DNA from: Longimicrobiales bacterium
GTDB lineage: Bacteria; Gemmatimonadota; Gemmatimonadetes; Longimicrobiales; Gaopeijiaceae
Reading direction: 5' to 3'
Assembly (NCBI GenBank): GCA_963664435.2
Contig: CAXXKM010000003.1
Location: 832,001-896,000 of the forward strand
DNA length: 64,000 bases
Under the pieces are notes generated by a model that did not search any database, was not told the origin of the DNA, and saw nothing but the letters and a program-made list of their open reading frames with translations. Each line of letters opens with the position of its first letter. Position 1 is the first letter of the stretch. Shown here piece by piece: positions 1 through 64,000 of the stretch. The position numbers and the translations under genes are program-made.

Positions 1-128
1 AGCGCGCGCTCCAGCAACGTCAGCCCGGCCAGCCGCGCCCGCGCCTTGGGTTTGCCGTAGCGGCGGCTCCGCCCCCCCGCCAGCACCACCCCGAAGAGTC
101 GCGGGCGGGACCGATCCTCCCCGCTCAA
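1..128 (-). CDS. mobA: Molybdenum cofactor guanylyltransferase, N-terminal part (runs off window edge)
   Basis: Manual translation from TTG at 128: LSGEDRSRPRLFGVVLAGGRSRRYGKPKARARLAGLTLLERA. LAGGxSRRxGxxK is the NTP-transferase signature, and the gene lies directly downstream of fdhD. Start codon uncertain. Confidence 0.8.
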   Translation of the reverse strand, partial: MSGEDRSRPRLFGVVLAGGRSRRYGKPKARARLAGLTLLERA

Positions 129-217
129 TGCCCCGCCGGCGCGCGACTGACGCCCTTGACCAGCGGCCGCGCCCAAAGGTGCGCCACCGCCCGCGCGCTG
201 TCCGCGCCCACGGCGGC

Positions 218-1066
218 TCAGGTCCGCACCCGGGCGCGCCCCGCGTACACGTTGAAGCCGGTCGCGCGCGTGAACCCCACCAGGGTGACGTTGAAGCGGC
301 GCGCCAGGTCCACGGCGAGCGAGGACGGCGCGCCCACCGCCGCCACCACCGGCACGCCGGCCATGGTGGCCTTCTGCAGGAGCTCGAAGGAAGTCCGGCC
401 GCTCACCAGCACGATGCGGTCGGCCAGGGGCAGCCGTCCAGCCAGGAATTCGCGCCCGATCAGCTTGTCCAGCGCGTTGTGCCGCCCCACGTCCTCGCGC
501 AGCCCGAGAAGCCGCCCCTCCACGTCGAACAGCGCGCTCGCATGGATGCCCCCGGTCTTCTCGAAGACGGGCTGTGCGGCCCGCAGCGCATCCGGCAGTC
601 CCGTCAGCACCTCCGACGGCACCGTCAGGGTCCCGTCGGCGATGGGGTTGCATCCCTGCACCTCGATGGCGTCGAGCGACGCCTTCCCGCACACGCCGCA
701 GCTGGAGGTCATGTAGAAGTTGCGGTTCAGCAGGCCCGCATCGAAGGAGGCGGACGGCGTCAGGCGCACCTCGAGCAGGTTGTACTCCTGCTGCTCGTCG
801 CCCGAGCAGTAGCTGATGTCCTGGATGTCGCGCCGATCGGACAACAGCCCCTCGGCGAACAGGAATCCGGCCGCGAGCTCGAAATCGTCGCCGGGCGTGC
901 GCATCGTGACCGAAACGCTGCGCGTCCGCCACGCGTCCCCATCCGCAAAGCGCACACGGATCTCGAGGGGCTCCTCGACGGCCACGACGTCCTGTCGCGT
1001 GCTCCCGCTCCCGTCGCGCAGGCGGGTGACCCTGAGGCGCGTGATTCGGCGGCGCGGAATGATCAT
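218..1066 (-). CDS. fdhD: Formate dehydrogenase accessory sulfurtransferase FdhD
   Basis: VAVEEPLEIR, MRTPGDDFELAAGFL, SSCGVCGK, TGGIHA, EDVGRHNALDK and SGRTSFEL motifs. Confidence 0.95.
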   Translation of the reverse strand: MIIPRRRITRLRVTRLRDGSGSTRQDVVAVEEPLEIRVRFADGDAWRTRSVSVTMRTPGDDFELAAGFLFAEGLLSDRRDIQDISYCSGDEQQEYNLLEVRLTPSASFDAGLLNRNFYMTSSCGVCGKASLDAIEVQGCNPIADGTLTVPSEVLTGLPDALRAAQPVFEKTGGIHASALFDVEGRLLGLREDVGRHNALDKLIGREFLAGRLPLADRIVLVSGRTSFELLQKATMAGVPVVAAVGAPSSLAVDLARRFNVTLVGFTRATGFNVYAGRARVRT

Positions 1067-1210
1067 GAAGTAAGGTCAGCCGCGCCGCTGGGGATGGTCA
1101 AGGAAGGGGCCGATACATCCCGATGCCTCCGTACTTGCGGGACCCCCGAAAACCCGGGCAAGTTGACAGGTACAATCCGGACCTGCAGTCCCCGAGAAAG
1201 GAGCCTCATC

Positions 1211-2290
1211 ATGAAGAATCCGACCATATCCTGGCGCGCCTTCGCGCTTCCGGTGCTCATCCTCGCCGCGACGTCGGCGCTGGGCGGAGTGGTGCTGGCC
1301 GGTGTATCCAGCACCACCGACGAGGTCGCGAGCGCCGCCTCCAGCTTCGTCGCCACCCTCGACGCCGAGAGCCGCGACCGCGCCATGTTCCCGCTCGGCG
1401 ACGCGGAGCAGTTCAACTGGCACTTCGTCCCGAGAGAGCGTAACGGGCTTCCGCTGAAGGCGATGACGCTCGCACAGCGCACGGCCGCCCATCAACTGCT
1501 GAAGTCGGCGCTGAGTTCCCAGGGGTATCTCAAGGCCAACGGCATCATCGAACTCGAGCGCGTTCTCGGGATCATGGAGGGACGCGAGGAGCGACGCGAT
1601 CCGGAGGACTACTACTTCGCCATCTTCGGATCACCAGCCGCGGACGGCGCGTGGGCCTGGCGCTTCGAGGGGCACCATATCTCGATGAGTTTTTCGTCCG
1701 CGGGGGATGACAACCTCATCACGGGTCCCGCATTCATGGGAAGCAACCCGCACATCGTGCCCTCGGGCCCCAAGGCCGGGTTGCGCGTGCTGGCCTCCGA
1801 GGAAGATCTGGCCCGCGAGCTGGTGACGATGCTCTCATCGAGCCAGCGCGGATCCGCGGTCATCGCCAGCGAGGCCTACGACGACATCATCACCGGCGCC
1901 GAGCGCACCGTGGATCTTGCGTACGAGGGGATCCGGGCCTCGGCGCTGGACGAGGCCCAGCGGGGCCAGCTCGACCGGCTTATCGGCGAGTACGTGCACA
2001 ACATGGACGATGAATCCGCGAGCCGCTGGATGGAGCGCATCGCGGCCGGATCCGACGACGAGCTCTACTTCGCGTGGGCGGGCCCGACCGAGGCGGGCGA
2101 AGGCCACTACTACCGCGTCCACTCGCCCGAATTCCTCATCGAGTACGACAACACCCAGAACGACGCCAACCACGTGCACTCGGTGTGGCGCGATCTGCGG
2201 GACGACTTCGGCGGAGACGTGCTGCGGGCGCACTATGAAGAGGCGCCGCACCACAATCACGAAGCGCCGCACGATCATCCGCACCGGTAA
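1211..2290 (+). CDS. Exported DUF3500-family protein with His-rich tail
   Basis: ATG at 1211 after AAGGAG; signal peptide; WHFVPRERNGL, WRFEGHHIS, YYRVHSPEFLIEYDNTQNDANHVHSVWRD and DFG motifs typical of DUF3500. The upstream part of the 720-aa ORF is antisense to fdhD. Confidence 0.85.
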   Translation: MKNPTISWRAFALPVLILAATSALGGVVLAGVSSTTDEVASAASSFVATLDAESRDRAMFPLGDAEQFNWHFVPRERNGLPLKAMTLAQRTAAHQLLKSALSSQGYLKANGIIELERVLGIMEGREERRDPEDYYFAIFGSPAADGAWAWRFEGHHISMSFSSAGDDNLITGPAFMGSNPHIVPSGPKAGLRVLASEEDLARELVTMLSSSQRGSAVIASEAYDDIITGAERTVDLAYEGIRASALDEAQRGQLDRLIGEYVHNMDDESASRWMERIAAGSDDELYFAWAGPTEAGEGHYYRVHSPEFLIEYDNTQNDANHVHSVWRDLRDDFGGDVLRAHYEEAPHHNHEAPHDHPHR

Positions 2291-2357
2291 CGGAACCGGA
2301 TCTCGACCGCACACAGACGGAAAACCGCGCGGCGGGCACAGCCTGCGCCGTCAACAA

Positions 2358-2405
2358 CAGACCCACTACCGGTAGGGGGGTAGCCTGCTGCCGGTAGTGG
2401 GTTTG
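2358..2405. terminator. Hairpin between convergent genes (probable bidirectional terminator)
   Basis: ACCCACTACCGG (2361-2372) / CCGGTAGTGGGT (2391-2402) is a perfect 12-bp inverted repeat, extendable with G-U pairs on the + strand. Confidence 0.6.
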
Positions 2406-2406
2406 C

Positions 2407-3960
2407 TCACTCCCCTCCCGGCGGCGGCACCTCCACGGCGGCGAAGTCCGGCAGGTCCTCCGGCCCGCGGGGACCGATCCGGCCCTTCGAGGACTCGAGC
2501 AGCTCGGCCGGGTCGTAGGCCACCCCGTCCTTGAACACCATGCGCACGTTGCGGGTGTTGCGGATGTCCTCCAGCGGGTCTCCTTCCAGGATGACCAGGT
2601 CGGCGATCTTGCCCGCTTCGATGGTGCCCAGGTCGTCCTCCAGGCGCAGGGCCGTGGCCGCGTTGATGGTCGCGAACCGTAGCACTGCCGCCTCCGGGAT
2701 CCCGGATTTCACGAACAGCGCCAGCTCCCGGTGCACCGAGAAGGGGGAGAAGAACTCGCCCGTGGAGGGGTGGTCGGTTCCCATCGTGATCAGGTGCCCG
2801 CCCCCCATGTCATAGAAGCGCTTGACGAGCTGCTGCTTGACATTGTAGATGCGCTCGAACTGCTCGCTCACCCGCCTGGGCTCCGCGGCGAGGCGCTCTT
2901 CAATGAGTTCGCGGGCATACGGGGTCAGGTAGCTCATCTCGTCGGCGAAGGGCTCGAAGATGTCGGGATCGCGCCCGCCCGAGTATCCGTACGCGCTCAT
3001 GGTGGCATCGTAGTTGACGCCCGCGTCCAGGTAGAGCTGGACGATGCGCTCGAACTCGGGCATGTCGGGCGTCATCTCCTCGAACGAGTCGTAGGCGGAG
3101 CGCTCCGCCGGCATCGCGTCACCGCCCATGAAGTGCTCGATGCGGTCGATCCCCATGTGGATGGCGTCGCGCGGGTTGACCGAGCCCCGGAAGCCGGAGC
3201 CCAGGTGGCCGGTCACGCTGAGGCCGTGGTGATGGGCCCGCTCGATCAGCGCCTCGAGATGCGGGGCCGTGATGGTCTTGGCCTTGAGGCCCGCCACCCC
3301 CTCCTCGACCAGGGCGTCCACCTGGCGATGGATGTCCTCGGTGGTGAAATCGGGGTCCCATCCCACCCGCGCCGTGCCGAAGTAGGGTCCGGATCGGAGG
3401 AGCCGGGCGCCCACCTGCTCGCCCGAACGCAGGCGCTCCTGCAAGGCGCGCATCTTTTGCGGGCTGGCCTCCCCGTTCGGGAAGGTGCTGGTCACCCCGT
3501 TGGCCAGGAAGAGCGCGGGGTAGACGGTCGTCTCGTCGACGCGGCCCTCTCCCAGCAAATCGAGGTGGAAGTGGGCGTGCAGGTCGAGCAGGCCGGGGAG
3601 GATGACCTCCCCCTCCCCGACCTCCACCACGGTGGCCCCGGCCGCGACCGCCTCTGACGCAGCCACGGCGTCCACGGCCCCGAAGCGCCCCTCCGCCATC
3701 ACGATCCCCGGGTTGGGCACCACGTCGTCCCCGGTCCCGTCGAACAGGCCGCCCCCCCAGACGACCGTCACACCCGAAGATGCGGGCGCCCCCGCTTCGT
3801 CCGCCGGCGAGCATGCCGCGAAGACGAGAACGGCGAGGGCCGCGAGCGCGCGACCCGCGGCGACCCTGAAGCGCGCCGGGGCTGGACAGCACTGGGATCG
3901 GCTGGCGCGCGTGCGTCTCGCGCGGCCTGCTGTGATGCGACGGGCCCTGAACTCGATCAT
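2407..3960 (-). CDS. Amidohydrolase family lipoprotein
   Basis: ILPGLLDLHAH, GVTST, TGHL, IEH, MGTDHP, ATINAA and GTIEAGKIADLVIL motifs; lipobox VFAAC; AGGAG RBS; third gene of the SusC1-SusD1 operon. Confidence 0.9.
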   Translation of the reverse strand: MIEFRARRITAGRARRTRASRSQCCPAPARFRVAAGRALAALAVLVFAACSPADEAGAPASSGVTVVWGGGLFDGTGDDVVPNPGIVMAEGRFGAVDAVAASEAVAAGATVVEVGEGEVILPGLLDLHAHFHLDLLGEGRVDETTVYPALFLANGVTSTFPNGEASPQKMRALQERLRSGEQVGARLLRSGPYFGTARVGWDPDFTTEDIHRQVDALVEEGVAGLKAKTITAPHLEALIERAHHHGLSVTGHLGSGFRGSVNPRDAIHMGIDRIEHFMGGDAMPAERSAYDSFEEMTPDMPEFERIVQLYLDAGVNYDATMSAYGYSGGRDPDIFEPFADEMSYLTPYARELIEERLAAEPRRVSEQFERIYNVKQQLVKRFYDMGGGHLITMGTDHPSTGEFFSPFSVHRELALFVKSGIPEAAVLRFATINAATALRLEDDLGTIEAGKIADLVILEGDPLEDIRNTRNVRMVFKDGVAYDPAELLESSKGRIGPRGPEDLPDFAAVEVPPPGGE

Positions 3961-3988
3961 GATGCGTGCTCCTGAAGACTGTTTCGAC

Positions 3989-5326
3989 CTAGCCCGAGAT
4001 GTTGACGTTGTTGTTCACCTCGATGTCGGGCAGCGGCATGCAGCTGTAGGGCTGGAAGCTGTTGCCCTTGTGGTTCACTCCCTGCGGGAACTGGATGTTG
4101 TGGCGGATCATGTCGCTGTGCCAGTGGCCCTCGAGGAAGAAGGTGCGCTTCCGCTCCTCCAGAATGGTCCCCAGCATGTCGTCGACCTCGCTCATCTGCA
4201 GATGTGGAATCCCGTAGACGTCGCGCACCCGGTTGAGCGCGTCGAGTGCGGCCTGCCCCATGCGCGCCTCGGCGATGATGAACTGCGCCTCGCGCCATGA
4301 TGCGATGGGGATGGGATGGTCGCGCGCCGTGTACTTGAGCTGGTCCCATTGGTCGGTTTCGCCGTCCTGGCCCTTGCGCCCGGTGTTCACCACCGGCACG
4401 CGCGGATCGGGCATACCCGCGACCTCCAGGTTGCGCCAGGCGACGCCCACCGACAGGTAGTCGGTTTCGGTGCGGTTGTAGGTCGAGTTCTCGCGCCGAA
4501 TCTGCGCGGTGGAGTACTCGGCGTTGCGCACGAACCCCTCGGGGACCTGCTCCGCGTCCGCGGCGGCTTCCGACAGATTCCCCAGATCCAGGTTTACGCG
4601 CGCCCGCCCCACCCGGGCCATGTTGACGATCGAGGGATCCGAGGCCTGGCTGATCGCGGTGGTGAAACGCTCCGCGGCGAGCGCCAGCACCTCGCGCGGC
4701 TGCATGAGCGGTCCATTGTCGAGCGCCATCTCGCAGTAGTTCTCGCCCAGGTGCACCAGGCTGTAGCCCGCGTACGCGTTCAGCGTGCCCAGCACGTTGG
4801 ACTTGTCGGAAACGTCCGCGTCGCTGAATTCGGTGATGCGGCGCACGGCGTCCTCCGCCAGGAAGCGCGCCCGCTGGAAGGGCGTGTAGTAGCCGTAGTT
4901 GGTGGCCGCCCGGGAGGTCGAGCAGGCGCCCGAGGTGGCCCGGATTTCGGTCTCCCCGCGCCAGCCCCAGACGTTGGAGCTCAGGAAGAAGTTGGAGGCG
5001 ATGAACTCGCCCGTGAGAAAGGCGTTGGTGGGGACCAGGGTGTTGAGGGCGCACTCGAACTCGCCCAGGGCGCTGACCATCATGGTGCCGGCCAGTGCGG
5101 GATCGTCGAGCGCCGCGTCCTCGACCTGCCCGGGGATCTCCACCTCCAGAAGGGACTCACAGGCAACCGTTCCCGCGAGCAGAATGCCGCTCAGGATCGC
5201 GATCGCGCGGGAACCCCTTCCCTGCCGGCGAGCCCGGCGCCGTCGTCCGACGTATTCGCTGTACCGTCTCATTTGCCTCACCTCGTGCCCCTGCGGATTG
5301 GATTCGCTGCTTCGAAGGTCGATCAT
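3989..5326 (-). CDS. RagB/SusD-like outer-membrane lipoprotein (SusD1)
   Basis: Lipobox TVAC; TPR-like ARVGRARVNLDLG; PIASWREAQFIIAEA, ALNRVR, EERKRTFFLEGH and PLPDIE motifs; strong GGAGGT RBS; immediately downstream of a SusC-like gene. Confidence 0.85.
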   Translation of the reverse strand: MIDLRSSESNPQGHEVRQMRRYSEYVGRRRRARRQGRGSRAIAILSGILLAGTVACESLLEVEIPGQVEDAALDDPALAGTMMVSALGEFECALNTLVPTNAFLTGEFIASNFFLSSNVWGWRGETEIRATSGACSTSRAATNYGYYTPFQRARFLAEDAVRRITEFSDADVSDKSNVLGTLNAYAGYSLVHLGENYCEMALDNGPLMQPREVLALAAERFTTAISQASDPSIVNMARVGRARVNLDLGNLSEAAADAEQVPEGFVRNAEYSTAQIRRENSTYNRTETDYLSVGVAWRNLEVAGMPDPRVPVVNTGRKGQDGETDQWDQLKYTARDHPIPIASWREAQFIIAEARMGQAALDALNRVRDVYGIPHLQMSEVDDMLGTILEERKRTFFLEGHWHSDMIRHNIQFPQGVNHKGNSFQPYSCMPLPDIEVNNNVNISG

Positions 5327-5339
5327 CGTTCCACCTCCC

Positions 5340-8300
5340 TCAGAAGCTCAGGCGCACGTTCGCCGTGAAGCTGGCGAACGGCGGCATGACGGTCTGCTGA
5401 TCCGCGCGGATGTTGCCGGTGCTGCGGAGCTCCGCATCCCAGGACCATCTTCCCCCGAATCCCGCCGGAGGCATCACCCGGCCGTCGCGCCAGGTGCCCC
5501 ATCCGTGGGCCTTGGTCCAGAGCATCGCCATGTTGCGCGCGGACACGCTGATGACACCGCGGGAAGCTCCTATGTGGGTGAGCAGATCCCCGGGGATGGT
5601 GTGGCTCGCCCCGACCTCGCGAAGGCGCAGATATCCGCCCTCGTGGAAGCCCATGGTGTTGTTCTCGTACTGGCGCCTCGCCTGCACCTCGGGAATGCAG
5701 CGGCAGATCACGGCCTCGGTTACGCCGATGTTGTGCGCCGCCCGGAGCTCCGAATTGAAGTTCCAGTGGCCTCCGTTGCCTTCGACACGCGCGTAGAGAC
5801 GCAGGTTGTTGATGCTGATGGTGTTGGTGATGCCGACCTGCCAGGTGGGCGTCGACGGGGCCCAGTGCACGTCGGGCGCGCCGCCACAGTCCACCCCCGC
5901 GCCGCCCGAGTCGATGCCTCCGACGCCGGTTCCGCCGTCGCACATCGCCGAAGTCACGAAGCCGCCGGCGTCGATCTGCGCGGAGAGCACCCGCTTGGCG
6001 AAGAAGGCGCCGATGGAGTAGCCCTCGTAGTGGGACTGCTGGCCGCCGGCCGGCACGAAGGAGAGCCCGCCGAGATCCTGGATCTCGTTGTTCATGGTGG
6101 CGAACTGGCCGCTGATGTCCCAGTTGAAGACCGAGGATTCGACGGCTCTGAAGTCGATGCCGAGCTCGTTCCCCCAGGCCTTCACCTCGGCCAGGTTCAC
6201 GATCTGGCTCCCGGAGAAGCCGGTAGAGGTGGGGACCGGGCGCTGGACGATGGCGTCCTTGATGGTGCGGTCGTAGCGGCTGAAGATGAGTTCCAGCCGT
6301 CCGCCCAGCAGGCTCAGGTCGAAGCCGTATTCCAGCTCCTCGCCGCGCTCCGGCTTTAGCTGCGGGTTGCCGAAAGAGCCGGGGAGAAGGCCGGGCTGGT
6401 CGCCGAAGCCGACGCCCGGGACGTAGAGGCGCGCCGCGTCGAAGGTGCCGGGCTGCTGTCCGGCGGCACCCCAGGCCGAGCGCAGCCGCAGCTGTTCGAT
6501 CCACCCCACGTCGAAGAAATCCTCCTCGCTCACGACCCAGGTGGCGCTGAACTTGGGGTAGACGGCGGCGTCGAAGTCGGCCCCGAAGGCGCTGTTGTCG
6601 TCGCCGCGCACGGCCGCCGTCAGGAAGACGCGGTTGTTCCAGTCCAGCTGCTGCTGGAGGTAGGCGCCCAGCGTGATGTTCTCGGTGAAGTTCTCGCCGC
6701 TGTCACGGTCGGCGCCGCCGCTCACGGTCGTGATGGGCACGGCCGGGAACTCCGATCCCTCGGCCTCGATGATCGAGGTCTGGCGCTGGTAGTACTGCAC
6801 TCCCACCGAACTGGTCAGCCGCACCCCGGGGGCCACGTCAAGAAACGCCGATCCGCTGTAGTCCAGGGTGGTGAATCGGTTCGTGATGCGTGCCACGTCC
6901 TTTACGCCAAGACCGCGTCGTCCCCAGAAGTGGGAACGGCCCTCGGGCTGGCGCGGGATGAGCACCCAGTCGACGGCCTCGCCCCGGTCCATCCCGACGG
7001 AGAGGCGGTGCGTGGTCCAGTCCGCCGGATTGTAGCCCAGCTCCAGGCTGGTGGTGATGCGGTCGTTGTCGGCCCGGGTGGTGTGCTTCGACCACTCCTC
7101 GGGCGGCGCCACCATGAAGCCGCGCTGGGGCGTTTCGATGGTGCTCGGGAAGCCCCAGATGATGCCGCTGAAGGGCTCCGCGCCGAAGCCGCCGCGGTTC
7201 TGGGCGAGCCGGACGCGGTTCTGCATGTAGCCGGTGCTGGTCTTGAGCGACACATCGTCGGAAAGCACCAGATCCAGGTTGACCCGGGCGTTGAGACGGG
7301 TGGCGTAGTCGTAGCCGACGATGCCCTCGTCGTCGTCCCAGGAGAGCGACGTGTAGTAGCGCACGTCCTCGGTGCCTCCCCTCAGGCCGAGGTTATAGCC
7401 CTGCTGGAGGCCGGTGCGGAAGATGGGCGGCCGCCCCGCGTCGATCTCCTGCTGGACCAGGTTGAAGCCCTCGAGCTGCCCCGTGCCGGCGTTTCGGCGC
7501 CACTGGAGACCATTGGCGCACGCCAGGGCATCCAGCGATGCCGGGTTGTTGTAGCAGGAGTTCGGATCCCCGCCCGCGCGCGCCGCCGGGTTCTGGAGCC
7601 AGTTGGCCCCGCTGCGCACGCTGATGTCGAACTGCGGGGCGCCCACCGCTCCGCGCTTGGTGATGATCTGGATCACGCCGTTGGAGGCTTCGGTTCCGTA
7701 GAGGGTAGCTGCGGACGGCCCCTTGATGATCTCGATGCTCTCGATGTCCTCGGCGCTCAGGTCGTTGAGGCGGCTCACCCGGGCTCCGCCGCGCACGCCG
7801 GGCCCGCCGCGCGGGTTCGAGTCCATGCGGATGCCGTCGATGTAGACGATGGGATCGTTGCCGAGCGACATGCTGGTGGTGCCGCGGATGCGGATGGGCG
7901 ACCCGGTGCCGACCTGGCCCGCGGACGGCAGCATGATCATTCCGGCGGTGCGCTGGGCCAGGAGGGTCTGGACGTTGGTGACCGGGGCGACCTCGAGGAT
8001 GGCGGCCGCGTCCACCGTCTCCACCACGTTGCCGATCGCCCGTCGCTGCGTGCCTCCCGCCGTGCCGGTGACCACGATCTCGTCGAGCGCGAGCGCCTCC
8101 TCGCGCAGGGCAACGTCGATCTCGGTCGCCTGGTCGGCGGTGATGGTGACGGTGCGGGTTTCGGTGCCGTAGCCGAGGCTTTCGAAGGTGACCTCGTGGC
8201 TTCCGGCCGGGACGCTCAGGATGTAGCGCCCGTTCTGGCTGGTGGCGGTGCCCAGGTCGAGACCCGAAACGTAGACCTGGACTCCGGCAAGGGGTTGGAG

Positions 8301-8432
8301 GGTTGCGGCGTTGACTACCTGGCCGACGAGGTTGCCCGTTTGGGCGGCGGCGGGCGTGCCGGAGGCAAAGACCACAGCCAGTGCTCCGGCCAGGCAGGCA
8401 AGCGCCCGTGCGGACGGACGAAACTTACCCAT
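5340..8432 (-). CDS. SusC/RagA-like TonB-dependent receptor (SusC1)
   Basis: Start MGKFRPS at 8432 after GAGGAG; carboxypeptidase-regulatory-like N-domain, LDEIVVTG TonB box, plug DPIVYIDG...DIESIEIIKGPSAATLYGTEASNGVIQIITKRG, GNPQLKPE, C-terminal Phe. Confidence 0.92.
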   Translation of the reverse strand: MGKFRPSARALACLAGALAVVFASGTPAAAQTGNLVGQVVNAATLQPLAGVQVYVSGLDLGTATSQNGRYILSVPAGSHEVTFESLGYGTETRTVTITADQATEIDVALREEALALDEIVVTGTAGGTQRRAIGNVVETVDAAAILEVAPVTNVQTLLAQRTAGMIMLPSAGQVGTGSPIRIRGTTSMSLGNDPIVYIDGIRMDSNPRGGPGVRGGARVSRLNDLSAEDIESIEIIKGPSAATLYGTEASNGVIQIITKRGAVGAPQFDISVRSGANWLQNPAARAGGDPNSCYNNPASLDALACANGLQWRRNAGTGQLEGFNLVQQEIDAGRPPIFRTGLQQGYNLGLRGGTEDVRYYTSLSWDDDEGIVGYDYATRLNARVNLDLVLSDDVSLKTSTGYMQNRVRLAQNRGGFGAEPFSGIIWGFPSTIETPQRGFMVAPPEEWSKHTTRADNDRITTSLELGYNPADWTTHRLSVGMDRGEAVDWVLIPRQPEGRSHFWGRRGLGVKDVARITNRFTTLDYSGSAFLDVAPGVRLTSSVGVQYYQRQTSIIEAEGSEFPAVPITTVSGGADRDSGENFTENITLGAYLQQQLDWNNRVFLTAAVRGDDNSAFGADFDAAVYPKFSATWVVSEEDFFDVGWIEQLRLRSAWGAAGQQPGTFDAARLYVPGVGFGDQPGLLPGSFGNPQLKPERGEELEYGFDLSLLGGRLELIFSRYDRTIKDAIVQRPVPTSTGFSGSQIVNLAEVKAWGNELGIDFRAVESSVFNWDISGQFATMNNEIQDLGGLSFVPAGGQQSHYEGYSIGAFFAKRVLSAQIDAGGFVTSAMCDGGTGVGGIDSGGAGVDCGGAPDVHWAPSTPTWQVGITNTISINNLRLYARVEGNGGHWNFNSELRAAHNIGVTEAVICRCIPEVQARRQYENNTMGFHEGGYLRLREVGASHTIPGDLLTHIGASRGVISVSARNMAMLWTKAHGWGTWRDGRVMPPAGFGGRWSWDAELRSTGNIRADQQTVMPPFASFTANVRLSF

Positions 8433-8785
8433 GCGTACTCCTCTGGAGGCGGGTGCTGCTGGATGAACCGCCGGGAGGTGGACCCGTCGGTGAGACGGAT
8501 CGCGGGGAACAGCTGCCGGGCGGGGGTACATGAGAAAACCTGCGTGCCTCCACCATGATTCTACGATCCGGGTCAGCCGGCGGCCAGCAGGCCCCCTGCA
8601 GCCGGGCGGATGCGGTGTTCGGGATCCGCTCGATCGAGTGGTCCGTGCCGAGTGCTCCGGGCAGGGGCGGGCGGACCGCGGCGCCGGGCGTGTTCCAATT
8701 GGACATGACCGCCGCAGGTAGTCAGAATCAGAGAGGTGGCCGTGGTTGATTGCCGCCCTGAAAACGCCGACCCGGGAGGTGGCCG

Positions 8786-9592
8786 GTGGCTGCAGCAGCG
8801 GGACGCAGACTCGGCAGAGTCCGGGGCGCGGCAGCGCTGGCGGGGCTTCTGGCCGTGGCCTGCGCGCCGGGGGACACGCCTGGGGGCGAACAGGACCTGG
8901 ACGAGCCCACCAGCGTTCCGGCCGACATCCCTGCTGGTCCCGGAGAAGCACTCGCCACCGGCGATGAACCCCGTGCCGCGGGCAACGCCTCCCCCCGCGA
9001 GATCCTCCTCGACCCGACGCTGCCGGTGTGGAGCGAAACCGCCCCCGACACCTTCCGCGCCCGCTTCGAGACCAGCGCGGGCGACTTCGCCATCGAGGTG
9101 GTGCGGGCCTGGGCGCCCGTTGGGGCGGACCGGTTCTACAACCTGGTCCGCCACGGCTACTACGATGACGCGCGCTTCCACCGCACCGTGCCGGACTTCA
9201 TCGTGCAGTGGGGGCTGGCCGGCGACCCCGAGATCACGGCCGCCTGGATCGGCGAGACGATCCCTGACGACGAAGCGGTGGTCGCCAGCAACGTGCGCGG
9301 CACCATCGCCTTCGCCTTCACCGAGCCGCACACCCGCGCCACACAGGTGTACATCAACCTTGTGGACAACAGCCGCCTGGACGCACAGGGCTTCCCGCCC
9401 TTCGGCCGGGTGGTGGAGGGGATGGAGATTGTGGACCGCATCTACACGGGGTACGGCGAGAACTCCGGGGGCGGGCTGCGGCGCGGTGACCAGAGCGCGA
9501 TCGTGGCGGGTGGCAATGACTATCTCGACCGCGAGTTTCCGATGCTCGACCGCCTGACGAAAGCCACGGTCGAGCCCGGAGGAGGACACTAG
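8786..9592 (+). CDS. Cyclophilin-type peptidyl-prolyl cis-trans isomerase, lipoprotein
   Basis: FETSAGDF, YYDDARFHRTVPDFIVQWG, NVRGTIAFA, TQVYINLVDN and FGRVVEGM motifs; lipobox AVAC. Confidence 0.9.
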   Translation: MAAAAGRRLGRVRGAAALAGLLAVACAPGDTPGGEQDLDEPTSVPADIPAGPGEALATGDEPRAAGNASPREILLDPTLPVWSETAPDTFRARFETSAGDFAIEVVRAWAPVGADRFYNLVRHGYYDDARFHRTVPDFIVQWGLAGDPEITAAWIGETIPDDEAVVASNVRGTIAFAFTEPHTRATQVYINLVDNSRLDAQGFPPFGRVVEGMEIVDRIYTGYGENSGGGLRRGDQSAIVAGGNDYLDREFPMLDRLTKATVEPGGGH

Positions 9593-9594
9593 CA

Positions 9595-10059
9595 GTGCGA
9601 CCCCTACAGGCAGGAGCGGCACTCGTCGCGCGGGCCATGGCCGCAGGCAACGTGAAGAGAATCCGGTACTGGTGGCGCCACGTTCCATTGATCCTGGTGG
9701 CGCTCACTTCCGCGTGCGTCGTCGGCAACGTGGGACCGTCCCGCGGTGGACGCTCGCAGGGCGACATCCAGCGCCCCGAACTGGATCAGGTCCTCTCCGA
9801 GAGCGCCTACGAAGCCGTCGAGCAGCTCCGGCCCTCCTGGCTCTTCTACCGGCGCACGCCCACCCTGGTGAACGCGAATCCGGAGCCGGCCGTATACATC
9901 GACCAGGCGAAGCTCCTGTCGCTGGACGATCTGCGCACCATTCCCGTGCAGGACGTCGAACTCATCCGGTTCCTTTCCGCCCGGGACGCGACCACGGTGT
10001 ACGGCACCGGCCACATGTGGGGTGCGATCGTGGTGGTCAGCCGGCGGCCGGGCCGCTAG
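9595..10059 (+). CDS. Small lipoprotein consisting of a stand-alone TonB-receptor plug-like domain (plug A)
   Basis: Lipobox LTSAC; PAVYID...LRTIPVQDVELIRFLSARDATTVYGTGHMWGAIVVVSRR aligns by eye with the SusC plug motif. Start uncertain. Confidence 0.75.
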   Translation: MRPLQAGAALVARAMAAGNVKRIRYWWRHVPLILVALTSACVVGNVGPSRGGRSQGDIQRPELDQVLSESAYEAVEQLRPSWLFYRRTPTLVNANPEPAVYIDQAKLLSLDDLRTIPVQDVELIRFLSARDATTVYGTGHMWGAIVVVSRRPGR

Positions 10060-10544
10060 TCCGGAGGACCTCTGCGGGTGGTGATTACGATCGCCCCCGA
10101 TGCGTGACCGGTGCCGAACCGGGTGGTGGCGTCGGTGGGCGAGAGGAGAGAGATCCTCTCGACGTATTCGGCGCTGATGCCGAACAGCTCCTCGATTGCC
10201 CCGACCCGCACACCGTCCACATAGACCGAAGGCCGGTTGTCGGGATTGTTCGGGGTGCGGGCACCACGGCGCCGCAACCAGCTGCGCCGAAGCCGCTCGA
10301 TGGCGTGGTGAGCGCTGGTGTAGACCTCCTGATCGAGTTCCTCTCTGGTAATTTCCCCCGTTCCGCGCACGGGGGCGGGGCCGTCTCCCGCGGTACCCGA
10401 ACCTCTCCCACACGCACCGAGGCAGAAGAGGCCTGCAAGCGCCACGGTCAACGCCCACCGGGGCACACTTCTCCCGCCCCCGCCCGGAGAGATCCCTTGC
10501 GGGACCTCCCCGGACGGGCGCCAGGCGCTGAACGCCGGCGTCAT
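10056..10544 (-). CDS. Small lipoprotein consisting of a stand-alone TonB-receptor plug-like domain (plug B)
   Basis: ATG at 10544 overlaps the SusD2 stop (ATGA); lipobox LGAC; PSVYVDGVRVG...ISAEYVERISLLSPTDATTRFGTGHASGAIVITTRRG. Confidence 0.78.
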   Translation of the reverse strand: MTPAFSAWRPSGEVPQGISPGGGGRSVPRWALTVALAGLFCLGACGRGSGTAGDGPAPVRGTGEITREELDQEVYTSAHHAIERLRRSWLRRRGARTPNNPDNRPSVYVDGVRVGAIEELFGISAEYVERISLLSPTDATTRFGTGHASGAIVITTRRGPPD

Positions 10545-11878
10545 CCGCTCGTGTTGGGGTTCAGCTCGAGTTCCGTTTCGTCGATCGGCAGGCACGTGGT
10601 CGGCCCGTAGGCCACTCCCTTGTGGTTGAAGTTCTGGCCACGCGGGAACCACAGCCCGTAGCGCAGCTTGTCGGCATGGTGGCGTCCCTCGAGGAACATC
10701 TCGCGGCGCCGCTCCTCGACGATGACATCCATGTCCACGGTTGAAGCATGGGGCAGGCCGTGCCGGTCGCGCAAAGCATTGATCCGGCCCAGGGCCGACG
10801 CCGCGTCTCCGCCCTGGAACTCGGCCTCCGCCAGAATCAACTGCGCCTCGGCCCAGTCGGCGAGCGGAATGTCGTACCCCTGGTCGCGGTACTTGGTCTG
10901 GACCCAGTGGGGGGTAACACCGTCCTGGCCCACCTGACCGGTGTTCTCCACCGGGACCCGGGGATCGGGCATGCCGTCATCCACCGTCTGAGTCCCGTCG
11001 GCGGCAATGGTCAGGTTGCGGAATCCGGGCGCCACCTCGACTCCGTCCACCATCACCGGAGGAGTGATGGTGCCGTACTTGTTCTCGTTCAGCATGTGGT
11101 AGACCTGGTTCCACCGCTTGCGCACCGAGTTGTCGCGCGTAACCCAGGCGATGAAGTTCGGGTCGGTAACCTGGGCCGCATCCGCCGCCGCGCCCGCGAG
11201 ATTCCCCTGCGAAAGCCGGTTGCGGGCCCTGGCCAGGTACGCCAGTTGGCGTGCGCTCGAGGTCACCGCGGTGATGTCGAAGTCGCCGCTGATGTGGCCG
11301 ATCGCAGTACCGAGCCACTCTTCGCCGCCGGCCAGCAGCTGGGACGGCGTCATGAGCGGCCCCACGTCCACGGTGTTCTCGCACCAGTGCTCGCCGAACA
11401 CGGTGTAGACGAGCCCGGCGTAGAGCGCCGCAGTCGCTAGCAGCCGCTCCTGGTCCGCCACGGATTCCTCGAATCCGCTGATGGAACTGTAGGCCTGCTC
11501 CGCCTGGAAGCGGGCCTTCTGGAAGGAGGTGGCGAAGCCGGCGTTGGTGTTGCTTTGGCCGCAGTTGCCGCTGGTGGAAGTGATGCGGTATTCGGACCAG
11601 GCCCGGGTGAACCAGCCGGTGGACTCCCAGTAGGCGTCCTCAAGGCCTCCGATCGACACGGAAAAGTCCGAATACGAGCATTCGAAGTCGGCGATCGCCG
11701 ACACGACCATGGTATTGGCCATGTCCGGAATGAGGAGCCCGTCCTCGGTGAGGTTTCCGGGAAGCTCCACCTGCAGGAGGCTGTCGCAGGCCCCGGCCGC
11801 CGTTGCCGCCAGAACCAGCACTGAAATCTTCGTGAACCGCCCGCGGGCGACACGCTTTCTATTCCTGATTGTCTTCAT
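10541..11878 (-). CDS. RagB/SusD-like lipoprotein (SusD2)
   Basis: Start MKTIRNR after GGGAGA; lipobox AGAC; EAQLILAEA, INALR, EERRREMFLEGRH and CLPIDETE motifs; paralogous to SusD1 and SusD3. Confidence 0.85.
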   Translation of the reverse strand: MKTIRNRKRVARGRFTKISVLVLAATAAGACDSLLQVELPGNLTEDGLLIPDMANTMVVSAIADFECSYSDFSVSIGGLEDAYWESTGWFTRAWSEYRITSTSGNCGQSNTNAGFATSFQKARFQAEQAYSSISGFEESVADQERLLATAALYAGLVYTVFGEHWCENTVDVGPLMTPSQLLAGGEEWLGTAIGHISGDFDITAVTSSARQLAYLARARNRLSQGNLAGAAADAAQVTDPNFIAWVTRDNSVRKRWNQVYHMLNENKYGTITPPVMVDGVEVAPGFRNLTIAADGTQTVDDGMPDPRVPVENTGQVGQDGVTPHWVQTKYRDQGYDIPLADWAEAQLILAEAEFQGGDAASALGRINALRDRHGLPHASTVDMDVIVEERRREMFLEGRHHADKLRYGLWFPRGQNFNHKGVAYGPTTCLPIDETELELNPNTSG

Positions 11879-11898
11879 GGCTCTTTCTCCCTTGCCCA

Positions 11899-14877
11899 TC
11901 AGAACGTGACCCGCATGGTCAGGTTGAACGACGCGGTGGGCGGCACGTTCGAGTTGGAGCCGGTGTTGGTGTCCGCGCTGCGTCGGGCCTCCGGATCGTG
12001 GATCGGCTCACCCCAGATGTCCGGTTGGGCCACCCAGAGCACCGCCAGGTTGCGCGCTCCCACGCTCAGGGACGCCCGCGTGGCTCCCGAGCGTTCCACC
12101 AGCGACTGGGGCAGCCGGAAGTTGGCGCTGATCTCGCGCAGGCGGGCGAAGCCTCCGTTATAAATGGCCCCGGTCCCGAAGTTCTCGTCGGCGTGCGCCA
12201 GGAAGAGCGGATTGGTCCGCTCATTGGCCGCAAGCGAGGTCTGGAAACAGGTGTGTTTGCAGGAGACGTCCGTCGATGTCGCGTAGCCGCCGATCCGGTG
12301 CTCGACCAGGGCATAGAGCCTGAGGTTGTTGAAGAAGGTGAAGGTCATGTTGTAGCCCATCTCCCACGGCATCTGCAGAGGTCCGTAGAAGACTTCCATG
12401 CGGCTGTTGCAGGGCGCCGGCGGCCCACCCTGCTCCCAGCCGTTGGTGCCGGCGCCGCTGTCGCACATGATCGACGACTTGATGAGCCGTCCCGTGGCGG
12501 GATCGATCTGGGCGCTCACCGCCAGCTCGTCGAAGATGGCCGGGAAGGGGAAGCCTTCGCGCAGCGTGTTGGTTGGCGGCAGGTCGCCGACGTCCTCCAC
12601 GCGGTTCTGGTTGTGCGACAGGTTCGCGCCCAGATCCACGGCGAAGGCGTCGCCGTCGAGGATGCGCCCGTTGAGGTTGATCTCCCAGCCCCAGTTCTTC
12701 AGGTGCCCCAGGTTCACGGACTGGGAGCCGGGGAAGCCGCGGCTGGGCGCCACGGGCAGGGACACCAGCGCATCCCGGATGTCCTGCTGGTAGTAGGTGA
12801 TCTGCGCCAGCAGACGATCGTCGAACAGACCGGCGTCGAATCCGGCCTCGATCTCCGTGCTGACTTCGGGGCCCAGTTCCGGGTTGCCCACTTCGTCCGG
12901 GGTGACCGCGGCCTGGGAGGCCGGGCCGACCGCCGGCTCGTAGAGCCGCACCGCGGCGAACACGTCGGGCTGCTGGCCTGCCTTGCCCCATGCGCTCCGC
13001 AGCCTGAGCGAGGTCACCCAGTCGACATCGAAAAACTCCTCTTCACTGAGTACCCAGGTGCCGGAGAGCTTCGGATAGATGGCGGCGTCGAAGTCGGCGC
13101 CGAAGGCGGAGTTGTCGTCGCCCCGGATGGCGCCGGTGACGAAGATGCGGTCCTGGTAGCCGATCTCCTGCTGAACGTAGGCGCCCATGGTCTTGTTCTG
13201 GACAAAATCCTCGGTCGCGGTCGTGCTGGCCGCGCCGGCAAGCGAGGTGATTGCAGGGGCCGGAAAGGTCTTGCCGGTGCTGATCACGGTCTCCAGCTGC
13301 TTGGCATAGTACTGTGCCCCCACCGAAGTCTTCAGAGCGAAGTCGCTTACGTTGACCGTTCCGGTCGCAGCATAGTCGAAGGTGATGTAGCGGGTGTACG
13401 GCCGCTCTACGACCACGTCGCCCAGGGACAGGCCACCGAAGTCGTGCTGCGCTCCGGTCGGGTGGCGCGGGAAGAGCCTGCGGTTCTCCTCGTGGGCCTG
13501 GTCCAGCCCGATCACGGCCCGGTGGGTGAGCCAGTCGAAGGGGGTGTGGTTGAGGGTGAGGCTGCCGATGAAGCGCGAGTTGTCGCGCGTCGCTTCGACC
13601 TCCTCGATGGACTCCGGGCGGGCGCGCAGGAAGCCCCTCAGGCGGGTGTCCACCCCCTCCGGGGTCGACCACTGCGCCTGCTCCCAGACGCCTCACGAAG
13701 TCCTCTGCTGCATGAAGCTGGTGGTGCCGTTCACGTAGCCCGTGCTCATGTCGATCTGGAGCGACTCGTGCGGCACCACGGAGACGTTCGCGCGCGTGTT
13801 GAAGACCTTGTTCCAGTTGTAGTGGACGATGCCGGTCTGGTCGTCCCAGTCGGTGGCCAGATAGTAGCGCACCCGTTCCGTGCCGCCCCTCATGCTGAGC
13901 GCATAACCCTGGGAGTGGCCCGTGGTGAAGAACTGGCGGCCGGCGTCCCGTTCCTGATCCCAGATGTTGAAGGAGATGATGTTGCCCGAGGCGTCCTTGC
14001 CGTAGGCCGTGTTGACCTGCTCCCGCGCGTTGGGCAGCCAGGTGGCGCCCTGCTTGATGGTCAGGTCGAACTGGGGCGCGCCTTCGACGCCGCGCTTGGT
14101 GATGATGTTGATGACGCCGTTGGAGGCCTCGGTGCCGTACAGGGTCGCGGCCGACGGGCCCTTGATGACCTCGATGCGCTCGATGTCCTCGGGGTTGATG
14201 TCGTCGAGCTTGCTCACCTGGCGGCCGTCGCGCAGGCTCGGCCCGGCCTGGGTCTCGTTGTCGACCCGGATGCCGTCCACGTAGATGAGCGGGTTGTTGC
14301 CGACGTTCAGGCTGGTATATCCGCGGATGCGGATGGGCGATCCGGTGCCGACGTTGCCCGACACGCGCTTGAAGCCCACGCCCGCCTCGCGCCCCTGCAG
14401 CAGGTCCTGCATGGTGTTGATCGGCGCGACTTCCGCCACGTCGGCGGCCTCCACGCGGGCCATGGCGTTGCCGAGCGCGCGCTGCCGGGTGCCGCCCGCG
14501 GTGCCCGTGACCACCACCTCGTCGAGAGCGAGGGCTTCGGCCGTGAGGTTGACCTCGATCTGGGTCGTCTGGCCGCCGGTCACCTCGATCTGCACGGTGG
14601 CGGTGCGGAACCCGATCCGCGTGGCCCGCAACTGGTGGGTGCCGGCCGGAACGTTGAGGAGCAGGAACTGACCGTTGGCCTGGGTCAGCCCCCCGATCTC
14701 CAGGGTCGGGATGTCCACCTGGACGACGGACATCGGTTGCAGGGTGCGGCCGTCGACCACCGTTCCGGTGACCGTGCCGGTTCCCTGCGCGGCGACCCCG
14801 GCGGCGGGGGCGAACAGGAGGGCAAGGAGCGCGACAGCCGCGCTTGGGGGTTGGAATACAACGATACGAGAGCCCAT
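11899..14877 (-). pseudogene. SusC/RagA-like TonB-dependent receptor (SusC2) interrupted by one in-frame TGA at 13693-13695
   Basis: ORFs 13693..14877 and 11899..13653 are in the same frame; reading through gives MQQRTS*GVWEQAQWSTPEGVDTRLRGF, colinear with the paralogs. Total length 993 codons, similar to SusC1 and SusC3. Confidence 0.8.
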
Positions 14878-15098
14878 GAGCAGTCCTCCGGGACAGAGGT
14901 GGGACAGACACCTCCGGCGGGGACTCGAACACCTCGGAGGTGATCGATAGGGCGATTAATCGACACCCCGGACCGCGATTGTGCTGGCGGTCGGGGCCGC
15001 GCCGGTCGAACGGATGTGCTCTCGGAGGACCGTCGTGGCCTGTCAGGGTGCCCGGCCCGTCGGCCGGCCACCACAGGCTCGGAAGATGGGCGAACGCC

Positions 15099-17021
15099 CT
15101 ACCAGCGCGTTCGCGTGCGGATGTCTTCGGCGACCTGCGCGGCGAACGCCTCCCGCTCCATGACCGCCTGTTTCTTCCCCGCCCCGCGCCGCCGCACCGC
15201 CACCGTTCCCGCCTCGGCTTCGCGCTTCCCCACCACTCCCATGTAGGGCACCTTCTTCACTTCCGCGTCACGGATGCGGTACCCGAGGGTGTCCTGATCG
15301 TGCAGGCGGGCGCGCACCCCCTTCGCCCGCAGCTGATCGACCAGCTCGCGGGCGCTCTCGCTCCACACCTCGGAGACGGGGAGGACGCGCACCTGCTCCG
15401 GCGCCAGCCACACCGGGAAGGCGCCCGCGTAATGCTCCACCAGCCCGCCGATGAAGCGCTCCATCGACCCCAGCATGGTGCGGTGGATGACCACCACGTT
15501 GTGGCGCTGGTTGTCGCTGCCCACATAGTCGAGACCGAAGCGCTGCGGCATCAGAAAGTCGAGCTGGAAGGTCGGGCCCTGCCACTTCCGCCCGAGCGCG
15601 TCGACGAGCAGGATGTCCACCTTGGGACCATAGAACGCGCCTCCGCCCTCGTCGACCTCGTAGTCCTGCCCGCGTTCCTCGAGCACCCCGGCGAGAGTGT
15701 CCACCGCGGCGTCGTAGACCGCGGGGTCGCCGATCGCCTTCTCGGGACGCGTCGAGAGCGCCACCTCGAACTCGTAGCCGAAGACGCCCAGCAGGTACTC
15801 CAGCAGATCCAGCATGCGATGGTATTCGCCGCTGATCTGGTCCTCGCGCACGAAGATATGGGCGTCATCCTGCGTGAAGCCCCGCACACGGAGCATTCCA
15901 TGCAGGGCGCCCGCGCGCTCGTAGCGGTAGCAGGTGCCGAGTTCCGCGTAACGCAGCGGCAGATCCCGGTACGACCGGCTGCCCGACCGGTAGATCATGA
16001 AATGATGCGGACAGTTCATGGGCTTCATGCGGAAGCGGTTCCCCTCGTCGTCCATCGCGGGGAACATGTCTTCGCTGAAGACTTCCAGGTGCCCCGACGT
16101 CTCGTACAGCTGCTCGCGCGCGACGTGCGGGCTGTACACCAGGTCGTATCCGTGTTCGAGCAGGGTCCTCTTGAGGAACTCCTCGACCGTGTGCCGCACC
16201 AGACCCCCGTTCGGGTGCCAGAGGATGAACCCGGCCCCCACTTCCTCCTGGACGCTGAACAGGTCCAGCTCCTTGCCGAGCACGCGGTGATCGCGCCGGC
16301 GCGCCTCCGCGAGCCGCTCCAGGTGCTGGTTCAGCGCCTTCCTGCTGAAGAACGCGGTGCCGTAGATGCGCTGGAGCATCTGCCGGTTCTCGTCTCCCCT
16401 CCAGTACGCGCCCGCCGTGGAGAGCAGCTTGAAGTGCGTCACTTTCCCGGTGGTGGGCACGTGCGGCCCGCGGCACAGGTCCAGGAAAGGGCCGTCCCGG
16501 TACACCGTGATCACCTCGTCGTCCTCGAGTTCCTCCAGCCGCTCGAGCTTGAGGGGATCGTCGGCGAAGAGCTCCCTGCCCTCCTCCTTGCTGATGCGGC
16601 GCCGCTCGAAGGGATGGTCGGCCGCGACGATGTCGCGCATGCGCGCCTCGAAGGCCTCCAGGTCTTCGGGGGTGAAGGGTTCGTCGACCTCGAAATCGTA
16701 GTAGAAGCCGTCCTCGATCGGGGGGCCGAAGCCGATGCCCGCCGTGGGATGGAGCTCGCGCACCGCGGTGGCCAGAACATGTGCGGCCGAGTGACGCAGC
16801 ACGGGGAGCGCGTCTTCGTCCCGGCTGGTGAGAATGCGCACTTCGGCGCCCGGCGATACCGGCCGGGCCAGGTCGACCACCTCGTCGTCGACGACGGCCG
16901 CCAGCGCCGCCCGGGCCAGCCCGGGTCCGATGCCGGCCGCGATGTCGGCGGCGCTGCTTCCGCGCGGCGCCTCGACGGAGCTTCCGTCGGGGAGCCGCAC
17001 CTGCATGGATTCGTCAGCCAT
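15099..17021 (-). CDS. thrS: Threonine--tRNA ligase
   Basis: TGS domain, RHSAAH, GPPIEDGFYYD, DLCRGPH, RDHR, KPMNCP, RVRGFTQDDAH and FYGPK motifs. Confidence 0.98.
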   Translation of the reverse strand: MADESMQVRLPDGSSVEAPRGSSAADIAAGIGPGLARAALAAVVDDEVVDLARPVSPGAEVRILTSRDEDALPVLRHSAAHVLATAVRELHPTAGIGFGPPIEDGFYYDFEVDEPFTPEDLEAFEARMRDIVAADHPFERRRISKEEGRELFADDPLKLERLEELEDDEVITVYRDGPFLDLCRGPHVPTTGKVTHFKLLSTAGAYWRGDENRQMLQRIYGTAFFSRKALNQHLERLAEARRRDHRVLGKELDLFSVQEEVGAGFILWHPNGGLVRHTVEEFLKRTLLEHGYDLVYSPHVAREQLYETSGHLEVFSEDMFPAMDDEGNRFRMKPMNCPHHFMIYRSGSRSYRDLPLRYAELGTCYRYERAGALHGMLRVRGFTQDDAHIFVREDQISGEYHRMLDLLEYLLGVFGYEFEVALSTRPEKAIGDPAVYDAAVDTLAGVLEERGQDYEVDEGGGAFYGPKVDILLVDALGRKWQGPTFQLDFLMPQRFGLDYVGSDNQRHNVVVIHRTMLGSMERFIGGLVEHYAGAFPVWLAPEQVRVLPVSEVWSESARELVDQLRAKGVRARLHDQDTLGYRIRDAEVKKVPYMGVVGKREAEAGTVAVRRRGAGKKQAVMEREAFAAQVAEDIRTRTRW

Positions 17022-17187
17022 CGGTCTTCGGGGTTGCGGGGTTCAGGGTGCTCGGAGGCATCGACGCGGAAGATACACGGCGGGAGGCGAATTGTGCGCG
17101 CGCGGATCCCAGGCGCGTCTCCCCGCGGCGATGCCGGCGCCTCCACGCCCCCGCGGCCCCGAGCAAACGCCGAGGCACAAACGCCAG

Positions 17188-17217
17188 GGAGCCCGGACGA
17201 CTTGGCGCCCGGGCTCC
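17188..17217 (-). terminator. Hairpin downstream of groEL
   Basis: GGAGCCCGG (17188-17196) / CCGGGCTCC (17209-17217) inverted repeat; only a weak U-tract follows on the minus strand. Confidence 0.4.
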
Positions 17218-17285
17218 AGGGTGTCCCGCGTGGGCCGGGGCGGCGCCCGGTCCCGCGAGGTCAGGACTGTCGCATGCCGCGAGGG

Positions 17286-18932
<1,647 letters not shown>

Positions 18933-19023
18933 GCTTTCTTTCTCCTCTGTTTAGAGCCGAGGGCGGCATCCGGCCGCCCACCTGCTCGTCGTGTTGCCGT
19001 TCGGTTTCTCGGGGGTGGAACCG

Positions 19024-19335
19024 CTAGCCGGTGATGATGGCCAGGATGTCCGACTCGCGGAGGATCAGCAGTTCCTCGTCGTCCACCGTGACCTCGGTGC
19101 CGCTGTACTTGCCGTACAGAACGGTGTCGCCGACGGACACGTCGGGGTCGATGCGGGTGCCGTCGTCGGACTGCTTTCCGGGGCCGACCGCGAGCACGGT
19201 GCCCTGCTGGGGCTTCTCCTTCTGGGCCGTGTCCGGGATGTAGAGGCCGCCGCGGGTCTGCTCGGTCTCCTCGGCCGCCTGGACGACGACGCGGTCGGCG
19301 AGCGGCTTGATTCTGTTCGCTGCACTCGTTGCCAT
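19024..19335 (-). CDS. groS: Co-chaperonin GroES
   Basis: [33 protein letters not shown] and LRESDILAI motifs. Confidence 0.99.
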
Positions 19336-19407
19336 GCGTGGGTTCTCCTGTGGATGGTGGTCCGAATACAGTTGGCTTACGAGCCGGATCTCCGGCGCGA
19401 GCGCTTG

Positions 19408-19434
19408 TTAGCACTCGACGCCAAGGAGTGCTAA
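19408..19434. promoter_or_regulatory. CIRCE element (HrcA operator)
   Basis: Perfect TTAGCACTC-N9-GAGTGCTAA upstream of groES. Confidence 0.97.
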
Positions 19435-19443
19435 CAGCCAGAA

Positions 19444-19471
19444 AAGGTATCCCGGGAAAAATGGATGTCAA
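19444..19471 (-). promoter_or_regulatory. Sigma70-type promoter of groESL
   Basis: Minus strand TTGACA (19471-19466) - 16 nt - TACCTT (19449-19444), which places the start site next to the CIRCE. Confidence 0.7.
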
Positions 19472-19593
19472 CCCTTTGGCGAGCCCGGGGACGCCGGAAA
19501 GCGGGCAGTTCCAGGACGGGATCCATCTCGGCACCGGTCCGCCGTCCTGTAGAAGCTCGCCCGGGTCAGGGGGGGAGCCGCGGCGAGGAGGCG

Positions 19594-22500
19594 CTATTCG
19601 GGACGCCGGAGCAGCTCCTCCGTCGTGTACACCGCTCCTCCCAGGATAACCGTGCGCACCGAGCGGGTCGCGGCGATGTCCTGCAGGGGATCCTCGTCGA
19701 GGACGATCAGATCGGCGAGCGCGCCCGGGGCGACCACTCCGAGGAGTCCCTCGTACCCGAGCGCCTCGCCGGACGCCGAGGTGGTGGCGCGCAGGACGTC
19801 GACGGGGCGCATGCGGCCGTAGCGGACCAGGATCTCCATCTCCGCGTGCAGGCTGAGGCCGCGGGGGATGATGGGCGAGTCGGTGCCCATGATGACCCGG
19901 CCTCCGCCCTCGTGCACCCGGCGCGGGAGAGAGGACATCCGCTCGACCATGCGGCGCGCCAGCTCCAGGTCGGGGGGAATGCGCGCCCCGGCGGCGGCGT
20001 CGGGAAAGAAGGCGTCCACGCGCGGGTCGTCGAAGAGGTCGGGCGTTTCGGCGGCGAGCAGGCCGTAGCCGCCGTAGATGCCGACCGTGGGCGTGAGGGT
20101 CATGCCGGAGGCCGCCAGCAGATCGACCGCGTCGGCGTAGATGCCGTTGGTCTCGGAGACCTTGGTGGAGTAGCCGCGCCGACTGGTGCCCCGCACATGC
20201 TCCACGCCGTCGCCGCCGTACGCGACCGCGGGATAGAGCTCGTGCGAGCTGACCGGGATCCCGAGGGCGTGCGCCTCGGCGATGGCCCGGCGCTGCATCG
20301 GGTCGGAGAGGCGCACGTAGGTCTTGATCATGTCGTGGCCGAGGGCGGCGGCGCGCCCCATCTGCAGCTCCACCTGCGCGCTCGCGCCCAGGGCGGGGGC
20401 GTTGGGGTAGTAGATGCGGCTGCCGTCGATGGTGCCGCCGGTGCCGAAGGTGCGTGGCGCGATGCGGCGGCCGGACTCGCCGGCCTCCTTCGCTTCGGTG
20501 ATTTCGTAGCCGTCGCAGGCGGGGCAGCGGGTCGCGGTCACCCCGTAGGAGAGCCAGAGGCGCCCCATGGATTCGCCATCCGCCAGGCCGCCGTGGGTGT
20601 GCATCTCGATCAGGCCGGGCATCACTACCTGGCCGGAGGCGTCCACGACCTGGTCGGCGGTGCGCGCGGGATCGCGGTCGGCTACCTCGGTGACGAGACC
20701 GTTTTCGATGATGATGTCCACGTTGCGGCGAAGCGTTTCGGAGCGCCCGTCGAAGAGGGCGCCGGCGCGCACCAGCACCGATGCGGGAGGCGCCGCCCGG
20801 GTCCAGGAGAGGGTGGGCGTGATGTCCTCGGCGGCCCCGGTGAGGGCGTCGACGCGGCGCAGGCGGTCGTCGCTCAGGTAGACGATGAAGCGCGAGTCCC
20901 CGGTCCAGCCGGGGTCGTCGGCCGCCTCGTTGGTGAGGCGGCGGGGGACGTCGGCGGTCTCGCCCTCGGGGGTCATGGCGACCGTCCAGAGCACGCCGTC
21001 GGAGATGTAGGCCACCTGGCGGCCGTCCGGCGACCACGCGGGGCCGTCGTTGGCGCGGCTGCCGACCGACCCGTGCAGGGGCAGGTCGAGGTAGCGGTCG
21101 GCGGTCTGGAGGGGGGTTGTGGGCGACGCGGACGGCCCGGGCGCGGGGTCGTCCCAGCCCGCCCAGGCGGGGAGGTCGTGGGTGTGGCCGTGGCCGCGGG
21201 GGGCGGGGCGGGCGGGCGCTGGCGCCCCGGCCGGGCGCGACGCGCCCCCGGCGGCCCGGGACGGTCCGTTCGCGGTGGCGGGGCGCGACCCCGCGGGCGG
21301 AGCGGGACGGGCATCCGCTCCGGTGAGCGTAGCTGCGTCGGCGGTGCGCAGGGGGCGGGCAGGCACCACCAGGGCGCGGTTCAGGCCCTCGCGGAAACGC
21401 CCCGAATAGGGCGAGAGGGCGGAGACCAGCACGGATGTGCCGTCGGGCGACCAGGAAGGCCGCCCCGCCCCGTTCAGCCCGGCGCGCAGGGTCTCCACCA
21501 CCCCGGTCGCAAGGTCGACCACCTGCACCGCCGTCCCGTCCGCCGATCCCACGAAGGCGATGCGGCTCCCGTCCGGCGACCAGGTCGGCGCGGTGGCGGC
21601 GGCCCCTTCGGTTACCCGGCGGGCGCTCCCGGTCCCCAGGTCGCGCACGTACAGGTCGATCGACCCGTCCCGGTCGGAAGCGAACGCCAGGCGGCCGCCA
21701 TCGGGCGACCAGGCGGGGTCGGCCTCGACCCAGGGGTCGTCGGTGAGGCGCTCCGCATCCCCGCCGATGGTGTGCAGCCAGAGGTCGCCCAGCGCCGAAA
21801 ACGCCACCCGCGTTCCGTCGGGCGAGACCGCCGGCGAGACGATGCCGCGCACCGGGAACGGGCCGGGGGCCCGCAGATCACGCGGCCGCCGCTGGTAGTC
21901 GGTCCGGTCGAGCGTCACCGTCGCCGAGAACGCCACGTCCCGCCGGCCGCTTCCGTCGCCCCGGCGCCACCGCACCACTCCATCGCCCGTATGAAACAGG
22001 TCGCCGGCGGCCGTCCAGGACGCGCGGAAGGGAAAGACGTCCTCCTCCTCTCCGGTGAGCGTGCGCGGCTCACCTCCGCTCACAGCCACCGCGTGCAGGC
22101 GCGAGCGCCCTTCCCCAATGGAGTTAAACGAGAGAGTCGTTCCGTCCGCGCTCCACGAAGGCGCGTTCAGCTGGCCCCCATCCCCTTCCGTAACCCTCCG
22201 CGGCTGCGAGCCCCCGGTCGAAACCGGAAGCCCGGCGCTCGCGGTCAGCCAGATCCCGGACCGGTCTCCATCCGCCGCGAAGGCGACCTCCCCGCCATCC
22301 GGGGAAAACGCGGGCCCGTACTCGTTGCCCGGCCAGTCCGTCAACCGCTCGGGGTCTCCCTCGTCCATCCCCGTAACCCAGATGTCGTAGCTCCCGCCCC
22401 GGTCCGAAGAAAACGCAAGACGAGCCCCGTCCGGCGACCAATGGGGTTCACGATGGTCGAACCGGCCGCGCGTGTGCTGGCGCAGACTCGTCCCGTCCGC

Positions 22501-22839
22501 GCCCACGCTCCAGATGTGGTAGTTGCCGTCCCAGTACGCCTGGAAGGCGATGCGGCTCCCGTCCGGCGACCAGGCGGGCTGCCGCGCGTCGCCCACCGGG
22601 TCCGTGAGCGCCGTCGCGGCTCCTCCGGCCGCGGGCATCACCCAGATGCGGCCCAACAGATCGAGCGCGAGCGTGCTCTCGTCCGGCGAGAGCGCGACGG
22701 CCACATTGGTGCCCTGGGCAATCGTGACCTGGACTGTCCCCTCGGGCTCCCCCGTGGACGGCGCCTGTGCGCCTGCCAGGACGGGGAATCCCGCGGCTGC
22801 GAAACCGATCGCGACTACGACTGAGAAGTGTTTCGACAC
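19594..22839 (-). CDS. Secreted TolB-like (PD40) beta-propeller + amidohydrolase fusion protein
   Basis: Many PxWSPDG repeats followed by MPGLIEMHTH, SYGVT, SSHE, GVEH, MGTDSP and GALADLIVL motifs; probable GTG start at 22839 after GGAGAG. Confidence 0.88.
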   Translation of the reverse strand: MSKHFSVVVAIGFAAAGFPVLAGAQAPSTGEPEGTVQVTIAQGTNVAVALSPDESTLALDLLGRIWVMPAAGGAATALTDPVGDARQPAWSPDGSRIAFQAYWDGNYHIWSVGADGTSLRQHTRGRFDHREPHWSPDGARLAFSSDRGGSYDIWVTGMDEGDPERLTDWPGNEYGPAFSPDGGEVAFAADGDRSGIWLTASAGLPVSTGGSQPRRVTEGDGGQLNAPSWSADGTTLSFNSIGEGRSRLHAVAVSGGEPRTLTGEEEDVFPFRASWTAAGDLFHTGDGVVRWRRGDGSGRRDVAFSATVTLDRTDYQRRPRDLRAPGPFPVRGIVSPAVSPDGTRVAFSALGDLWLHTIGGDAERLTDDPWVEADPAWSPDGGRLAFASDRDGSIDLYVRDLGTGSARRVTEGAAATAPTWSPDGSRIAFVGSADGTAVQVVDLATGVVETLRAGLNGAGRPSWSPDGTSVLVSALSPYSGRFREGLNRALVVPARPLRTADAATLTGADARPAPPAGSRPATANGPSRAAGGASRPAGAPAPARPAPRGHGHTHDLPAWAGWDDPAPGPSASPTTPLQTADRYLDLPLHGSVGSRANDGPAWSPDGRQVAYISDGVLWTVAMTPEGETADVPRRLTNEAADDPGWTGDSRFIVYLSDDRLRRVDALTGAAEDITPTLSWTRAAPPASVLVRAGALFDGRSETLRRNVDIIIENGLVTEVADRDPARTADQVVDASGQVVMPGLIEMHTHGGLADGESMGRLWLSYGVTATRCPACDGYEITEAKEAGESGRRIAPRTFGTGGTIDGSRIYYPNAPALGASAQVELQMGRAAALGHDMIKTYVRLSDPMQRRAIAEAHALGIPVSSHELYPAVAYGGDGVEHVRGTSRRGYSTKVSETNGIYADAVDLLAASGMTLTPTVGIYGGYGLLAAETPDLFDDPRVDAFFPDAAAGARIPPDLELARRMVERMSSLPRRVHEGGGRVIMGTDSPIIPRGLSLHAEMEILVRYGRMRPVDVLRATTSASGEALGYEGLLGVVAPGALADLIVLDEDPLQDIAATRSVRTVILGGAVYTTEELLRRPE

Positions 22840-22917
22840 TGTTTTCTCTCCGTGTTGATCAATGATCCGTCGCACCCGGTTACCTCCAGGTCGGAGCAGC
22901 GGTCGGCTCGAGAATAG

Positions 22918-24141
22918 TCACGCGCTCCGGCGATCGTCCATCGGCCGCAGCCGCGCCGCGCGCAACTCCGACAATGGAACCGCGGGACCGCCCCAGGCCA
23001 GTCGTCCCCGGAGCGCTACGATCATCGAGCGCCACCAGGTCCAGGCGATGACCGCACTGGCCACCGGAAGCAACAGCCCCGTCCACCAGCGGAAGCGGGA
23101 AACCCTGGCGATGCATATGGCGAACACCCAGGCCACCATCGTCGAGGCAGCGAACAATGCGGCGGCCGCCATGTCGACCGGGGCCAGCACGACGGTCAGC
23201 ACCGCCGGCGCGATTCCGGTCCACAGCAATCCGACCGTCTGCACGAAAACGGCCGAAATCCGGTAGTCCCTGAACGCGAAGAGATTCTTCTCCATCCCGC
23301 GGACCAGGTCCCGGACGGATGAATACCACTCGCACCGCACACTGGATTCGGCCCGGACCAGGTCCGAGCGGTGGCCGGTCAACTTCACCAGTCGACCCAG
23401 CTGATAGTCCTCGTCGGGACGCAGGGCCACCTGCCGGTGTCCCCCGATGGCGCGGTAGGAATCCGCCCGGAACAGGTTGTAGGCGCCGACCCCGAAGGAG
23501 GCCGTGCTCCCGGGATCGCGAACCTGCCACAGCCTCGCCGTGACGTGGGCACCCCAGTGGAACACGATCACGCAGGCCTGCAGCATGGGACTCCGCATCG
23601 CCAACGTGGGCAGAACGGCGAGATGGTCCCGGCCGTTCCTCAGGAGATGGCGCACCCCGCGCATCACTGCTTCGCGCCCGAACACCACGTCCCCGTCGGT
23701 AAAGAGGAGCAGGTCCCCGCGCGCCGACCGGGCGCCGCGCCAGGACGCGTGGTTCTTCCCGAACCATCCACCGGGCAACTCTTCGACGTGAATCACCTTC
23801 AGGCGGTCGTTCCCCGCGCTCAGGCGATCCGCAATGTCGCCGGTGCGGTCGTCGGACCGATCGTCGACGAAGATCACCTCGTAGTCCGGGTAGTCCAGGT
23901 CGAGCAGCGACGTGAGCGCCTGCTTCACCCCGTACTCCTCGTTCCGGGCCGCAACCACCACCGACAGCCGGGGCAAGCGCGGATCGCCGTCGCGGGGCAT
24001 CCCGATCTCTTCAAGGCGGAAGACATGCCGGTAGCTGTACAGGGTGACCAGTGCCATGGCGACCCAGACGACCAGCGTGACGGCGGCGGCTATGAGCATG
24101 ATGGCCAGTGTCGCCCGGGGCTTCCCGTCATCCGGCGCCAT
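22918..24141 (-). CDS. Membrane glycosyltransferase family 2 (HpnB/CrtQ-like)
   Basis: SVVVAARNEE, VDDRSDDRT, GWFGKNHA, LLFTDGD and DED motifs; N- and C-terminal TM helices. Confidence 0.85.
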   Translation of the reverse strand: MAPDDGKPRATLAIMLIAAAVTLVVWVAMALVTLYSYRHVFRLEEIGMPRDGDPRLPRLSVVVAARNEEYGVKQALTSLLDLDYPDYEVIFVDDRSDDRTGDIADRLSAGNDRLKVIHVEELPGGWFGKNHASWRGARSARGDLLLFTDGDVVFGREAVMRGVRHLLRNGRDHLAVLPTLAMRSPMLQACVIVFHWGAHVTARLWQVRDPGSTASFGVGAYNLFRADSYRAIGGHRQVALRPDEDYQLGRLVKLTGHRSDLVRAESSVRCEWYSSVRDLVRGMEKNLFAFRDYRISAVFVQTVGLLWTGIAPAVLTVVLAPVDMAAAALFAASTMVAWVFAICIARVSRFRWWTGLLLPVASAVIAWTWWRSMIVALRGRLAWGGPAVPLSELRAARLRPMDDRRSA

Positions 24142-25729
24142 GAGAGACGGAGGCTCCGGCGTGGCGGGCGCGCGCGGCCTCCGCCAGCGCCGCCCGCAAC
24201 TCGAGCCCCATGGGCGTGAGCCGGTACTTCTGCCTTCCGCTCGTGGGCTTGTCCGGGATCGTCATCTCGACGAGTCCGGCGTCAAGTGCCGGGCGCAGGT
24301 AGTTGACCACCAGGTTGCTTCGGTTCCTGAGGCCAAGGGCCTCGAGAATCTGCACTCTGGATCGCTCGCGATCCAGCACTCTTACCAGCTCCCGCACCTG
24401 CACCGTGGTCTTCCGCTCCCACACTTGTATTAGCCCTGTATGATACCTGTACGGCGCGGCCCGCTCTCTTGTACTATTTCCTTCATCGACAGGTCCTGCA
24501 GGCCCTCCCGCCTCGATATCCTGTACTGCAAACAGGCTGTCCTGTATGTCAGCGAACTCGTCATCGTCAATCGTCGACGGCTGAAGCTGGATGGCAGGGG
24601 GGCGCCTGAAACTGGTGGTCACCTTGCTTCCGGAAACCTCAATCCGAGGTTCCTCGACCCCGTACTCCCGGCAAAGCGACTTCATGCGCCGAATGCCTGA
24701 ACCGATTCCGCCCACCAGGCCCATGCGGGCGAGCATCCCGTACAGCAGCGGATTGCGGGGGACGCTCTTGGTTCCCAGATCGGCCTCGTTCATGCCCTCG
24801 GGCAGGCTGCCGGGGCTGGTGATCTCGACGCGGTCCTTGAAGACGTGCACGCGCACGTGGTTGCGGGAGCGGTAGTCACGGTGGGCGATCGCGTTCGCAA
24901 ACGCTTCGCGCAAGGCTTCCCCGGGCAGCTCGGGACGCCCTTCGGCGTCTTCACCCCAGATCGTGAACTGGACGTTGATTCTGTGCAGCACCCACGCCAG
25001 CGCTTCGTCCGCGATCTCCGGCAGCGAGCCGTGGAAGTCACGCCGCTCGAGGCTTCCCGCCTCCTCGGTTCCCCGATAGAGAGCACAGGATACATACGCG
25101 CTCTCCGTGAATTGACGAATGTCGTGGGCGAGCAGCCACGCGCCCGCGTATGTCATCCGGTCTTCGGTGTCGACCAGGCCGAGGTTGCGCAGCGCCAGGA
25201 TCGCGTGCATGGCTTCGGGAATCCTCGCCCGACCGATGAACCGCTCCCAGACGTCGGCCTTGAGATGAGCATCCATCGAGAATGCCTCGCACGGCTCCTT
25301 GTCGAAGTGCGCGCGCCCGACGGCGTAGTAGAGATCCTTGATCTCCGCGTTGGTCAGTCGCCGACTGCCCCTCCCCTCGCGCACGAACGCGCGCCATCCG
25401 ATGGAATAGGGCTTGTACTTCTGGGCGGGGACGGTCACGCACATCACCTCGCCCACGCTCTCGATCTCGACCACGATCGGCGGGTCCGAGGACCGGGCAA
25501 CGGTGAGCACCTTGACGCGGGTCCGGCGATGGTTGCCGACGCCGACCACCTCCCCGGACTTGGACACGCCGAGCAGGACGGTCCCGCCCTCTCCGTTCGC
25601 GAACGCGCACAACTCCCGGCCGAAGTCTCGCCCGAGCGAGCGCTGGAACTCGATCCCGGGACCCTCGCCTTCGGCGATCAGGTCGAGGAGCTCCTGATGG
25701 GTCAACGGTAAGCCGGCAGTCCCGAGCAC
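24128..25729 (-). CDS. AlbA_2 (Schlafen-like) + HATPase-like 'RecG C-terminal' + wHTH protein
   Basis: EGEGPGIEF, CAFANGEGGTVLLGV; ALREAFANAIAHRDY, DRVEITSPGSLP, SVPRNP, GSGIRRM; C-terminal YLRPALDAGLVEMTIPDKPTSGRQKYRLT HTH of the type found on Fic-like proteins. Confidence 0.85.
   Translation of the reverse strand: MLGTAGLPLTHQELLDLIAEGEGPGIEFQRSLGRDFGRELCAFANGEGGTVLLGVSKSGEVVGVGNHRRTRVKVLTVARSSDPPIVVEIESVGEVMCVTVPAQKYKPYSIGWRAFVREGRGSRRLTNAEIKDLYYAVGRAHFDKEPCEAFSMDAHLKADVWERFIGRARIPEAMHAILALRNLGLVDTEDRMTYAGAWLLAHDIRQFTESAYVSCALYRGTEEAGSLERRDFHGSLPEIADEALAWVLHRINVQFTIWGEDAEGRPELPGEALREAFANAIAHRDYRSRNHVRVHVFKDRVEITSPGSLPEGMNEADLGTKSVPRNPLLYGMLARMGLVGGIGSGIRRMKSLCREYGVEEPRIEVSGSKVTTSFRRPPAIQLQPSTIDDDEFADIQDSLFAVQDIEAGGPAGPVDEGNSTRERAAPYRYHTGLIQVWERKTTVQVRELVRVLDRERSRVQILEALGLRNRSNLVVNYLRPALDAGLVEMTIPDKPTSGRQKYRLTPMGLELRAALAEAARARHAGASVSHGAG
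24422..24548. repeat. Array of six CYTGTAY motifs in the linker of the AlbA_2 gene
   Basis: Copies start at 24424, 24435, 24446, 24468, 24520 and 24541; the same motif occurs twice upstream at 25749 and 25761. Confidence 0.7.
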
Positions 25730-25746
25730 ATCCGCGGGGACATCAC

Positions 25747-25767
25747 GTCCTGTATGCTCACTTGTAT
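25747..25767 (-). promoter_or_regulatory. Putative operator (two direct CYTGTAT repeats) upstream of the AlbA_2 gene
   Basis: GTCCTGTATG-ct-CACTTGTAT in an AT-richer patch 18-38 nt upstream of the ORF start. Confidence 0.5.
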
Positions 25768-25810
25768 CATGATGGCCATCGCTAAGGGCTGGTTCGCGCG
25801 GACGGCCTTG

Positions 25811-27016
25811 TCAAGGGTCACCCCCTCCCGGAGCGGCGGCACCGCCCGCGCCCGCTGATGCAAGCACGGTGATCGTGGCCGTGCCGACGTAGTTCGCACC
25901 CGCCCGCGTCGCCTTGACCTGGATCGTTCCCGTTCCCCGCCCGGCGGCGGTGACCAGGCCGCTGTTGTCCACGGTCGCCACCGACGGGCTGACCGCGGAC
26001 CAGACATAGTCGGTGTCCTCGACCTCGTGTCCGTTCGCGTCGAGGGCGACGGCGCTCAGGCGCACGGTGTCGCCGACCACGAGGGTGTCGGCCGCCGGGG
26101 TCACGCGTACCTCCGTTGCAAGCTGCGCGACCGTCACGCCCGCGGAATCGCGCAGTTCGCCGATGGTCGCGAACACGTCCGTGCTGCCGGTGCGCACCGC
26201 GGTGACCAGCCCCGCCGAATCCACGGTCACGACGGCGGCGTTTTCGGACATCCAGGTGACGGCCAGGGCCGAGCCGGGGTGGCCGTTGGCGTCGACACCG
26301 GTGGCAACCAGCCGGATGGTATCGCCGAGCGAGAAGAGCGTCGTCGCGAACGGCATCACGTCCATCTCGACGATCACCTGCGAGACCGTGACCGCGGCGG
26401 CGCCGGTGGCTGCTCCCGCTTGAGCGCCGATGTTCGCGGTGCCGTTTCCGACCGCGGTGACCAGGCCGCTGTCGTCGACGGTCGCGACGGCGTCGTCCTC
26501 GGAGGACCAGGTGATGGTTGCGTCTTCGACGGCATTGTCGTTGGCGTCGAAGGGCGCAGCGGTGAGCTGCACGGAGTCGCCGAAGGACGAGATTTCCACG
26601 GACGCCGGCGAAACGTCCACGCGCGCCGCCCGCTGAGCGACGGTGACGGAGGCGGTCCCGGCCGCACTGCCGGATGTAGCCGTGACGGTGGCGGTCCCGT
26701 TCCGGGCGGCGGTGACCAGTCCCGCGGCGCTCACGGTCGCGACCGAATTGTCGCTGGTGGTCCAGCTGACGGGGGCCCCCGCCATCGCCTGGCCGCTCTG
26801 GTCGGCGACGGCCGCGGTCAACTGGAGCGTCTCGCCGAAGGACGAGAGATCCACGGACGCCGGCGAAATGTTGACGGTTGTGGCGACGGGAGGCTCCGGA
26901 GGCTCGGTCGGCGCCGCCTCGTCATCGCCACCACAGCCGACCATGAGCGTCAACGCCACGAAGGGCACCGCAACGATGTGGGCGGGTCCGGCCCGCCACG
27001 GCTCAGGTCTCCTCAT
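25811..27016 (-). CDS. Lipoprotein with four tandem bacterial Ig-like (Big_2) domains
   Basis: Lipobox MVGC; four ~85-aa repeats (WxSxxxxVATVxxxGLVTA..GTA); DNA repeat units offset by 255 nt (26577 vs 26832). Confidence 0.85.
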   Translation of the reverse strand: MRRPEPWRAGPAHIVAVPFVALTLMVGCGGDDEAAPTEPPEPPVATTVNISPASVDLSSFGETLQLTAAVADQSGQAMAGAPVSWTTSDNSVATVSAAGLVTAARNGTATVTATSGSAAGTASVTVAQRAARVDVSPASVEISSFGDSVQLTAAPFDANDNAVEDATITWSSEDDAVATVDDSGLVTAVGNGTANIGAQAGAATGAAAVTVSQVIVEMDVMPFATTLFSLGDTIRLVATGVDANGHPGSALAVTWMSENAAVVTVDSAGLVTAVRTGSTDVFATIGELRDSAGVTVAQLATEVRVTPAADTLVVGDTVRLSAVALDANGHEVEDTDYVWSAVSPSVATVDNSGLVTAAGRGTGTIQVKATRAGANYVGTATITVLASAGAGGAAAPGGGDP

Positions 27017-27124
27017 GGCCTTCTCCCCTGGTCACGAGTTGGCTTTGGGGTAACAGGTCACGCTCCATTAGCATAACCCCGCAAGTCGGCCCTGGTGCGG
27101 CTCCGGGTCCCGACGGGGCTCGAA

Positions 27125-27164
27125 GACGGCGAGGATCGTGGGACGGCGAGGATCGTGGGACGGC
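27125..27164. repeat. 17-bp tandem repeat (2.3 copies)
   Basis: GACGGCGAGGATCGTGG x2 + GACGGC, intergenic between fic and the Ig gene. Confidence 0.85.
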
Positions 27165-27191
27165 CGGCGCGATCGCGCGGCGCGGAATCGT

Positions 27192-28334
27192 TCACGGAGC
27201 ATCCAGAATCTCGAGCAGCCGCGAAAATCCGAGTATGGCGGAACGACTGCCGCTGGCGGGGGCGGCTTCCTCCAGCACCTCCGCGTCGCGCAGCTGCCAC
27301 AGCAGTCGGCGCGCCGTGCGCGGCGGGATATCGCCGGCGGACACGAAGTCGCTGACCCGGAAGACGGGGCACTCGAAGAGGCGGTCCAACGCCCGGGCCG
27401 GATGGTGGGCGCGGGCCCGGTTCGCCAGCACAGCCTCTACCTCCGTCCGCAAAGCCAGGATCGCCTCGACGACCGTCACTCCCTCCCGCGCCTGGTTCCG
27501 CATCGCGTCGAGCGCATACAGGCACCACCCCGTCCAGTCGTCGTCGCGGGAGACGCCGAGGAGCCCATCGTAGTAGAAGCTGCGGCGGGCGGCGATGCGG
27601 GCGCTCAGCCCGAAGACCGGGGCGCGGATGAGGCCGTATTGGTGCATGAGAACGGGGATCAGCATGCGCCCCATCCGCCCGTTGCCATCCAGGAAAGGGT
27701 GGATCGCCTCGAACCGGGCGTGCTGGACGGCGATCTGGACGAGCCTGTCGCGGGCGTCGGCGTGGATGTAGCGCTCCCACGCGCTCATCGCGTCCTGGAC
27801 CTGGTTTGCCGGTGCCGGGACGAAGGTGGCGGTCTCGGGAGTCGAACCTGGTGCGCCGATCCAGACGGGCGCGCGTCGGAACGCGCCGGGGGATTTGCTC
27901 CAGCCCCGGGGACCCGTGAGGAGAAGGGAATGCGCCTTGCGGATGATGCGCGGCGAGAGCGGCAGCTCGTCGAGCATCTTCCTCATCCGCCGCTCGGCCG
28001 CAAGATGGCGAACGACCTCGTGGGCGTCGTCGCGCGCATACGGGTTCGTCGGCGGCAGTCCGGCGCGCATTTCGAGCACTTCGGTCACGCTCGTGAAGAT
28101 GTCCTCAATACGCGACGACCATACGGCCTCGCGGACGCGGAGCCCGGCCAGCAACGCGCGCGAATTCGGTACCCTGGCGAGCGCGCAGTCGTATCTGGCG
28201 ACGGCGGCCGCCGCCGGCCCGATCAGCGGTGCCAGGCGGCGCCAGTCGAGGCGGTCTTCGGGCGGGAAGCCTTCGCTCCGATAGTGGACCGGCGACAAGG
28301 GTTGGGTCCCTCCGGGTTGGTGGGCGTCGCCCAA
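27192..28334 (-). CDS. Fic family protein (AMPylase motif) with C-terminal HTH
   Basis: HARFEAIHPFLDGNGRMGR; N-terminal EAVWSSRIED inhibitory-helix-like motif; PGAFRRAPVWIG. Start uncertain. Confidence 0.92.
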   Translation of the reverse strand: MGDAHQPGGTQPLSPVHYRSEGFPPEDRLDWRRLAPLIGPAAAAVARYDCALARVPNSRALLAGLRVREAVWSSRIEDIFTSVTEVLEMRAGLPPTNPYARDDAHEVVRHLAAERRMRKMLDELPLSPRIIRKAHSLLLTGPRGWSKSPGAFRRAPVWIGAPGSTPETATFVPAPANQVQDAMSAWERYIHADARDRLVQIAVQHARFEAIHPFLDGNGRMGRMLIPVLMHQYGLIRAPVFGLSARIAARRSFYYDGLLGVSRDDDWTGWCLYALDAMRNQAREGVTVVEAILALRTEVEAVLANRARAHHPARALDRLFECPVFRVSDFVSAGDIPPRTARRLLWQLRDAEVLEEAAPASGSRSAILGFSRLLEILDAP

Positions 28335-28366
28335 AGCGTGGGCCGGATGTCATTCCCTTGCCGAAA

Positions 28367-28412
28367 CCTCTTTTGTTAGCCAAAAAACAGCAATAGTGGC
28401 GGACAAAAGAGG
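28367..28412. promoter_or_regulatory. AT-rich inverted repeat between coaX and fic (operator or terminator)
   Basis: CCTCTTTTGT (28367-28376) / ACAAAAGAGG (28403-28412) with inner GCCA/TGGC pairing. Confidence 0.55.
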
Positions 28413-28472
28413 GGGCGAGGGGGAACCGATGCGCGGGCCATGGCTTTGAAGCCGTATGGAGGCTCCGTGAGC

Positions 28473-29264
28473 TCAGCGCGACCCCGAATGCTCCACCACA
28501 TACTCCCCTGCCAGCTCCAGACCGATCAGCGTCAAGAGCGGGTCGACGCGGTCGAAGGCGGGAACGTGCTTCGCGACCAGTGGAGAGAAGCCGCCGGTGC
28601 CCACTACCATGGGGTCGGGAACGTCCCACTCCGTTCGCACGCGCTCGATCATTCCTGCGATCGCGTCCATCGTGGTGAAGAAGATGCCTGAGTGGATGCA
28701 GGTTTCGGTTCGCTTGCCGATGACCTGCTGCGGGGGGATGAACTCGACGGGTGGAAGCTTGGCGGTCCGGGCTGCGAGCCACTCCTTGCCGGACATGAGC
28801 CCCGGGGCGATGACGCCGCCCTGGAAGCGGCCGTCGGCGGTGATGCAGTCGTAGGTTGTGGCGGTGCCCAGATCGACAACGATGCAGTCGCACCCGAAAA
28901 GTCGGGAGGCCGCCATGGTATTGGCGATGCGGTCGGCGCCCACCGTGCGCGGCTCCTCCACGTCGAGAACGATCGGCAGCGGCGTCGACGCGTCGATGAC
29001 CACGAACTCCGCGGAACCCAGCCGGGCCGCGGCTTCCCTCAGCACGTCGGAGGCGGAGGGGACCACCGAGCCCAGCACCACGCGTGTGAGGGCGTCGGGA
29101 TCGTGGCCGGCCGAGCGGAGCAGCGCGCCGAGCAGCAGCACATACTCGTCGGGAGTGCGCGGCACATGGGTGCTCACCCGCCAGCGGCCCGCGACCCTTT
29201 CCCGTCCGGGGGCGAAGAGGGCCAGAACGGTTTCGGTGTTGCCCACATCCAGTACCAGATGCAT
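28473..29264 (-). CDS. coaX: Type III pantothenate kinase
   Basis: MHLVLDVGNT, SVVP, VGADR, VDLGTATTYD, GGVIAPG, TGG and LTLIGL motifs. Confidence 0.95.
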   Translation of the reverse strand: MHLVLDVGNTETVLALFAPGRERVAGRWRVSTHVPRTPDEYVLLLGALLRSAGHDPDALTRVVLGSVVPSASDVLREAAARLGSAEFVVIDASTPLPIVLDVEEPRTVGADRIANTMAASRLFGCDCIVVDLGTATTYDCITADGRFQGGVIAPGLMSGKEWLAARTAKLPPVEFIPPQQVIGKRTETCIHSGIFFTTMDAIAGMIERVRTEWDVPDPMVVGTGGFSPLVAKHVPAFDRVDPLLTLIGLELAGEYVVEHSGSR

Positions 29265-29310
29265 GTCGTGGTTCCTCGGGTGGTTTCTTCCTGGGCCGGT
29301 GATGTCGGTG

Positions 29311-30162
29311 TTAGGCCGTGGGCGAACGGACCGCTTCCCCGGGGCCGGGGGCCGGATGAGGTCGCGGACAGGGTAGCGGGGTGACGCTGCCTGAACGAAT
29401 CTCGCGCATTCCGCCTCCGGGTTCCTCGAACAGGAGCGCGCCTTCGGAGCTGATTCCGCGGGCCGTTCCGGCCTCGCCGCTCCCGAGCACGACGGCGCGG
29501 TCCATAAGGGCGTCGCGCCGGGTGAGTTCCCGGTGCAGTGAACCGTCCAGCCGGGCCGGTCCCGGGGCGAGCAGCTCCCGCATCCGGGCGAGCAGCACAC
29601 CGGCCAGGACAGGCCTCGACACGGAGGTTGCCCCCTTTGCGCGCAGGGATGCGGCGCGGCCGCGGAGTTCCGGCGGGAAGTCCGCCGCGCGTTGCGAGAT
29701 GTTGATGCCCGTTCCGATCGCCATGCCCCGGTTCCCGGCGCCGCTGTCCCAGGATTCGCACAGAATGCCGCCGACCTTGCGGCCGCCGACGACAAGATCG
29801 TTCGGCCACTCGATCTCCGCCCGCAAGTCCGGGCAGACGTCCTCGATGGCGCGGGCCGCCGCGATGCCGGTCAGGAGCGGGACCGTGGCATGCCTCGATG
29901 GGCGTCCGGCAAGCACCACGCTCATCCACAGCCCGGCACCGGGCGGGGACAGCCAGCGCCGCCCTTGCCTGCCCCGGCCGCGGGTCTGCTCGTCCGCGAT
30001 GACCACCGAGAAGGAGGGCGCGCCCGCACGGGCGATGCGGCGGGCGCGGTCGTTGGTGGAGCCGAGACGAGCGTGCACTTCCAGGTGCGGCACGCCCCAC
30101 CGCTTCGCCCAGCGGGAGACCGGTTCGCCCTCCCAGGCCGGACGGCGCCCTACCCGAGCCAC
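29311..30162 (-). CDS. birA: Biotin--[acetyl-CoA carboxylase] ligase (no N-terminal HTH)
   Basis: GSTND, ADEQTRGRGRQGRRWLSP, EWPNDL, RKVGGILCE and GTGINI motifs; start approximate (GTG overlapping the uppP end). Confidence 0.9.
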   Translation of the reverse strand: MARVGRRPAWEGEPVSRWAKRWGVPHLEVHARLGSTNDRARRIARAGAPSFSVVIADEQTRGRGRQGRRWLSPPGAGLWMSVVLAGRPSRHATVPLLTGIAAARAIEDVCPDLRAEIEWPNDLVVGGRKVGGILCESWDSGAGNRGMAIGTGINISQRAADFPPELRGRAASLRAKGATSVSRPVLAGVLLARMRELLAPGPARLDGSLHRELTRRDALMDRAVVLGSGEAGTARGISSEGALLFEEPGGGMREIRSGSVTPLPCPRPHPAPGPGEAVRSPTA

Positions 30163-30968
30163 AGGTACCCGAGGAACAGCAGCCCCAGAATCCACGGATA
30201 CGGGGCGAATCGGTGGAACGAGCGGGCGCGCAGTACGGTCAGGAAGATCCTGATCGCGAGCAGGCCGGTCGCCGCGGCCGCCACCGCTCCCAGTACGAGC
30301 GGCGTGGTGCCGAGGGCGGGTGCAGCCTCCCCGGCGTCCACGAGCTGGAGAAGGGTGGCTCCGAGTATGGCGGGCGCGGACGTCAGGAACGAGAACTCGG
30401 CCGCGTCGGCGGACTCGACGCGAAGCCAGAGCGCCGCCACCACAGTCGTACCCGAGCGCGAGATCCCGGGAAAGAGGGCAAGCGCCTGCGCGATCCCGAT
30501 GAGCATCACAACGCCCAGCCCGCGAACCCCCGGGAATGGCCCGGTCGCGTCAGGTTCCACCCGCGGCGCCCCCCGGCGCACCGCCGCGCGCGCGCTCCAG
30601 AGCACGCCCCCCGTCACGAGAAACGCCACGCCCGCCGCGGCCGGAGCCTCGAACGCCGCGTCCACGACATCGCCAAGGAGGAAATAGGCTGCCGCCGCCG
30701 GAACGTTGGCGAGCGCGATGAGCCCGAGGTAGCGCCAGGTCCCGGGATCAAGCCGGACCGATCCGCGCATCAGCGCGCCCACGCGCCTCCGGTATGCGAC
30801 CAGCACCGACACCAGCGTTGCGAAGTGCACCGCGACCTCGAATGCGACACCTGGAAGCTCGATCCCGAGCAAGGCCTGGCCGACGACCAGGTGTCCGGAG
30901 CTCGAGACGGGGAGGAATTCGGTAAACCCCTGGACCACACCCAGTACGAGGGCCTCCCAGGTGGTCAC
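30150..30968 (-). CDS. uppP: Undecaprenyl-diphosphate phosphatase
   Basis: GVVQGFTEFLPVSSSGHL, PGISRSGTT and AEFSFL motifs. Confidence 0.96.
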   Translation of the reverse strand: MTTWEALVLGVVQGFTEFLPVSSSGHLVVGQALLGIELPGVAFEVAVHFATLVSVLVAYRRRVGALMRGSVRLDPGTWRYLGLIALANVPAAAAYFLLGDVVDAAFEAPAAAGVAFLVTGGVLWSARAAVRRGAPRVEPDATGPFPGVRGLGVVMLIGIAQALALFPGISRSGTTVVAALWLRVESADAAEFSFLTSAPAILGATLLQLVDAGEAAPALGTTPLVLGAVAAAATGLLAIRIFLTVLRARSFHRFAPYPWILGLLFLGYLWLG

Positions 30969-30996
30969 GAGACCACCGGCTCCCCGACCCCGATCT

Positions 30997-31995
30997 TCAT
31001 GCTTCCGCCCTCACCGTGTCCTGTAACCTCACCGGCTTCCGGTCCCGCGGCAGATCATCGCCGCCGCGCGCCCTCCAGGCCTCCAGTACCTGGGCGCACT
31101 GAGCCTCGGGCGGCTGCAGGCCACCGATCCTGACCGCGTCGGGGGGCAGCTGGTTGCGGAACCAGGTCAGCTGGCGGCGGGCGTAGCGCCGGGTCGCGCG
31201 CCGGGTCGCGTCCAGGGCATCCTCGAGGCTCATGCGCCCCTCCAGGTACCCGAGGACTTCCCGATAGCCGGTGCCGGTCATCCCGGGATCGTCCCCGCCA
31301 TGGCCGCACGCGGCGAGGACGCGAACCTCCTCGATCACTCCCCGCTCGGCCATGGTGCCCACCCGCGCGTTGATGCGGCGGTAGAGCTCGTCGCGCGGAA
31401 CTTCGAGCACCACGACCATCCCTTCCGCCGCCGGAGCATTTCCCTGCCCCGTCCGGTGCCACCACGACAGCGGACGGCCCGTGAGCAGAGTCACTTCGAG
31501 CGTGCGCTCGATGCGCTGTATCCCGCCCGCGACCGCGAGGCGGGCCCGTTCCGGATCCAGGACGCGCACCCAGCGCTCCAGCTCCTCGATCCCGCGCCGC
31601 GCCAGGAATCGGCGCAGGCGCTCCACCCGTCCGGGATCCAGCGCCGGTTCCTCGAACAGAGGTTCCATCAGCGCCTTCAGGAAAAAGCCCGTGCCGCCCG
31701 CCAGTACCGGCACACGGCCGCGCGCTCGAATCCCGTTCATCCAGCGGGCGGCGTCGCGAGCGAATTCGCCGGCGCTGTAGGATTCGTCCGGATCGCGGAT
31801 GTCGACGCCGTGATGCGGGATCCGGGCGCGGATGCCTGCGGCGACCTTGTCGGTGGCGATGTCCATGCCGCGGTAGATCTGGCGCGAGTCCATGGAGATG
31901 ACCTCGCCGTCCAGCGCCTCGGCCACCGCGAGCGAGAGCGTGGTCTTGCCCGTGGCGGTCGCGCCGGTGATGGCGAGGAAATCAGGTGCGGCCAA
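30997..31995 (-). CDS. miaA: tRNA dimethylallyltransferase
   Basis: GATATGKT, SMDSRQIYRGMDIATDK, GGTGFF, GYRE and TRRYARRQLTWF motifs; follows mutL. Confidence 0.96.
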   Translation of the reverse strand: MAAPDFLAITGATATGKTTLSLAVAEALDGEVISMDSRQIYRGMDIATDKVAAGIRARIPHHGVDIRDPDESYSAGEFARDAARWMNGIRARGRVPVLAGGTGFFLKALMEPLFEEPALDPGRVERLRRFLARRGIEELERWVRVLDPERARLAVAGGIQRIERTLEVTLLTGRPLSWWHRTGQGNAPAAEGMVVVLEVPRDELYRRINARVGTMAERGVIEEVRVLAACGHGGDDPGMTGTGYREVLGYLEGRMSLEDALDATRRATRRYARRQLTWFRNQLPPDAVRIGGLQPPEAQCAQVLEAWRARGGDDLPRDRKPVRLQDTVRAEA

Positions 31996-33850
31996 AGCGG
32001 CGCTCCAGCTCGGACAGGGACAGGCGCACGGCGGTGGGACGCCCGTGCACGTCGTGGTGCGGGAGATCCGTGGCGAAGAGGCGGTCGATCAGCTCCCCCA
32101 TCTCCTCCTGCGACAGCTGTCGGCCCGCCTTGATGGCGCCTTTGCAGGCGAAGGTCATGGCGATGCGCTCGTGCTGGTTGCGGGCGGCGCGCACCAGCTC
32201 CGATCCGTGGGTCAGCTCGCCGATCATCTCACGCAGGCAGCGCTCGCCGTCGAAATACGGATGCGGGTTGGGAACCGCGTGCACGATGATCGAGTTGCGG
32301 CCGAACCCGTCGACCTCGAAGCCCGCGCGGCCGAGCATGCCGAACAGCGGCTCGACGTGCTGATATTCGGCCGTCGCGAGGGTCAGCGTGATCGGGAAGA
32401 GCAGCCGTTGGCCGGGCTGCCCGTCCTTGCCGAAGGCTTCCATCAGCTCCTGGAAGAGGATGCGTTCGTGGGCCGAGTGCTGGTCGATCATCATCATCCC
32501 CCCGCGCACCTCCGCGAGGATGTAGGTCCGGTGCAGCTGCCAGAGGCGCGCCGGTTCGACGGGGACTTCCTCGGCCGGAGCGACGGGCACGCCCGCATCG
32601 GCGCCCGCGGGCTCTCCACTGGCGAAGAGCGCGATCTGCGCCCTGCCGGGATCGGAGGACGAATCGGAGGACGAATCGGAGGACCGGCCCGACGCCCCGG
32701 GCGCGTATTTCGCCGACTCGCGCACCCGGTCGGCCGGTGGGCCCTCGCCCCTGGACGGCGCGCGGGACGGGCTCGATTCCGTTGCAGGGTCCCCGGTGCC
32801 CGAAGCCGCATTCTCGTTCCCGGCGGTCGCGGACTCCAGCGTGGCGGCGCTCTCCACGCTGGCGAGGGCGCGCCGGATTTCCTGCTCGATGAAGCCCTCC
32901 ACCTCGGTCCGGTCGCGGAAGCGCACCTCCAGCTTGGCGGGGTGCACATTCACGTCGACCTGGCCGCCGGGCAGGTCAAGATAGAGGAAGAACCACGGTC
33001 GCACGGTCTCGCGGATGGTGGTGCGGTACGCCCGGCGCACGGCTTCCCTCAGACCCTTGTCCCGGAACGGCCGGCCGCCCACGAAGAGGTAGGTGCGGCG
33101 CGGGCCCGGACGCGCCTGGTCGGGGCGCTGCAGGAGACCGCTCACCTGGCCGATGCCGTCCTCCCCCCCAAACGCAAACATGGAGGCGCGGGCGTCGGTG
33201 CCCCACAGCCGGCCGACCCGCCGGGCGGGTCCGGGGTCGGCGGGCAGGTCGATGAGCGCGCGTCCATCGGAGGTCAGGGTGAACGCGACGCCGGGGTGGG
33301 CCAGCGCCAGCGAGGTGAGCTCGGCGGCCACCATCCGGGTTTCCGCGGCCCCGCTCTTGAGAAAGCTCCGCCGGGCGGGTGCGTTGAAGAAGAGGTTGGC
33401 CGCCTCGATGGTGGTGCCGCGGGCGCGCGCGTGGTCGTCGACGCTGGTAATGGTCCCGCCGGTCGCCCGAATGCGGGTGCCCGCGCCCGACTCGTCGCAG
33501 GTCTCGAGGGCCAGCCGCGAAACGGCCGCGATCGAGGGCAATGCCTCCCCGCGGAAGCCGAAGCTCGCGACCCCGCGCAGCTCCCGGGCGCTCGTGATCT
33601 TGCTGGTGGCGTGGCGCTCGAGGCACATGATCGCATCCTGGCGCCCCATTCCGACCCCGTCGTCGACCACCCGGATGCGCTGCCGCCCGCCCCGCTCCAC
33701 CTCGACCCGGATGTGGGTGGCGCCGGCGTCCAGGGCGTTCTCCACCAGCTCCTTTACGACGGACGCCGGGCGCTCGACCACCTCGCCCGCGGCGATCTGG
33801 TTGGCCACCGAGTCCGGCAGCACCTGGACCGGCCGGGCGGGCGGGGTCAC
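31982..33850 (-). CDS. mutL: DNA mismatch repair endonuclease MutL
   Basis: NQIAAGEVVERPASVVKELVENALDAGA, HATSKI, GFRGEAL, DVNVHPAKLEVRF, DQHSAHER, ACK and HGRP motifs. Confidence 0.98.
   Translation of the reverse strand: MTPPARPVQVLPDSVANQIAAGEVVERPASVVKELVENALDAGATHIRVEVERGGRQRIRVVDDGVGMGRQDAIMCLERHATSKITSARELRGVASFGFRGEALPSIAAVSRLALETCDESGAGTRIRATGGTITSVDDHARARGTTIEAANLFFNAPARRSFLKSGAAETRMVAAELTSLALAHPGVAFTLTSDGRALIDLPADPGPARRVGRLWGTDARASMFAFGGEDGIGQVSGLLQRPDQARPGPRRTYLFVGGRPFRDKGLREAVRRAYRTTIRETVRPWFFLYLDLPGGQVDVNVHPAKLEVRFRDRTEVEGFIEQEIRRALASVESAATLESATAGNENAASGTGDPATESSPSRAPSRGEGPPADRVRESAKYAPGASGRSSDSSSDSSSDPGRAQIALFASGEPAGADAGVPVAPAEEVPVEPARLWQLHRTYILAEVRGGMMMIDQHSAHERILFQELMEAFGKDGQPGQRLLFPITLTLATAEYQHVEPLFGMLGRAGFEVDGFGRNSIIVHAVPNPHPYFDGERCLREMIGELTHGSELVRAARNQHERIAMTFACKGAIKAGRQLSQEEMGELIDRLFATDLPHHDVHGRPTAVRLSLSELERRFGRT
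32651..32684. repeat. 12-bp in-frame tandem repeat in the MutL linker
   Basis: ATCGGAGGACGA x2.8, encoding SSDSSSDSSSD. Confidence 0.85.
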
Positions 33851-34656
33851 GGCGCGGCCGGTGACGGCTCTGCGGTACCGCCCGCCTCATCCGCTTCAAG
33901 GCCGAAGAAGCGGAAGGCGTTGCGGGCCGTGTAACGCTCCACCTCCTCCGCGCTCTCGCCGCGCACCGCCGCCACCCCGTCCCGCACGCGGGCCACATAG
34001 GCGGGCTCGTTGCGCCGGCCCCGGTGCGGCACCGGAGCCAGATAGGGCGAGTCGGTTTCGATCATGAGACGGTCGCGCGGCACCGCCCGCACTGCTTCCT
34101 GCCCGTCGAAGTTCCTGAAGGTCACGAGCCCCGTGAACGAGATGTGCCACCCCGCGTCGAGCGCTTTCTCGAGCAACCCCATGCCCCCGGTGAAGCAGTG
34201 GAGCACCCCGCGCGCCGCGCCCCTGAACTCCGCGATCACCGCGCGGGTGTCGTCGTCCGCGGAACGGGAGTGCACCACCAGCGGAAGCCCGGTCTCGGCG
34301 GCCAGGCGGGCATGGGCGCGGAACAGCTCGCGCTGCCGGTCGCGCGGACCGAAGTCGTAGTGGTAGTCGAGGCCCGTCTCGCCGACGGCGATCAGGCGCG
34401 GCTCAGCGTCCAGCAGGTGGCGCACTCGCTGCACGTCGTCCGCCCCGGCCCGGCCAGCCTCGTGGGGGTGCACGCCGGCCGTGCCCCACACGCCCCGGTG
34501 AGCCCGGGTGAGCGCCGCCACCCGTTCGGCGTCCGCGGCCGACGACGCGATCGAGATCAGCGCCCCCACGCCGGCGGCGTGCGCCCGCTCGATGGTCTCG
34601 GACCGGTCTGCGTCGAAGCGCCGGTCGGTCAGGTGGCAGTGGGATTCGAACAGCAT
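33847..34656 (-). CDS. tatD: TatD family hydrolase
   Basis: SHCHL, GVHPH, VGETGLDY, VVHSR, VLHCF, ETDSPYLAP and RNEP motifs. Confidence 0.93.
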   Translation of the reverse strand: MLFESHCHLTDRRFDADRSETIERAHAAGVGALISIASSAADAERVAALTRAHRGVWGTAGVHPHEAGRAGADDVQRVRHLLDAEPRLIAVGETGLDYHYDFGPRDRQRELFRAHARLAAETGLPLVVHSRSADDDTRAVIAEFRGAARGVLHCFTGGMGLLEKALDAGWHISFTGLVTFRNFDGQEAVRAVPRDRLMIETDSPYLAPVPHRGRRNEPAYVARVRDGVAAVRGESAEEVERYTARNAFRFFGLEADEAGGTAEPSPAAP

Positions 34657-34754
34657 GGCGGTGGTGGACCCGGCGGACCCGGCAACGGCTCAGGCACGGC
34701 GGGGAACCCGGGATCTCGCGGCCGGCAACATCAGAACGGTCCGGCCAGGCAACG

Positions 34755-35795
34755 TCAGGTGGAAACGCCCGCGGTTCGCCGCCTCTTCCTGCCCTTCTTC
34801 TTCCTCTTTCTCGGCCGGCCCGACGGCGCGGTCCTGGGCGCGGGACGCCCCGGGACTCCGCGCTGCGCTTCAACCAGGTCCCTGGAACCCCAGCGCCTCT
34901 GGATCTCCAGCAGCGCCGGCGAAGCGACGAAGATGGAGGAGTAGGTCCCCACCAGGACCCCGAGGATCAACACGGCGGTGAAGTCGCGGATCACCGCGCC
35001 CCCGAAGATGAGGAGGGCAAGCAGCACGCCGAGCGTCGTCCCGGATGTGAGCACCGTCCTCGGCAGCGTCTCGTTGATCGACCGGTTGACGAGCGCCACC
35101 GGGTTCTCCCGGCGGCCGCCCTTTGCGTTCAGGTTCTCGCGCACCCGGTCGAACACGACGATGGTGTCGTTCAGCGAATACCCGATGATGGTCAGGATGG
35201 CCGCCACCGTCGGAAGCGCGATCTCGACCCGGAAAAGAGCCAGGAAGCCGAGCGTGATGATGCTGTCGTGGACGGTCGCGATGACGGCCGCCACGCCGAA
35301 GCGGAACTCGAAGCGTATGGCCAGATAGATGAGGGTCAGCGCGAAGGAAAAGATGATCGCGAGCGCCGCCTTCTGCTGCAGCTCCGCGCCGATCTTGGGC
35401 CCCACCAGCTCGGTGCGCATCACCTCGAAGTCACGGCCCGGGAAGGCGCCCTGGATCTGCCCCCGTATCTCCTGCGCGACCGCCTCAACCTCCCGGTCCT
35501 CGGCCAGCGGCGCGCGGATTACGAACTCGTTTCCTTCGTTGCCCATGCTGGTGATGGGAGGGGCCTCGGCGCCGCCCAGCGCGGTTCGCAGCTCCGCCGC
35601 CTCCATCGACTCCTCGAAGCGCACCTGCACCAGCGACCCGCCGGTGAAGTCCACGCCGTAGTTCTGCCAGCTGCCGATGTCCACGATGTTGAACACCATC
35701 GACACCAGCGCGACGGCGAGCACCACGGCCGAGAAGACGTAGGCCTTCCTGCGCGCTTCGATGAAGCGATATCGCGCGTTTCCGAAGAGTCTCAT
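34755..35795 (-). CDS. secF: Protein translocase subunit SecF
   Basis: YGVDFTGG, VGPKIG, HD, GYSLNDTIVVFDRVREN, ETLPRT and GTYSSIFVA motifs. Confidence 0.97.
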   Translation of the reverse strand: MRLFGNARYRFIEARRKAYVFSAVVLAVALVSMVFNIVDIGSWQNYGVDFTGGSLVQVRFEESMEAAELRTALGGAEAPPITSMGNEGNEFVIRAPLAEDREVEAVAQEIRGQIQGAFPGRDFEVMRTELVGPKIGAELQQKAALAIIFSFALTLIYLAIRFEFRFGVAAVIATVHDSIITLGFLALFRVEIALPTVAAILTIIGYSLNDTIVVFDRVRENLNAKGGRRENPVALVNRSINETLPRTVLTSGTTLGVLLALLIFGGAVIRDFTAVLILGVLVGTYSSIFVASPALLEIQRRWGSRDLVEAQRGVPGRPAPRTAPSGRPRKRKKKGRKRRRTAGVST

Positions 35796-35815
35796 GATTC
35801 AGATGGTCTCGCGAT

Positions 35816-37501
35816 TCAGATGCTTATGGGGTCCGTGGCCCTCTTCCGGGACAGGTACATGAAGAAGAAGCTGCGCGTCACGTAGAGCGCAGTGAAAAAC
35901 GAAGCCAGGATCCCGATCGAGAGGGTGACGGCGAAGCCGCGCACGGGCCCGGTGCCGAACTGGAAGAGGATCAGCGCCGTGATCAGGGTCGTGAGGTTGG
36001 CGTCGACGATCGCCGACAGGGCGTTCCCGAAGCCGTCCTCCACGGCGGTGCGCACGGCTCTGCCGGCATCCAGCTCCTCCCGGATGCGCTCGAAGATGAG
36101 CACGTTGGCATCCACCGCCATGCCGACCGAGAGAATGAGCCCCGCGATGCCCGGAACGGTCAGCGTCGCCCCGAACATGGCCAGCCCGCCCAGCACCAGC
36201 ATCACGTACACGCCCAGCGCGAACACCGAGAGGACGCCCGCGACGCGGTAGTAGGCGCACATGATCAGGATCACCAGCACGACGCCGATCATCCCGGCTA
36301 CGCGGCCCTGGTCCACTGAGTCCTGCCCCAGCGACGGACCGACGGTGCGCTCCTCCATGATGCTCAGCGGGGCGGGCAGGGCGCCGGCACGCAGCACCAG
36401 CGCCAGGTCGCTCGCCTCCTGCAGGGTCGACCCGGCGAGATCGATCTGGCCGCGGGCGCCGATGCGGTCGCGGATGACGGGCGCGCTCACCACCTCCCCG
36501 TCGAGCACGATCGCGAGGAATTCGCCGACGTTCTGCCCGGTCACCTCGGCGAAACGGCGGCCGCCCCGGCGGGACAGCTCGAACTGCACCTGGGGGGTGT
36601 TGAACTGGGGATCGCGCGCGGAAACCGCGTTCTCAAGCATCTGTCCGGTGATGAAGGCGTCCTCCTGCAGGACATACAGCTGGCGATAGATCCTGCCGGT
36701 GAGGGCGATGGGATCCATGCCCCACTGAAGAGCGATGTCGCGCGGCATGGCGCGCTGGACCTCCGGAATGCTCAGGAACAGCTCCGCGGCCTCAACATCC
36801 TCCTCGGCCACCAGGTAAATGCCGTCATCGCTCCCCTGGTTCAGGAGCGCGGTGAAGGGGCTCAGGACGGCTGAGTCGTCCTCCTCGGCTTCCGCCTCGG
36901 AAGCTTCCTCCCCGGCGACCTGCTCGACCTCGGCGTCCACAGCGGCGTCCGCTTCCGCCTCGGCCCCACCCTCCGCGGCTGCCGCGGAATCCCCTTCCTC
37001 CGATGCGTCGGCACCGAAGAGCAGTTCTTCGATCGAGGATGTGGGAGCCTGCACGTCGCGCCCCAGGCTGCTCAGCGAATCGGCCCCCAGCGTCGCGACG
37101 ATGACCCGGTCGAGGCGCGGCAGATCCGGGGCGAAATCGACCCACGAGCGCACCAGCTTGAACTCGAGGAAGGCGGCGCGCCGGATGACGTCCTTGGCCT
37201 GATTCTCGTCGCTGATGCCCGCGAGTTCCACGATGATGCGGTCGTTGCCCACCTTCTGGATGAGCGGTTCTTCGACCCCCAGCTCATCGATGCGGGTGCG
37301 CAGGACCGTCTCGGCGCGGTCGATGGCGTCGGCGCGCGCTTCTTCGGTGAGCGTGCCGTCCGGGTCGTCGATCTCTACCACCAGGTGCATGCCACCCTGC
37401 AGATCGAGACCCAGTTTCAGGCCGTTGGCGTAGATGTAGTAGCCGCAGATCCCGAGGATCACGGCGATGAAGATGATCCGGCCACGAAGAGACTTCAGCA
37501 T
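35816..37501 (-). CDS. secD: Protein translocase subunit SecD
   Basis: KLGLDLQGG, RIDELGVEEP, LRAGALPA, VGPSLG, GMAVDANVLIFERIREE and GPVRGFA motifs. Confidence 0.97.
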   Translation of the reverse strand: MLKSLRGRIIFIAVILGICGYYIYANGLKLGLDLQGGMHLVVEIDDPDGTLTEEARADAIDRAETVLRTRIDELGVEEPLIQKVGNDRIIVELAGISDENQAKDVIRRAAFLEFKLVRSWVDFAPDLPRLDRVIVATLGADSLSSLGRDVQAPTSSIEELLFGADASEEGDSAAAAEGGAEAEADAAVDAEVEQVAGEEASEAEAEEDDSAVLSPFTALLNQGSDDGIYLVAEEDVEAAELFLSIPEVQRAMPRDIALQWGMDPIALTGRIYRQLYVLQEDAFITGQMLENAVSARDPQFNTPQVQFELSRRGGRRFAEVTGQNVGEFLAIVLDGEVVSAPVIRDRIGARGQIDLAGSTLQEASDLALVLRAGALPAPLSIMEERTVGPSLGQDSVDQGRVAGMIGVVLVILIMCAYYRVAGVLSVFALGVYVMLVLGGLAMFGATLTVPGIAGLILSVGMAVDANVLIFERIREELDAGRAVRTAVEDGFGNALSAIVDANLTTLITALILFQFGTGPVRGFAVTLSIGILASFFTALYVTRSFFFMYLSRKRATDPISI

Positions 37502-37736
37502 GGTGCCACCGCTGGCTCCGGGAGGGTTTCGCGGGTGTGTCCCGGCTCGCGTACCGCCCGGAGGGACCTCCTCTGAACCCTCGAGCCTCCTTCCCGCGAG
37601 CGGGATGGGTAGCTATGTAAGCTCGCCAAGCGCCCAACCGGTGTCAATCTGACGCGAAGCGGCGCGACACGGGGCGCGAGGCCCCCTTCGGATTCCGATG
37701 AACCGGCACAAGTACGGGATGACGGATCCGGAGGGA

Positions 37737-37802
37737 CCGGCAGCCCCGCGACGCAACGCCACGGGACCGCCGGCCGGCCTGTCCGGTCTACGGGGCAGCC
37801 GG
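37737..37802. terminator. Stem-loop downstream of SusD3
   Basis: CCGGCAGCCCCG (37737-37748) / CGGGGCAGCCGG (37791-37802), 11 of 12 paired, enclosing an inner GACCG/CGGTC stem; no U-tract. Confidence 0.35.
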
Positions 37803-37818
37803 TGTAGAGGTTTCCACC

Positions 37819-39069
37819 TCAGGTGATGTTTGGGTTCCCGTTCCGTTCGGTGTCGGGCAGCGGGAAGCACTCCATTCCGCCGTAGGCGTCGCCCACGTAG
37901 GGGTGCGATCCGCTGGTGAAGCGGGTGATGGCCCCCAGACGGCGCAGCACACCCATGCGGTGGCCTTCAACGAACAGCTCACGCCGGCGCTGCTCCTGCA
38001 CCTGCTCCTGGATCTCCTGCGCGTTGCTGCTCGCAAAGTTGCCGGGCAGCCCTGCCGCTTCGAGCAGTTCGTTGATGATCCCGACCGCGGTCGCGCCCCC
38101 CTCCACCTCGGCGATGATCAGACGCGCCTCGGTGTAGCTGGCGAGCCGGATGGCCGCGTCGCGGCTGGTATACTTCTGCTGGAGCCACATCGGCGTGAGC
38201 CCGTCCTGCCCCAGAATCTCCGCATCCATAACGTTCACTCTTGGATCGGGCATACCCGCCCACTCCAGATCCCAGAAGGCGGGATCCACCGAGACGGCCT
38301 GCTCGACGTGGTTGCGGTTGAAGACCTTGTTCTCCCGCACGTCGGCAGCGGTGGAGCGGGTCACCAGGAATTCGAATCCCTCGGGGACCGCGCGCGCGTC
38401 GGCAAGCGCCCCCGCGGTCTGTCCCAGGTTCATCTGTGCCCGGGCCCGGCCGACGTACGCCGCGTTGCGGATCTCGGCGTCGGGAGACTCGAGGGCCATG
38501 CTGAAGCGCTCCCTGGCCAGTTCGAAGACTTCAGCCGGCTGCAGTTCGGGCCCCAGGTCGAAGGCCGCGCTGCACCATCCTTCCCCGAACGTCGTATAGC
38601 TGTAGCCTGCGTAGAGCGCGTTCCGGGCCAGGAGCGACGATCGGTTGGGAACGTCGCCGTCGGAGAATCCGCTGATGCGGACGATGGCGTCATCGGCGAT
38701 GAAGCGCGCCTGGGCGAGCGGCGTATGCAGTGAAGTCGAGCTTCCGCACCCGGAGGTGGCGAACGACGCGTCCAGTGGCCTCACGTCCCTGCGCTGATAA
38801 GGGACCTGGCCCAGAAAAGTCTGTGAACCCATGAACTCGCCCGAGACCAGTCCGGAGAGCAGGGCGTACTGCGTGTAGGCGCACTCGAAGGCTCCCTGTG
38901 CGCTGACTGTGAGCAATGGAGCGGCCGAGGGATCGTCGAGCGCGTCCGCGGGCGTCTCTCCGGGGAGCGTCACCGACAGATCGCAGGCGCCCAGGATGAG
39001 CATCGGCGCGAACAGAAGAAACGAGAATCGTCCCTTCATCTTCTTTCGATTATCAAATATGCCTGACAT
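37819..39069 (-). CDS. RagB/SusD-like lipoprotein (SusD3)
   Basis: Lipobox LGAC; RLASYTEARLIIAE, QRRRELFVEGHR and CFPLPDTE motifs; GGAGG RBS. Confidence 0.85.
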   Translation of the reverse strand: MSGIFDNRKKMKGRFSFLLFAPMLILGACDLSVTLPGETPADALDDPSAAPLLTVSAQGAFECAYTQYALLSGLVSGEFMGSQTFLGQVPYQRRDVRPLDASFATSGCGSSTSLHTPLAQARFIADDAIVRISGFSDGDVPNRSSLLARNALYAGYSYTTFGEGWCSAAFDLGPELQPAEVFELARERFSMALESPDAEIRNAAYVGRARAQMNLGQTAGALADARAVPEGFEFLVTRSTAADVRENKVFNRNHVEQAVSVDPAFWDLEWAGMPDPRVNVMDAEILGQDGLTPMWLQQKYTSRDAAIRLASYTEARLIIAEVEGGATAVGIINELLEAAGLPGNFASSNAQEIQEQVQEQRRRELFVEGHRMGVLRRLGAITRFTSGSHPYVGDAYGGMECFPLPDTERNGNPNIT

Positions 39070-39122
39070 CTATTCCTCCCTTGTTTCCGAATTGAGCGTT
39101 GAGTTTCGCACGAGCGCAGGCA

Positions 39123-42100
39123 TCAGAACCTGACCCTGAAGGACAGGAGAAAGCTGTGCGGGAGCGGTGCCTGGGTCTGCTGCCAGCCCCAGGGATTGTC
39201 CCGCGTGCGACGCGTCTCGGGGTCGAGCCCCGGTTGGCTGAAGCTCTCGTGGACCCACGGGGTCCAGATGTTTCGCCCGCTCAGGGTGATCGCGGCCCGG
39301 GAAACGCCGTACCCTTCGACGAAGTCGCCGGGAAGCTCGTAGGTAAGGGAGATTTCGCGCAGGCGGAGGTGATCGTCCCGCTCCATCCAGGGGTGCTCGA
39401 TGTCGAACGTCTGGATTTCCGCGGCCTGGATCGGGTCCAGGGTACCCATGAGGTAGAGCTGCGCGCGCTCGGTGTTGCGGGTGTTACGGTCGCGCTGCCA
39501 GGTGGTCGTGCTGAAGCGCCGGCTCTCCCACGTGTAGTTCCAGAGCGCGTTCAGCGTGAGTCCGAGGTTGGGAAGCGCGAGGGACTGGGTGAACGATCCC
39601 TGCCAGACGGGTCCGGGCGGGCCGAGGTAGTGGAAGGGGGCGTCGGAGCATGGCGTGGGCGTGCGGGAGGGTTCCGGCCCCTCGCACATGACATCGATCA
39701 GCCGCGTTGGATTGTTGGGGTCCCAGCGGGCCGAAGCGATGTACTTGCTCCAGTATCCGCCGAGGGGATAGCCGACGCGGTGCTGGAAGCGGCCCCGGGT
39801 GTCGGCCTGGATGCGCTCCCGGCCCTCGCCGAGAGAAACCAGCAGGTTGTCGTTGTAGGCCGCGGTGGCGCCCAGGTCGAAGCTCATGCTCGGCGTACGG
39901 ATGACCTGGGAGTTCAGGGTGAGCTCGATCCCCTTGTTTTTGACCTCCCCGACGTTGATGAAGCGGGAGCCGGGAAAACCGAGCGAGGGCGCGACCAGAT
40001 CGGCCAGGATGGCGTCGCGGGTGGTCTGGTTGTAGTAGGTGAACTCGATGCCCAGGCGGTCGGAGAAGAGACCCGCGTCGAAGCCGAGTTCGAGTTCGGT
40101 TCCGACCTCGGGCTTGAGGTCGGGATTGCCCAGGTTGCCGGGCAGGAGGGCGGGCTCGTCGCCCGGACCGGTGGTCGGCGAATAGGTGCGCACCGCCGCG
40201 AAGGCGTCCGGCTGCAGCCCCGACTTCCCCCACGCCGCCCGCACGCGGAAGCTCTCGGCGAAGCCGACGTTCCAGAAATCCGTGTCGCTCAGCACCCACG
40301 AGGTGCTCAGCTTGGGATAGTAGACCGCGTTGAATGTCTCCCCGAAGGCGCTGTGGGCATCGCCGCGGAGCGCAGCGGTCACGTACAGCTGGTCGCGCCA
40401 GCCGATCGTCTCCTGGATGAAGAACCCCGCGCTCTTGGTCTCGACGAAGTCCTCGTCGCCCCGTGTCCGCGCCGCCGCGCCCACTGTGGAGACAGCGGAG
40501 TTGGGGAGCTCGTCCCCGCGCGACAGGAGCGTGAGGCTCTCCTTGGTGAAGTACTGGGCCCCGAAGGACGTGGCCGACGTGATCTCCGGAGTGAGATCGA
40601 AGCTGGCCGTGACATTGTAGTCGAATGTGGACTGGAGTCCGCGGTCGTATATGACGTCCTTGCGTCCCTGGCTGAGCCCGGCGTAGGCGAGGAATCCCCC
40701 CGATGGTACGCGGGGCCAGAAGCGTGAGACCTTGGCATCGGTGAAGTCCAGACCCGCAACCAGCCTGTGGGTGAGCCAGTTGAACGGGCGGTGGGTCGCG
40801 GTGATGGACGCCGTACCCCGGTTCAACTCCTCGGCGAAGTCGATGTCGTTCTGGGCTTCGGGAGGACCGACCATGAAGCCGCGCGAGCCGGTTTCGCGTG
40901 ACGCCGGGGTGCCCCACAGGAACATGGCGAACATGCCGTAGATGCCGCCCTGGCCGTCCGGAGCGAACCTCCCGTCGCTGCTGATGACCCCCAGATCCGC
41001 GGAGAGGTCGAAGCTCTCGGAGACCGCAAGCCCCAGGTTGGTGCGCACCGAAGTCTTCTCGATCTGGTTGTTGAGCATGTAGCCCTGCTCATTGTCGTGG
41101 CCCACCGACAGGAAGTAGGTGAGGTCGTTGGTGCCGCCCGACACGCTCAAGTCGTAGTTCTGGAGGTGGCCGGTTCGAAACATCTTCCGGCCGGCGGCGA
41201 CTTCCTCGGCGTACAGGTCCTGGCTGATGATCTGCCCGCCGACCAGGCCGTAGTTGGTGGGAATGCGCCCGTCCGGGTTGTTGAACCAGTTTCCGCCCTG
41301 ACGGACGGTCAGGTTGACTACGGGCCGGCCGGTCTGGCCCTTGCGGGTGATGATCTGGATGACGCCGTTGGACGCCTCGGTCCCGTACAGAGTCGCGGCG
41401 GCGGGCCCCTTGATGACCTCGATGCGCTCGATCTCCTCGGGATTGATGTCGTTCAGGCGCGAGGTGCCCGCACCGCTCGACGGCCCGGCCCGGTTGTCGG
41501 CGTTGATGCGGACCCCGTCGACGTAGACCAGCGGCCCGGTGTTTGCCTGCCTCGTGCTCGATCCCTGCGTGAGCGTGCCGATGCCGCGGATGAGGACGTT
41601 GCCGCCGGTGCCGACGTTGCCCCCTCCGATCTGCACGCGGACCCCGGCCACCTGTCCGGCCAGGAGCTGCTGGAGGCTGGCGGGCGCGATCTCCTCGATC
41701 TGCGCGGAGACCTCGAGGGTGCCCACGACGTTCGCGACCGCCCGGCGCTGCTGGCCCCCGGCGGTGCCGGTGACGATGATCTCGTCGAGGCCGAGCGCTT
41801 CGGACGAGAGGGTGAAGTCCTGCAACACGGTCTCACCCGCGGTCACGCTGACCTGCGTGCTCACGGTGCTCATGCCGATGCGCTCGGCGCGCATCTCGTA
41901 GGTGCCCGCCGGGACGTTCACGAGCAGGTAGCGGCCGTCCTGGCGGGTGAGGGTGCCGAGACCGGCGCCCGCCAGGTAGACCTGCACCTCGCCGAGCGGT
42001 GTGCCCGCGGTGGCGTCGGTGACCTGGCCGGTGATGTTGCCCGTTTCCTGGGCGGCTGCGGGGACTGCCGCGACGAAAGCTGCGGCAGCAAGAAGAAGGG

Positions 42101-42182
42101 TGAAGGTGAGGAGGTCTGCGGAGCGGCGTCGCCGCGCGCGCGAAGTCAGGGTGTTCGTGCCAGTGGACCATCGTTTCGTCAT
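39123..42182 (-). CDS. SusC/RagA-like TonB-dependent receptor (SusC3)
   Basis: [61 protein letters not shown], C-terminal Phe; probable start MTKRW at 42182. Confidence 0.92.
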   Translation of the reverse strand: [1019 protein letters not shown]

Positions 42183-42714
42183 GGATCCCCCCGGTGGTGA
42201 GAAGACGGACAAGAGCGAACTGAGGTGGGGGACGCAGGCCGGGTGGCCCCGGGCCTGATCGACGGATGGTGCGTCAGGGCCCTCCTTGGGTGGGGATGGT
42301 CAGGAAGCGGGCGTGGCCCGCGACTGCGGAGCGGCGGAATTCCGCCGGAGGGGAGGGAGAGGAATCCGGGCCCGGAGGAGCGTGGCAGACGCCGATGACC
42401 TGACCCTGGCCAGCGTCAGGTCATGGCCGCGAGACCGCAGGGAACCCTTGGAGCGCCGGTCCTCGGCGCGGTCACCGTCGTGCGCGACGGTGCGGACGGA
42501 CATCGTCCGGTACAGCATTTCAGTCTTCCCGGCTCCCGGTACACAGGGAACTTCGAAACTACGGCGCCCCGGGCCTGGGCGCCATCAGGAGCTTCACAGC
42601 CCGACCTCCGGATATCTTGGAAGGCTGCGTCCACTCCTTCGCGAAAACTCCGCCTGCGCGGCCCGGCTCTTCGGCTCTCATACCTGGCCCTTATCGGGGC
42701 CGTTGCCCGACCCC

Positions 42715-44688
42715 TCAGTACCTCACCCCCTCCAGCTCCTCCAGGTAGCCGACGCCGGGCAGCTCGGTGTCCTTGCCGAGCAGGTAGTAGTCGAAGAAGG
42801 CCTGCATGTCGGCGAGCATCTCCCGCGTGTTGTCGAAGCCGCGGACGTAGAAGTTCTCGCCGGGATATGCCTTGTAGCGGGCGGGCTTGTAGAGGCGCTG
42901 CAGCTCCCGGAAGAACTCCGTCATCTGCGGTGAGCCCGGATAGCGGCCCTCGCCGTGGAGCACGAAGACGGGTACCCGGGCGTCGGCGAGGTGGTAGTAG
43001 GGGGAGTTCGCCAGGTAGCGGTCCCGGTGCTCCTCGAGCCGCCCCATCTCCTTGCGCAGCTGCTGCAGATGGCGGAACTCGCCGTCCTCGAAGAAGGTGA
43101 CCCGGTCGCAGTAGCCGGACGCCGCGACCACGGCCTGGAAGGTCTCGCCGCCGAAGCTCACGGCCGCGCACGACATGAAGCCTCCGTAGCTGGTGCCCGT
43201 GGTGCCGATGCGCTCGGGGTGGACGTAGGGGAGGGTTCGCAGATGCTCTGCGGCGGCAACGGCGTCCGCGAAGTCGCACTTCCCCCAGCAGCCGTCGTTG
43301 GCCTCCTCGAAGTCGCGTCCGTAGCCGGAGCCGCCGCGCACGTTGGGAAGAAGGACGACGTAGCCGCGCTGCGCGAAGTACTGGACGGCGGGTTCGAAGG
43401 TGTCCTCCCATTGCGACGTGGGGCCGCCGTGGGTCCACACGATCGCGGGATGGCGGCCATCTTCATCGCCCAGGCCTTCGGGCGGTCTGTACAGGTACGA
43501 GGGAATCGTCAGCCCGTCCCCGCTGCGATACTCCACCCTCGTGGGCGCGATCAGGCGGTTCTCGACCCCCTCCACCGGCATCGAGTCCGTCAGCCTCGAC
43601 TCCTTCCCGGAATCGAGCGCGTGGACGATCAGGTCCCCGGGACGAGTCGGAGTTTCGAGGGTGTAGGAGATGCGGCTGCCGTCCGGAGACCACTGGGGCG
43701 CGCCGATGACCCCGGATTCGGGATCGGCGACAACGCGGGATTCGCCGCCTCGCGCGGTCGCGATGCGGAGCTGGTAGGTGCCCCCGTGGTTCTCGACGTA
43801 CGCGAACGAGTTGCCGTCGGGCGACCACGCTCCTTCGGTCTGGTCGGAGTGGGCCGGAGCAAGCGGCCGCGGCTCGCCCCCCGAGCGGGGGACGCTCCAG
43901 TAGTTGATCCACCCCGAGCGGTACGACGGGAAGATCACCGTGGAGCCGTCCGGCGAGACCAGCGGATAACCGAACGTGCCCCCTTCGCCATAGTCGAAGA
44001 AGTCCTCGTCCCTCACAACGGCGCGCTCTTCCCCTCCGTCCGCGGGGATTTCCACTATGGTGTGGTCCATCCATTCGCCATCGAGTCTCACGAAGAGGAC
44101 GGACCGGGAATCGGGGCTCCAGGTCGGGTAGACCTCCAGCTCCGGGCCGTCGGTCAGCCGGCGTGCCTTCCCCGAAGGGATTTCCACGGTCCACACGTCG
44201 TACTGGCCGTGGCGATTCCCGGCGAACGCGATACGGCTCGCGTCCGGCGACCAGGAATAGCCCTTGATCAACCGCCCGCCGTTGCCGGTGATGCGCACCT
44301 CCTCGCCGTCTCGCGGGGACCAGAGCCAGATCTCGGGGGTGCCGCTCTTGTCGGATACGTAGGAGATCCATCGGCCGTCCGGCGACCAGCGGGGTTCGGC
44401 CGAGGCGAGGAAATGACCGCTGCCGCCCGTCGAGACCGGCAGCTCGCTGATCGCGCCGCCCTCGGGACGAACGAGACGCAGGTTTGAGCCGCCCAGGAGG
44501 ATCCACGCCCCGCCGGGAGCCCAGCGCGGGGTCTCGCCGCCGACCCTGGACGAGATCGACAGGAGGGTCTCCACAGGGAGCGGTCCGGTCGCGTCCTGGG
44601 CCATCGACGACGCCGGGGGCGTCGAAGATGTCAGGGCAACGGAGAGGAGGAGCGGGATGCTGAGCAGGTTCTGAGTGCGTCGTCGCAT
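42715..44688 (-). CDS. S9-family (acylaminoacyl/dipeptidyl peptidase-like) protein with PD40 propeller; non-canonical catalytic residues
   Basis: Signal peptide, WSPDG repeats, HGGP, PNVRGGSGYG and nucleophile GTSYGG; the expected Asp and His motifs read LHGEGRYP and YPGENFYV. Confidence 0.85.
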   Translation of the reverse strand: MRRRTQNLLSIPLLLSVALTSSTPPASSMAQDATGPLPVETLLSISSRVGGETPRWAPGGAWILLGGSNLRLVRPEGGAISELPVSTGGSGHFLASAEPRWSPDGRWISYVSDKSGTPEIWLWSPRDGEEVRITGNGGRLIKGYSWSPDASRIAFAGNRHGQYDVWTVEIPSGKARRLTDGPELEVYPTWSPDSRSVLFVRLDGEWMDHTIVEIPADGGEERAVVRDEDFFDYGEGGTFGYPLVSPDGSTVIFPSYRSGWINYWSVPRSGGEPRPLAPAHSDQTEGAWSPDGNSFAYVENHGGTYQLRIATARGGESRVVADPESGVIGAPQWSPDGSRISYTLETPTRPGDLIVHALDSGKESRLTDSMPVEGVENRLIAPTRVEYRSGDGLTIPSYLYRPPEGLGDEDGRHPAIVWTHGGPTSQWEDTFEPAVQYFAQRGYVVLLPNVRGGSGYGRDFEEANDGCWGKCDFADAVAAAEHLRTLPYVHPERIGTTGTSYGGFMSCAAVSFGGETFQAVVAASGYCDRVTFFEDGEFRHLQQLRKEMGRLEEHRDRYLANSPYYHLADARVPVFVLHGEGRYPGSPQMTEFFRELQRLYKPARYKAYPGENFYVRGFDNTREMLADMQAFFDYYLLGKDTELPGVGYLEELEGVRY

Positions 44689-44918
44689 GGCAGTACTCCG
44701 GAAAGGCAAGATCATCAATCTGGCGCGCGCAGGCGCTCGGGCAGCGTGGACCGGAACTTGCTGCGAAATGTAGGACTGTGGCGGGGCGCGTTACCACCTC
44801 GGGATGCTCACGATCCGGATTCGACGGCTTCCGGGGTCGTGGTCGAAGAGCAGGCCGGACTCGAACCCGAAGGCCGGTGAGCGAGCCGTTGAGCAGAACC
44901 TGCACGTTGGCATCGAGC

Positions 44919-46772
44919 ATGCGCAGCATACGCGGTCGTCGCACACGCCTCCTCGCGGCTGCAGCCGTTACGGCAGCCATCTGGTCCTCCGCGTGCGGCG
45001 ACGGGGGGACGGAGCCCGCCCTCAACGATCCTCCTCACGCTGCAACGGTGGCGGTGGCGCCCGAAACCGCGACGTTCACGACACTCGGGGACACGGTCGG
45101 GCTTGCCGCGGAGGTACGGGACCAGGCCGGACGCGTCATGGCGGATGCGCGCGTGACCTGGCTCAGCCGGAATCCCACAGTTGCGGAGGTCAGCTCGGCG
45201 GGGCTGGTGACGGCGGTCGGCAATGGCACGACGGCGGTCGTCGCCCATACCCGGCTCTGGGAATTGCGGGGAGGCCGAATGCAGGCCACCGCCGAGATCT
45301 CGGATTCGGTGATAATCAGGGTGGACGCACCGACCTTCACCCTGTCCGGCACGGTGACCGACGGCCGGCGACCGAGCCTGGTCCTGCCCGGCATTCACGT
45401 GCGCCTGGAAGGGTGGAAGCGGACGACCACGACCACCGATTCCGATGGGCGGTACAGCTTCCCGAACGTCGAGGGGACCCTGCAGGTGACGGCTCATGCG
45501 GAGTTCAGCTACGTCAGCCAGACAGCGGAAGTGAACCTGGATGCGGACCGGACCCGGGACTTCGCAATGGAACACGACGGCGAGACGCCATTCAGCTCCA
45601 CATCGTGGATCTCGCCGTCCATCCTGGGACCCGACTCGACCCGGCTGCAAAGCGTGATGTACACCGGCCGCGGGATACGGACGGTATTTGACCGGCGGTT
45701 CGACGACTGGATCCGCACCAAGGCGTTCCTCTTCGACGCACACATCGCCGAACACGTAGTGGAATTCCGGGTCAATTCGGAGTTTGGCGACGTCGAGGCG
45801 GCGAGGACCGAAGTCGACAGGTTCGCCGCCGCCGTGGGGCGGTTGCCGGCGGCCTTCCTTTCGAATGTCGCCTCCTTGACAATCAATGGCGGCAGAGGTG
45901 CCTGGGGGGGAGGACTGGACACTGAAGAGGCCGGGATGATGCTGATTCACAAGCACTCGGCCTGGGACGCCATCCGCTTCGGCTTCCTCGAGGAGATCTT
46001 TCTGCACGAAGCCGCCCACGCTTCGCTGGATCAGCCTCACGCAAGAGCCGACGGCTGGCGCGCCGCGCAGGCGGCCGACGGCGTGTTCATTTCGGACTAT
46101 GCCCGGAACAATCCCGTCCGCGAGGACATCGCCGAGAGCGCCATCATGTACTTCGCCGTGCGGTATCGGCCAGAGAGCCTGACCCCCGGCGAGCGGTGGA
46201 TCATCCTGACGTCCATTCCCAACCGCCTCGCCTATTTCGAGGAGCAGGGCTTCGACATGTGGCCGTACGAGGCGACGGGTTCGCTGGTCCCGGGCCTCGA
46301 ACCCGGCTCAGTCGCCAGCAGTCTTCAGCGAACAGTGCTCCCCGCACCCGAAGCGGCGGCGGTTGCGGGCGAAGTTGCGGTATCCCCACGCGAAGAGGGG
46401 ACGTGCGAGGGGAAGCTGGAAGACCCAGCCCAGCCTTGGGCCGCGTGGGAGTATCCGCAGGAGTTGCTCAATGGCCCGTGCGCCCTCCCAGGTGCCGCGA
46501 GGAGCCGAACCCGGTTCCACCAGCTGCAACGCCTCTTCGAAGCGCGCCGAGTCGATCCAGGGGAAGCGCGCCGGCACTCCGTCTTCCTGATATGCGACGA
46601 TCTCGATCGTATTCGCCGGGTCGCGCCGCCGAAGGTAGTCGATGAAGCGCAGGCATACGGCGCAGTCGCCGTCGTAGATGACCGTGTAGGCGGCGGACGC
46701 GCGCGGGATCATATGCCTCGGGGTTGCGGGTACGAGTCGTGGAGAAACCTACCGCCACGGGCGAGACTGTGA
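44919..46772 (+). CDS. Lipoprotein: Ig-like + carboxypeptidase-regulatory-like + zinc metallopeptidase (HExxH...E) domain, with a long read-through tail
   Basis: Start MRSIRGRR; lipobox WSSAC; VAEVSSAGLVTAVGNG; TTTDSDGRYSF; FLHEAAHASLD and REDIAES. Sequence after about 46300 is antisense to the DCC gene. Confidence 0.75.
   Translation: MRSIRGRRTRLLAAAAVTAAIWSSACGDGGTEPALNDPPHAATVAVAPETATFTTLGDTVGLAAEVRDQAGRVMADARVTWLSRNPTVAEVSSAGLVTAVGNGTTAVVAHTRLWELRGGRMQATAEISDSVIIRVDAPTFTLSGTVTDGRRPSLVLPGIHVRLEGWKRTTTTTDSDGRYSFPNVEGTLQVTAHAEFSYVSQTAEVNLDADRTRDFAMEHDGETPFSSTSWISPSILGPDSTRLQSVMYTGRGIRTVFDRRFDDWIRTKAFLFDAHIAEHVVEFRVNSEFGDVEAARTEVDRFAAAVGRLPAAFLSNVASLTINGGRGAWGGGLDTEEAGMMLIHKHSAWDAIRFGFLEEIFLHEAAHASLDQPHARADGWRAAQAADGVFISDYARNNPVREDIAESAIMYFAVRYRPESLTPGERWIILTSIPNRLAYFEEQGFDMWPYEATGSLVPGLEPGSVASSLQRTVLPAPEAAAVAGEVAVSPREEGTCEGKLEDPAQPWAAWEYPQELLNGPCALPGAARSRTRFHQLQRLFEARRVDPGEARRHSVFLICDDLDRIRRVAPPKVVDEAQAYGAVAVVDDRVGGGRARDHMPRGCGYESWRNLPPRARL
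46308..46712 (-). CDS. DCC1-like (DUF393) thiol-disulfide oxidoreductase
   Basis: VIYDGDCAVC, EGARAI and YRNFARNRRR motifs plus a C-terminal CxxxC; CCGAGG RBS. Confidence 0.88.
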   Translation of the reverse strand: MIPRASAAYTVIYDGDCAVCLRFIDYLRRRDPANTIEIVAYQEDGVPARFPWIDSARFEEALQLVEPGSAPRGTWEGARAIEQLLRILPRGPRLGWVFQLPLARPLFAWGYRNFARNRRRFGCGEHCSLKTAGD

Positions 46773-46846
46773 CAGAAACGGCAACCGCGAGGCCCGATTC
46801 GCTATCTTTGCGCCGGAACGCATCCCTCTCGTCCCCATGGAGCAGC

Positions 46847-47785
46847 GTGGATACGGCGGAGTCCTTTCGCGAGCTCGAGCGGCGTCTCGGGCCGGGCCGG
46901 ATCGAGCGCGACGTGCCGCTCGGTCCCATGACGACCTTCAAGATCGGCGGGCCTGCGGACCTGTTCGTGCGGGCGCGCACCACCGACGAACTCGCGGACG
47001 CCATCATGGCGGCCCGGGAACTCGGGATTCCGCACTTCCTGTTGGGCCGGGGCGCGAACATTCTCGTCGGGGACGGCGGCTTCCGCGGGCTGGTGATCCG
47101 CTCGGAGGTGGGGGGCATCGATTTCCTCGACGATGTTTGCGTGCGCGCGGGCGCCGGGGTGGACAGCTTCCCGGACCTCATCCAGGCAACGGTGCACCGC
47201 GGACTCGGCGGGCTCCATCACTTCGTGGGGATTCCGAGCACCATCGGCGGGGCCATGTGGCAGAACCTGCACTTCCTGGCGCCGGAGCGGGACCGGACCG
47301 TCTTTCTCGAGGAGGTCGTGGAATCCGCCGAGATTCTCACCGAGGAGGGAGAGCGCAGGTGCGTCGACCTGGACTACTTCCGGTTCGGCTACGACTACAG
47401 CATCCTGCACGAGCGCGACGACATCGTTCTCACCGCGACCTTCCGCCTCGAGCCCACGCCGGCGCGCGAGCTGCGGCGGGTCATCCGCGAGAACCTGCGC
47501 TGGCGCGACGACCGCCATCCGGACCTGTGGCTGTACCCGTGCGCGGGCTCGATCTTCCAGAAGATCGAGGGCATCGGGGCCGGGCGGCTCATCGACGAGT
47601 GCGGGCTCAAGGGTCATGCCCACGGCAGCGCCCAGATCTTCCACCGGCACGCGAACATCATCGTGAACCTGGGCGGGGCGACGTCCGCCGAGGTGCGCGC
47701 GCTTATCGACCTGTCGCAGGAGACGGTGGCGCGCGAGACGGGCTATGAACTCACCCCCGAGATCGTGTTCGTGGGAGAGTTCTGA
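46847..47785 (+). CDS. murB: UDP-N-acetylenolpyruvoylglucosamine reductase
   Basis: TTFKIGGPAD, LGRGANILVGD, GIPSTIGGA, AGSIF, AGRLID.CGLKG, HANIIVNLGGAT and LTPEI motifs; GTG start after GGAG. Confidence 0.92.
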   Translation: MDTAESFRELERRLGPGRIERDVPLGPMTTFKIGGPADLFVRARTTDELADAIMAARELGIPHFLLGRGANILVGDGGFRGLVIRSEVGGIDFLDDVCVRAGAGVDSFPDLIQATVHRGLGGLHHFVGIPSTIGGAMWQNLHFLAPERDRTVFLEEVVESAEILTEEGERRCVDLDYFRFGYDYSILHERDDIVLTATFRLEPTPARELRRVIRENLRWRDDRHPDLWLYPCAGSIFQKIEGIGAGRLIDECGLKGHAHGSAQIFHRHANIIVNLGGATSAEVRALIDLSQETVARETGYELTPEIVFVGEF

Positions 47786-47788
47786 GGA

Positions 47789-49831
47789 CTACGGCAGACC
47801 CAGCGCCACATACTCCGCGGGGTGCTCGCTGCCGCCGATCGCGACCACGATGTACTGCTTCCCTTCGTGCATGTAGGTCATGGGCCCGCCGGTGGTGCCC
47901 GACGGGAGGTCCATCTCCCACACGACCTCGCCCGTCGTCTTGTCGTACGCCCGGAACTCGGTTCCCCAGTGAGTATCGGGGGTGCCGATGACCACGTCGC
48001 TGCCCTCGCCGATGAAGAGCAGCGCGGCCGTGAGCAGCGGCGCCGGACGGTTCGCGTTGCCGAGCGGGGGCAGATCCAGACCTTCGAGCAGCGGATGATC
48101 GTTGGGGGCGTCGCCGTTGGGCGCCATCCAGAGATGCTCGCCCCGGTTCATGTCGATGGCCGTGATCCGTCCCCACGGCGGTTTCACGATGGGCAGCCCG
48201 TCGATTTCCGCGCTGGGCCACCCTCCCTGAGTGCCGAACTCCATCTCGCCGGGTTCATCCGTCCTGGAGAGGCGCCAGACGTTGGGCAGCGTGAGGGACA
48301 CGGCATAGTAGGTCCCCGTCCGGGGATCGAACGCGCCGGTGTGCCAGTTGCCCGCGCCCCACGCGCCCGGAACGACGTAGGTGCCGATCTTCCCCTCGAC
48401 CGAGCCTTCCTCCATCGGGGGCGTGAACAGCGGCCCCAGTACCAGTGAATCCGCGAGGGCGAGAGCCCGCTTGTGGATCTCGGGGGTGAAGTCGATCAGG
48501 TCCTTCCCGGAGACGCCCTGGCGGTCGAACGGCGGCGGCCTGCTCGGGAAGGGCTGGGTCGGGGAGGTCGCCTCCCCGGGCACCTTCGACTGCGGGACCG
48601 CTCTCTCCTCGATGGGCCAGACGGGTTCGCCCGTGCGGCGGTCGAAGGTGAACAGGAAGCCCGTCTTGCTCGCCTGCATCACCGCGTCGATCGCGCGCCC
48701 GTCCACGTTGATGCGCCCCAGGACGGGCGGGCCGAGGGTGTCGTACTCCCAGATGTCGTGGTGCACCATCTGGAAGTGCCAGAGGCGCTCGCCGGTCGCG
48801 GCGTCGAGGGCCACGAGGCTGTTGGAGAACAGGTTGTCGCCGGGGCGGTGCCCGCCGTAGTACGCCGAGGTCGGGGCGCCCAGCGGCACGTAGACGATGC
48901 CCAGTTCGTCGTCGGCGCTGAGGCAGCACCACGAGCCCACGTCCCCCGACAGTTCACGGGATCCGTCGCCCCAGGTGTCCGCGCCGAACTCCCCTCCCCT
49001 GGGGATGACGTGGAAGGTCCAGACCTGCTCACCGGTTCGGGCGTCGAACCCGCGCACGTCCTCCGGCGCGCTGTCGCGCCATTCCGTGCCCGAGTCGCCC
49101 GCCCCGTCGACCGTGCCCGCGATGACGATGACGTCGCCGACCACGATCGGGCCCGAGCTCCAGTTGAACCGGTCGCGGCCCTCGGGCACGAGGTTCACGC
49201 TGCCGCCATCCCCGAACGACGCCACGGGCTTGCCCGTCCCGGCATCGAGCGCGTGCAGCCAGGATCCGCGCACGGAGATGATGCGTCCGCCGGCGTGCCC
49301 GTTGTCGGCACTCAGGTCCCGGACGCCGTCCCCGTTCCAGAAGGCGACGCCGCGGAAGCTGCGTCCGCGCGCGTTTTCCAGCGAAGCGGCGCGCTGGACC
49401 CAGCGAGTCTTCCCGGTCCCCGGATCGAATGCCTCCACCAGACCCACCGCGTTGGGCGCGTACAGCGTTCCGTCGACGAGAATCGGGGTCCCGCGCAGAT
49501 AGTTGTTGAACGCGAGCCCGGGGAACTCCTCCTGCAGCTGCGGGTCGACGCCGGGCCTGCTCCACAGGATCTCCAGCGACGCGACATTCTCTGCATTGAT
49601 CTGGGTGAGCGGCGAGTAGCGGTTGAAGGAGTTCTGGCCGCCGTAGTAGGTCCATTCGGCCGTCATCGGCGGGGCACCCCCGGGATTCTCCCCGGGCAGG
49701 TCATTCCCTCCGGGACCGCGGTCCGCGCAGGAGGAAGCCAGGAAGGCGGCCGTCATGACGAAGCAGGCGGCGAGCGCCATCCGGCTGCGGTGCGGGTTCG
49801 TTCCCGTGCCCTTCGCTCGACTCGTGCGCAT
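47789..49831 (-). CDS. PQQ-dependent dehydrogenase (quinoprotein glucose dehydrogenase-like), lipoprotein
   Basis: RYSPLTQINAENV, VRGFDARTG, GHRPGDNLFSNSLVALD, WHFQMVHHDIWEYD, PVWPIEERAVPQS, KPPWG and PMTYMHEGKQY motifs. Confidence 0.92.
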   Translation of the reverse strand: MRTSRAKGTGTNPHRSRMALAACFVMTAAFLASSCADRGPGGNDLPGENPGGAPPMTAEWTYYGGQNSFNRYSPLTQINAENVASLEILWSRPGVDPQLQEEFPGLAFNNYLRGTPILVDGTLYAPNAVGLVEAFDPGTGKTRWVQRAASLENARGRSFRGVAFWNGDGVRDLSADNGHAGGRIISVRGSWLHALDAGTGKPVASFGDGGSVNLVPEGRDRFNWSSGPIVVGDVIVIAGTVDGAGDSGTEWRDSAPEDVRGFDARTGEQVWTFHVIPRGGEFGADTWGDGSRELSGDVGSWCCLSADDELGIVYVPLGAPTSAYYGGHRPGDNLFSNSLVALDAATGERLWHFQMVHHDIWEYDTLGPPVLGRINVDGRAIDAVMQASKTGFLFTFDRRTGEPVWPIEERAVPQSKVPGEATSPTQPFPSRPPPFDRQGVSGKDLIDFTPEIHKRALALADSLVLGPLFTPPMEEGSVEGKIGTYVVPGAWGAGNWHTGAFDPRTGTYYAVSLTLPNVWRLSRTDEPGEMEFGTQGGWPSAEIDGLPIVKPPWGRITAIDMNRGEHLWMAPNGDAPNDHPLLEGLDLPPLGNANRPAPLLTAALLFIGEGSDVVIGTPDTHWGTEFRAYDKTTGEVVWEMDLPSGTTGGPMTYMHEGKQYIVVAIGGSEHPAEYVALGLP

Positions 49832-49972
49832 GGAGGCCTCCGTATCCGGTGCGCTGGTGTTCCGGCTGCTCGCGTGAACGTAACGTGCGGGGGCGATTCA
49901 CGCCCGAGGCTTAGTCTCAGTCGAACCGGCCCGAGCGGGGAGTCGATCGCGAGGCCTCGAGAAAGGACCCGG

Positions 49973-50767
49973 ATGCCCAGGAAAAGAAGCACAGAGCGGG
50001 GAAATCGGTCGCGACAGCGACGGGACTCTGCCGCCGAGCCGCTTCCCGATCCTGGTGCACAACGGATCCGGGCTTGGACCCGCGAGATCGGCCGCGACCT
50101 GCTCGCCGCGTCTTCCCGGATCAGCGAACCCAACTTCACCGCCATCCACCCGGACGACCTCGCCTTTCTCTTCAGGGCCTACGACCGGCGCTTTCTGGGG
50201 GACTTCGCGCGTCGGAGGCTTACCTCCGGAGCCATCGTATTTCGCCTGTCGTCGCGGATGACGCGCTCGGGCGGACAGACCACCCGCCGCGTGAGCGCCG
50301 ACGGCGGGGCCGACTATGAAATCGCCGTCTCCACCGAGATTCTCTTCAACGGCTTCGCGGACGGCGATCCCCCGGTCACCGTCGCCGGCATTCCGTGCAC
50401 GAACCGTCTGGAGGCGCTGCAGCGGATCTTCGAGCACGAGATCGTCCACCTGGTGGAGTTTCTCCGCACTGGAGGAAGCAACTGCGGGGCACGTCCCTTT
50501 CAGGAGCTTGCCCACCGCCTGTTCCGCCACCGGAATCACACTCACAGGCTCATCACGCGGGCGGAGCGGGCCGCGCAGCGTGGCATCCGCGTCGGTTCCC
50601 AGGTCGCCTTCGTATACCGCGGCAAGCGTCTCGCTGGCCGGGTCAACCGCGTGACCAAGCGCGCCACGGTGCTCGTCGAGGACCCGGAGGGCGAACGGTA
50701 TTCGGACGGCGGGCGATACCGGAAGTACTACGTGCCGGTCGCAGGGCTGGAGGTGGCGGGTGGATGA
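49973..50767 (+). CDS. SprT-like zinc metalloprotease with C-terminal SH3-like domain
   Basis: ATG after AAAGGA; SSRMTRSGG, QRIFEHEIVHL, GRVNRVTKRATVLV and KYYVP motifs. Confidence 0.75.
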   Translation: MPRKRSTERGNRSRQRRDSAAEPLPDPGAQRIRAWTREIGRDLLAASSRISEPNFTAIHPDDLAFLFRAYDRRFLGDFARRRLTSGAIVFRLSSRMTRSGGQTTRRVSADGGADYEIAVSTEILFNGFADGDPPVTVAGIPCTNRLEALQRIFEHEIVHLVEFLRTGGSNCGARPFQELAHRLFRHRNHTHRLITRAERAAQRGIRVGSQVAFVYRGKRLAGRVNRVTKRATVLVEDPEGERYSDGGRYRKYYVPVAGLEVAGG

Positions 50768-51456
50768 GGTGCTGGCCGGGTTTCCGCCCTGGCGATCTCC
50801 AGAAGCGGCTCGGGCGCGATCTCGTGCCCGCCCGGATGGATGAGGACTCGGAAGGGCACCCCCAACTCTTCCAGCAGCGCGTCCTGGGCCCGCTCCTCCC
50901 GCCTGTCGCGGAACTTGTCGGCGGCGCCGCGGACGAAGGTGACCTGCACGGCCTCGAGTCCCGTTGCGAGAGCATCCGGGCTCAGGTCGGTGGCCAGGCC
51001 GGCGCCCCACAGCACCAGCTCGTGCGCGTTCGGGCGCCCCAGCATCACCCAGCGGGATGCCGTGTGCGCTCCCTGGGAAAACCCGAGCACGACCCGGCGG
51101 CGGACGGCGGGCGCGGCGGTGGCGGCCACCTCGCGCGCGAGCGCATCCAGATACGCCACGTAGTCCGCGATCTCGTTGTCCCGGTCCTCGCGCGTCATCC
51201 AGCTGGCGCCCACGCGGTGTTCCGGCCCGTGCCTGCCCGGACTCGGATCCACGTAGAAGCGCGAGAGCGCCTCGGGGACCACGATGATGCGCTCGGGGGC
51301 ATCCAGGACCTCGAAACGCCGCGCAAAACGGCGGGCCGCCTGCCGGTAGCCGTGAAGCGCGAACCAGGCTTCCTCGACCCTCTCGCCCCCGCCTCCCAGC
51401 GTGTAGTAGCGGGCCGTGCGCGCGACCCGGAGGTGGTGTCTGGCCGCTAACCCCAT
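50728..51456 (-). CDS. Alpha/beta hydrolase (phospholipase/carboxylesterase family)
   Basis: LHGY, PEALSRFY, VGASWMTREDR, GFSQG, D in GAAD and GGH. Confidence 0.9.
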   Translation of the reverse strand: MGLAARHHLRVARTARYYTLGGGGERVEEAWFALHGYRQAARRFARRFEVLDAPERIIVVPEALSRFYVDPSPGRHGPEHRVGASWMTREDRDNEIADYVAYLDALAREVAATAAPAVRRRVVLGFSQGAHTASRWVMLGRPNAHELVLWGAGLATDLSPDALATGLEAVQVTFVRGAADKFRDRREERAQDALLEELGVPFRVLIHPGGHEIAPEPLLEIARAETRPAPHPPATSSPATGT

Positions 51457-51465
51457 GACTCTACG

Positions 51466-51891
51466 TCAAGTCCCCGGAAACAGCACCCGAATGGTCCTCC
51501 GACGACCCTGGCGGTAAGCGTGGAAGTCGGAATTCAGCGTCATGATGGAACCGTTCTCCGTCCCCTCGAGGATGCGCACGAGGCACGCGTCGGCAAGAGA
51601 CATCGGCACGTTGGCGTTCCGACGCATCAGGGCGGCCACGGCGTCGGCATCGTCCGACGTTCCGAGGACGTCGACCGCCCTCAACACGCCGCGACGGAGA
51701 AGCGCCACGGGCAGGCTTGCATCAACGCCGATGCGCCGGAGCAGGAAGCACGCTTCGGACAACACCGACTCGGACGTGAGCAGCGGAGGCGCCAATGACT
51801 CGAACTGCTCGCGCGCCCACCGGTGATGTGTTTCATCGGCGTCGAGCAGGGCCACGATGGGCCCGGTGTCAACGATGACCGCCGGCCGCAT
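51466..51891 (-). CDS. vapC: PIN-domain (VapC-like) toxin
   Basis: VIVDTGPIVALLD, SESVLSEACFLL, MSLADACLV and TLNSDF motifs. Confidence 0.85.
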   Translation of the reverse strand: MRPAVIVDTGPIVALLDADETHHRWAREQFESLAPPLLTSESVLSEACFLLRRIGVDASLPVALLRRGVLRAVDVLGTSDDADAVAALMRRNANVPMSLADACLVRILEGTENGSIMTLNSDFHAYRQGRRRTIRVLFPGT

Positions 51892-52045
51892 CCGCGAGCA
51901 TCGCGTCCCGAAGCAATTCCTTGTTGGTCGCCAGGTCCTTGCGACCGCTTCGGAACGCCCCGACGAGGTCGCCGGCAAGCTCGGCGCAACTGGGCAGCTG
52001 TCCATCCGCATCCCGAGCCAGAGCCTCGGCGAGGATGTCCCGCAT
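51869..52045 (-). pseudogene. N-terminally truncated CopG/RHH-type antitoxin (58 aa, below the ORF track cut-off)
   Basis: Manual translation MRDILAEALARDADGQLPSCAELAGDLVGAFRSGRKDLATNKELLRDAMLADAAGGHR. The SxxxLAGDLxG...DLxTN tail resembles antitoxins preceding this VapC type; in-frame TGA TAG lie just upstream. Confidence 0.65.
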
Positions 52046-52054
52046 CGGCGACTA

Positions 52055-52660
52055 TCATTCTTCCGGCTTCGGCGCGCGGTGCGCGATCACCTGCTCGAAG
52101 ACCTCGTCGAGGCGCGTCAGGCGGGCTTCTTCGTTGCGCATCTCCAGGAGATCCTGTCGCCACTCGGGATCCAACTGCACGAACGCGGCCAGACGAAACG
52201 ACACCTCGTCGTCCGCATCGAAATCGGGAGGTGCGGGGGATGAGGGCTGGAGGGCTGAGACGGCGGCGCGAAAGAGGTTTATGGAAGCCCTGCGCGGCGC
52301 CGTCAGCCGGGGCTGCGGAGCCGGCTCGTCCTCGTACTCCGCGACCACGGCCTCGTAGTAGGGCTCGCCGGACTCGAGCCCGTCGTGAATCGCGAAGCGG
52401 CCCACGCCCTTCACCAGGATGAAGGAACGGCCGTCCTTGAGCCCCTGATGCCGTTCGATCTCGGCCAGCGCGCCCACGCGCCCATCCTCGATGAGAAACG
52501 GGCCGAAGCGATCGGAGTCGTGATAGATGAGCCCAAAGCGATGGTCGGTCTCGAGGCAGCGCGCCACCATGCGGCGGTAGCGGGGCTCGAAGATGTGGAG
52601 CGGGAGCAACTCCCCGGGGAAGAGGACGACATCGAGCGGAAAGAGGGGCAGGCGGTTCAT
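52055..52660 (-). CDS. Stand-alone Lon N-terminal substrate-binding domain protein
   Basis: MNRLPLFPLDVVLFPGELLPLHIFEPRYRRMV, DGR and RQDLLE motifs; ATGA overlap with the MATE stop. Confidence 0.9.
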   Translation of the reverse strand: MNRLPLFPLDVVLFPGELLPLHIFEPRYRRMVARCLETDHRFGLIYHDSDRFGPFLIEDGRVGALAEIERHQGLKDGRSFILVKGVGRFAIHDGLESGEPYYEAVVAEYEDEPAPQPRLTAPRRASINLFRAAVSALQPSSPAPPDFDADDEVSFRLAAFVQLDPEWRQDLLEMRNEEARLTRLDEVFEQVIAHRAPKPEE

Positions 52661-54036
52661 GCCACCCGCTTGCGCGGCGCCCGCGGATCGTCGATGAGGA
52701 CCCGGCCGACCCCGCGCGCCAGCAGGCGGCGGACGCGGATGAAGAGCAGGATGGCGACCGCCCCCAGCCCCGCGGCCAGGCCCCACCAGAGGCCGCGCGC
52801 GCCCATGTCCGCACCGAAGGCGAGCGCGGCGCTGACCGGAACCCCGAACACCCAGAAGCCGAGCGCGTTGAAGATGAAGGGCGAACGGGTGTCGCCCGCG
52901 CCGCGCAGCACTCCGGCCGCCACCGCCTGCAGGCCATCGGCGACCTGGAAGATGCCCGCGATGGGAAGGAGCGCGACCGCGACCGCGAGAACACCCGCGT
53001 CCGCCGTGTATACCCGGGCCAGCAACCCGGGCGCGCCCAGGAACACGCACGCGGTCAGGACCATGAACCCCCCGCCCATCAGGATGCCCGCCCCGGCGGC
53101 CCGCCGCGCCTCCACCATGTCCTCCCGGCCGACCGCGCGCCCGACCAGCACCGCCGCCGCGCCCGCGATTCCCAGCGGGACCATGAAGGCGAGCGCCGCC
53201 AGGTTGAGCGCCACCTGGTGGCCGGCCATGGTCACGGTGCCCAGCCAGCCCATCATCACGCCGATGAGGGAGAAGGCCCCGAACTCGAGCTGCTGCTGGA
53301 ATCCGAGCGGAGTTCCGAGGCGGATCATGCGCCCGAGCGCGAACACGTCGAAAGCCTCGCGCCGGATGCGGGCGACGTAGGGCCTGACCACGGGCCAGGA
53401 GAGGGCGAGCAGGAGCGCCGCCATGAACCAGCGGGCCACGCTCGACCCCCACGCCGATCCCACCGCGCCCATCTGCGGAAAGCCCAGGTTTCCGAAGATG
53501 AGCACCCAGTTGAGGAACACGTTCAGGAGGTTGGCGGCGACGATGGTCCACACGATGGGCGACACCCGGCCCATGGCCTGCAGACTCTGGCGCAGGACCA
53601 CGAAGGCGTAGAAGGGAAGCATCCCCGGGATGGAGCCGAAGATGTAGCCCGCCCCGACGGGCACCACGTCCTCCGGCTGTCGCAGCCACACGAACACCGT
53701 GGCGGAGGGCAGGAAGAGCAGCGACGCGATCAGGGCCAGAAACAACGTGAGCACGAAGCCGCGCTGGATGCCGCGCGCGACCGATTCCGCGTCCCCCGCC
53801 CCCACTCCCTGGGCGACGATGGGATCGAGCGCCATCAGCATCCCGTTGCCGAAGACGGCGATGGTGTAGAAATAGACGTTGCCGAGCGCCACGGCGGCCA
53901 GGTCGGTCGGGGACAGCCGGCCGACCATCATGGTGTCCACCACGCCCATCAGCATCATCCCCACCTGCACGCCCACGATGGGAAGCGCCAGGCTCACCAT
54001 GGTGGCGAGATTGGCACGGCGGGGAACGAGATCCAT
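52657..54036 (-). CDS. MATE family efflux transporter (NorM-like)
   Basis: About 12 TM; VDTMMVGR, LIFGNLGFPQMGAVG, AGHQVALN and FQVADGLQ..AGVLRGAGDT motifs. Confidence 0.93.
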   Translation of the reverse strand: MDLVPRRANLATMVSLALPIVGVQVGMMLMGVVDTMMVGRLSPTDLAAVALGNVYFYTIAVFGNGMLMALDPIVAQGVGAGDAESVARGIQRGFVLTLFLALIASLLFLPSATVFVWLRQPEDVVPVGAGYIFGSIPGMLPFYAFVVLRQSLQAMGRVSPIVWTIVAANLLNVFLNWVLIFGNLGFPQMGAVGSAWGSSVARWFMAALLLALSWPVVRPYVARIRREAFDVFALGRMIRLGTPLGFQQQLEFGAFSLIGVMMGWLGTVTMAGHQVALNLAALAFMVPLGIAGAAAVLVGRAVGREDMVEARRAAGAGILMGGGFMVLTACVFLGAPGLLARVYTADAGVLAVAVALLPIAGIFQVADGLQAVAAGVLRGAGDTRSPFIFNALGFWVFGVPVSAALAFGADMGARGLWWGLAAGLGAVAILLFIRVRRLLARGVGRVLIDDPRAPRKRVA

Positions 54037-54102
54037 GGGAAGTCCTGGCGTCCGCGCGGCGACGGATCGGGAACGCGGTGGGAGGCTTGCGGGAGCGGCG
54101 CC

Positions 54103-54594
54103 TCAGAAATCTAGCATCGAGTCATCCACGTCGCCGGGATCGTCGATGCCCATGCGGGCGGCTTCATGGGCCCGGACCGGACGGCGTCCGGAGAATCCCG
54201 CATCCACCTCGTGCCACTGCGAGATGCGTGGCTCCCCGCGGCGCCAGCAGAGGTACACCCATCGCCCCTCGAACGTGGTCGGAAAGTCGAGAAGGCCGTG
54301 CTCCAGTCCCCCCACCGGGAACCTGATGCCTCTCCCCAGGATCTCCTCTTCGATGCAGCGCCGGATGCGCGCGCCGGCACGCCCCGCGCCCTCGCGATGC
54401 TCGAGGAACTCGCTGTGATCCGGGTTGGTCGGGGCCATGACCAGGCGCCCCCAGAGCGCCTCGAGGATCTTGAGCTGTTCGACGTGGCCCTCCAGCTCTT
54501 CGCGCGATCCGGCGAGGTCGTCGAGGACGGTCTCGAGCGCGGGCAGGAGTGCGTTGGCCTCGTCGAGGGTGAAGGCCTTGCGCGGGGGCTTCAC
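54103..54594 (-). CDS. DUF2203 family protein
   Basis: FTLDEANALLP and GLLDFP...VYLCWRRGEPRISQWH...GFSGRRP motifs; GTG start overlaps the upstream stop. Confidence 0.88.
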   Translation of the reverse strand: MKPPRKAFTLDEANALLPALETVLDDLAGSREELEGHVEQLKILEALWGRLVMAPTNPDHSEFLEHREGAGRAGARIRRCIEEEILGRGIRFPVGGLEHGLLDFPTTFEGRWVYLCWRRGEPRISQWHEVDAGFSGRRPVRAHEAARMGIDDPGDVDDSMLDF

Positions 54595-54755
54595 CTGGCG
54601 CGCGCCTCGAGCGCCGAGAGGCGCCGCTCGATCTCCTCCAGCTTGTAGAGGATCATCACGTGCGTCTTCTTCGCATCGATTCCGACAGGGCTGGCGTCGC
54701 TGGCGATCTCGCGGGCGATGCGCTGGTAGTCCTTTGCGGAGGGCTGGCTGCTCAT
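54591..54755 (-). CDS. Small (54 aa) hypothetical protein with C-terminal coiled coil
   Basis: MSSQPSAKDYQRIAREIASDASPVGIDAKKTHVMILYKLEEIERRLSALEARAR; AGGAG RBS; GTGA overlap with DUF2203; host-like codon usage. Confidence 0.7.
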   Translation of the reverse strand: MSSQPSAKDYQRIAREIASDASPVGIDAKKTHVMILYKLEEIERRLSALEARAR

Positions 54756-54993
54756 GCGTCGGCTCCTGTGGGTGTTGCCGCGAATCCTCGGGGTGGCGCG
54801 CCGGATTGGCAAGCCGGTCCGCCCGACGCCCCGGCTCCGCATCGGGAAAGGATGCGCGCGCGCGCCGTGCAAGGGATGAGCGGAGGGGGCCGGCTGGATG
54901 CCGGAAGTGGCGGATCGGCGGCCGGCGCACGATCTTGCCGGACCGGCGATTCACCGCTACACCGTCACCTCTACACGGACGGAAGCCAACCCG

Positions 54994-56481
54994 ATGGCCA
55001 GGATCACACGCAGAGAATTCGTATCCGGGAGCGCCGCCCTGGCGATGGGCGCTACGGTGGTCCCGCGCCACGTGCTGGGCGGCCCCGGATATCAGGCCCC
55101 CAGCGACACCCTGGCGATCGCCATCGTGGGCGCGGGCGGGATGGGCGCCGAGAACGCCCAGGAACTGGGAAGCGAGCGCATCGTCGCAGTGTGCGACGTC
55201 GACCATCGGCTGGTGGAGAGCAAGGTCGAGGAGCGCTCGGTCGACCGCGACGGCAACCCGCACGAACCCGGCGTGCGCTGGAAGGAGCAGTACGCGGCGG
55301 CCCGCAAGTACACCGACTTCCGGGTCATGCTGGAGCAGGAGGACGAAGTCGACGCGGTGCTCGTCGCCACGCCCGACCACACCCACGCGGTCATCGCCGG
55401 AGCCGCCATGCGGGCGGGCAAGCACGTGTACGTGCAGAAGCCCCTCACCTGGTCGGTGCACGAGGCGCGCGAACTCGGCCGGCTGGCGGAGTCGACCGGG
55501 GTGGTCACCCAGATGGGCAACCAGGGCCACTCGAACGACGAGGCTCGCCTGGTCAACGAGTGGGTGCAGGCCGGGGTGATCGGGGTGGTGCGCGAAGTGC
55601 ACGTGTGGACCAACCGGCCGATCTGGATGCAGGGGCTGCCGCGCCCGGCCCCTCTTCCCGACGACGGAAGCCTGACCGACCCGGACCGCTCGTGGTGGCC
55701 CGGATCCGCGCAGGAAGCGGTCGCGTCGGGGCTGTGGGCCGACTTCAAGGCGCCCGGGCACCTCAACTGGGACCTGTACCTGGGGCCAATCGCGCGCGAA
55801 GTGCCGTACCACCCGATGTACCACCCCTTCCACTGGCGCGGCTGGGTCGACTTCGGGGTGGGGGCGCTGGGCGACATGGGAGCGCACCTGATCGACCACC
55901 CGTTCTGGGCGCTCGACCTCGGGCTGCCCCACGCGATCGAGGCGACCTCCACCCCGTGGGGCGGTCCCGTCGAGGACCCGGTGTCGTATCCGGTCGCCAC
56001 CAAGGTGCACTACGAGTTCGGGCGGCGCGGCCTCCTGCCCCCCGTCGACATGCACTGGTACGACGGCGGGCTGATGCCCAGACGCCACCCCCGGCTCCCG
56101 GACGACGTGCCGCTGGATCGCGCGGGCGGGGTCCTGTTCGTGGGCGAGCGCGGTCTGCTGCTGCACGAGACCTATGGCCGCAACCCGAAGGTCTATCCGG
56201 AGGAGCTGCAGGAGGAGGCGGACGCCGTCCCGCCGACCTATCCGCGCGTGGAGGGGACTCACGAGATGAACTGGGCCGACGCCTGCAAGGGAATCGGCGA
56301 GGCGAACTCTCCGTTCTCCTACGCGGCGCCGCTCACCGAGACCATGCTGCTGGGGCTGGTCGCGCTGCGCGCGGGCCAGGGAGAGCGCATCGAATACGAC
56401 GCGGCCAGCATGCGCGTGACCAACCACGAGAAGGCCAACCAGTACCTCGTGCGCGAGTACCGGGAGGGGTGGAGCATATGA
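54994..56481 (+). CDS. Tat-exported Gfo/Idh/MocA oxidoreductase
   Basis: TRREFV Tat motif; [48 protein letters not shown] and REYREGW motifs. Confidence 0.93.
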
Positions 56482-56530
56482 TGCGTCGATACATGGCCGG
56501 TCGCAGGATCCCCTGCGGGAGGAGCACGAG

Positions 56531-57250
56531 ATGAGAGCGCACCCGGCTGTATCCCGGCTATTCCTCGTGTCCCCCATCCTCCTCGCTCTCTTCGCCTCGC
56601 CGGCGTCGCTGGTCGCCCAGGAGCACAACACGCTCACCGCCGCGGAACGGGAGGCCGGGTGGCGGCTGCTCTTCGACGGGCGCTCGCTCGACGGCTGGCG
56701 GCGCTACGACGGCGAGCCCATGACGGGGGGCTGGGCCGTGGAGGACGGGGCCCTCGCACATGTGCGCAGGGGACGCTCCATCATCACCGACGATGTCTTC
56801 GAGGACTTCGAGCTGGCGCTCGAGTGGAAGGTCGAACCCGGCGGCAACTCGGGCATCTTCTACCGCGCGGCGCCGGGGGCGGAGGAGATCTTCCACAGCG
56901 CGCCCGAGCTTCAGGTGCTGGACGACGCAGGGCACGCCGACGGGCGCAGTCCGCTGACCAGCGCGGGCGCCAACTACGGTCTGCATGGCGTGCCGCGGGG
57001 GATCGTGCGGCCGGCGGAGGAGTGGAACCAGGTCCGGATCCTGGTGCGCGGAACCCACGTCGAGCACTGGCTCAACGACGAGAAGGTGGTGGAGTACGAG
57101 CTGGGCGGCGACGACTGGAAGGCCAGGGTGGCGGGGAGCAAATTCGTCGAGTGGCCGGAATACGGCCGGGCGGCCAGGGGGCACATCGGCCTTCAGGACC
57201 ACGGGAACCGCGTGTGGTTCCGCAACATCAAGCTGCGGGAGATTCGATGA
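56531..57250 (+). CDS. DUF1080 (3-keto-disaccharide hydrolase/lyase family)
   Basis: NTLT..E...GWRLLFDG, EWK, GNSGIFY, PELQVLD, EHWLN and GHIGLQDHG.RVWFRNIK motifs. Confidence 0.93.
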   Translation: MRAHPAVSRLFLVSPILLALFASPASLVAQEHNTLTAAEREAGWRLLFDGRSLDGWRRYDGEPMTGGWAVEDGALAHVRRGRSIITDDVFEDFELALEWKVEPGGNSGIFYRAAPGAEEIFHSAPELQVLDDAGHADGRSPLTSAGANYGLHGVPRGIVRPAEEWNQVRILVRGTHVEHWLNDEKVVEYELGGDDWKARVAGSKFVEWPEYGRAARGHIGLQDHGNRVWFRNIKLREIR

Positions 57251-58827
57251 TGAGCGAGGGCCCGTCCCGGCGAGCGTCGCGCCTGGGAGCGGCCGCGCTC
57301 CTCGGGACGATTGCGCTGCTCCCCGATCCCGCGGCGTCCCAGTCCGGCGCCGACGTGGCGCGCGCCTGGCGGGAAGCCAACGAGGCCGAGATCATCGACG
57401 ACTTCCGCGAGCTGCTCACCTACCCGAACCGCGCCCGCGACATCGAGGACGTGACCCGCGCCGCCACCTACATCCGCGACCTCCTGCGGGCGGCGGGAGC
57501 GGAATCCGAGCTGCTCTCCATCGACGGGGTGGCGCCGGCGGTCTACGGCAGGCTCATGGTCCCGGGCGCAACCCGCACCCTCGGCATATACGTCCATTAC
57601 GACGGCCAGCCCGTCGACCCGTCGAACTGGACCCATCCACCCTTCGAGCCCACGCTCTACTCGGCCTCGATGGAGGCCGGCGGCACGCCCATTCCCTTTC
57701 CCGCTCCCGGTGACGCGGTGGACCCGGAATGGCGCATCTACGCGCGCTCCGCGGGCGACGACAAAGGGCCCATCGCCGCGGTGCTCCCCGTCCTGCACGC
57801 CTTCCGCGAAGCCGGCATCGCGCCCACCTCGAACCTGGTCTTCCTCTTCGATGGCGAGGAGGAGGCGGGCTCGCGCAACCTGGGCCGGTACATGGAGATG
57901 CGGGCCGAGGCGCTCGACGACGTGGACATCTGGCTCTTCTTCGACGGGCCGGTGCACCAGAGCGGACGCCCCCAGCTCACCTTCGGGGTGCGCGGCGCCA
58001 TGGGGATGGAGGTCACGGTCTACGGCGCCACCCGCAACCTGCACTCCGGGCACTACGGCAACTGGACCCCGGACACCGGCAACATCCTGGCGCACCTGCT
58101 CGCTTCGATGAAGGACGGGGAGGGGCGCGTGCTGGTCGAGGGCTGGTACGACACCACCGACCCCATCGGGCCGGAGGAGCGCGCCGCTCTGGAGAACATG
58201 CCCGACATCGAGGCGGACCTGAAGCGGGAGCTGGGGCTGGCGTGGACGGAGGGCGAGCCCGAGACGCTGCCCGAGCGGCTGCTGGTGCCGGCGCTGAACG
58301 TGCGCGGCATCACGAGCGGCAACACCGGCGCCCTGGCCCGCAACATCATTCCCAACACGGCGGTGGCGGCGCTCGGCATCCGGCTGGTCAAGGGGAACGA
58401 CGCCGCCCACCTGCGCCAGCTGATCGTGGACCACATCGAGGGGCAGGGCTTTCACGTGGTGTCCGAGGATCCGGACATGGAAACCCGGCTGCGCTACCCG
58501 CGCATCGCCAAGGTCACCGGGGGCGGGGGGTCGCCGGCGTCGCGGACGGAAATGGCCAACCCCTTCGTGCAGGAGATCATCGCAGCGACCTCCGACGCCG
58601 CGGACCGCGCCTTCGGGACCGGATCGCTTGTGCTGGCTCCAGGCATGGGCGGCACGCTGCCCCTCTACCTGTTCACCGATGTCGCGGGCAAGCCCGCCAT
58701 CAACGTGCCCATCGCGAATCACGACAACAACCAGCACGCGCCCGACGAGAACCTGCGCATCGCCAACCTCTGGTACGCGATCGATCTGTACGCCGCGCTG
58801 CTGACCATGCCGAGGGGAGTTTCATGA
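57247..58827 (+). CDS. M20/M25/M40 family metallo-hydrolase
   Basis: HYDGQP, YARSAGDDKG, DGEEEAGS, LHSGHYGNW and NHDNNQHAPDEN motifs; ATGA overlaps at both ends. Confidence 0.92.
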   Translation: MMSEGPSRRASRLGAAALLGTIALLPDPAASQSGADVARAWREANEAEIIDDFRELLTYPNRARDIEDVTRAATYIRDLLRAAGAESELLSIDGVAPAVYGRLMVPGATRTLGIYVHYDGQPVDPSNWTHPPFEPTLYSASMEAGGTPIPFPAPGDAVDPEWRIYARSAGDDKGPIAAVLPVLHAFREAGIAPTSNLVFLFDGEEEAGSRNLGRYMEMRAEALDDVDIWLFFDGPVHQSGRPQLTFGVRGAMGMEVTVYGATRNLHSGHYGNWTPDTGNILAHLLASMKDGEGRVLVEGWYDTTDPIGPEERAALENMPDIEADLKRELGLAWTEGEPETLPERLLVPALNVRGITSGNTGALARNIIPNTAVAALGIRLVKGNDAAHLRQLIVDHIEGQGFHVVSEDPDMETRLRYPRIAKVTGGGGSPASRTEMANPFVQEIIAATSDAADRAFGTGSLVLAPGMGGTLPLYLFTDVAGKPAINVPIANHDNNQHAPDENLRIANLWYAIDLYAALLTMPRGVS

Positions 58828-59825
58828 GAGGGATGGGCGAGGGGGGCGTGGATCGAGGGTCATCGCGGGGATCGTCGCGGGGACCCGGACCGACGAGTGC
58901 GGGCGAGCGGCGTCCAGCCCGGACCGGCGTGGACAACACCATCGACCGGCGGAGCTTCCTGGGGGCGCTTCCCGGAGCGGCCGTGGTGGCCGGCGGGTTG
59001 CCGGGGCTGGGCCGGGTATGGCCGGGGGCCGCTTCCCAGGTCCCTTCCGCCATCGGGGTGCAGCTCTACACGGTTCGCGCGGTGATGGCGAGCGACCCCG
59101 ACGGCACCCTCGCCGCGATCGCCGCGATCGGCTACGCGGAGGTCGAATTGGCGGGCCTGTACGGGATGTCCGCGCGGGAGATGAAGGCCCGGCTGGACGC
59201 GGTCGGGCTGGCGGCCACGTCGAGCCACCACTCCGTGGAGGAGGTGCGGGGGAGCTGGGCGGCGACCCTCGAGGCCGCCGTCGCGCTCGGCCAGCGCCTG
59301 GTGGTGGTGCCGTCCATCCCGGTCGCCGAGCGCGACGGGGAGGCGCTGCGGCGGATTGCGGACGACTTCAACCGGGCTGGTGATGCCGCCCGCGCCGCCG
59401 GCCTCCGGTTCGGCTACCACAACCACGACTGGGAGATGCGCCCGGGCGCGGACGGGGTGCGCCCCATCGACCTGCTGCTCGACCGCACCGAACCGGAACT
59501 GGTCGACTGGCAGATGGACATCTTCTGGACGGTGCACGGCGGCGCCGACCCCATGGCCGAGCTGGACGCGCGCGCCGGCCGGGTGACCAGCGTCCACGTG
59601 AAGGATCGTACCGCCGCGGGCGAGATGGCCGACGTGGGCGCGGGGGTGATCGACTTCCGGACCGCGCTGGCGCGCGCCGGCGAACTGGGACTCCTCCACC
59701 AGTACGTCGAGCACGACCAGCCCGGCGACCCGATCGAGAGCGTGCGCGCCAGCTACCGCGCGCTCGCGGCCGTGGTGGCCGCAGGCACGGGCAGCGACCG
59801 GCTCCCGCGGTCCACCGGCCGGTGA
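58824..59825 (+). CDS. Tat-exported sugar phosphate isomerase/epimerase (xylose-isomerase-like TIM barrel)
   Basis: DRRSFL Tat motif; IGVQLYTVR, YHNHDWE, QMDIFW, HVKD, VGAGVIDF and VEHD motifs. The true start may lie closer to the Tat motif. Confidence 0.9.
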   Translation: MRGMGEGGVDRGSSRGSSRGPGPTSAGERRPARTGVDNTIDRRSFLGALPGAAVVAGGLPGLGRVWPGAASQVPSAIGVQLYTVRAVMASDPDGTLAAIAAIGYAEVELAGLYGMSAREMKARLDAVGLAATSSHHSVEEVRGSWAATLEAAVALGQRLVVVPSIPVAERDGEALRRIADDFNRAGDAARAAGLRFGYHNHDWEMRPGADGVRPIDLLLDRTEPELVDWQMDIFWTVHGGADPMAELDARAGRVTSVHVKDRTAAGEMADVGAGVIDFRTALARAGELGLLHQYVEHDQPGDPIESVRASYRALAAVVAAGTGSDRLPRSTGR

Positions 59826-59918
59826 CGCCCGTGCGCGTCACGTGCATCCCGGCGGGCACGAGTCGCCGGCTTCCGGCCGCGCCCTCCCGCCCCACCCAAC
59901 CCACAACCCTGACGTAAC

Positions 59919-61700
59919 GTGAGGGTTCGCACCCAGGACGGCTACGACGCCATCGTAGTGGGCTCGGGCGCGGGGGGCGGCATGACCGCCTACGTCCTCG
60001 CCTGCTCGGGGCTCAGGGTGCTGATGCTCGAAGCGGGCCGGCACTACGATCCGGTCACCGAGACCCCCATGTTCCACCTTCCGCGGGACGCGCCGCTGCG
60101 CGGGGGCGGCACCCGCCACAAGCCCTTCGGCTTCTACGACGCGACCGTCGACGGAGGCTGGGAGGTGCCGGGGGAGCCCTACTCCAGCACGGAGGGGACC
60201 GACTTCCGCTGGTGGCGGGCGCGCATGCTGGGCGGGCGCACCAACCACTGGGGCCGCATCTCCCTGCGCATGGGCGAGTACGACTTCAAGCCGTACTCCC
60301 GGGACGGGCTGGGCTTCGACTGGCCCCTCTCCTACGAGGATCTCGCCCCCTGGTACGACAAGACCGAAGCCCTGATCGGCGTCTACGGCTCGAACGAGGG
60401 GCTGGAGAACACGCCCAACTCCTCTCCGGGCGTGCTCCTCCCCCCTCCGGCGCCCCGCGCCGAGGAGATGCTGACCCGACACCACTGCCGCGACCTGAAC
60501 ATCCCCGTCATCCCCGCCCACCTCGCGATCCTGACGCAGCGTCTCGACGCCGCCCGCATCGCGCGCACGCTCTGGCCCGGCAACGCGCTCGCGCAACGGG
60601 TCACCCAGGAGTCCATGGCGGCGCGCGCGGCGTGCTTCTACGCGACCCCCTGCGGCCGCGGCTGCTCCATCAAGGCCAACTTCCAGACCCCGACGGTGCT
60701 CCTGCCCCCCGCACTCGCCACCGGCAACCTGGACATCATCACCGACGCCATGGTGCGCGAGGTCACCATCGATGCGCGCGGCCGGGCCACCGGGGTGCAC
60801 TACATCGACAGGAACACGCGCCTGGACGAACATGCCAGCGCCCGCGTGGTGGTGCTCGCGGCCAGCGCCTGCGAGTCGGCGCGCATCCTCCTCAACTCGA
60901 AGAGCTCGCTCCATCCGGATGGGCTTGGCAACGGAAGCGGTCTGGTCGGCAAGTACGTCATGGACACGGTCGGCGCGGGCGTCGGGGGCCAGATTCCGGC
61001 GCTTGAGAACATGCCCCCGCACAACGCGGACGGCGCCTCGGCGATGCACCTGTACATGCCCTGGTGGCTCTACGGGGAGCAGGCGCGCGGCCGGCTCGAC
61101 TTCGCGCGCGGCTATCACATCGAGTTCGGCGGAGGCCGGCGCATGCCCGGCTTCGGCTTCATGGGCGGGCTGGCGGAGCTCACCGGGGGCAGCTATGGCC
61201 AGCGGCTCAAGGACGAGTGCCGCCGCTACTACGGCTCGTTCCTCTGGTTCGACGGGCGCGGCGAGATGATTCCCAACGAGGATTCCTGGTGCGAGATCGA
61301 TCCCGAGGGCGTCGACCGCTGGGGCATCCCGACCCTCAGATTCAACTGGAAGTGGTCCTCGCACGAGCTGAATCAGGCCCGGCACATGCAGCACACCTTC
61401 GCCGGGATCATTCAGGCGATGGGCGGCCGGGTGACCAGCGACGTCCACGACGACGGCGCGCGCGCGATCGCCGCCCCCGGCGTCATCATTCACGAAGTGG
61501 GCGGCGTGATGATGGGAGAAGACCCGAGCGCTTCCGTGCTCAACCAGTTCTGCCAGTCGTGGGAGGTCGACAACCTGTTCGTGACCGACGGGGGCCCCTT
61601 CGTGTCGAACGCCGACAAGAACCCGACCCTGTCGATCCTGGCGCTGGCGTGGCGCGCGTCGGACTACATCGTGGAACAGCTGCGCACCCGGAGCCTGTGA
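59919..61700 (+). CDS. GMC family flavoprotein oxidoreductase (glycoside 3-dehydrogenase large-subunit-like)
   Basis: YDAIVVGSGAGGG, MLGGRTNHWGR, CFYATPCGRGC, IHEVGG and KNPTLSILALAWR motifs. Confidence 0.93.
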   Translation: MRVRTQDGYDAIVVGSGAGGGMTAYVLACSGLRVLMLEAGRHYDPVTETPMFHLPRDAPLRGGGTRHKPFGFYDATVDGGWEVPGEPYSSTEGTDFRWWRARMLGGRTNHWGRISLRMGEYDFKPYSRDGLGFDWPLSYEDLAPWYDKTEALIGVYGSNEGLENTPNSSPGVLLPPPAPRAEEMLTRHHCRDLNIPVIPAHLAILTQRLDAARIARTLWPGNALAQRVTQESMAARAACFYATPCGRGCSIKANFQTPTVLLPPALATGNLDIITDAMVREVTIDARGRATGVHYIDRNTRLDEHASARVVVLAASACESARILLNSKSSLHPDGLGNGSGLVGKYVMDTVGAGVGGQIPALENMPPHNADGASAMHLYMPWWLYGEQARGRLDFARGYHIEFGGGRRMPGFGFMGGLAELTGGSYGQRLKDECRRYYGSFLWFDGRGEMIPNEDSWCEIDPEGVDRWGIPTLRFNWKWSSHELNQARHMQHTFAGIIQAMGGRVTSDVHDDGARAIAAPGVIIHEVGGVMMGEDPSASVLNQFCQSWEVDNLFVTDGGPFVSNADKNPTLSILALAWRASDYIVEQLRTRSL

Positions 61701-62527
61701 TGAGCGACAAGCGAGGAGCCGGTCCGGCGCGCGTGGTGGACGAAGAGCGCATCGCGGCGCGGAATCGGCGCGAACGGGCCTTGCCGATGGCCGATGGGCG
61801 TGAGGCAGCCCCGGGAGAGCGAGGAATGGACCGCCGCCACGCCCTCAAGGTGATGGCGCTGGCCGCCGCCGCGCCCGGACTCGCATCCTGCGGTCCCGGA
61901 CCTGGTGACGAAAACGTGGCCGCGGGTGCATCTGCCGGGGCTGCCGGTATCGCGGGCGGCAGCACCCCCGGCCAGGTCGCCAACCCCAATGCGCGCGGCG
62001 ATCTCTGGGATCCGGACCTCCTCTCCCCCGTGGTGCCGTGGGAGCGGTCGCTCGACCCCGACGAACTCGAGTCGCTCGCGGTGCTCTGCGACGTGATCCT
62101 GCCCGCCGACGACCGCTCTCCGGCCGCGAGCGAGCTGGGCGCCCACGACTTCATCGACGAATGGGTGAGCGCGCCCTACGAGGCCCTCCAGGCGGGCGGC
62201 GTGCTGATCCGGGGCGGGCTGGTCTGGCTCGACCGCGAGGCGCACGCGCGCTTCGGCGGGGGCGCCCCGCCGGCCAGCGTCCGCTTCCGCGACCTCACGA
62301 GCGCGCAGCAGCACGCCATCTGCGACGACATCTGCGACCCGGAGCGGGCCGAGGGCGGGCCGTTCGAAGCCCCTTCCCTCTTTTTCGACCGGGTGCGCTA
62401 CCTGACCCTCACCGCCTTCTGGACCACGGCCGAAGGCATGGACGACATCCAGTACGTCGGCAACACCCCACTGACCCGATGGGACCCGCCGCCACCCGAG
62501 GTCCTCCGCCACATCGGGCTCGCCTGA
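61700..62527 (+). CDS. Gluconate 2-dehydrogenase subunit 3 family (Tat hitch-hiker partner of the GMC enzyme)
   Basis: MDRRHALK Tat motif (alternative start 61826); LCDVILPAD, FIDEWV, GLVWLD and FWTTAEGMDDIQYVGN motifs. Confidence 0.88.
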   Translation: MSDKRGAGPARVVDEERIAARNRRERALPMADGREAAPGERGMDRRHALKVMALAAAAPGLASCGPGPGDENVAAGASAGAAGIAGGSTPGQVANPNARGDLWDPDLLSPVVPWERSLDPDELESLAVLCDVILPADDRSPAASELGAHDFIDEWVSAPYEALQAGGVLIRGGLVWLDREAHARFGGGAPPASVRFRDLTSAQQHAICDDICDPERAEGGPFEAPSLFFDRVRYLTLTAFWTTAEGMDDIQYVGNTPLTRWDPPPPEVLRHIGLA

Positions 62528-62553
62528 CCGGCTCTCCCAACCAGGACCACCTC

Positions 62554-64000
62554 ATGGCCCCATCCGACGCCCGCCCATCCGCAAACGCCGAGCGCCTCTT
62601 CCGTGGCAGCTGCGTCGCCCTGATCGCCACATCGGTCGCCTTCGCGACCGTGGGCGCCGTCATGCTCGACCTCAAGAACGAGTTCGTGCTTACGAACGAG
62701 CAGGTGGGCTGGATCGGGGGCGCGGCCCTCTGGGGGTTCGCGCTCTCGCAAGTGGTCTTCGCGCCGCTGGCCGACACGCTGGGCTTCCGCACCCTGCTGC
62801 GCACGGCGTTCGCGGCGCACCTGATCGGCACGGTCACGCTCATCCTCGGCGGGAGTTTCGCGCATCTCTTCACGGGCGCGCTGATCATCTCCATGGGGAA
62901 CGGGCTGGTGGAAGCCGCGTGCAACCCGCTGGTAGCGGCGCTCTATCCGGGCAACAAGACCGTCAAGTTGAACAACTTCCACGTCTGGTTCCCGGGCGGG
63001 ATCGTGCTGGGCGGACTGGCCGCGTTCGGGCTCGATCAGCTGGCGGCTTCGTCCGCGGGGCTGGAGGTCCTCGGGGAGTGGCGGGTGAAGATCGCGCTGA
63101 TCGTCGTTCCGACGCTGGTCTACGGGCACATGCTGCTGCGGGAGAAGTTTCCGCCCACCGAAGGGGTGCAGGCGGGCGTTTCGGTGGCCGAGACGTTTCG
63201 CGCCGCGCTCACCACCCCGTTCATGCTGCTCATGCTGTTCGCGATGGCGATGACCGCCTCCATCGAGATCGGCCCTACCCGCTGGGTCCCGGCGGTGCTG
63301 GAGGCGGGGGGCATCCCCGGCATTCTGGTTCTGGTGTGGATCAATGGCCTCATGGCGGTGCTGCGTCACCGGGCCGGGACGGTCGTTCACCGGCTCTCGC
63401 CCCCCGGAGTACTGCTGATCTCTGCGGCCCTGACCGGGGTCGGGCTGCTCGCCTTCAGCTACGCGTCCGGGGCGGCCGCCGTCTTCCTTACCGCGACGGT
63501 CTACGCGGTCGGCATCTGCTACATCTGGCCCACCATGCTGGGCGTGGTGTCGGAGCGGGTGCCGAAGAGCGGCGCACTGGGCCTGGGGCTGATGGGGGCG
63601 GTGGGAATGGCGACCACCGGGCTGGTGACAGCGCCCCAGATGGGCCGGGTGGCCGACGTCTACGCCCACGACCAGCTTCCCGCGGTGGAGGTGGTGGCGC
63701 TCTTCGAACGCGCCGACGGCGAGCTGGCGGCGGTGCCGGGGCCCGACGCGAGCGCCGCCCGCGACGCTGCCGCCGATGTGGTGGCCGAATACAGGTCGGA
63801 AGGCGCCCTGCCCTCCCCCGCAACCGCCAACGCGCTCCGGCAGATCATCGACTCCGGGGCGGGCGAGGGACTCACCGGGGATGCGCAGGCGATCCTGGGA
63901 CCCGCTGACAACTTCGGCGGACGCATCTCCTTCCGCTATCTGGTGCCTCTTTGCGGCGTCCTGGTAGTGATTTTCGGGGTAATGCAGGCGCGTGCCCGAA
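62554..64000 (+). CDS. MFS transporter (partial, runs off window)
   Basis: Manual translation MAPSDARPSANAERLFRGSCVALIATSVAF...GNGLVEAACNPLVAALY...KLNNFHVWFPGGIV...WPTMLGVVSERVPKSGALG; no stop before the window end. Confidence 0.88.
   Translation, partial: MAPSDARPSANAERLFRGSCVALIATSVAFATVGAVMLDLKNEFVLTNEQVGWIGGAALWGFALSQVVFAPLADTLGFRTLLRTAFAAHLIGTVTLILGGSFAHLFTGALIISMGNGLVEAACNPLVAALYPGNKTVKLNNFHVWFPGGIVLGGLAAFGLDQLAASSAGLEVLGEWRVKIALIVVPTLVYGHMLLREKFPPTEGVQAGVSVAETFRAALTTPFMLLMLFAMAMTASIEIGPTRWVPAVLEAGGIPGILVLVWINGLMAVLRHRAGTVVHRLSPPGVLLISAALTGVGLLAFSYASGAAAVFLTATVYAVGICYIWPTMLGVVSERVPKSGALGLGLMGAVGMATTGLVTAPQMGRVADVYAHDQLPAVEVVALFERADGELAAVPGPDASAARDAAADVVAEYRSEGALPSPATANALRQIIDSGAGEGLTGDAQAILGPADNFGGRISFRYLVPLCGVLVVIFGVMQARAR

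Follow-up and report, generated by a model that had tools for sequence, protein, structure and literature searches.

The Fic-like_C winged helix-turn-helix (wHTH) domain is preceded across its family by short tandem DNA repeats, and alignment of these repeats with the adjoining domains shows that two bases of the repeat unit track two residues of the recognition helix in a position-specific manner. Since the letters of the repeat change in step with two residues of the protein's tail, the tail likely reads its own gene, and sequence-specific binding of the wHTH to the repeats in its own gene is regarded as highly probable. The gene described here lies in the window, i.e., the whole stretch of 64,000 nucleotides that was analyzed. 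We consider it moderately likely that this gene carries a self-addressed repressor module, which in its genus would have been domesticated into the regulator of a small regulon.

Domain Organization of the Window Protein

The gene occupies 24128..25705 on the minus strand (ORF list and Pfam). Its product combines a Schlafen/AlbA_2 domain (SLFN_AlbA_2, aa 26–125, 25355..25672; PF04326, E 2.7e-12), a GHKL-type ATPase match (HATPase_c_4, aa 291–372, 24614..24859; PF13749, E 7.7e-20) and a Fic-like_C wHTH (aa 444–505, 24215..24400; PF21247, E 3.7e-22), all encoded on the minus strand; the AlbA_2-HATPase-HTH architecture given in the preliminary description is thus borne out by all three profiles. 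By these matches, the protein is a Schlatpase with a Fic-like_C winged helix. Translation likely begins at TTG 25705, as judged from the N-termini of homologs, while the longest open reading frame begins at GTG 25729.

PF21247 scores 78.4 bits on the protein against a gathering threshold of 27 and is the sole profile that matches the wHTH domain, with no MerR-like or OmpR-type domain detected. No NCBIfam model matches the protein, and neither Pfam nor NCBIfam gives an initiator domain. In the AlphaFold2 model, the C-terminal domain is a winged helix (pLDDT 92.9), for which Foldseek returns the Fic protein 4RGL as the best match, followed by wHTHs of the MarR, ArsR and AspA types. By alignment (columns 27–30) and model, N469-R470-S471-N472, encoded at 24314..24325 on the minus strand, lie at the head of the predicted recognition helix, and N469 and R470, i.e., columns 27 and 28, stand at the start of helix 3 in the model.

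The combination of SLFN_AlbA_2, ATPase and HTH is among the commonest forms of prokaryotic Schlafens (10.64898/2026.05.29.728809; PMC13056530), and the window protein shares with the Schlatpase supradomain, or the pSlfn 'HisKinase-HTH' class, the SLFN_AlbA_2 domain, the GHKL-type ATPase and the C-terminal HTH. It differs from that class in its broken Ex4ExK motif, found throughout the window clade, and in being kept in 18/19 genus genomes rather than patchily distributed. The gene is located among housekeeping genes on a 1.8-Mb contig, directly flanked by genes for an Ig-like protein and a glycosyltransferase, with a SoFic-like gene 1.5 kb upstream.

Repeat Words in and Upstream of the Gene

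On the plus strand, the heptamer CYTGTAY starts at 24424, 24435, 24446, 24468, 24520, 24541, 25749 and 25761; its form on the coding (minus) strand is RTACARG. The first six sites, of 7 bp each, constitute an intragenic array in the linker (24424..24547, minus strand; word search), with spacings of 11, 11, 22, 52 and 21 bp, and the last two form an upstream pair with a 12-bp period (25749..25767, minus strand), which word search and ortholog comparison mark as a candidate operator. These eight positions and their spacings agree exactly with those first reported, and the two upstream words do recur inside the gene: GTCCTGTATG has exact copies at 24539 and 25747, and CACTTGTAT at 24422 and 25759. 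The patch had also been called AT-richer than its surroundings, which is the case (GC 0.57–0.60 at 24300–24700 against approximately 0.63–0.73 around it), and the internal repeat had been taken as a DNA-level feature, with which its reading frames of 0, 1, 2, 1, 0 and 0 and the often multi-frame arrays of the family accord.

The density of the motif in the linker stands above its genome background, one of the questions on which the earlier proposal had been made to depend. Counting both strands, the 4.5-Mb genome holds 859 CYTGTAY words, or 0.095 per kb per strand, and the linker array is the only cluster in the genome with at least four copies within 130 bp. Because the word was picked post hoc, the scan was extended as a control to every rare 7-mer pattern containing two R/Y positions, which yielded eight genome loci with six copies in 125 bp; the other seven are plain fixed-period tandem repeats. 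In the window array, the spacers differ between sites and the frame of the gene is intact in 17/17 orthologs, which is not the picture of a phase-variable simple repeat. The contigs of 3/3 runs, two of which are possibly the window's own source, show no differences over this stretch.

Two further sites had been overlooked. A weaker seventh site, GTGCAGG (24397..24403, minus strand), lies at the position of the family's terminal repeat (T-V-Q-V), and a ninth CYTGTAY at 25412 is probably due to chance.

Repeats Adjacent to Fic-like_C Domains across the Family

Repeats adjacent to the Fic-like_C domain exist family-wide and are constrained at the DNA level. The domain family comprises 4,305 clusters at 50% identity (E up to 0.001). 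A sample of 273 loci from several bacterial phyla and archaea gave 256 distinct Fic-like_C domains. In 248 of these, the helix was complete and the upstream DNA long enough to scan the last 135 bp before the domain, and a tandem repeat was found directly before the domain in 202 of them (203 minus one N run), compared with 11/246 control windows. The periods are 12 (128 arrays), 11 (41), 24 (17), 22 (6), 21 (5) and other (6), and spacings inside chained arrays are 12 (358), 11 (96) and 13 bp (2), the chains having been built from these same spacings. Units of 12 bases encode peptides of the TPQV, TGEV or TEQV type, while those of 11 bases represent one DNA unit in three frames; sites in more than one frame are present in 37/143 arrays. 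The wobble base P9 of the Gln/Glu codon is A in 89/91 genes against 30.7 expected from the codon usage of those genes, a test that is biased upward, as the sites were anchored on AAGT with one mismatch allowed. The copy number of the repeat varies widely across the family, and some members contain tandem modules of repeat plus wHTH.

Correspondence between Helix Residues and Repeat Bases

The correspondence was derived from 168 clean arrays (score of at least 12, period of 11, 12, 22 or 24, end no more than 35 bp from the domain), of which 143 remained after clustering at 80%. It is largely independent of the window clade because most of that clade fails the clean-array filter. The residue in column 27 tracks repeat base P4, with Asp accompanied by C in 47/48 arrays, His by G in 44/44, and Ser or Gly by G in 24/24; Asn (19 cases in the DNA set) goes with A in 5, G in 12 and C in 2, the G cases belonging mostly to one subfamily. 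Column 28 tracks P7, with Arg accompanied by C in 73/76 arrays, Glu by G in 20/21, and Gln by G in 7/7. Further couplings connect P5 and P6 with column 29, P3 with column 30, and the spacer base P12 with column 56 in the wing, and the mean information is highest for columns 27, 29, 30 and 34. All four combinations of Asp or His with Arg or Glu are present, and the code does not change between 11-bp and 12-bp arrays, nor between Fic and ATPase cargo. The window word, with A/G at P4 and C at P7, is in keeping with N469-R470. In the major groove, Arg-G, Glu-C, Asp-C, His-G and Asn-A are common contacts; for helix-turn-helix proteins, a simple residue-to-base code is unusual. On these pairings, the residue in column 27 would read the coding strand and that in column 28 its complement, which calls for duplex DNA.

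Covariation with the recognition helix among homologs, which the preliminary description had named as a check, was also followed in disjoint pairs of close relatives with at least 60% identity over the 46 other columns. When the residue differs, the base follows in 20/20 pairs for column 27 and P4 and in 23/23 for column 28 and P7. The crossed controls gave 4 pairs that follow, 2 opposite and 14 unchanged (n = 20), and 8, 2 and 13 (n = 23), respectively. In leave-one-out prediction over the 143 arrays, the residue gave the right base at P4 in 135 cases and the nearest kin in 79, and at P7 in 127 and 100, respectively. A held-out set of 150 further proteins contained 215 domains, of which 148 were usable (12 excluded as near the training set, 49 without a terminal word, and the remainder gapped); with bases inferred from codons, it gave D:C in 53/60, H:G in 39/40, N:A in 11/18, R:C in 96/107, and E:G in 9/10. 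A tree-based independent-pairs test yielded only 1–2 pairs on supported branches (46 columns), too few to inform.

The repeat and the helix lie approximately 90 bp apart and move jointly between cargo genes, and this linkage inflates the covariation counts. A cargo tree of 36 rows and 371 columns shows different yet matched pairs of helix and unit on close cargo relatives, and one such pair recurring on distant branches; the repeat and its reader therefore travel together, and the raw counts overstate independence. The same tree upholds the earlier suggestion that the sites are inherited together with the HTH presumed to read them.

Close linkage, module exchange and the widely varying copy number would also be expected of repeats that are merely a slippage-prone, low-complexity linker or a phase-variation tract, with covariation arising by hitch-hiking. 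Such a reading is hardly credible in view of a position-specific two-by-two code in which every combination occurs and the crossed controls are null, the constraint on the wobble base, and the retention of the word outside coding DNA with changing spacers. In addition, the spacers in the window are non-repetitive, so slippage cannot act there.

Upstream Pair and Internal Array

A matching upstream motif is, among the loci compared, a feature of the window clade and of one further gene, L023. The proposal that each gene's linker motif matches its own upstream motif thus stands for these cases and falls for the family, since the own 9-mer (one mismatch) occurs near the gene start in 4/99 long genes against 3.3 ± 1.5 with the motifs of other genes; a promoter copy as a family rule was rejected on this comparison with chance. 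The same 99 genes show no excess of the own motif downstream (2 against 3.2), with the other strand likewise not enriched, and 8 mid-gene occurrences against 3.9 ± 2.1. Paired own-word sites outside the linker are found at 6/168 loci against 0.6 expected, and five of these are duplicated modules. The sixth is L023, where three sites lie upstream and the catalytic Lys is altered; the genome of L023 holds no excess of arrays of its word.

In the genus, 15/18 gene-bearing genomes keep the upstream pair; G141 and G199 have a degenerate version of it, and G143 has none. Of 17 orthologs, eleven contain no strict internal site and the other six contain 6, 4, 4, 2, 2 and 1, and the two orthologs with four internal sites are those with a degenerate upstream pair. 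The internal array is therefore dispensable in this genus, and the window copy is unusual among orthologs in that both site sets are present.

These distributions bear on the earlier idea of DNA looping, in which an oligomer would join the upstream pair to the linker array over 1.2–1.3 kb. The presence of both sets in the window genome is consistent with it, as is the ATP-driven tetramerization of the related RzAgo Schlatpase, the only one for which ATP-driven oligomerization is reported (10.64898/2026.05.29.728809). However, both sets are strong together in few orthologs, with eleven of 17 having no strict internal site, the two four-site orthologs have degenerate upstream pairs, and the family at large has no upstream copy. 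Promoter and distal sites are thus not conserved together in the way that a DNA-looping autorepressor would require, and the retention of the upstream pair in 15/18 genomes while internal sites are lost in 11/17 orthologs argues against obligatory looping. The looping proposal is accordingly weakened and is placed between unlikely and very unlikely; the pattern fits better with control that may have moved out of the ORF to a position before the gene.

The upstream pair is overlapped by a 22-codon ORF (25702..25770, minus strand), the stop of which overlaps the likely gene start (TTGA), and whose frame and length are identical in close orthologs. Upstream of it, a TTGACA hexamer (25809..25814, minus strand) is conserved among orthologs and is a possible -35 element; no -10 partner was found for it, and a promoter scan gave 0 sites.

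Loss of the Nuclease Motif

Prokaryotic Schlafens require the motif Ex4(E/D)xK, as defined in PMC13056530. In the window protein, it reads E22-GPGI-E27-F-Q29 (25643..25666, minus strand), with Lys replaced by Gln. Alignment shows Ex4ExK to be altered in 16/16 rows of the clade, either K to Q or R, or the second E to G or S, and a later conserved Asp is likewise replaced, while the motif is intact in the 10 nearest outside homologs. In the cargo tree, the window clade (SH-aLRT 100) is nested among intact enzymes, and its sister comprises Latescibacterota proteins. From these substitutions, we infer that nuclease activity has been lost in the window clade. The broken motif had been overlooked in the preliminary description, as had the distant arrays described below.

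Arrays at Other Loci in the Genus

A matrix trained only on the linker sites of the clade places four other phased arrays of genome G000 within its top six matches, beside the linker array and the upstream pair. Two of them precede genes, one for an M24 peptidase and one for AstE/AspA; a third lies close to an S9 peptidase region, and the fourth separates convergent genes for an S15 hydrolase and a P450. Across the genus, arrays recur in six contexts: before the M24 gene (type A), against the ribosome-binding site of an SPFH/flotillin-like gene (B), inside an M49-type lipoprotein gene past the signal region (C), before AstE/AspA (D), before an M20 peptidase gene (E), and at a convergent junction (F). 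The cores of the arrays and a phase of roughly 11 bp are kept across relatives while the spacers change, and most arrays sit directly against a start codon or a ribosome-binding site, oriented with transcription. The logo and spacing of the distant arrays, from which 12 loci (own-gene, coding or microsatellite) were left out, are partly circular and do not count as evidence here. G000 keeps just one site at the flotillin-like and M20 loci, and G143, which has the gene, shows no sites at B and E, with D present.

The gene is present in 18/19 genus genomes, its copy in G770 being cut by a contig end. A two-site pattern likewise matches 18/19 genomes, with 2–11 matches each, counts to which the gene's own pair and some matches in conserved coding sequence or a microsatellite contribute; the reversed control gives 0–3, but 6 in G770. 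G061, a complete but single and distant genome and the only one in the genus without the gene, has no site pairs. In the rest of the bacterial family, a stricter pattern gives a single match in 10/90 genomes, similar to the control, and no ortholog of the gene was found. Strict sites at orthologous B, D and E loci of gene-less genomes number 0 at 17/17 (one match of 48% identity left out); as these outgroup loci belong to more distant kin, the missing arrays show lineage specificity, not cause. The matches on contig C10 of G770 look like a microsatellite.

We regard it as likely that the window protein reads the distant arrays. These could instead be read, perhaps together with the upstream pair, by another genus-specific factor, e.g., of the OmpR/PhoB type, leaving only the linker array to the wHTH. 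Regulators of that class bind 7-bp repeats with 4-bp spacers (PMC4832192), a geometry that the arrays match; moreover, the genome of L023 has the gene's own word upstream of it with no excess of arrays, and gene and arrays are shared by descent. Such a second reader is nevertheless quite unlikely, given that the distant arrays carry the word expected from N469/R470, are the top matches of a matrix trained on linker sites alone, are missing where the gene is missing, and are absent from lexA and recA. A LexA/SOS regulon was separately rejected, with no array within 330 bp upstream of the two lexA-like genes and recA.

Recognition of the repeats in RNA was also weighed, in which case the protein would either block translation or bring its Schlafen domain to transcripts of its own and other genes. 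The coding strand carries the arrays of six orthologous locus types (A–E plus the own upstream pair), several of which stand against the ribosome-binding site, and Schlafen domains are RNases (PMC13056530). The helical-turn period, the wHTH fold and the wing residue that tracks a spacer base fit duplex DNA instead, and one array (L399) is apparently antisense, which makes recognition in RNA very improbable.

Two other explanations for particular arrays were rejected. Distant arrays are not a trait of the domain family, as ten other genomes show no regulon-like spread of their own Fic-like_C words, and the matches of a triple-core pattern there fall in Fic-like_C linkers, in five Lys-Ser repeats that look coding, and in a single array next to a Fic-like_C gene. 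A deletion scar at the array between convergent genes is not supported by relatives, in which the longer intervals hold an unrelated gene or an amidohydrolase and no Fic-like_C gene.

Proposed Mechanism

In the mechanism that we propose, the Fic-like_C winged helix would bind head to tail on direct repeats of 11 or 12 bp located just before its own coding sequence, so that repeat and reader together would constitute a portable module damping the expression of an attached, potentially toxic enzyme. Read-out would take place in the major groove on both strands, with Asp, His or Asn contacting P4 on the coding strand and Arg or Glu the base paired to P7, and binding would be cooperative, with one site per helical turn. 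Feedback on the own gene is likely, and it would be negative, by a roadblock to transcription at intragenic arrays and by occlusion at other arrays near starts. An intragenic roadblock operator is known from PurR in purB, where the repressor bound in the coding region lowers elongation; that operator differs in being palindromic and in belonging to a target gene rather than to the gene of the repressor itself. The ATPase may act as an oligomerization switch, ATP-linked as in the RzAgo Schlatpase. In the genus, the broken motif, the fixed upstream pair, the variably decayed internal array and the distant arrays suggest that the protein is most likely a repressor, domesticated and nuclease-dead, that would act on its own gene and on a small regulon.

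Alternatively, the wHTH may bind the array to tether or titrate the enzyme on its own gene, as a sentinel freed when the DNA is lost or copied, or the array may be a recombination handle that moves the module. In most of the family, the array is purely intragenic, near the 3' end and with no promoter copy; the recurrence of one helix and unit pair on distant cargo branches, the different pairs of close cargo relatives, the tandem modules, and the G000 array between convergent genes would all suit such roles. The arrays of the genus, however, mostly stand next to start codons or ribosome-binding sites and run in the direction of transcription, which fits regulation better, and the broken nuclease motif likewise fits regulation better than effector tethering; tethering or a handle is thus judged unlikely.

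The self-repressor reading has a broader version, which we hold to be evenly balanced. In this version, Fic-like_C plus array would be a portable self-addressed module across thousands of Schlafen-ATPase, Fic and other genes, its specificity set by a near one-residue-one-base code that has repeatedly been re-dialled; the module would be swapped between toxic cargo, and the nuclease-dead genus copy would have been captured as a transcription factor, its regulon built from new arrays at other genes. The code would provide a predicted DNA target, gene by gene, for a large uncharacterized domain family, and suggests a way for horizontally moving toxic enzymes to limit their own expression without a promoter of their own. 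A 65-residue domain with matched natural pairs of site and reader could yield a set of orthogonal repressors, and the genus would offer a traceable example of a defense-type nuclease turned into a regulator with a newly built regulon.

Relation to Known Systems

The proposed system would be an autoregulating direct-repeat wHTH. As in phage lambda, where O binds repeats at ori-lambda inside its own gene (PMC5043065), the repeats lie within the gene of their presumed binder, the cognate pairing here being deduced from covariation. Lambda O recognizes 19-bp inverted repeats in replication initiation (PMC5043065), whereas the repeats here are direct, of 11 or 12 bp, and in chromosomal genes, and the window family shows a residue-to-base code over many specificities and no sign of an origin. 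BldC is similar in that its wHTH binds variable numbers of direct repeats directionally, at approximately one per turn, with Arg reading the G of a C-G pair and the wing lying within the minor groove (PMC5859096). It belongs, however, to a different wHTH family, and its sites lie in the promoters of other genes, not before its own domain.

The Schlatpase-HTH architecture and, from lambda O, repeats in the gene of their binder are already known. The passages considered from 10.64898/2026.05.29.728809 and PMC13056530 give no DNA target for the HTH and mention no linker repeats. A literature search over titles and abstract openings, which covered few subscription journals, found no published account of the linker repeats, the code or the regulon, no DNA target of the Fic-like_C domain (PF21247), and no paper by that domain accession. 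The Fic protein Dde_2494 (PDB 4RGL, PF21247), which matches the window domain in sequence (E 1.2e-08) and is its best structural match, differs in that the window domain is fused to a Schlatpase and not to Fic. In line with the code, VTDQV in 4RGL is followed by a helix with H-R.

Genomic neighborhood and upstream reading frame of the Schlatpase gene

The 3' end of the Schlatpase gene and the start of a family-2 glycosyltransferase gene share a 14-base overlap (window 24128-24141), and the two genes may therefore be co-transcribed. On the 5' side, a 22-codon upstream ORF (25702-25770, minus strand) begins on the first upstream site, and its stop codon overlaps the likely Schlatpase start (TTGA); sequence comparison revealed that its frame is kept in close orthologs. 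A SoFic-like Fic gene lies 1.5 kb upstream of the Schlatpase gene (27192-28334, minus strand; PADLOC SoFic match, E 1e-88).

Fic-like_C modules and arrays in other proteins and genomes

The locus L023, a member of a separate Schlatpase subfamily, is a possible parallel case; it has the same word as the window's gene, carries three upstream sites and a K-to-E change in its nuclease motif, with features located at about 1400-1430 and 2700-2780. In genome G760, a long array of 12-bp units followed by 11-bp units (C1:583034-583154, L441) is situated on the strand opposite to a Fic-like_C coding stretch, approximately 120 bp beyond it, and the second, 11-bp unit fits the helix (Ser-Arg) encoded by that stretch.

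The window's own genome, G000, encodes a second Fic-like_C protein (C2:742765-742941, L002/L274; helix LRNLGNL), in whose linker a clear repeat array was not seen. Tandem Fic-like_C modules, two to eight per protein, are present in P0001, P0002-P0004, and P0011; P0001 (801 aa), with eight modules, would be a polydactyl-like reader.

Additional observations

Among relatives (L278-L287), the interval separating the S15 hydrolase gene from the P450 gene contains, in some but not all cases, a further gene whose C-terminal tail is HTH-like. L478, L480, and L496 (G064 and G132, two sister-genus genomes) each display one in-frame TAG within strong protein matches, which may represent alignment overrun beyond the stop codon or TAG read-through. 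Seven ordinary tandem repeats of 14-24 bp occur in G000 (C1:589748, 646870, and 1395918; C2:389150 and 698880; C3:953189 and 1250066).
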